Of a stretch of 8,847 bases of DNA, positions 1-8,847 are shown in pieces. The DNA is from a virus (lineage: Duplodnaviria; Heunggongvirae; Uroviricota; Caudoviricetes). How positions within the stretch are numbered: the first letter of the stretch is position 1; every line of letters starts with the position of its first letter. Under the pieces are notes generated by a model. It was given only the letters and a program-made list of their open reading frames with translations, was not told the origin of the DNA and did not search any database. A program made the translations under genes and the position numbers. The stretch is taken from the IMG/VR virus record IMGVR_UViG_2724679236_000017. One strand, 5' to 3'.

Positions 1-171
1 TCAACGGTCCTCCAGTTGCACACGATGAATATGTTTGCGTGGGTATGCGTTTTTATCTGCTGGCGGGTGCTCACACAATGCTTCCAGCTGCCCCTTAGAA
101 CCACCAGACAAATCCTGCAATGCAGCGCGCAGCTTTATGCGGGTATATTCCAACAAATACTCGTTACTCAT
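1..171 (-). CDS. small hypothetical protein (56 aa), distal member of nin-like operon
   Basis: Minus-strand ORF absent from the supplied track (below its size cutoff). ATG is the reverse complement of 169-171 and TGA stop the reverse complement of 1-3. Hand translation: MSNEYLLEYTRIKLRAALQDLSGGSKGQLEALCEHPPADKNAYPRKHIHRVQLEDR. Its ATG overlaps the TGA of the upstream gene (ATGA), the same coupling seen at 461-464. No family recognised. Confidence 0.45.
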   Translation of the reverse strand: MSNEYLLEYTRIKLRAALQDLSGGSKGQLEALCEHPPADKNAYPRKHIHRVQLEDR

Positions 172-464
172 CAGATGAATCCCTCGTTACGCCAGATGGC
201 CAACGTCCTTAAAACGCCCTCTGTGTGCATCAGTAATAAGGAATCACGCTCGTAATCTGTTTTTGTACGTCCGTCGATAGCATCGTGACACGCACTGCAG
301 GCGATAGCACCCTGCATATCGTGTGGTTTGATTGCTGTTCCGCATGTTCCGGCGAGGCGGTAGTGAGCCAGTACACTGGTTTCCGGATTGTGATTACACA
401 CACCGGGGATACGCACAGTACAAGCGCGACCGCGTGCAGCTTTTCTCAGGTCGATTTTTTTCAT
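171..464 (-). CDS. DUF1364 / YbcO-like Cys-rich (putative Zn-binding nuclease-like) lambdoid nin-region protein
   Basis: 97-aa ORF MKKIDLRKAARGRACTVRIPGVCNHNPETSVLAHYRLAG... with Cys at 15, 23, 41, 56, 59 and His residues. Overall sequence recalls the YbcO/DUF1364 family of lambdoid prophages (recognised from memory, not searched). Start overlaps the stop of the upstream gene (ATGA at 461-464). Confidence 0.8.
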   Translation of the reverse strand: MKKIDLRKAARGRACTVRIPGVCNHNPETSVLAHYRLAGTCGTAIKPHDMQGAIACSACHDAIDGRTKTDYERDSLLLMHTEGVLRTLAIWRNEGFI

Positions 465-1057
465 GATGTGTAATCCAGCAGCTGCGCGGCAGCATTTTCA
501 GCGGCCTCCTGAGAGGCAAACGTGCGGAACAAAATATAATTCCACAGCACATCTAAAACGGCTGAATACAGTTGACCGAACTCAAGATCGTCCATCGCTG
601 CAAACGAGATTGAACGAGGTACGCGCATCAAACTGCCGTCTGGCATCTGATGAACGTCATAAAACCCAGCTTCCATAATCGCCCATACGCGAAACGCCTC
701 GAACGACTTCACCGCACTGATATTCCCCGCGCGCTTTTCCGACTCATCGAGAAGATACTGATCAGCCAGCTCTGCCATGACATCACCGTGTCCACCGTAA
801 TACGCCAGTAACTTAACGTAGCCATGGACCAGTTCGCGCTCCGCAGGAGAAATAGCCCCTCCGGACGGATGCCAGTAATCAAAGCCCAGGTTTAGAAGTG
901 AGAAAAATTTACGATGAAACGCGGGATTACGCGCCTGTTTGAAATCTGCATACACAACAGCACCTGGTTTGACTCGTTCAGTCAACCAGCGTTGCGTGTC
1001 TGGTGTCGCGGGTATTAGCGAACCGCCGGATACCCTGATAAATGAATGCTGCGCCAT
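461..1057 (-). CDS. conserved prophage protein, DUF1367-like (function unknown)
   Basis: 198-aa ORF with GGAG Shine-Dalgarno about 6 nt upstream of the ATG on the minus strand. Size and sequence resemble the ~200-aa DUF1367 proteins that typically sit beside DUF1364 in nin regions (family call from memory). Translationally coupled to the downstream gene. Confidence 0.7.
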   Translation of the reverse strand: MAQHSFIRVSGGSLIPATPDTQRWLTERVKPGAVVYADFKQARNPAFHRKFFSLLNLGFDYWHPSGGAISPAERELVHGYVKLLAYYGGHGDVMAELADQYLLDESEKRAGNISAVKSFEAFRVWAIMEAGFYDVHQMPDGSLMRVPRSISFAAMDDLEFGQLYSAVLDVLWNYILFRTFASQEAAENAAAQLLDYTS

Positions 1058-1134
1058 GTTTAACTCCAGGTGGCGCGGCAGTGTTCAGAAAATGGTGCCG
1101 GGTGTTCAATCCAACACCGATATTATACCGTGTT

Positions 1135-1314
1135 TTACGCGTCAGGGGGTGTAATAGTATATCCAGCTATTTCTGCCAACTCGAGAAACGCCATCAGGCT
1201 GGCAATCCGTTCATCATCGGTCAGAACACGCACACCAACGATGTGTCCGTCCTTACGCTTGATAACAGCCCGGCATGTTTCCGGTAGTTCGCCTATAGAT
1301 TCTTGAATATTCAT
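1135..1314 (-). CDS. small hypothetical protein (59 aa)
   Basis: ORF absent from the track, found by hand translation: MNIQESIGELPETCRAVIKRKDGHIVGVRVLTDDERIASLMAFLELAEIAGYTITPPDA. GAGG Shine-Dalgarno lies 6-7 nt upstream of the ATG (reverse complement of 1312-1314). It fills the gap between two same-strand genes. No family recognised. Confidence 0.4.
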   Translation of the reverse strand: MNIQESIGELPETCRAVIKRKDGHIVGVRVLTDDERIASLMAFLELAEIAGYTITPPDA

Positions 1315-1428
1315 GTCTTCCTCTCAATGCTATAACCTGTATATTTATACAGCGTTTTATGGCATTTGTCATAACGCCAGATACAATGAGGAAATAATGA
1401 ACAATTATATTCACGTCGTGAATTTTAT

Positions 1429-1459
1429 TAAACGGTTTTATAGGGGATTAAACCGTTTA
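1429..1459. other. perfect 10-bp inverted repeat TAAACGGTTT-N11-AAACCGTTTA (candidate operator or weak terminator hairpin)
   Basis: Arms at 1429-1438 and 1450-1459 are exact reverse complements. The repeat lies 7 bp downstream of the stop of the 1466..2107 gene in an AT-rich spacer. Flanking U-tracts are weak on both strands, so a terminator role is uncertain. Confidence 0.35.
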
Positions 1460-1465
1460 TGGTCA

Positions 1466-2107
1466 TTATTTATCACTCCTGTAAATTGAAATTAACCATT
1501 TTCTAATCGTCGACGCTGCAGGTGGGTCAGAGTATTTCGCCACAAAAATACCGGATATGTATTGCACACCACGCGATAATGGCGCTGTCGGGTTTTCAGT
1601 AAAAAAACGATCAGCCAGTTCAATGGCTTCGCTTTTTAATCTGTGCTGTGGTCGTCCTCCGCCCTTAGTGCCAAGGTAACGCGCCAGTTGTTTGAAACGG
1701 TAGGCAATGATTAACGGTCGCATCATCATATTGAAAAAATCTCGGGCATCATTGTCAGCGCCTTGCGCTATCAACAGTGCAAAAAACAGATACGGGATTG
1801 TGTACACTTCAGGGGATATACGAATCCGTTCACAGGTTGGTGGAGCCAATTTAATAAGTAAGTCAGCCAGCGAGTTCCCCTTTTCTCCACGTTTGTAATA
1901 GCGATACAGCGGCCCGATATCGAGTTTACTCACATCGATTTCAGGATGCCCGGCAACGGCTGTACGTACCTCTTCTGCCAGAGCGTCAAATATTGCCCCG
2001 GTCCGTTCAAGATAGAGCCTCCGGGTCGAGCCGCGATCATCCAACGCCCGTAACATATCTAACCGGCTAACGAAAGTTTCAGGCCAGTCCTCATAGAAAG
2101 TTTTCAT
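1466..2107 (-). CDS. hypothetical protein (213 aa), first gene of nin-like operon
   Basis: The track gives 1466..2143, but the ATG at 2105-2107 (MKTFYEDWPETFVSRLDMLRAL...) is preceded by a GAGGT Shine-Dalgarno at good spacing, so the shorter start is preferred. No TM segment and no motif I recognise. Confidence 0.65.
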   Translation of the reverse strand: MKTFYEDWPETFVSRLDMLRALDDRGSTRRLYLERTGAIFDALAEEVRTAVAGHPEIDVSKLDIGPLYRYYKRGEKGNSLADLLIKLAPPTCERIRISPEVYTIPYLFFALLIAQGADNDARDFFNMMMRPLIIAYRFKQLARYLGTKGGGRPQHRLKSEAIELADRFFTENPTAPLSRGVQYISGIFVAKYSDPPAASTIRKWLISIYRSDK

Positions 2108-2350
2108 AATTACCTCGAATAATAAAAATTGCATTATTTGCACAATTTATTATTCGTTTTCACGCCGCTGAGTTCTATAAAAAAGAAAAAACCTCCGAGG
2201 CAGGGTTTTGTTATGGCTCGTTAAATCATCATCCAACTTTTTAGACTGAACGGTGATACTTGCAAATATTTGAAAATATGGGCTGGAACCCTATCTTATG
2301 ATGTGCCTGGTAATTTATATTGTTGGGTCTTTATATCATGAGGAATCACT
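2108..2350. promoter_or_regulatory. divergent intergenic/promoter region between the nin-like operon and the HTH-like gene
   Basis: 243-bp AT-rich spacer between divergent gene starts at 2107 (minus) and 2351 (plus). Candidate sigma70 elements for the plus-strand gene: TTGAAA (2270-2275), 16-bp spacer, TATCTT (2292-2297). On the minus strand a GGAGG followed by TTTTTTCTTTTTT (reverse complement of about 2171-2200) resembles the tail of a terminator upstream of the nin genes. Hexamer assignments are by eye. Confidence 0.3.
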
Positions 2351-2584
2351 ATGGGTACGTTAGGCAACCAGCCGTGCAGAAGTCGTTATGAGTTCGATGA
2401 TTTTAATTTAGCCAATCGAGCTGCGGCTCTTACTAAGTTAGCAAAAGAAACTGGTGTATCGGTGGATACCTTAATCAAACTTGAAATTGCTATGCAACTG
2501 AATCGGCTCAACTCCATCCTTATCAAAAACGGTGACAAGATGGACGAGAATCTGGCAGGTATTGGCGAGATACTGCAGAAGTGA
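2351..2584 (+). CDS. small putative helix-turn-helix DNA-binding protein (77 aa)
   Basis: GAGGA Shine-Dalgarno 6 nt upstream of the ATG. The segment AAALTKLAKETGVSVDTLIKLEIA has the spacing and composition of a helix-turn-helix (helix, TG turn, VSxxTLxKLE recognition helix). No family assigned. Confidence 0.5.
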   Translation: MGTLGNQPCRSRYEFDDFNLANRAAALTKLAKETGVSVDTLIKLEIAMQLNRLNSILIKNGDKMDENLAGIGEILQK

Positions 2585-2589
2585 GAGTA

Positions 2590-2607
2590 GCCCCTCTTCT
2601 GAGGGGT
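2590..2607 (+). terminator. weak hairpin after the HTH-like gene (possible intrinsic terminator)
   Basis: GCCCCTC-ttct-GAGGGGT stem (one G/U pair) lies 6 nt after the stop at 2584 and is followed by TGCACATTTAAAATATT. The U-tract is poor, so termination efficiency is doubtful. Confidence 0.25.
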
Positions 2608-2883
2608 TGCACATTTAAAATATTAAGGGCGGTCTTCTTCACGTACACAGTCACCTGGTCGAATCGTTCACGCATACTGAGTACAAAAAATCTCAACGAT
2701 AAGATCAGGTTAGACCTGTATTTTTCAGAAACATATAGACGCCTAAAAAAACACTAAACTCATGATTATCATGTATGTTTTTACTGGAAACATTGAACCA
2801 TCCACAATACAGCGTAAAAAGCAAGCAATTCACAAGATTTTAAAGTGATTTATCTGGAAGACTTTACTACTAACAGTTAATAT

Positions 2884-2928
2884 CGTACCAGAAGTGCAGA
2901 ATTTGCACTTTTACAGGAATGTGGTACG
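2884..2928. promoter_or_regulatory. nested inverted repeats upstream of the peptidase gene (candidate operator)
   Basis: Inner palindrome AAGTGCA-gaatt-TGCACTT (2892-2910) and outer arms CGTACCA (2884-2890) / TGGTACG (2922-2928). The site lies 55-100 bp upstream of the ATG at 2983 and overlaps possible promoter hexamers (TTTACA 2910-2915; TATATT 2941-2946). Confidence 0.4.
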
Positions 2929-2982
2929 GAACATGCTGTCTATATTTCAACCAATAATCGTAATGCAGTAACTGGAGGAGCT

Positions 2983-3471
2983 ATGGCTACCAACCCAAGA
3001 GAGCACGCCCGGCGAGTGCTGGACACGTTCTGGTGCGGGCGTGGTTTCCCTGTTGATCCAGCGAAAATTGCTCACGACATGGGATTAGATGTTTTTATTA
3101 CCGATCTTCCTGGGAAAGTTTCTGGCGCACTGATTAAACAAAAAGATCAAGATCCAGCGATCTTTCTAAACAGTGATGACAACAAAGTTCGTCAACGTTT
3201 TTCATGTGGGCATGAGTTGGGGCATTACATCGCCCGGCAAGCATCGCATAGCGATGAATATGAGTACGTTGATTTACGTGGCGAAACCGCAAGCGCCGGA
3301 ACGCATCCTGATGAAATTTTTGCGAACAAGTTCGCAGCAGAACTTCTGATGCCGGTTGATGAGGTCAGAAAACTGCACGCTGACGGCCAGCCAAGTTATA
3401 TAATGGCGCATTATTTTGGCGTATCTGACGATGCGATGACTTATCGTTTAAAGAACTTGAGGTTGGGGTAA
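2983..3471 (+). CDS. ImmA/IrrE-family (peptidase M78-like) zinc metallopeptidase
   Basis: 162-aa ORF with GGAGG Shine-Dalgarno 4 nt upstream. HEXXH zinc-binding motif (GHELGHY) is encoded at 3211-3225, followed by the ELLMP segment typical of the ImmA/IrrE fold. Protein size is typical of stand-alone ImmA-type peptidase domains. Confidence 0.85.
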   Translation: MATNPREHARRVLDTFWCGRGFPVDPAKIAHDMGLDVFITDLPGKVSGALIKQKDQDPAIFLNSDDNKVRQRFSCGHELGHYIARQASHSDEYEYVDLRGETASAGTHPDEIFANKFAAELLMPVDEVRKLHADGQPSYIMAHYFGVSDDAMTYRLKNLRLG

Positions 3472-3480
3472 CGCTTTAAA

Positions 3481-4086
3481 ATGCCATCGGATGACGATTT
3501 TAACAGCCGTTTCAAACAGGAAGTAGCACGCCGACTGAAGGATTCCCTCAACCTACACCGTCAGTTAGCAGAAGAGGTTGAACCGGAGGATGATGAAACT
3601 CCGGTTCAGTCTCCTGACGAAGCTTCACCTCAGCCAAAGATTTCGCACGCCCCCAAAAAAACGGCTGTCCGTATTCGCGGAATAGCCAGAAAAAGAGCTG
3701 CCGAAGCTCGCAAAATGGCTGTAGCTGCGTCTAGCAAAAGAACTCCAACTGCTACACCCTCTCAACAAGTCACCCGTACTGAGAGTAAAATATTGACCGA
3801 GTTCACATCTGTGAAACAGGTGAATTCACTTGATACCGAGCATGAGCGCAAACAACTCAACAACAAAGATTTTGAAGCAGAAATCGCTCTAAAAAAACGA
3901 TACGGGAAATGGTTCCTGATTATCCTTGCTTGCCAACTTCTGATAATGAATGGTGTATTTATTGCCGACGGCGCAGGTAAGCTGGAATTTGAGGATTTAA
4001 CACTACAGTTGTACATGGGCGGTACTTTGACAGAGGTATTCGGCCTCGTGCTGGTCGTGACAAAATACCTTTTTAAACGCAAGTAA
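3481..4086 (+). CDS. membrane-anchored protein with charged, low-complexity N-terminal region and two C-terminal TM helices
   Basis: 201-aa ORF starting 9 nt after the peptidase stop (operon arrangement). The N-terminal ~130 aa are rich in K/R/E/P/S/T and look disordered. The C-terminus carries two hydrophobic helices (WFLIILACQLLIMNGVFIA and TEVFGLVLVVTKYLF). No recognised family. Confidence 0.7.
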   Translation: MPSDDDFNSRFKQEVARRLKDSLNLHRQLAEEVEPEDDETPVQSPDEASPQPKISHAPKKTAVRIRGIARKRAAEARKMAVAASSKRTPTATPSQQVTRTESKILTEFTSVKQVNSLDTEHERKQLNNKDFEAEIALKKRYGKWFLIILACQLLIMNGVFIADGAGKLEFEDLTLQLYMGGTLTEVFGLVLVVTKYLFKRK

Positions 4087-4335
4087 CTCTCTCAGTCCAA
4101 CAGTCTTTCGAAGGCCTTGATCAAAGGGCCTTGATAAATTAGCAGTGCGTTGAAAACAGATAGTTATTCCCATCAGTTCCAACGTAATACACATCAAAAA
4201 AATCACCATTCTTTTGCTCTAACGTCAACACCTACTCTTAAAAAAATAATTCTCCAAGAATGAGAAAGTTATTGTGTGTATTAGATAAGATATGAGCTGA
4301 CACATCTATGGCGTGGAGCCAAATTTAATATGACA

Positions 4336-4359
4336 GTCCGCTCTGTGCCAGGAGCGGAC
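4336..4359. repeat. half copy (second hairpin only) of the conserved double-hairpin intergenic element
   Basis: GTCCGCTC-TGTGCCAG-GAGCGGAC is a perfect 8-bp stem with the same GTGCCA loop as the second hairpin of copies B, C and D. The upstream hairpin and linker are absent. Confidence 0.6.
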
Positions 4360-4660
4360 GTTGTAAAGTTTATTTGGAGAATAATGGTTAGAAGAACTAT
4401 GTAGATCATAGCCCTCTAAAGTCAGTAGTCTTACACCATATAAATGGTCATTTAGAGATAGTACACCACCTACAAAAAACGAGATAAAGCGTGCAAGCGG
4501 CATGAAGATACATAACTGCACTTGATGTTAGGATGAATACTGACACTCGCTTTGTAAAGATAAAGATGATCTTGAGGATGATTAGTTTATTAATTATCTC
4601 CAATGTTTGTTATTTTGTGATGATAAAGATTCTCTGGATTAATAGGATGGTAATTCAATT

Positions 4661-4688
4661 AAAAGAGACCTTATAGAAGGCCTCTTTT
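4661..4688 (-). terminator. intrinsic terminator for the 4713..5090 gene (possibly bidirectional)
   Basis: On the minus-strand RNA the stem GAGGCC/GGUCUC (one G/U pair) has loop UUCUAUAA and is followed by UUUUAAUUGAAUU, about 25 nt downstream of the stop at 4713. The plus strand forms the same stem followed by TTTT. Confidence 0.5.
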
Positions 4689-4712
4689 AAGTTATGAGAG
4701 CTGATTTTATAT

Positions 4713-5090
4713 TCAATAGAGTATTCTCATCGAAGAAATAACCTCATAAAATGTAAAGACAGCCAGCAAAAAAATACAGATAAAGATAAGGGAAATAGCA
4801 CACTTAACTAAGGACTGAATCCCCCGAGGTGTTCCCCATGGTTTAGACATTTGGGTTATAACCCAAATAAATAAGGCCATAAAACAGCAAACACCAGCCA
4901 ATCCGAGCAGAGATATTATGACAACTCCAAATAGATTTCCAACATCTAGTTTATCTGTTTTTGCAACCAGGGTTAACAAACCAGCAATAATAGTTGCTAT
5001 CGATATTCCCGCAATGGTTGTGAGATCAGCGATAACAGCCAGTTTTTCTTTAGTATTTCCTTGAGTAAAAACCTCTAAAATTGATTTCAT
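4713..5090 (-). CDS. small integral membrane protein (125 aa, about 3 TM helices)
   Basis: AGGTGG Shine-Dalgarno 9 nt upstream of the ATG on the minus strand. Three long hydrophobic segments. A perfect TATAAT (reverse complement of 5113-5118) lies upstream as a candidate -10. The gene has its own terminator. No recognised family. Confidence 0.65.
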   Translation of the reverse strand: MKSILEVFTQGNTKEKLAVIADLTTIAGISIATIIAGLLTLVAKTDKLDVGNLFGVVIISLLGLAGVCCFMALFIWVITQMSKPWGTPRGIQSLVKCAISLIFICIFLLAVFTFYEVISSMRILY

Positions 5091-5203
5091 GGAAAATAAC
5101 CACCTACTATCGATTATATTCAGGAACTTTTTATCATAACGATATCAGATAGATAAGGATATTGTAATATTTTGGATGATTTAAACTTACTTTTGTAACT
5201 CTA

Positions 5204-5271
5204 ATGTCCACTTTTCGCTCACAGCGGACCTTTAGCTCAGTTACCTCGTCCGCTTTGTGCCAGGAGCGGAC
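5204..5271. repeat. conserved double-hairpin intergenic element, copy B (68 bp)
   Basis: ATGTCCACTTTTCGCTCACAGCGGACCTTTAGCTCAGTTACCTCGTCCGCTTTGTGCCAGGAGCGGAC. About 84 percent identical to copy C by hand count. Two hairpins built on GTCCGCT/AGCGGAC arms. Lies between divergent gene starts. Confidence 0.7.
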
Positions 5272-5532
5272 GCTAACCTGATTGACGGGAAATCATATTA
5301 AGTCGGCATAAAAAATTAGAATATCTTTAGTGACTATTACTAATGTGTGTGTATAACTTATGCCTAATTTATCGCTCCGGCTGAGGGAATCTTGCCTCCG
5401 CTGTCACTTTTAGGTATGTTAACAACTATTTTTACAGTGGTTCCGAGTTATGCTATCTAACAGATTACTTGAACCGAGTCCGTTTATCAGTATGGCGTTT
5501 TATATGCTCAGAGTCCATCCAAGGAGTGACTT

Positions 5533-6009
5533 TTGAAATTTGAACAAATCTATAAAAATATTACTGGCCTTAGCTGTCCCATATTCGGGATTCAGTGGAA
5601 TGCTCCAATAATAGAAACTAACGAAGCGAAGAAGATCGTCATTTTTCTTGAGGACAAGCGCGTTCTTTTCAATCCTGTCGACATGGAGGGTGCTAGTCAT
5701 TGCACTTCGAGTGTTATCAACATTAGATCTGAATTGACTAAAGTCCTACAAGGTTTGCCGAGCGATTCACATTTAGCAAAACAATTAAGGAAAATGAGAA
5801 AAGCATGCCAAGAATTCTGTGACAGCGTTGGCTCCCCTCACTTTATCCAACTTGATCATCCTGTTCAAATATCCATACTTGAGCGAGCCCTTTTTAAACT
5901 GCGACAAAAGTGTGGTAACTCTCTGGCAGAAATAGCGGTTACCTATGGTCTTGATGTTGATGACGGATTGGCCAGTATTATCCCTTTTAATAATCCCAGT
6001 AACATATAG
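5533..6009 (+). CDS. hypothetical protein (158 aa), TTG start
   Basis: Consensus AAGGAG Shine-Dalgarno at 5521-5526, 6 nt before the TTG at 5533. No TM segments and no recognised motif. The gene sits alone between two repeat copies. Confidence 0.6.
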   Translation: MKFEQIYKNITGLSCPIFGIQWNAPIIETNEAKKIVIFLEDKRVLFNPVDMEGASHCTSSVINIRSELTKVLQGLPSDSHLAKQLRKMRKACQEFCDSVGSPHFIQLDHPVQISILERALFKLRQKCGNSLAEIAVTYGLDVDDGLASIIPFNNPSNI

Positions 6010-6102
6010 CAATGACTATGAATTTGCTTGCTGGATTAATTATCATGCAACCGACAGTTTTGGGTCGGAAGCGGTTAGCAAATTAGTCATTAGTGAGTCG
6101 TT

Positions 6103-6170
6103 ATGTCCGTTCATCGCTCACAGCGGACCTTCAGCTCAGGTAACTTGTCCGCTTCGTGCCAAAAGCGGAC
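6103..6170. repeat. conserved double-hairpin intergenic element, copy C (68 bp)
   Basis: ATGTCCGTTCATCGCTCACAGCGGACCTTCAGCTCAGGTAACTTGTCCGCTTCGTGCCAAAAGCGGAC. Lies between convergent gene ends (6009 plus, 6290 minus). Confidence 0.7.
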
Positions 6171-6232
6171 ATGTCAAAGCGCAGAGTGAATGGCTAAGTC
6201 TAGCTCATTAAAAATGTTCACTTCATGAAAAT

Positions 6233-6268
6233 GGCTGCAGCAAGAATCTATCTCACTGCGGCCTCTTT
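6233..6268. terminator. bidirectional intrinsic terminator between convergent genes
   Basis: GGCTGCAG-N15-CTGCGGCC stem (8 bp with one G/U pair on plus, one C/A mismatch on minus). Followed by TCTTTACAAT on the plus strand and AUUUUCAU on the minus strand, about 25 nt beyond the stop of the 6290..7045 gene. Confidence 0.45.
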
Positions 6269-6289
6269 ACAATAACGAAATTTTGCAAG

Positions 6290-7045
6290 CTATTCCTTGG
6301 CCTCTTTATTCTTCTCGCCATCGCCAATATAAATAAGATAGTCGTTTAAGGATATCCTTCCGGAGGGACCGGTCCATGTTATCAATCCGTTTTCACGAAG
6401 ATTAAATAATGCTTCCATGAACTCATTATCGTTAAAAGAATGATCTTCTGAGAACAGAATGTTCATTTTTCTCAATAGTTCTTCCACTTTAATCTTTTCA
6501 TATCGCCTTATCAGACTTAGTGCTCTACGACGCATTAAGACTGTAGGTACTGCTTGTGAACGAATGGTTTTTTGTATTCCACTATCAAGAACTTTCTTAA
6601 TCTTACTCTCTAATTCTTTGATTTTAGTTTCATTATCTCCATTGGACTTAAGCTTTTCATCAACGATACAAATAATCTCCTGACTAATGCGGTTCTTGAG
6701 TTTGTTTATTTTTTCTTCATTGTTGAGGATCTCATCAGAGCTTCCTGCATGGGGTTTTTTCCATATGTGCTGACGCATATCCGTTACCGTATCTCTCATC
6801 ATAGAGAATGTATCTGAATATAACTTGTCAAATATTTTTTCCAGCCGTTCGACACTTGCCTGGATGTCTTTTGCTGCTTTAGTTGTCTCTTTAGAAGCCT
6901 CATTCGACATTTTATAAAAAACAAAAGAAAGCCAAATAGCCCCAATGGCGAGTACTAATGAGGCTATTGTGGCAATAAAACCTATTATTGTTATTGCTGT
7001 ATCTAATGTACCTGCTGCATCTGTGACTACTGTTTCTGCTGCCAT
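6290..7045 (-). CDS. membrane-anchored protein with N-terminal TM segment and coiled-coil-like region (251 aa)
   Basis: GAGGA Shine-Dalgarno 3-4 nt upstream of the ATG. N-terminal hydrophobic stretch LDTAITIIGFIATIASLVLAIGAIWLSFVFY. A K/E-rich heptad-like middle (KINKLKNRISQEI..., KIKELESKIKKVL). C-terminal ~70 aa of unknown fold. No recognised family. Confidence 0.7.
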   Translation of the reverse strand: MAAETVVTDAAGTLDTAITIIGFIATIASLVLAIGAIWLSFVFYKMSNEASKETTKAAKDIQASVERLEKIFDKLYSDTFSMMRDTVTDMRQHIWKKPHAGSSDEILNNEEKINKLKNRISQEIICIVDEKLKSNGDNETKIKELESKIKKVLDSGIQKTIRSQAVPTVLMRRRALSLIRRYEKIKVEELLRKMNILFSEDHSFNDNEFMEALFNLRENGLITWTGPSGRISLNDYLIYIGDGEKNKEAKE

Positions 7046-7089
7046 ATATCCTCAATATTTAACCATACAGGGTAGCGTGTTTTAACCGC

Positions 7090-7125
7090 GGGGAAGTCGG
7101 GGTGGTGACACCCTGGCCTTACCCC
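7090..7125. other. GC-rich nested stem-loop in the putative 5' leader of the 6290..7045 gene
   Basis: GGGG-aagtcg-[GGGTG-gtga-CACCC]-tggcctta-CCCC: inner 5-bp stem with a 4-nt loop, flanked by a GGGG/CCCC outer stem. It stands out in AT-rich surroundings. A TATGAT -10 candidate (reverse complement of 7145-7150) would place it in the minus-strand leader. Confidence 0.3.
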
Positions 7126-7328
7126 AATTCCAGAGTATTTGTTTATCATACCATTGAAACTATTTAATTTTATCGAAAATTTTGTCAGAGCGTGACTGAA
7201 AAGTCTTCAGCACGTCAAGCAGATCGTCGCCGTTCAATTAGCACTGAACTTTTTCTTAGTGGGGGGCTGTGCAGTTGCGAAGTTATGCCCCAGTTCCTCA
7301 CTACATTCTAATTAAGCCGGCCAACTAA

Positions 7329-7390
7329 ATGTCCGCTCCTCGCTCACAGCGGACCTTCAGTTGTTCGTCCACTCCGTGCCAGGAGCGGAC
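7329..7390. repeat. conserved double-hairpin intergenic element, copy D (62 bp)
   Basis: ATGTCCGCTCCTCGCTCACAGCGGACCTTCAGTTGTTCGTCCACTCCGTGCCAGGAGCGGAC. The 11-bp termini ATGTCCGCTCC and GGAGCGGACAT are exact reverse complements. Lies between divergent gene starts. Confidence 0.7.
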
Positions 7391-7443
7391 ATTGATTATT
7401 CCTCTCTGTAAAAATCTTAATGCTAACTAGTGGGAACTATAAG

Positions 7444-8309
<866 letters not shown>

Positions 8310-8325
8310 CCAATATACGGCAGTA

Positions 8326-8847
8326 ATGAATATTTCGGGGATCGTGTTTGCTGCGGTCATGGTTACCATTAGTGTTCGCGTAGCAATGGAGATTGCCTAC
8401 TTATGCGTGGCCAGACAGAGTGATGTACTTTCATTGCAGAAAGACCAGCTGTTCGATTCCGGGATCTACATTCGTCAGGGAAAAACCGGCGTTAAGCAAA
8501 TCAAAGCCTGGTCGCCTCGTCTGCAGAAAGCGATAGCTCTGGCTCGTTCTCTGCCATTAAAAACGGGAATCAGTAGCCTGTTTGTGATTCATCAAACTAC
8601 CGGTGGCAAGTATACCCGTGATGGTTTTAACTCTCGTTGGCGTGATGTCAAAGCGGCAGCACAGGAAAAATATCCTCATCTGCAAATAGACTTCACATTT
8701 CATGATCTGAAAGCAAAAGGTATCTCTGATCTGGAAGGCAGCCTGGAAGAGAAGCAAGCAATTTCCGGGCATAAGAACCCACGACAGACAGCTGCCTATG
8801 ACCGAAAAGTTAAAGTAGTGCCCGTAGTTGGTGGCCAGAGAAAATGA
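8326..8847 (+). CDS. lambda-family tyrosine recombinase/integrase, C-terminal catalytic-domain fragment (5'-truncated, probable pseudogene or remnant)
   Basis: 173-aa ORF aligning by eye to the catalytic half of lambda Int: VRVAMEIA...ARQSDVL (Arg box), YIRQGKTGVK, FHDLKAKG (HxLR-like box) and GHKNPRQTAAYDRK (His and catalytic Tyr). The frame is closed upstream by TAG at 8293-8295, so the ~180-aa arm- and core-binding N-terminal domains are absent. No convincing Shine-Dalgarno. Confidence 0.75.
   Translation: MNISGIVFAAVMVTISVRVAMEIAYLCVARQSDVLSLQKDQLFDSGIYIRQGKTGVKQIKAWSPRLQKAIALARSLPLKTGISSLFVIHQTTGGKYTRDGFNSRWRDVKAAAQEKYPHLQIDFTFHDLKAKGISDLEGSLEEKQAISGHKNPRQTAAYDRKVKVVPVVGGQRK

Follow-up and report, generated by a model that had tools for sequence, protein, structure and literature searches.

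A minimal M78 peptidase and a two-helix membrane protein encoded by a near-obligate gene pair, cargo of prophages and small chromosomal islets

The window that we analysed is a stretch of 8,847 nucleotides from a Caudoviricetes virus (IMG/VR record IMGVR_UViG_2724679236_000017). It proved to be a degraded prophage with a replaced early region and a truncated integrase. The three ORFs on which the original prediction was built are all present, at 2351-2584, 2983-3471 and 3481-4086. The middle one, on the plus strand, encodes a single-domain zinc metallopeptidase of the M78 (ImmA/IrrE) type, 162 aa long, as indicated by Pfam, PADLOC and phrog matches. Residues 32-157 matched Peptidase_M78 (PF06114) with E=7.7e-18 and 64.9 bits against a cut-off of 22; the PADLOC capP profile gave E=2.4e-25, with profile positions 3-151 of 242 covered, and phrog_87 ('metallo-protease') gave E=3.9e-30. 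The NCBIfam model spr1629 matched over the peptidase part only, at 25 bits for a cut-off of 335. The closest solved structure was that of CapP (7t5t); the match was confined to the peptidase core, and the alignment of the 291-aa solved CapP chain with the 162-aa peptidase extended only over residues 79-152. Alignment to the CapP zinc site placed the HELGH active-site motif (H77, E78, H81) at 3211-3225, and pointed to E111 (codon 3313-3315), which is aligned with the third zinc ligand of CapP, as the putative third ligand here. In 40 distinct partner peptidases, down to 34% identity, conservation was at least 90% for H77 and E111 and at least 97% for E78 and H81. The PF06114 match and the aligned zinc site confirmed the ImmA/IrrE-type HEXXH peptidase that had been proposed for this ORF. 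It is a minimal ImmA-like M78 enzyme with its active site intact, and is predicted to be catalytically competent. No Xre HTH domain was found fused to the peptidase or adjoining it, whether with Pfam, with NCBIfam or in the loci compared.

The third ORF (3481-4086, plus strand) shares the reading frame of the peptidase gene and begins nine nucleotides past the stop codon of the latter. Its product is a predicted inner-membrane protein of 201 aa, an assignment that draws on its phrog match (phrog_5346), its homologues, a profile search and an AlphaFold2 model. In this model, cytoplasmic helices 4-32 and 59-84 are set apart by low-confidence linkers, and a long helix 119-164 makes a membrane hairpin with helix 172-197. 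A disordered, charged N-terminus followed by two C-terminal transmembrane (TM) helices had been foreseen; the two TM helices held and were modelled as a hairpin, but the tail was only partly disordered. Hydropathy and charge agree with an N-in/C-in topology, the hairpin loop carrying one positive and four negative charges and the tail KYLFKRK four positive ones.

TM helix 1 (aa 144-162; 3910-3966, plus strand), called with a 19-residue Kyte-Doolittle window above 1.6 and backed by conservation and a pLDDT >90, is strongly hydrophobic and contains the conserved polar residues Q152 and N157. TM helix 2 (aa 176-196; 4006-4068, plus strand) is only moderately hydrophobic because it contains G, T and E. 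Identified by its conservation, it ends in the near-invariant motif GGTLTEVFGLVLVVTKYLF (T182, E185, G188, L197, F198) and is the most conserved segment of the family, with no variation within Enterobacterales; L197 and F198 were unchanged in 60 diverse members. Ahead of the hairpin, a cytoplasmic juxtamembrane motif, LD..(E).R..LNN.DFEAEI.LKK.YGKW (aa 117-143; 3829-3909, plus strand), is made of invariant or near-invariant columns in alignments A1 and A3. The N-terminal cytoplasmic tail varies in length and in sequence, with no family-wide conservation. Since TM2 is the most conserved part and polar residues are buried in the hairpin, the latter is probably more than an anchor.

Searches with the 201-aa protein gave no match in Pfam (even at E<=10), NCBIfam or PADLOC, and no family of PADLOC-DB v2, which covers known anti-phage systems, was hit at E<=0.01. 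Foldseek against BFVD gave no significant fold relative. Homologues were nevertheless plentiful: 48 were found, the named ones almost all from Enterobacterales, and a profile search extended the family to 690 cluster representatives at 50% identity. The 201-aa protein is thus the founding member of an unannotated two-helix membrane family.

The position of the two genes was reconsidered by comparison with intact E. coli relatives. There, the replication genes flank the pair on one side and the nin genes plus Q on the other, and the cI-like, cro-like and YdaT genes are ~10 kb away. The idea that it occupies a prophage immunity region is therefore not tenable; this apparent placement came about because the prophage in the window is degraded. 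Here, the pair is antiparallel to the phage operon, including Q and the late genes, and set apart from them. Aligned with the E. whittamii locus, the window showed no homology from ~2195 to ~2690, and then nearly perfect homology up to the ImmA start. As homology resumes at ~2690, we took 2690-2982 (plus strand) as the upstream region of the cassette itself. It includes a hairpin resembling a terminator, with a T-run (2706-2718), the perfect palindrome AAGTGCAGAATTTGCACTT (2892-2910) and, at 2974-2980, a GGAGGAG Shine-Dalgarno sequence. No strong sigma-70 consensus was found in 2690-2982, and the 398-nt gap before the peptidase gene gave no Rfam match at E<=1.

Several candidate regulatory features in this DNA were considered. 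The pattern TGCA-N5-TGCA occurs twice in the window, at 2130-2142 and 2895-2907, versus 0.24 copies expected. At first promising as a shared operator, it became doubtful in that role: conservation upstream of ImmA was lacking in Leclercia and in Buttiauxella, and its first copy belongs to a 213-aa backbone gene; further copies were found elsewhere in the prophage. The divergent 213-aa gene itself (1466-2107, minus strand) was tried as an ImmR-like partner and rejected, having no Pfam match; in K. oxytoca, its homologue is one of the ordinary genes of the nin region, in a prophage without the ImmA-TM pair. No LexA box was found upstream of ImmA, the sole perfect one (1337-1352) lying over the promoter of a separate 59-aa gene on the other strand.

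The remaining ORF (2351-2584, plus strand) encodes 77 aa, and 398 nt separate its end from the peptidase start. It had been put forward as the HTH-like partner of the peptidase, and the possibility that it was non-coding had also been raised. Neither held. Two homologues, both of 77 aa, at 52-53% identity indicate a conserved, real protein. In it, Pfam gave no HTH signal even at lenient thresholds (best E=0.13); AlphaFold2 modelled two long helices, 12-34 and 38-75 (pLDDT 84), and no match of Foldseek against the PDB was below E=3.4, the insignificant ones including a few ribbon-helix-helix proteins. In E. whittamii, whose locus is otherwise collinear, unrelated DNA stands in place of the ORF, which is also missing from all other loci and occurs in only one phage record. 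One homologue, P0204 (52% identity), lies near int/ea8.5 in a different prophage with no ImmA nearby. The 77-aa ORF is thus a real gene and an independent piece of small cargo, an unrelated neighbour that stands outside the cassette.

The association of the two other genes was far tighter. In ~100 fetched loci, an M78 gene lay directly upstream, on the same strand, of 80 of the 87 membrane-family ORFs. The seven others comprised one ORF fused to M78, one that follows a dCTP-deaminase-like gene, one gene fragment and four ORFs without upstream sequence. An M78 gene thus directly precedes 80 of the 82 informative ORFs, in several phyla, which clearly dispels the worry, voiced with the original prediction, that the membrane protein might not be co-conserved with the peptidase. 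The tight coupling claimed for the two genes from their 9-nt gap was borne out as well: the intergenic distance was between -26 and +17 nt in 58 of 60 distinct pairs, and the membrane-protein gene is translationally coupled to the peptidase gene. Pairwise identities of the peptidases and of the membrane proteins were correlated (r=0.84), a value matched by none of 999 permutations. Collectively, these data show that the pairing is near-obligate and that both proteins co-evolve. No third gene, HTH or other, recurred with the pair in the ~100 loci.

Two exceptional loci were informative about the partnership. In L048, a natural fusion makes a single ORF in which the peptidase domain runs directly into the juxtamembrane motif. 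In L029, known from one short metagenomic contig, a dCTP-deaminase-like gene (PF22769) replaces the M78 gene and overlaps the TM gene by 4 nt. Within E. coli, the pair was present in ~430 complete genomes, among which strains labelled ST131 were prominent. Several E. coli strains had an IS1 inserted in the 3' end of the TM gene with ImmA intact. Because these disrupted alleles keep an intact ImmA, loss of the membrane protein is tolerated in the presence of the peptidase; this fits the membrane protein as an effector rather than as the inhibitor of a toxic protease.

The named loci belong to ten genera of Enterobacterales, to Thalassotalea, Gallibacterium, Microbulbifer and Desulfuromonas, and to a Rhodococcus MAG. 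The pair was found in lambdoid prophages beside nin genes and in Mu-like and P2-like prophages, and also between cysD-like and cysN-like ORFs, after sucD, or beside toxin-antitoxin or restriction-modification genes; at some loci it adjoins IS1595 and integrases. Toxin-antitoxin pairs are its neighbours in L005 and L006. In the Mu-like loci L010 and L052, it stands between mor and the holin/endolysin genes, a slot common to four Mu-like contigs, and the Mu-like phages that carry it have separate holins recognisable with Pfam (Holin_2-3, GTA_holin_3TM). An XRE-type gene lies just downstream of the pair in a Gram-positive locus (L088), and many loci are outside mobile elements that have a repressor. 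Incidentally, spore-germination genes adjoin the pair at one locus. We surveyed the two nearest genes on each side at 35 loci for defence genes; the 125 neighbours included one type IIG restriction-modification enzyme and a few methyltransferase matches. Enrichment in defence islands is thus weak and sporadic, with no clear signal. These observations show that the cassette is cargo of prophages and small chromosomal islets and does not mark an immunity location. Two small coupled genes with a patchy distribution over mobile elements and chromosomal islets have the generic layout of a toxin-antitoxin or abortive-infection cassette.

No description of an M78 gene paired with this membrane-protein gene was found in the literature searched, and we compared the pair with systems that share some of its features. 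Like ImmA of the ImmA/ImmR systems (ICEBs1, phi105, Bacillus), the enzyme is a single-domain M78 HEXXH peptidase of ~160-170 aa that resides on a mobile element and probably works with the product of a neighbouring gene. Unlike in these systems, the partner is a downstream two-helix membrane protein and not an XRE/cI-type repressor, and the pair lies outside the immunity and int-xis control region and lacks a conserved DNA-binding component; no HTH Pfam match was obtained for the 77-aa, 201-aa or 213-aa proteins that could have revealed an adjacent ImmR-type repressor. The resemblance to CapP/CapH, which regulate CBASS and other defence operons, is in the best PADLOC profile (capP), the closest structure (7t5t) and the identical zinc-site residues. 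[quoted passage not shown] In contrast, the 162-aa protein is a peptidase domain alone, with neither HTH-like linker nor GAF domain, and for lack of the GAF domain a CapP-type ssDNA groove cannot exist in it. We found no capH gene and no downstream defence operon, the neighbouring proteins giving no PADLOC match. With IrrE(PprI)/DdrO of Deinococcus, the enzyme shares the M78 catalytic domain, and the site-specific cleavage of a cognate partner by IrrE is a feature that is only proposed here; GAF domain, HTH-like domain, DdrO-like repressor and regulon are all lacking.

The toxin-antitoxin systems predicted around Xre-COG2856 proteins, and PD-lambda-2 (a HigB-like protein, an Xre-peptidase fusion and a third gene), likewise bring an M78/COG2856 peptidase into a small mobile conflict cassette, and PD-lambda-2 illustrates that toxicity and a part in phage defence are both possible for such peptidase proteins. 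They differ from the present pair, which has no fused or adjacent Xre and no HigB-like toxin, and whose membrane partner is unique to this family. Other parallels are functional analogies only. The two-component abortive-infection system RexA/RexB of lambda and Lit of e14 are prophage-borne combinations of a cytoplasmic or peripheral component with an inner-membrane component, for which expression in the lysogen is expected, and they have no sequence or fold kinship with the pair. RexB has four transmembrane helices, and Lit is a single protein, a membrane-associated HEXXH protease of family U49 that cleaves EF-Tu. In bacterial gasdermin systems, an adjacent protease removes an inhibitory segment and so frees a membrane-permeabilising protein; gasdermins have an unrelated fold and are soluble until cleaved, whereas for the 201-aa protein insertion into the membrane is predicted from the outset, and its cleavage is hypothetical.

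Our preferred explanation, which we put forward tentatively, is that 2983-4086 and ~290 nt of its own upstream DNA form an autonomous two-gene conflict cassette, of the toxin-antitoxin/abortive-infection type, whose peptidase either targets its membrane partner or works together with it. ImmA, IrrE and CapP each cut the product of a neighbouring gene (10.1101/2022.04.27.489752; PMC13228613), and the membrane protein would fill the place held by the repressor (ImmR, DdrO, CapH) in these pairs. We infer the physical contact, the direction of proteolysis, the trigger and the phenotype, which might be as follows. The peptidase would dock on the conserved cytoplasmic face, made of the juxtamembrane helix and the C-terminal YLF motif. 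Upon infection or another stress, it would cut the cytoplasmic tail at or near the juxtamembrane motif. The freed hairpin, with its polar Q, N, T and E residues in the bilayer, would then oligomerise and depolarise the membrane. The resulting growth arrest would amount to abortive infection or exclusion, with addiction of the toxin-antitoxin type as a likely side property. As the N-terminal tail is not conserved, any inhibitory role it has must be independent of its sequence. From the damage- or infection-triggered switch first imagined for this locus, the preferred explanation thus keeps a membrane effector linked to a protease, and drops the HTH partner and the immunity module. In its most general form, it would make the pair a second, non-transcriptional mode of M78 action, in which a cue triggers cleavage of the two-helix partner and unleashes a depolarising hairpin, in lambdoid, Mu-like and P2-like prophages and in islets of Proteobacteria, Actinobacteria and Firmicutes; this generalisation we consider possible but doubtful. 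Counted against the preferred explanation were the sporadic defence neighbours, the lack of a PADLOC match for the membrane protein and the moderate hydrophobicity of TM2. We also noted that the dCTP-deaminase partner in L029 is not easily reconciled with a logic in which the protease activates a pore, and better suits a scheme in which the enzyme delivers the output and the membrane protein does the sensing.

This reversed arrangement was weighed as an alternative and may hold, although we rather doubt it. The membrane protein would be a sensor, anchor or regulator that gates the protease at the inner membrane, and a membrane cue such as the entry of phage DNA, depolarisation or damage to the envelope would release or activate the peptidase to cleave a host or phage protein, in function much as Lit of e14 does with EF-Tu. 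Besides the seemingly exchangeable enzyme partner, the strongly conserved hairpin could be the sensing element, and the L048 fusion, in which protease and hairpin are permanently joined, dispenses with the variable N-terminal tail. PD-lambda-2B, a fusion of Xre and M78, shows toxicity when expressed on its own (PMC9519451), which indicates that M78 peptidases can act as effectors. However, partner exchange is known from that single short metagenomic contig, and known M78 peptidases of similar size cut their neighbour's product and not unrelated targets. Judging by the E. coli strains whose TM gene is interrupted by IS1 and whose ImmA is intact, an untethered protease is not lethal, unless it is inactive without its partner. 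It is unlikely that the two genes are instead a purely selfish addiction pair without phage defence, with the co-translated peptidase as a proteolytic antitoxin that continuously inactivates the hairpin protein, a stable membrane toxin, and death of the cell upon cassette loss. The gene order would suit this, the putative antitoxin gene coming first and the genes overlapping or nearly so, as would the toxin-antitoxin neighbours in L005 and L006, the weak defence-island enrichment, and the scattering of single cassettes over unrelated contexts, including the housekeeping operons of the cysD-like/cysN-like ORFs and of sucD and sites near IS1595 and integrases. But a catalytic antitoxin must be less stable than its toxin, and nothing suggests that this is so; a fusion protein would be awkward for a toxin and the antitoxin that degrades it, and the recurrent, fixed cargo slots in Mu-like, P2-like and lambdoid prophages fit a benefit to the lysogen.

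Two further explanations tie the pair to the prophage cycle. The regulatory one came with the original prediction: ImmA would be a prophage anti-repressor that cleaves an HTH repressor, either the 77-aa protein or a cI-like protein, and the membrane protein would be the effector or sensor under its control. That ImmA, IrrE and CapP all cleave repressors (10.1101/2022.04.27.489752) speaks for it, as do the palindrome 76 nt upstream of the ImmA start and the XRE-type gene next to the pair in L088. Yet no HTH gene was kept with the pair in ~100 loci, many of which are outside repressor-bearing elements; the 77-aa ORF has no HTH signal, is missing in E. whittamii and is found elsewhere without ImmA; the intact prophage already possesses a cI/cro/YdaT region, 10 kb off, and the perfect LexA box at the separate 59-aa gene is a more obvious SOS input. 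We consider this reading very improbable. The same low credence, or slightly less, is given to a role in lysis timing, as an accessory of the antiholin or holin-regulator type, which was suggested by the small size and two transmembrane helices of the membrane protein and by the slot before holin/endolysin genes in L010 and L052 that the four Mu-like contigs share. These Mu-like carriers have recognisable holins of their own, most loci lack nearby lysis genes, no holin family was matched, and in the window the pair is antiparallel to and apart from Q and the late genes and has no lysis genes beside it.

M78 peptidases such as ImmA, IrrE and CapP are known to act as switches by cutting a DNA-binding repressor. 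We describe a large M78 subfamily that is tied to a conserved membrane protein without any repressor. The family of this membrane protein is spread over several phyla and three types of prophage and is not covered by any model in Pfam, NCBIfam or PADLOC. For annotation, it follows that finding a standalone ImmA/IrrE gene does not locate the immunity module of a prophage, and that the small ORF nearest to ImmA is not its repressor. If the peptidase cleaves or gates its partner, a protease family thought to be transcriptional in its effects would have a post-translational, membrane-directed output. Such cleavage or gating would also make the compact two-gene cassette a candidate for a role in abortive infection, exclusion or addiction, and would give a function to a common pair of 'hypothetical proteins' carried by ~430 complete E. 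coli genomes.

The three ORFs named in the original prediction were present in the window exactly where they had been placed, and the reading of the central one as an HEXXH peptidase of the ImmA/IrrE type was borne out. Indeed, the 162-aa product of the ORF at 2983-3471 (+), hereafter ImmA, matched Pfam PF06114 Peptidase_M78 (64.9 bits for a cut-off of 22, E=7.7e-18), PADLOC capP (E=2.4e-25) and phrog_87 'metallo-protease' (E=3.9e-30). The HELGH motif supplies H77-E78-H81, and E111 aligned to the zinc site of CapP 7t5t, the closest solved structure. HExxH and the downstream Glu were kept in at least 90% of the partner peptidases (40 distinct, down to 34% identity).

The gene that follows, at 3481-4086 (+), starts 9 nt past the peptidase stop codon and encodes a 201-aa protein (the TM protein) with no match in Pfam, NCBIfam or PADLOC, the last of which covers catalogued defence components. 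The expectation that it carries two C-terminal TM helices held, hydropathy, charge distribution and structure prediction all agreeing, and an N-in/C-in topology fits the first two. The AlphaFold2 model, computed from an alignment of 60 family members, showed cytoplasmic helices at 4-32 and 59-84 with low-confidence linkers between, and a hairpin made of a long helix (119-164) and a second one (172-197). Among 48 homologues, nearly all from Enterobacterales where the source was named, the C-terminal half was invariant and the N-terminal region varied in length. When 1.84 billion representatives were searched with a profile, 690 proteins matched at E<=1e-3, 184 of them at E<=1e-10, and the matches listed were all small (49-236 aa). 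The family core consists of a juxtamembrane motif (LD...D...D..LK..Y), a TM1 motif (IL..QL..MN.VF) and a TM2 ending in GGTL.EVFG.VLV.T.YLF; Q152, T182, E185, G188, L197 and F198 are nearly invariant. This pattern of conservation points to strong constraint on the hairpin and its cytoplasmic face.

We then asked how regularly the two genes go together. Loci were drawn from species genomes, metagenomes, viral contigs and assemblies, and their ORFs were scored by HMMs made for the peptidase and TM families. The conservation of the neighbourhood was clear: 80 of the 87 ORFs matching the TM family directly followed a separate M78 gene, immediately adjacent and on the same strand. The others were one fusion of both parts in a single ORF (L048), one ORF preceded by a dCTP-deaminase-like gene (L029), one second fragment of a frameshifted gene, and four on contigs without sequence upstream. 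The gap between the two genes was -26 to +17 nt in 58 of 60 distinct pairs, and pairwise identities of peptidases and TM proteins were correlated (r=0.84; none of 999 permutations as high). No recurrent third gene, HTH or otherwise, was found beside the pair in the fetched loci, showing a pair without a DNA-binding partner. As judged from sequence, ImmA is a minimal M78 peptidase with an intact catalytic site, genetically locked to a membrane protein.

The pair was found in diverse surroundings: beside nin genes in lambdoid prophages, between mor and the holin/endolysin genes in Mu-like phages, and at the end of a P2-like prophage, beside gpD. On two metagenome contigs (L015 and L016), the two genes stood by themselves, flanked by cysD-like (PAPS_reduct) and cysN-like (GTP_EFTU) ORFs, which looks like a minimal cassette inserted into a housekeeping operon. 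Other sites were after sucD and adjoining an ars operon, and some copies had apparently ordinary chromosomal surroundings, one beside spore-germination genes. Neighbours elsewhere included a type IIG restriction-modification enzyme, VapBC-like and RelE/ParE-like pairs, IS1595 and integrases; recognised defence genes were sporadic among the nearest neighbours. At a Gram-positive-type locus (L088), a 250-aa XRE-family HTH protein (HTH_3, 3518-4270) was encoded immediately downstream of the pair, the only adjacent HTH noted across the loci examined.

The original prediction had also placed the pair in the immunity region, and this did not stand. Window positions 5-4359 matched, at 97.6% overall identity, a lambdoid prophage carried by hundreds of complete E. 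coli genomes, many of the strains listed being labelled O25b:H4-ST131; the 2-kb region of interest was at least 99% identical in 416 complete E. coli genomes. Intact prophages carry the pair flanked by replication genes on one side and by the nin-type genes (DUF1367, DUF1364/YbcO) and Q on the other, antiparallel to them, and have their cI-like HTH, cro-like and YdaT genes about 10 kb away. The apparent immunity position arose because the early region is missing from the window, where other cargo ORFs begin after 4360. This cargo cluster (4360-8847), which takes the place of the prophage early region, comprises a 125-aa hydrophobic ORF (4713-5090, -), a DUF6650 protein (5533-6009), a 251-aa ORF (6290-7045, -), PD-T4-3, a known defence gene (7476-8309, PADLOC E=4.7e-137), and, last, the C-terminal part of an integrase (8326-8847, PF00589), which comparison with L099 assigned to the same prophage. 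None of the E. coli genomes in the collection had the complete arrangement in a single place. Related E. coli prophages without the pair (viral contigs L068-L076) retained just a 3' remnant of the TM gene, 25-58 codons long and in some interrupted by internal stop codons, mostly between LprI-family and ORF6N genes. Thus, the site exchanges cargo.

The 77-aa ORF (2351-2584, +), 398 nt upstream of the peptidase gene, had been proposed as an HTH-like partner. Pfam detected no HTH, AlphaFold2 gave two helices (pLDDT 84), and Foldseek returned no significant match. In a collinear E. whittamii locus, unrelated DNA replaces the segment from ~2195 to ~2690; a terminator-like hairpin marks the point where homology returns, and the match from there to the start of ImmA is almost perfect. 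With two 77-aa homologues (52-53% identity), the protein defines a tiny family in which the N-terminal MGTLGNQ is invariant and the long second helix is conserved (LEIxMQLNRLNSILIExGD..DENLAGIG). The 52%-identical homologue belongs to a different prophage, where it neighbours int/ea8.5 and no ImmA is close by. We therefore rejected the 77-aa protein as partner; its gene is real, with no relation to the pair. It runs antiparallel to most neighbours in the window and in L086, as phage cargo genes gained independently typically do. The divergent 213-aa gene (1466-2107, -), found in a Klebsiella prophage lacking the pair, is likewise part of the nin-region backbone.

Other features of the window concern its regulation. 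A perfect LexA-box palindrome (CTGTATATTTATACAG, 1337-1352) overlaps a sigma-70-like promoter (aTGACA-17-TATAAA) in the region 1314-1431 (-), 22 nt upstream of the start codon of a 59-aa ORF (phrog_340, 1135-1314, -). The latter looks like an SOS-controlled small prophage-backbone gene, possibly encoding an antirepressor, and the obvious candidate for a DNA-damage input in the window is this gene rather than ImmA. TGCA-N5-TGCA palindromes occur twice, for 0.24 expected: one within an 18+18-nt inverted repeat immediately upstream of the 213-aa gene (2116-2156), the other 76 nt upstream of the ImmA start (2892-2910). Both are kept in E. whittamii; conservation upstream of ImmA was not found in other genera. 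Incidentally, the type I-E CRISPR array of E. coli GCM39-10-2-9-3-1 holds, at L100 601-633, a 32-nt spacer identical to window positions 3046-3077 within the ImmA gene, with a canonical ATG PAM alongside the protospacer; the adjoining spacer agrees with the DUF1364 gene in this prophage family at 29/32 positions. In a second strain, 39 nt inside an annotated CRISPR match window positions 4037-4075 at 94.9%.

How might the pair work? In ImmA/ImmR, IrrE/DdrO and CapP/CapH, the peptidase cleaves the product of a neighbouring gene (bioRxiv 10.1101/2022.04.27.489752; PMC13228613), and by analogy we infer that the TM protein is the cognate partner of ImmA and probably its substrate. Function and direction of action are put forward as hypotheses. 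In the model we prefer, a trigger would lead to cleavage of the cytoplasmic tail of the TM protein close to its juxtamembrane motif; the hairpin thus released, its polar residues buried, would oligomerise, and the oligomers would depolarise the membrane, resulting in abortive infection or exclusion, with addiction as a possible by-product. The main rival is the reverse logic, in which the hairpin protein is sensor or anchor and the enzyme the output. Two loci speak for it. At L029 (691-1748), the dCTP-deaminase-like gene (PF22769, E=9.2e-25) takes the place of the peptidase and overlaps the TM gene by 4 nt. At L048 (2384-3199), a single 271-aa protein runs from the M78 domain straight into the juxtamembrane motif and the hairpin; the sibling contig L044 (2017-2852) carries 20 additional nt, which introduce a stop codon and deprive the TM part of a start codon, and the fused form therefore appears to be the intact one.

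In E. coli AR_451 (L012 2782-4045) and similar strains, IS1 interrupts the TM gene within its 3' end and cuts the protein to 171 aa, with loss of TM2; since ImmA stays intact in these natural alleles, they argue that the protease would not be lethal without its partner. Pure addiction, repressor cleavage and lysis timing were judged less likely than the preferred model and its main rival. The TM protein had no match to holin families in Pfam. ImmA belongs to the M78 family and, since it lacks the HTH-like linker and the GAF domain, is neither a CapP nor an IrrE. Because an HTH partner is absent, the locus also falls outside the definitions of the ImmA/ImmR, CapP/CapH and Xre-COG2856 modules, and PD-lambda-2 has an Xre-peptidase fusion and so differs in architecture. 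No description of such a pair was found in the literature searched. Collectively, the pairing of ImmA with the TM protein is solidly supported as real and widespread, is apparently undescribed so far, and is a variation on the M78 partner-switch theme.

Follow-up and report, generated by a model that had tools for sequence, protein, structure and literature searches.

Organization of the accessory block

The window, the whole 8,847-nucleotide stretch of virus DNA analyzed here, contains an accessory block in which genes on alternating strands are separated by short palindromic units, as originally predicted. A repeat search of the window identified seven units of 24-28 nt and three composites of 60-68 nt. 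Two types of 24-bp site recur. H2 follows the pattern GTCCGCTYY-GTGCCA-RRAGCGGAC (GTCCGCTYYGTGCCARRAGCGGAC) and is present in four copies, at 4336-4359, 5248-5271, 6147-6170, and 7367-7390, all on the + strand; no match to this pattern was found in 200 dinucleotide shuffles. H1, with the pattern GTCCGCTNN-TCGCTC-ANAGCGGAC, is present in three copies in the same orientation as H2, and the H1 pattern TCGCTCACAGCGGACCTTYAG was matched at 5215, 6114, and 7340, with zero matches expected by chance. The copy positions and single orientation of the original prediction were all borne out by these searches, and it was also right that the element is not REP/BIME, ERIC, CRISPR, or a canonical attC.

Each 24-bp site is composed of two 9-bp inverted arms around an asymmetric 6-bp centre, with a half-site consensus of GTCCGCTYY that is often preceded on its 5' side by AAT or AAC. 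The arms of H1 and H2 are alike and the centres differ (GTGCCA in H2, TCGCTC in H1). Read on the opposite strand, the H1 centre is GAGCGA, so that H1 corresponds to an inverted H2 with two changes in the centre. A search with the arms only recovered the centres GTGCCA (n = 135) and TCGCTC (n = 123) together with point variants, and no hybrids; only two centre classes exist. The features of the array are as follows.

4293..4335, + strand, backbone-side flank at the left end of the array, homologous to sequence 3' of the tail-fibre-assembly gene G in P2-like phages
4336..4359, + strand, site A, an H2 alone (GTCCGCTCT GTGCCA GGAGCGGAC), the left boundary of the array
4360..5205, - strand, cassette 1 (cluster K04), a single ORF at 4713-5090 (-), 125 aa
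5206..5271, + strand, junction B: H1 5206-5229, 18-nt linker 5230-5247, H2 5248-5271
5272..6104, + strand, cassette 2 (K03), ORF 5533-6009 (+), DUF6650
6105..6170, + strand, junction C: H1 6105-6128, 18-nt linker, H2 6147-6170
6171..7330, - strand, cassette 3 (K02), ORF 6290-7045 (-), 251 aa, function unassigned
7331..7390, + strand, junction D: H1 7331-7354, 12-nt linker, H2 7367-7390
7391..8325, + strand, cassette 4, ORF 7476-8309 (+), GIY-YIG protein

By sequence comparison with P2 and P22H4, the 4293..4335 flank makes up the outer portion of the "left inverted repeat" of P2-like phages, and the Yersinia P2-like phage vB_YpM_115 matches 4293-4364 at 83%. In more than 600 E. coli genomes, homology to the window stops at 4359. 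Locus L003 keeps the left arm and centre of site A and continues with another right arm and another cassette. The protein of cassette 4 matches the anti-phage system PD-T4-3 in PADLOC (E = 4.7e-137) and LEM-3_GIY-YIG in Pfam. Cassette 4 has no right-hand H1 because a deletion, read from comparison with L151, fuses it to the prophage integrase gene, midway along that gene. In the lambdoid backbone, a direct repeat of approximately 80 bp flanks the accessory block, indicating a non-site event.

Array order and cassette reshuffling

The order of elements is fixed in approximately 170 related loci: backbone, H2, then cassette and H1.linker.H2 repeated, a last cassette, H1, and backbone. A PWM scan found this H2...H1 order, in a single orientation, in approximately 50 loci. 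Gene G is present in the locus of 85 P2-like G/FI slots; 50 of these contain H2 H1, six contain H2 H1 H2 H1, and none is empty. A cassette extends from the right arm of an H2 through the left arm of the H1 that follows it. In the 66-bp "double hairpin," a spacer module lies between the right end of one cassette and the left end of its neighbor. The spacer module, which runs from the right arm of H1 across 12-18 nt to the left arm of H2, is gene-free and approximately 40 bp long. An early suggestion that the repeat is a MITE-like palindromic unit is not supported, because the 66-bp unit consists of abutting cassette ends and a spacer, with no insertion, and occurs in only one to four places per E. 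coli genome. The sites are present in 976 of 5426 complete E. coli genomes.

The 126 cassette instances fall into 77 clusters, and defence genes are carried by many of these cassette types. Singly or recombined, the cassettes of the window recur in an island and in P2-like phages, where they occupy the G/FI (Z/fun) slot. K04, the ORF of which gave no family match, is carried in the Z slot by P2-like prophages L129, L131, and L148 (100% amino acid identity); it stands alone in L259, and its combinations are K04 alone, K04-K03, and, in the window, K04-K03-K02. K03 lies beside K04 in P2-like prophages, beside a different cassette in E. coli island L004, and also occurs as K03-K24. K02 also occurs alone: Peduovirus P22H4 and phage 9W have it as the sole cassette of their G/FI slot, with 96% DNA identity over 6181-7354. 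K08 is common to an E. coli P2-like prophage and a Pectobacterium chromosome. Cassettes are reshuffled across backbones and genera within a constant array order. Cargo includes PD-T4-3, retron and DRT reverse transcriptases, PARIS, AbiL, Shedu, DarT, and TIR proteins, and its direction is random with respect to the sites (68 same, 65 opposite). Strong support for the proposed role of the repeats, as recombination sites at which single-gene modules are exchanged, comes from the same cassettes in other combinations and backbones, always site-bounded, from homology breakpoints at the 6-bp centres, and from a tyrosine recombinase gene found elsewhere between both site types.

Homology breakpoints lie inside the 6-bp centres

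P2 backbones are constant up to "...ctgaca GTCCGCTCT GTGCCA" and again from "TCGCTC AAAGCAGA ctgtcag...", and the cassette-side arms change with the cassette. In 1097 H2 pairs that share only the left flank, positions 8-9 are linked to that flank, with mismatch of 0.23 and 0.12 versus 0.69 and 0.49 in unrelated pairs, whereas mismatch at positions 16-17 is at the unrelated level. The 820 H1 pairs that share only the right flank have the mirror-image pattern. The centres are invariant, so the crossover can be placed no finer than positions 10-15, and a 2-bp exchange at the shared central GC, in the style of a serine recombinase or a GC-duplicating transposase, fits the junctions equally well.

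A small tyrosine recombinase is encoded between H1 and H2

The gene found between the two site types encodes a 200-aa tyrosine recombinase, here named sInt, that is similar in size to FimB/FimE, has the full set of catalytic residues, and matches PF00589 at 1e-18. The gene appears to be undescribed so far. sInt is 94-100% identical among Pantoea, E. coli, Hafnia, Scandinavium, and phage contigs. All 11 distinct downstream regions have an H2 that begins 18-19 nt 3' of the sInt stop codon, and an H1-type site lies 63-72 nt 5' of the ATG in 11 of 12 distinct upstream regions, two of which, from marine contigs, have the variant centre TTGCGC. The flanking regions include those of Proteus, Providencia, and marine contigs; sInt is bracketed by H1 and H2 at fixed distances in the contexts examined, from E. 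coli to marine gammaproteobacteria, and it reads in the + direction of the site in 14 of 14 contexts. It is present in 844 of 5426 complete E. coli genomes, and in two E. coli genomes sInt and sites are 2-4 kb apart.

From this arrangement we infer that sInt is the likeliest enzyme for site exchange, although it could be a mere passenger in a preferred position. The sInt-side arms (ATAAGGGAC, CTTTCGGGA, AGCAGCCCT) deviate from the GTCCGCT consensus, and sInt is found in only one of the 85 P2-like slots and is absent from the window and from most arrays, so that action in trans must be assumed. These points count against the explanation developed below, as does the difference at H1 positions 8-9 between copies of one cassette (CC in junction D of the window, TT in P22H4).

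Folding of the units and alternative explanations

The explanation that we favor, and hold as a whole to be probable, is an integron-like cassette exchange at two heterospecific sites in which each 24-bp "hairpin" would be a double-stranded recombinase core site and sInt the most likely enzyme. Other explanations were weighed against the same data.

Single strands of the units are predicted to fold as originally described, into two hairpins or, for copy D, one long palindrome, with energies of -9.5 to -23 kcal/mol (z -2.2 to -7.3). Such stable folding, by units all in one orientation, would suit recombination of folded single-stranded DNA, either an H1.linker.H2 folded in the manner of attC, with an outer stem, unpaired centre, inner stem, and loop, and recombined on one strand by a tyrosine recombinase, or conserved loops nicked by an HUH enzyme (IS200/IS605 TnpA-like, RAYT-like, or Rep-like). 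The "loops" are the most conserved parts of the units, a typical feature where an enzyme nicks within a hairpin loop, and the composite arm/centre/arm/loop/arm/centre/arm parallels the R''-L''-loop-L'-R' of attC. Pairing, however, is no better than in shuffled sets: 81.3% versus 80.6% for the two-hairpin fold and 80.0% versus 80.0% for the long palindrome, with no excess of G:T over A:C mismatches on either strand. Covariation is thus absent: in 124 to 146 distinct copies, the arms pair as often as expected from shuffling. The closing pair of the GTGCCA loop, earlier thought to vary yet stay paired, is Watson-Crick in only 45% and 43% of 146 distinct H2 sites, the same as shuffled. The idea of selection on structure, or of a structured RNA, is not supported: neither fold covaries, an Rfam search matched no family, and a terminator scan gave one marginal match versus 2.7 expected, with no T-run after the stems. 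Sequence rather than structure is conserved, the opposite of attC; array ends carry a lone H2 or a lone H1, where the long fold is impossible; and the loops TCGCTC and GTGCCA are unrelated on one strand, so that a single nickase would need to act on opposite strands. No HUH gene was found near the arrays in an IS200 seed search, the P2 A nick site is unrelated to the sites, and the gene between the sites encodes a tyrosine recombinase rather than an HUH enzyme. We regard folded single-stranded substrates as unlikely.

It is also improbable that no dedicated enzyme is involved and that the 24-bp units are portable homologies or breakage-prone palindromes used by general, Red/RecET-type, or illegitimate recombination. 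PeSL of T4-type phages provide a precedent (PMC2839356), and the majority of arrays lack a recombinase gene. The array in the window came with 45 nt of P2-like backbone at its left end, which counts against our favored explanation because exchange in this transfer, at least, did not run cleanly from site to site, and the direct repeat around the lambdoid accessory block is likewise the mark of a non-site event. Crossovers nevertheless fall only in the 6-bp centre even though the 7-bp arm cores offer equal homology, and linkage flips between positions 8-9 and 16-17 exactly across the centre in both sets of pairs. Two strict, distinct centres without hybrids would not be expected from homology alone, the units have neither a promoter nor a terminator signature, and a recombinase gene lies between the sites at fixed spacing in all contexts examined.

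We consider it very unlikely that the cassettes are non-autonomous, transposon-like elements with terminal inverted repeats (NNAGCGGACATT ... AATGTCCGCTNN) that enter a palindromic target and duplicate GC, or that a serine recombinase acts at GC, with H2 and H1 being attL/attR-like hybrids of an attB-like GT.GC.TC and an attP-like TC.GC.CA. Both centres do share the central GC, an 11+2+11 split regenerates H2 and H1 exactly from two hypothetical parents, and every cassette has 12-bp inverted termini. However, no parental centre (GTGCTC or TCGCCA) or empty target was found among approximately 280 sites and the 85 P2-like slots, and no recurrent transposase or serine recombinase was found in or near the arrays. 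Gene-free spacer modules between cassettes would demand tandem target sites, and the associated enzyme is a tyrosine recombinase, a family with overlaps of 6-8 bp.

Finally, it is scarcely credible that the units are regulatory or insulating elements (bidirectional terminators, RNA-stabilizing hairpins, or operators) that travel with accessory genes and have no role in recombination: they are always intergenic and near gene ends, and their palindromes form in transcripts of either strand, but the terminator, Rfam, and covariation results are all negative, the annotated V-operon terminator of P2 lies elsewhere, within the cassette, and such a role leaves both the centre breakpoints and the H2-first/H1-last order unaccounted for.

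Relation to known systems

The borders of the P2 Z region are not new. They were annotated about twenty years ago as "left/right inverted repeats" in P2-like phage Z-region records (GenBank AJ512676, AJ512683, AJ512685). The left inverted repeat annotated there stops with the final base of H2, and the right one opens with the first base of H1. Those records describe backbone repeats of approximately 100 bp around single inserts, without the 24-bp core sites, the two centre classes, the back-to-back multi-cassette junctions, or the recombinase. In its title, the paper behind them reportedly already draws the inference of site-specific recombination and of a link with other enterobacteria. Recent hotspot studies do not mention such borders and call the exchange mechanism unknown (PMC13586616, PMC9122126).

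Like integrons, the arrays consist of promoter-poor, mostly one- or two-gene cassettes with imperfect-palindrome boundaries and a tyrosine recombinase encoded at the array, and, like CALINs, many lack the recombinase. Integron cargo is reported to be rich in defence genes, as here (bioRxiv 10.1101/2024.07.02.601686). Unlike integrons, there are two different sites per cassette rather than one, without RYYYAAC/GTTRRRY boxes and conserved in sequence rather than in structure; cargo orientation is random; the recombinase gene lies inside the array, between H1 and H2; and the 200-aa sInt scores only 16-17 bits against integron-integrase models with cut-offs of 265-435.

The dif modules of Acinetobacter plasmids are accessory modules between inverted, 6-bp-centred pdif sites, of two alternating types, with the replicon backbone forming one module and extensive inter-replicon shuffling (PMC13141974, PMC6449649, PMC7399989). 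The arrays here resemble them in their discrete modules, inverted 6-bp-centred sites, two alternating types, the counting of the replicon backbone as one module, and shuffling. However, pdif sites are 28-bp XerC/XerD sites served by the chromosome-dimer resolvases of the host, whereas a dedicated small recombinase is implicated here; the arms, compared by eye, do not resemble dif; and the modules of the second type here are usually 40-bp spacers that contain no gene. Identical arms with incompatible spacers, if the two centres are indeed heterospecific, are also the principle of engineered cassette exchange with heterospecific lox/FRT sites, which is a laboratory design. We know of no natural counterpart.

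FimB and FimE, like sInt, are approximately 200 aa, consist essentially of the catalytic domain only, and act on short inverted repeats. Similarity to sInt is weak (25 bits against a cut-off of 222), and the Fim enzymes flip a single promoter segment that lies between identical repeats; inversion products of that type, which would have hybrid centres, were not found in the arms-only search. PeSL are likewise short conserved stem-loops between non-essential genes in hyperplastic regions, at boundaries of insertion, deletion, and replacement, and they mediate modular shuffling and mini-circle formation (PMC2839356). They comprise a sigma-70 promoter and a terminator and act by homologous recombination, whereas the units here have neither signal and cross over in the 6-bp centre.

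Proposed mechanism

In the integron-like exchange that we favor, strand exchange would occur within the 6-bp centres, each serving as the overlap region. Like would recombine with like (H2 with H2, H1 with H1), and H1 and H2 would be incompatible. Two crossovers would then swap a cassette between any two replicons bearing the site pair, and a single crossover between direct like sites would excise or integrate a circle of cassette plus spacer module, by which arrays could grow. Some arrays have the sInt gene where a spacer would otherwise lie (H1, gene, H2), and the enzyme would act in trans on arrays without their own copy, such as that of the window. A heterospecific site pair would leave a cassette swappable but never lost, which would account for the P2 slot never being found empty, either previously (PMC13586616) or among the 85 slots counted here. 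The sites bound swappable cassettes, mostly of anti-phage genes, in enterobacterial prophages, islands, and plasmids.

Two classes of 24-bp site in a decayed lambdoid prophage

The repeats lie where the original prediction placed them in the accessory block, all on the + strand, where none would be expected by chance, and the ORFs between them do alternate in direction. They comprise two classes of 24-bp site, each made of a 9-bp arm, a 6-bp centre and a second 9-bp arm.

Sites in the window
H2 (GTCCGCTYY-GTGCCA-RRAGCGGAC): starts at 4336, 5248, 6147 and 7367, + strand
H1 (GTCCGCTNN-TCGCTC-ANAGCGGAC): starts at 5206, 6105 and 7331, + strand

The DNA from an H2 right arm to the next H1 left arm is referred to as a cassette, and the H1 right arm, linker and H2 left arm as a spacer module. 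As single strands, the H1.linker.H2 units could fold as two hairpins or as one long palindrome. The lone H2 at 4336-4359 (site A) is present as predicted, but it is not a half copy, being instead the regular left end of the array. The sequence up to position 4359 is common to more than 600 E. coli genomes, and at the counterpart of site A in comparison locus L003 the left arm and centre are identical whereas the right arm and cassette are different.

The window is a decayed lambdoid prophage of E. coli, with genes for antiterminator Q, DUF1364 and DUF1367 proteins, an ImmA/IrrE peptidase and a truncated integrase. Its counterpart in a related strain adjoins tRNA-Leu/Cys/Gly, pgsA and uvrC. Alignment of window positions 8290-8847 with L151 (6200-6300) and L003 (15607-16623) shows that the C-terminal ~173 amino acids of the prophage integrase are left, a deletion having fused the sequence that immediately follows the PD-T4-3 cassette to a point midway through int. 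Agreement between the window and L151 runs to '...ggttaccattag', with divergence beyond. The right-hand H1 of the array and the rest of the left part of the prophage are therefore missing from the window. In related strains, the accessory block consists of ~250 nt of unrelated sequence, 45 nt of P2-like flank and then the array, and is bracketed by a direct repeat of ~80 bp that corresponds to the 3' end of a 201-aa gene (3481-4086).

Copies of the ~80-bp direct repeat
Window: 4016-4086
L151: 6522-6595
L003: 12320-12394

This arrangement suggests that the accessory block reached the lambdoid backbone in some other way than by site-to-site exchange. Outside the cassette array, the ImmA/IrrE-type peptidase (2983-3471, + strand) matches the PADLOC models capP (2.4e-25) and RmrA, and neither of its neighbors, a 77-aa ORF (2351-2584, + strand) and the 201-aa ORF (3481-4086, + strand), has a family match; this part of the prophage backbone may form a module for regulation or defence. 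At 2116-2156, an 18-nt inverted repeat that is nearly perfect, with arms 5 nt apart (CGAATAATAAAAATTGCA / TGCACAATTTATTATTCG), is found at and just upstream of the start of a 225-aa ORF (1466-2143, - strand) and looks like an operator.

Array order and the P2 G/FI slot

A position-weight scan of all related loci revealed a single order and orientation: backbone, H2, any number of repeats of cassette and H1.linker.H2, a last cassette, H1 and backbone. For the P2 slot, 120 contigs with the P2 right flank were collected, and gene G was inside the locus in 85. In these 85 P2-like loci, H2 is located 53 or 65 nt past G, H1 abuts the conserved sequence preceding FI, and the insert between them is 0.8-5.9 kb. 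The site order is H2 H1 in 50 of the 85 and H2 H1 H2 H1 in six, the others having one site decayed below threshold or an irregular order; an empty slot was looked for and found in none of them. In phage P2 itself, H2 (15335-15358) and a decayed H1 (17432-17455) flank fun(Z), and there is no further copy of either site in P2 outside the Z slot.

A decayed H2 beyond the seemingly terminal H1 is seen in many arrays, for example in L003 (10875-10940), L005 (8137-8205), L076 and L197, where it lies 16-18 nt past H1 with its centre kept and its arms lost. This indicates that arrays erode from their ends and that simple pattern searches undercount the sites. In a P2-like contig (L144, 1363-2646 and 2703-4949), an array consisting of H1.H2 and a weak H1 is directly downstream of a gene A homolog, which is the other P2 hotspot (old/tin position), and the sites are therefore not restricted to the G/FI slot.

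GenBank records AJ512676, AJ512683 and AJ512685, titled 'Bacteriophage P2-EC.. proviral Z-region', annotate a 'left inverted repeat' to the last base of H2 and a 'right inverted repeat' from the first base of H1. The left repeat (3-115) of AJ512685 and AJ512676 terminates in ...GTCCGCTCTGTGCCAGAAGTGGAA (H2), and their right repeat opens with GTCTGTTTTTCGCTCAAAGC... (H1). The ends of the repeats match the limits of the foreign DNA inserted between G and FI, a slot in which window cassettes 1-3 are also found, and the annotation shows that these borders were already known. We take the three records to derive from the work of Nilsson, Karlsson and Haggard-Ljungquist (Mol Biol Evol 2004), whose title is said to infer site-specific recombination already. 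The borders are unmentioned in two recent hotspot studies (PMC13586616, PMC9122126) and seem to have dropped out of current work. A literature search by sequence string and keyword found no paper describing the sites or the recombinase, and the 24-bp two-class core sites, the array order across mobile elements and the embedded small recombinase appear not to be described in the searchable literature.

Cassettes and their cargo

In P2-like prophages, the G/FI slot can hold cassettes 1 and 2 of the window side by side, with 99-100% protein identity. Elsewhere, cassette 1 is the sole insert of a P2-like G/FI slot, and cassette 2 is present in an E. coli island beside a different neighbor cassette. 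Cassette 3 is the only insert of Peduovirus P22H4 and phage 9W (96% DNA identity). Across the related loci, 126 cassette instances fell into 77 clusters, often with changed neighbors, and one cassette is common to an E. coli P2-like prophage and a Pectobacterium chromosome. These comparisons point to cassettes that move independently of one another.

One gene is present in 40 of the 77 cassette types and two genes in 23, and ORF orientation relative to the sites is random (68 same, 65 opposite). The cargo includes PD-T4-3, retron and DRT reverse transcriptases, PARIS, AbiL, Shedu, DarT and TIR proteins, as well as LysR/MFS and acetyltransferase genes. Cassette 4 of the window encodes a PD-T4-3 match (E=4.7e-137). 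The other three cassette proteins of the window are uncharacterised: a 125-aa protein without a family (4713-5090, - strand), a DUF6650 protein (5533-6009, + strand) and a 251-aa protein with only sub-threshold matches (6290-7045, - strand). Membership of the cassette system that also carries PD-T4-3, retrons and PARIS makes their genes candidates for anti-phage functions.

The crossover maps to the 6-bp centre

The P2-like backbone is constant through the centre, on the left as '...ctaatctgaca GTCCGCTCT GTGCCA' and on the right as 'TCGCTC AAAGCAGA ctgtcagatt...', and the cassette-side arm varies with the cassette. Among 1097 pairs of H2 sites sharing the left flank only, positions 8-9 are linked to the flank (mismatch 0.23/0.12, versus 0.69/0.49 in unrelated pairs), whereas positions 16-17 are at the unrelated level (0.59/0.62 versus 0.54/0.58). 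The 820 pairs of H1 sites sharing the right flank only gave the mirror-image pattern. The switch in linkage between positions 8-9 and 16-17 indicates that the crossover is confined to positions 10-15, despite equal homology in the arms. Site A of the window, compared with L003, follows this pattern too. The recombination-site role that the original prediction had listed among several possibilities is thus supported, with cassettes reshuffled across backbones at breakpoints within the 6-bp centres.

A search with the arms only recovered the centres GTGCCA (135 sites) and TCGCTC (123 sites) together with point variants; hybrid centres, expected of parental att-type sites or inversion products, were looked for in the same search and none were found. 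On the opposite strand the H1 centre is GAGCGA, two of whose six positions differ from GTGCCA. Each cassette is therefore bounded by an inverted pair of sites whose arms are similar and whose centres are not. The 9+6+9 layout and the linkage switch across positions 10-15 fit a generic tyrosine-recombinase core site, in which inverted arms that bind the enzyme enclose an asymmetric overlap of 6-8 bp where strands are exchanged. An exchange of only 2 bp at the GC shared by both centres, in place of a 6-bp overlap, would be compatible with the same sequences.

A candidate recombinase encoded between H1 and H2

No recombinase recurs inside the cassettes or beside most arrays. A Pantoea plasmid with at least 13 sites in one orientation encodes a 200-aa 'site-specific integrase', here called sInt, exactly between H1 and H2, at the linker position. 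Proteins 94-100% identical to it are found in an E. coli island, Hafnia, Scandinavium, a P2-like prophage and another phage contig, and close relatives number in the thousands across the Gammaproteobacteria. The gene is present in 844 of 5426 complete E. coli genomes (~16%). It sits, among other contexts, in lambdoid prophages (one in E. coli 042), in islands that have a P4-type integrase, in Proteus prophages and islands packed with defence-like genes, and in marine ICE-like elements.

H2 starts 18-19 nt past the sInt stop codon in all 11 distinct downstream regions, and an H1-type site precedes the start codon by 63-72 nt in 11 of 12 distinct upstream regions, two marine contigs with the variant centre TTGCGC being counted among the 11. 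The arms are constant on the sInt side and variable on the cassette side. In every context examined for bracketing, sInt is in the + direction of the sites and in a backbone-type position (H1, gene, H2), the reverse of the cargo placement. The protein belongs to PF00589 (Phage_integrase; 68 bits against a Pfam cut-off of 27.1), and the R-K-H-R-H-Y catalytic residues, assigned by eye, are visible in its translation (LRGCD, QQKTG, HSMRR, LLGH, VRYLG). It scores far below the Xer, Fim-type and integron-integrase models, and phmmer (E up to 0.001) found no solved structure matching it.

We detected an 84%-identical sInt copy (gene 7001-7603) in ICE-like elements of marine metagenome and Cycloclasticus contigs (L293-L298), between arsenic-resistance and copper-resistance blocks, with an H2-type site after it and a TTGCGC centre before it. 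Outside the Enterobacterales, the system may shuffle modules for metal resistance. Several P2-like Yersinia phages (OR545058.1, 16520-16607; MT374855.1, 20641-20728; and others) contain ~88 nt matching H1 and the sInt upstream leader, without the gene, which looks like what is left of a recombinase module that the phage slot formerly held.

Among other enzymes, approximate seed sequences of Hin-type invertase and IS200 TnpA gave no matches in 171 loci, and large prophage integrases were found in three loci only. P2 Int and A can be dismissed, since neither the attP core nor the gene A nick site bears any relation to the sites, which in P2 occur only at the Z slot.

Genomic distribution

The 86-bp unit is present in 976 of 5426 complete E. 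coli genomes, at one to four places each and always intergenic, in 431 plasmid records (mainly Klebsiella, Enterobacter and Pantoea), in 32 IMG/VR contigs and in thirteen enterobacterial genomes of other genera. The viral contigs were scanned with a gapped pattern of 20+ bases, unlike the genome collection (596 Gb), for which a 15-mer query was used; ~105 of the 120 loci from the latter were chance matches in GC-rich genomes and 13 enterobacterial loci were usable. All copies are confined to prophages, islands and plasmids.

Structure, regulation and known systems

Integron attC sites have the core boxes RYYYAAC ... GTTRRRY, whereas the arms here are GTCCGCT/AGCGGAC, and their flanks (AAT/AAC and ATT/GTT) fall short of the attC consensus. 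In attC the fold is conserved and the sequence variable, with compensatory changes and extrahelical bases; here the sequence is conserved and pairing is at the shuffled level. Integron cassette genes are co-oriented with the array, in contrast to the 68:65 split here, and an IntI-type integrase beside the array is lacking, sInt scoring 16-17 bits against cut-offs of 265 and 435. Xer/dif-type sites, whose centre is 6-8 bp, have the 6-bp centre in common with the sites here, but their 11-bp XerC and XerD arms (GGTGCGCATAA / TTATGTTAAAT type), compared by eye, match at only ~2/11 positions. There is a resemblance between the H2 centre GTGCCA(A) and the R64 shufflon core; we dropped this reading because the arms mismatch and no Rci-like gene was seen.

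The original prediction had proposed that structure is under selection, and this is rejected, because arm pairing is what the conservation of each arm predicts: 81.3% versus 80.6% shuffled for the two-hairpin fold, and 80.0% versus 80.0% for the long palindrome, with no excess of G:T over A:C mismatches. A structured-RNA role likewise fails, with pairing at the shuffled level and no Rfam covariance-model match at E up to 1 over the whole window. The units do not look like selected RNA or single-strand structure and, on sequence grounds, are best described as four copies of one protein-binding half-site. Nor is the unit MITE-like: it is the junction of two cassette ends, with a lone H2 or H1 at the array ends, its copy number is low and no direct duplication flanks it.

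PeSL-type cassettes have a strong sigma-70 promoter followed by a terminator stem-loop, and here no promoter-like site overlaps the units and a single marginal terminator-like match occurs, at junction D. The sequence TGGCAC on the H2 minus strand resembles a sigma-54 -24 box, but no -12 element follows. The original prediction did not recognise REP/BIME in the sequence, and rightly so: REP and similar dispersed repeats have hundreds of chromosomal copies, whereas these units occupy few places per genome, within mobile elements, and are preceded in the sequences listed by AAT/AAC rather than the REP-type GTAG.

Proposed mechanism and significance

We propose that sInt, or else another enzyme, would bind the arms and exchange strands in the 6-bp centre, and that like sites would recombine and unlike sites would not. 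Two crossovers would swap a cassette between any two replicons carrying the site pair; one crossover between direct like sites would excise or insert a circle of cassette plus spacer module, and arrays would grow in this way. Such a mechanism would explain why arrays keep one order, breakpoints are sharp, centres fall into two classes, slots are never empty and cassettes come from a shared pool. With two heterospecific inverted core sites per cassette, a cassette would be exchanged rather than lost. The mechanism does not account for the origin of gene-free spacer modules, the divergent sInt-side arms, the variable H1 positions 8-9 or the 45 nt of P2-like flank at the left end of the array in the window.

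Our most far-reaching reading, to which we give slightly less than even weight, is that the sites and the 200-aa recombinase form a new integron-like but mechanistically distinct cassette system of Gammaproteobacteria. Each cassette would have two heterospecific inverted sites, exchange would be a natural form of RMCE, and the recombinase gene would itself be an array module. From this system would come the common stock of defence and other accessory genes that the P2 Z/fun hotspot shares with lambdoid prophages, genomic islands, ICE-like elements and large plasmids.

In a 2026 survey covering thousands of P2/P4 elements, no transposons were detected, homology between different element types was deemed insufficient and the mechanism was left open; P2 hotspots were never empty, and the mechanism of exchange with other elements was stated as unknown (PMC13586616). 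An earlier study speculated on cos ends (PMC9122126). At issue is what lets phage hotspots exchange defence genes so fast and so cleanly, and how a given defence system arrives in unrelated mobile elements. A portable 24-bp site pair, the exact array order with the crossover position, and a candidate enzyme make it testable at the bench. As a practical tool, a scan for H2...H1 pairs marks out the cargo with precision and should yield a set enriched in new defence genes. Provided that the two sites are heterospecific, nature would have here a cassette system that only swaps, which would explain why the P2 hotspot is never empty, and genome engineering would gain a compact recombinase of 200 aa that uses short sites.

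What the first reader, a model, noticed from the sequence alone, without database searches (positions are those of the whole stretch)
6290..7200. 251-aa membrane plus coiled-coil protein with a GC-rich structured leader
The protein combines an N-terminal membrane anchor, a long K/E-rich heptad-like region and a small C-terminal domain, an architecture seen in several abortive-infection and exclusion proteins but matching no family I recognise. Its putative leader contains a compact nested stem-loop (7090-7125) that is strikingly GC-rich against AT-rich surroundings, which suggests post-transcriptional control, for example tight repression of a toxic effector.
Basis: partly seen in the sequence, partly recalled or inferred. 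Interest (0 to 1): 0.45.

Follow-up and report, generated by a model that had tools for sequence, protein, structure and literature searches.

The report
Decayed transposon passenger gene in phage hotspot
The 251-residue membrane protein is the cargo gene of a broken dif-targeting transposon, now one cassette in a prophage array of anti-phage genes, and its "structured leader" is a conserved hairpin element that also precedes unrelated defence genes.

Summary
The ORF (6290-7045, minus strand) is real. It encodes an N-out single-pass membrane protein with an ultra-conserved transmembrane/juxtamembrane helix, a variable helical stalk and a cytoplasmic winged helix. It belongs to an uncharacterised family (phrog_36054; about 690 clusters; no Pfam, NCBIfam or PADLOC hit).

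The GC-rich stem-loop exists, but it is no more stable than shuffled sequence. Its value is comparative. It is a diverged copy of a roughly 60-nt hairpin element, absent from Rfam, found in 689 of 5426 complete E. coli genomes. That element lies between an ISKpn21-like (IS1202-family, dif-targeting) transposase gene, or an inovirus-type HTH repressor gene, and interchangeable cargo genes (Shedu, SIR2, AbiJ-like, this family).

Window 7163-7264 is the dead last 34 codons of that transposase, and 6172-6196 is the element's right inverted repeat. The whole relic sits between palindromic inverted repeats that delimit one-gene cassettes. The same cassette lies at the Z/fun locus of P2-like phages. 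PD-T4-3 is the next gene.

A phage-exclusion or abortive-infection role is inferred from context and architecture, not shown. The leader is generic, so gene-specific repression of a toxin is not supported.

The parts
6290..7045 (-). ORF, 251 aa; cargo (passenger) gene; uncharacterised family phrog_36054
6914..6997 (-). codons 17-44: single transmembrane helix (predicted N-out/C-in)
   Evidence: near-invariant across phyla
6761..6913 (-). codons 45-95: ultra-conserved juxtamembrane helix (VERLExLFDKLYSDTFSMMKDTVTDMRxHIW)
   Evidence: most of the 26 invariant columns among 38 sequences fall here; the family extends to Archaea
6326..6544 (-). codons 168-240: C-terminal winged-helix domain, variable in sequence
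   Evidence: weak MCM4_WHD hit; RPA32 WH, MarR
7050..7054 (-). Shine-Dalgarno GAGGA, conserved in homologues
   Evidence: fold; blastn to the canonical copy in L185, 76% over 169 nt, E 4e-29; canonical-only HMM: best hit in the window, E 0.23; intermediates 1e-5 to 1e-7
7145..7153 (-). TGgTATGAT, an extended -10-like motif just after the dead transposase stop codon; candidate promoter (inferred)
   Evidence: conserved as TCAATG(G/A)TAT(G/T)AT in relatives
7163..7264 (-). decayed last 34 codons of an IS1202-family (ISNCY/ISKpn21-like) transposase gene with two in-frame stops; its TAG stop is at 7160-7162
   Evidence: tblastn 59% identity, E 1e-6
6172..6196 (-). right terminal inverted repeat of the transporter IS (...GCTTTGACA-3')
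   Evidence: by my count 20/25 identical to the right repeat of the intact copies in L070, L347 and L348
6225..6263 (-). terminator-like hairpin (6233-6263) followed by AUUUUCAU; the same arrangement occurs in the intact element L185
7329..7394 (.). cassette junction: palindrome B (7331-7354), 12-nt spacer, palindrome A (7367-7390)
   Evidence: homology to P2 phages ends at 7354
6103..6174 (.). cassette junction: palindrome B (6105-6128), spacer, palindrome A (6147-6170)
   Evidence: homology to P2 phages starts at 6181, and the cassette 1+2 match ends at 6134
4336..6009 (.). two sister cassettes: A (4336-4359), 125-aa membrane protein (4713-5090, minus), junction 5204-5275, DUF6650 protein (5533-6009, plus)
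7476..8309 (+). neighbouring gene: PD-T4-3 (GIY-YIG) anti-phage protein
   Evidence: PADLOC 4.7e-137

Best explanation
The region is a self-contained accessory-gene module with three nested layers.

(1) Shown: it is a relic of a transporter insertion sequence. Intact relatives have the order IRL, 466-aa IS1202-family transposase, hairpin leader, one cargo gene, terminator, IRR. They have 5-bp target duplications and sit 5 bp from the XerC arm of a dif or pdif-like site. The window keeps the last 34 transposase codons (dead), the leader, the cargo gene, the terminator and the IRR.

(2) Shown: this relic is one cassette in an array whose cassettes are separated by paired 24-nt palindromes (A and B, near reverse complements of each other). 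The same cassette, with homology ending at those palindromes, occupies the Z/fun locus between tail genes G and FI of P2-like phages. Here the array lies in a lambdoid prophage hotspot next to PD-T4-3.

(3) Shown: the 'GC-rich stem-loop' is a diverged copy of a roughly 60-nt element. The canonical form has three hairpins: H1 covaries, H2 is invariant in sequence, and H3 has constant stems. The element precedes many unrelated cargo genes, including Shedu, SIR2 and AbiJ-like genes.

Inferred: the protein is a single-gene phage-exclusion or abortive-infection factor. It is tethered to the inner membrane with its stalk and winged helix in the cytoplasm. The variable winged helix would recognise an incoming nucleic acid or phage protein at the membrane. 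The ultra-conserved transmembrane/juxtamembrane helix would be the constant output module, acting by oligomerisation or by engaging a conserved membrane target.

Inferred: the leader acts in cis on the mRNA as a generic expression adaptor. It would give each swapped-in cargo a defined, protected 5' end or insulate it from upstream transcription. It is not a gene-specific switch.
For: Layer 1. tblastn and blastn of the L185 transposase and element against the window. IRL and IRR with matching AAGTT duplications in L185, and the same ends in L070, L347 and L348 around different cargos. dif or pdif-like sites adjacent to the left ends, including a perfect E. coli dif in L348. The literature describes tISKpn21: a 467-aa transposase, a 5-bp duplication, an unrelated passenger gene, and insertion 5 bp from the XerC arm.

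Layer 2. Repeats. P2 context. Lambdoid context. Census of 78 A..B cassettes with 40 cargo families in either orientation, including DarT, RT_UG17, PDC-S33 and PDC-S35. PMC8987985, citing Nilsson 2004, states that fun is flanked by inverted repeats.

Layer 3. Conserved leader across homologues of 55-97% protein identity. Fifty further loci found by pattern search, with 34 distinct contexts. H1 covariation: 6 of 7 pairs change on both sides, and 0 of 500 shuffles reach the score. Present in 689 of 5426 E. coli genomes. No Rfam match. Cargo identities.

Protein.. Some homologues carry an extra OST-HTH (PF12872) domain at the C-terminus. The gene is always stand-alone and mostly on mobile elements.
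Against: There is no functional evidence for defence, toxicity or nucleic-acid binding. PADLOC, Pfam and NCBIfam give nothing.

Some family members sit among housekeeping genes with no obvious mobile element: Limnohabitans, Methanoregula and Cronobacter. An almost invariant N-terminal half is unusual for fast-evolving defence proteins.

The window's leader copy is weakly similar to the canonical form on its own (E 0.23). It lacks the 5' arm of H1, and its fold is not more stable than shuffles. H2 and H3 show no covariation. RNAalifold finds only a weak consensus. G.U versus A.C counts do not identify the folded strand, so a DNA-level role is not excluded.

[quoted passage not shown] The conserved -10-like motif lies in the transposase-leader spacer of the element, so it may be conserved for reasons other than promoter activity.
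Confidence: 0.55

Rival explanations
1. The protein is a pure superinfection-exclusion factor. It sits at the inner membrane and blocks genome entry of other phages, without sensing and without cell death. It would act like P2 Fun(Z) at the same locus, HK97 gp15 or P22 SieA.
For: It lies at the Z/fun position of P2 phages. It has a single-pass membrane anchor. In inovirus-type regions the cargo follows the HTH repressor gene and so would be expressed in lysogens. The conserved N-terminal half could reflect binding to a conserved host membrane component.
Against: The family occurs in Archaea, Actinomycetota and Bacteroidota, where no common entry machinery exists. A cytoplasmic winged helix, sometimes with an OST-HTH domain, is not needed for an entry block.
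Confidence: 0.2
2. The gene is not a defence gene. It serves the mobile element itself, for example by tethering element or chromosomal DNA near the membrane or septum where XerCD/FtsK act at dif, or by regulating the element.
For: It is a recurrent passenger of dif-targeting IS elements and a neighbour of dif-integrating inoviruses. Membrane anchor plus winged helix fits membrane tethering of DNA. Sequence conservation is high.
Against: The same slot holds Shedu, SIR2 and AbiJ-like genes, so the slot is not dedicated to a transposition function. The gene also occurs in P2, between terminase genes, and in chromosomal sites far from dif.
Confidence: 0.15
3. The conserved 'leader' works at the DNA level, not as RNA. 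It could be a transposase or repressor binding site, or a recombination breakpoint that lets cargo genes be exchanged between elements.
For: Sequence similarity between elements carrying different cargos ends right after H3. H2 is invariant in sequence rather than covarying. The element lies immediately after the transposase or repressor stop codon. Wobble statistics do not favour one strand.
Against: H1 keeps complementarity through at least eight different arm sequences, mostly with GNRA-type GAAA loops. That pattern is typical of RNA hairpins and not of a protein operator. The element always lies on the sense strand upstream of the cargo.
Confidence: 0.3
4. In this window the stem-loop is only a decaying relic with no present function. 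Expression comes from a promoter nearer the gene.
For: The window copy is the most diverged, lacks the H1 5' arm and has no stability excess. The unit is already a degraded IS.
Against: Differences between the window copy and the P2-phage copies (L001, L002) lie either in the apical loop or at positions where the predicted pairing is kept. The C. koseri copy (L063) keeps an inner 5-bp stem through changes on both arms: GGGUG/CACCC becomes GGCUG/CAGCC.
Confidence: 0.15

Closest known systems
tISKpn21 and related transporter IS of the IS1202 family (ISAba32/ISAjo2 subgroup)
   Same: Intact relatives (L185, L070, L347, L348) have a transposase of about 466 aa, ends reading 5'-TGT...ACA-3', and a 5-bp target duplication. 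Their left end lies 5 bp from the XerC arm of a dif-like site. They carry one unrelated passenger gene.
   Different: The window copy has lost the transposase and a detectable left end. The passenger here is about 250 aa, whereas my arithmetic from the published 2278-bp length of ISKpn21 suggests about 170 aa for its passenger. That passengers are interchangeable and include recognised defence genes, and that a conserved hairpin element separates transposase and passenger, is not stated in the two papers I could read.
P2 Z/fun locus (foreign genes flanked by inverted repeats; Nilsson et al. 2004)
   Same: The same cassette lies between G and FI in P2_2H4, phage 9W and E. coli P2 prophages. It is bounded by the A and B inverted repeats. 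Cargo differs between phages.
   Different: In the window the cassettes form a three-unit array in a lambdoid prophage, not in P2. I could not read the 2004 paper, so whether arrays and non-P2 hosts were described is unknown to me. The responsible recombination mechanism is not identified.
AbiP (Lactococcus) and PdpSau (S. aureus prophage)
   Same: Single-gene, mobile-element-borne proteins of similar size. Each has one N-terminal transmembrane helix and a cytoplasmic nucleic-acid-binding domain, and each causes abortive infection.
   Different: Their cytoplasmic domain is described as OB-fold-like, whereas here it is a winged helix. Sequence homology was not tested because I had no AbiP sequence. 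No phenotype is known for this family.
Integron gene cassettes and Acinetobacter pdif modules
   Same: Promoterless or self-contained single-gene units are delimited by short structured or palindromic repeats and shuffled between replicons. dif-like sites and IS1202-family elements are involved in the relatives.
   Different: A/B palindromes do not resemble attC or the 11-6-11 dif layout. Cargo orientation is random, 42 versus 36. No IntI-type integrase was identified, and no dif-like site lies in the window.

Membership tests
IS1202-family transporter IS (ISKpn21-like) | DDE transposase of 400-500 aa of this family | tested here: not met
   Only the last 34 codons remain, with two stop codons. 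The feature is met in relatives L185, L070, L347 and L348, some of which are pseudogenes. The window holds a relic, not a member.
IS1202-family transporter IS (ISKpn21-like) | terminal inverted repeats 5'-TGT...ACA-3' with a 5-bp target duplication | tested here: inconclusive
   The right repeat is present at 6172-6196. The left repeat was not detected. L185 has both ends with an AAGTT duplication.
IS1202-family transporter IS (ISKpn21-like) | insertion 5 bp from the XerC arm of a dif/xrs site | tested here: not met
   No dif-like site in the window. The feature is met in L185, L070, L347 and L348.
P2 Z/fun-type inverted-repeat-flanked cassette | variable cargo bounded by conserved inverted repeats, with homology between elements ending at the repeats | tested here: met
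P2 Z/fun-type inverted-repeat-flanked cassette | location between P2 tail genes G and FI | tested here: not met
   The window array is in a lambdoid prophage. Only about 58 nt of P2-like sequence from downstream of G remain, at 4278-4335. The feature is met for the identical cassette in L001 and L002.
P2 Z/fun-type inverted-repeat-flanked cassette | movement by site-specific recombination | not testable with these tools
   No recombinase is consistently adjacent. The palindrome stems show no compensatory changes.
Known anti-phage defence families (PADLOC 2.0) | profile match | tested here: not met
   Zero hits for the 251-aa protein. The neighbour is PD-T4-3.
AbiP / PdpSau-like membrane-anchored Abi proteins | single N-terminal transmembrane helix with a cytoplasmic remainder | tested here: met
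   (prediction only)
AbiP / PdpSau-like membrane-anchored Abi proteins | OB-like nucleic-acid-binding domain; sequence or structure homology to AbiP | tested here: not met
   The C-terminal domain is a winged helix. Direct comparison with AbiP was not done because no sequence was available.
AbiP / PdpSau-like membrane-anchored Abi proteins | abortive-infection phenotype | not testable with these tools
   Requires phage challenge assays.
Described RNA families (Rfam 15) | covariance-model match to the leader | tested here: not met
   No hit in the window at E<=1. No hit on canonical copies.
Translational riboswitch / RNA thermometer type leader | structure sequesters the Shine-Dalgarno sequence or start codon | tested here: not met
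   The conserved element ends 25-90 nt before variable, non-conserved spacers. In the window it ends about 30 nt before the SD.
Coiled-coil protein | continuous heptad periodicity | tested here: inconclusive
   Long helices are predicted, but there is no dominant a/d register. No dedicated predictor was available.

The most novel reading that the evidence does not exclude
The roughly 60-nt hairpin element is an undescribed cis-acting RNA that defines a common 'expression socket' for swappable single-gene defence cargos. The socket would be shared by dif-targeting ISKpn21-like transporter IS, UPphi/CUS-type inovirus prophages, IncF-type plasmids and, as relics, phage hotspot cassettes. If so, transporter IS aimed at dif/pdif sites would be a vehicle that carries defence genes between otherwise unrelated mobile elements. 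The 251-aa family would be a new membrane-tethered winged-helix immune protein.
Probability: 0.3. Interest if true: 0.8.

Novelty: new variant of a known kind. Interest (0 to 1): 0.55.

Why it matters
[quoted passage not shown] This locus shows a concrete trace of one route. A dif-targeting transporter IS carrying a single cargo gene has decayed inside a repeat-delimited phage cassette, and that cassette is itself shared between P2-like and lambdoid prophages.

The locus also flags two untested objects that are cheap to test. One is a widespread, uniform membrane-plus-winged-helix protein family found in defence neighbourhoods. The other is a conserved hairpin element, present in about 13% of complete E. 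coli genomes, that sits in front of Shedu, SIR2 and AbiJ-like genes.

Tried and rejected
Searches that gave no family for the protein: Pfam, NCBIfam and PADLOC. PDB sequence and Foldseek searches recovered only generic winged-helix matches at weak E-values.

Rfam found nothing on the window or on canonical leaders; one sub-threshold ar35 hit lay elsewhere.

Thermodynamic stability of the leader is not significant.

RNAalifold on 12 homologous leaders gave a weak consensus of -2.5 kcal/mol. A column-wise pair count for the six window-type sequences was abandoned because the inner stem shifts register.

Using G.U versus A.C pairs to decide which strand folds gave 11 versus 8, which is uninformative.

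I tested whether the leader is general to the A/B cassettes. It is not: among A/B arrays, only those carrying this gene have it, and the other two window cassettes lack it by inspection.

I tested whether the A/B palindromes are selected hairpins. There are no compensatory changes, only mismatches. They are also not terminator-like.

I looked for a dif-like site in the window and found none.

I considered whether the 15-mer and 16-mer database scans were chance. About a third of the A/B hits (33 of 105) and about two thirds of the leader hits (113 of 163) lacked the extended motif and were discarded.

Nilsson et al. 2004 and Odegrip et al. 2006 are not held in the library. What they reported is known to me only through PMC8987985.
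Full report
OBSERVATION. The ORF at 6290-7045 on the minus strand is real. It starts at an ATG preceded by GAGGA, and close homologues share that start. Residues 17-44 form a 28-residue uncharged stretch (Kyte-Doolittle 2.4). The N-terminal tail is acidic, and four K/R residues follow the stretch. By the positive-inside rule the protein is therefore N-out/C-in (inference).

AlphaFold2 with a 38-sequence alignment gives one long helix (8-95), two further helices (105-133, 139-163), and a compact domain at 168-240 with pLDDT 76-87. Foldseek matches that domain to PerR/Fur, PadR/LmrR and cullin WHB winged helices. A PDB profile search finds the RPA32 winged helix and MarR. All these matches are weak but consistent.

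A nested GC-rich stem-loop at 7090-7125 is predicted. It is 69% G+C against about 40% around it. It is not more stable than shuffled sequence: z = -1.7, -1.4 and -0.02 depending on the frame. I found no clear heptad register.

THE PROTEIN FAMILY. No Pfam, NCBIfam or PADLOC family reaches threshold. PHROGs places the protein in phrog_36054, function unknown. The word-indexed search gave 352 relatives. An exhaustive profile search gave 691 clusters at E<=1e-3, almost all 200-260 aa long. One representative genome per species yielded 44 loci spread over Proteobacteria, Bacteroidota, Actinomycetota, Planctomycetota, Chloroflexota, Bacillota and Methanoregula.

The alignment is striking. The transmembrane helix and the next 50 residues are almost invariant, with 26 invariant columns. 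The stalk and the winged helix vary freely. Two members carry an extra C-terminal OST-HTH domain.

The gene is always solitary. I found it in these settings:
- at the P2 Z/fun locus;
- between S and V of a Hafnia P2-like phage;
- between the terminase subunit genes of Serratia prophages;
- on IncF-type plasmids;
- beside or inside filamentous-prophage regions in E. coli, Citrobacter, Pectobacterium, Alcaligenes and Providencia;
- occasionally among ordinary chromosomal genes.

It is rare in E. coli: 10 of 5426 complete genomes carry this cassette.

THE CASSETTE ARRAY. Repeat analysis shows two 24-nt palindromes. A is GTCCGCTCTGTGCCAGGAGCGGAC. B is GTCCGCTCCTCGCTCACAGCGGAC, roughly the reverse complement of A. 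They are arranged as A-cargo-B, 12-18 nt spacer, A-cargo-B, and so on: A at 4336, B+A at 5204-5275, B+A at 6103-6174, and B+A at 7329-7394.

Window 6181-7354 is 96% identical to a segment of Peduovirus P2_2H4 and phage 9W. There it is the only gene between tail-fibre assembly gene G and sheath gene FI, with degenerate A and B copies at the edges. Cassettes 1 and 2 together (window 4278-6134) occupy the same locus in other P2 prophages.

The left part of the window is a lambdoid prophage (Q, YbcO, DUF1367, ImmA). Its variable region also carries A/B-delimited genes in other strains.

A 15-mer scan of IMG/VR gave 105 loci, of which 72 carry full palindromes, often in arrays. A census of those loci together with the window and loci L001-L005 gave 78 A..B cassettes of 0.3-4 kb. 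They hold 40 cargo families in either orientation (42 versus 36). Cargos include DarT, a UG17 reverse transcriptase, PDC-S33, a TIR-like PDC-S35 and a PD-(D/E)xK protein. The gene after the last junction in the window is PD-T4-3 (4.7e-137).

The palindrome stems vary only by mismatches and never by compensatory changes. I therefore read them as conserved inverted-repeat sites rather than selected hairpins.

[quoted passage not shown] 2004. I could not read the original. The 2026 survey of P2/P4 hotspots does not mention these repeats and calls the exchange mechanism unresolved.

THE LEADER. The 150 nt upstream of the start codon are conserved in homologues from Citrobacter, Hafnia, Serratia, Buttiauxella, Cronobacter, Klebsiella and Enterobacter plasmids, E. 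coli E1 and Pectobacterium, down to 55% protein identity. Each version folds into a nested hairpin whose apical region contains GUGUCAC.

The canonical form is ACCGTGG-GAAA-CCACGGT (H1), TAAA, GTTCGGG-TGTCACAGAAC-CCCGAAC (H2), CCGC-TTC-GCGG (H3); the last C of H2 doubles as the first C of H3.

A pattern for H2 recovered 163 matches in metagenome and viral contigs. Fifty of them carry the extended motif, in 34 distinct contexts. An HMM search of all held sequence gave 58 distinct versions in 92 loci.

On a 41-sequence alignment, H1 changes on both sides in 6 of 7 pairs, and no shuffle of 500 reaches the observed covariation. At least eight different arm sequences keep complementarity, mostly with GAAA loops. 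H2 is invariant in sequence. H3 has constant stems and variable loops. No Rfam family matches.

The ORFs that follow the element are unrelated to one another. They include Shedu SduA (2e-102), a SIR2/PDC-S25 protein, AbiJ_NTD4+DUF7014 proteins, several small membrane proteins, and this family. The element occurs in 689 of 5426 complete E. coli genomes, at 429 plasmid and 361 chromosomal places. The spacer between H3 and the start codon varies in length and sequence, so the element does not mask the ribosome-binding site.

WHAT CARRIES THE LEADER. In an 8-kb inovirus-type region (L315) the order is HTH_3 repressor gene, leader, cargo. This block is divergent from the G2P-to-G4P genes. That agrees with the reverse-oriented accessory ORFs next to dif described for UPphi, CUSphi and Ypfphi.

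On plasmids and chromosomes the leader directly follows an ISNCY/IS1202-family transposase gene. These units have:
- a left end TGTAGGGGCTCAATG... lying 5 bp from the XerC arm of a dif or pdif-like site, a perfect E. coli dif in L348;
- a right inverted repeat ...GAGCTTTGACA downstream of the cargo gene;
- in L185, matching AAGTT duplications on both sides.

This is the published behaviour of tISKpn21: a 467-aa transposase, a 5-bp duplication, an unrelated 'hypothetical' passenger, and targeting of XerCD sites. L185 and L070 carry this protein family as passenger. L347 carries an AbiJ-like gene and L348 a SIR2 gene.

THE WINDOW COPY. tblastn of the L185 transposase finds its last 34 residues at window 7264-7163, at 59% identity with two in-frame stops. 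The TAG stop is at 7160-7162. blastn aligns 169 nt across the transposase end and the leader at 76% (E 4e-29), and 625 nt in all at 72%.

Downstream of the ORF, the terminator-like hairpin, the subterminal repeat and the terminal repeat of the element are retained (6172-6263). They end one base from palindrome A. No left end was detected.

A canonical-only HMM places its best window hit exactly at 7082-7130, but weakly (E 0.23). Intermediates score 1e-5 to 1e-7. Homology therefore rests on synteny together with these intermediates.

MECHANISM. The three-layer anatomy is shown. The rest is inferred.

The protein most likely acts as a single-gene exclusion or abortive-infection factor. The variable cytoplasmic winged helix, sometimes with OST-HTH, looks like a recognition module. 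The invariant transmembrane/juxtamembrane helix looks like a constant output module. The closest functional analogues are AbiP and PdpSau: single-pass membrane anchors with a cytoplasmic nucleic-acid-binding domain on mobile elements. Their domain is OB-like, and homology was not tested.

The leader most likely acts on the mRNA as a generic adaptor for swapped-in cargos. A DNA-level role remains open.

I put the overall reading at 0.55. The anatomy deserves about 0.9, the defence role about 0.5, and the specific mechanism about 0.3.

VERDICT. The object is a new variant of known kinds: a transporter-IS passenger and a Z/fun-type cassette. It carries two untested novelties, the protein family and the hairpin element.

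Noticed in passing
window 4336-7394; loci L003, L004, L005, L072-L176: Arrays of one-gene cassettes are separated by paired 24-nt palindromes A and B (near reverse complements). They are shared between the P2 Z/fun locus and a lambdoid prophage hotspot. I counted 78 cassettes with 40 cargo families, many of them defence genes, in random orientation. The stems show no compensatory changes.
   Followed up: partly
window 7476-8309 (+): This 277-aa GIY-YIG protein is PD-T4-3 (PADLOC 4.7e-137). It follows the last B+A junction and is not followed by another palindrome.
   Followed up: partly
window 8326-8847 (+): A tyrosine-recombinase ORF holds only the C-terminal catalytic domain (Pfam positions 22-167 of 172). 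It starts 17 nt after PD-T4-3 and looks like a truncated integrase. In E. coli E24377A an HNH gene occupies the corresponding position after PD-T4-3.
   Followed up: no
window 4278-4335: About 58 nt left of the first palindrome match the sequence just downstream of tail gene G in P2-like and Yersinia P2-like phages. The array in this lambdoid prophage therefore seems to have been imported from a P2 Z/fun locus together with a piece of its flank.
   Followed up: partly
window 2983-4086 (+): An ImmA/IrrE (M78) peptidase gene matches PADLOC capP (2.4e-25). It is followed after 9 nt by a 201-aa protein with a C-terminal hydrophobic region (phrog_5346). The pair is conserved in more than 400 E. coli genomes and may be a further two-gene accessory system.
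   Followed up: no
L185 1363-3844; L070 3273-5863 and 5869-8531; L347 2374-5174; L348 2805-5566: These are ISKpn21-like transporter IS with different passengers (this family, an AbiJ-like STM4504 protein, SIR2) but near-identical ends and leader. Each lies next to a dif or pdif-like site. L070 has two in tandem, the second without a called transposase but with its own leader copy at about 7200.
   Followed up: partly
PMC10132070 Table 8 versus window 6101-6111 and 7326-7340: One published ISKpn65 insertion (MK552108) lists TTATGTCCGCT as its 'XerD-side' flank. That string matches the outer edge of the B palindrome here: TTATGTCCGTT at 6101 and AAATGTCCGCT at 7328. It hints that IS1202-family elements may sometimes land next to A/B palindromes.
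   Followed up: no
L242 2152 and 10706: One metagenomic contig carries two canonical leader copies about 8.5 kb apart with identical upstream sequence. One precedes a member of this protein family and the other an AbiJ-like gene, as expected for tandem or duplicated elements with swapped cargo.
   Followed up: no
L274 about 2144: The H2 core is followed by a tandem run of CCCCGAA repeats. This hit to the leader HMM was excluded as an oddity.
   Followed up: no
L177 and L148 (IMGVR_UViG_2740892219_000010, 79 kb): L177 encodes a protein 100% identical to the window's. L148 has nearly the same palindrome spacing as the window, though its first cassette is 11 nt longer. This contig is probably the source of the window.
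   Followed up: partly
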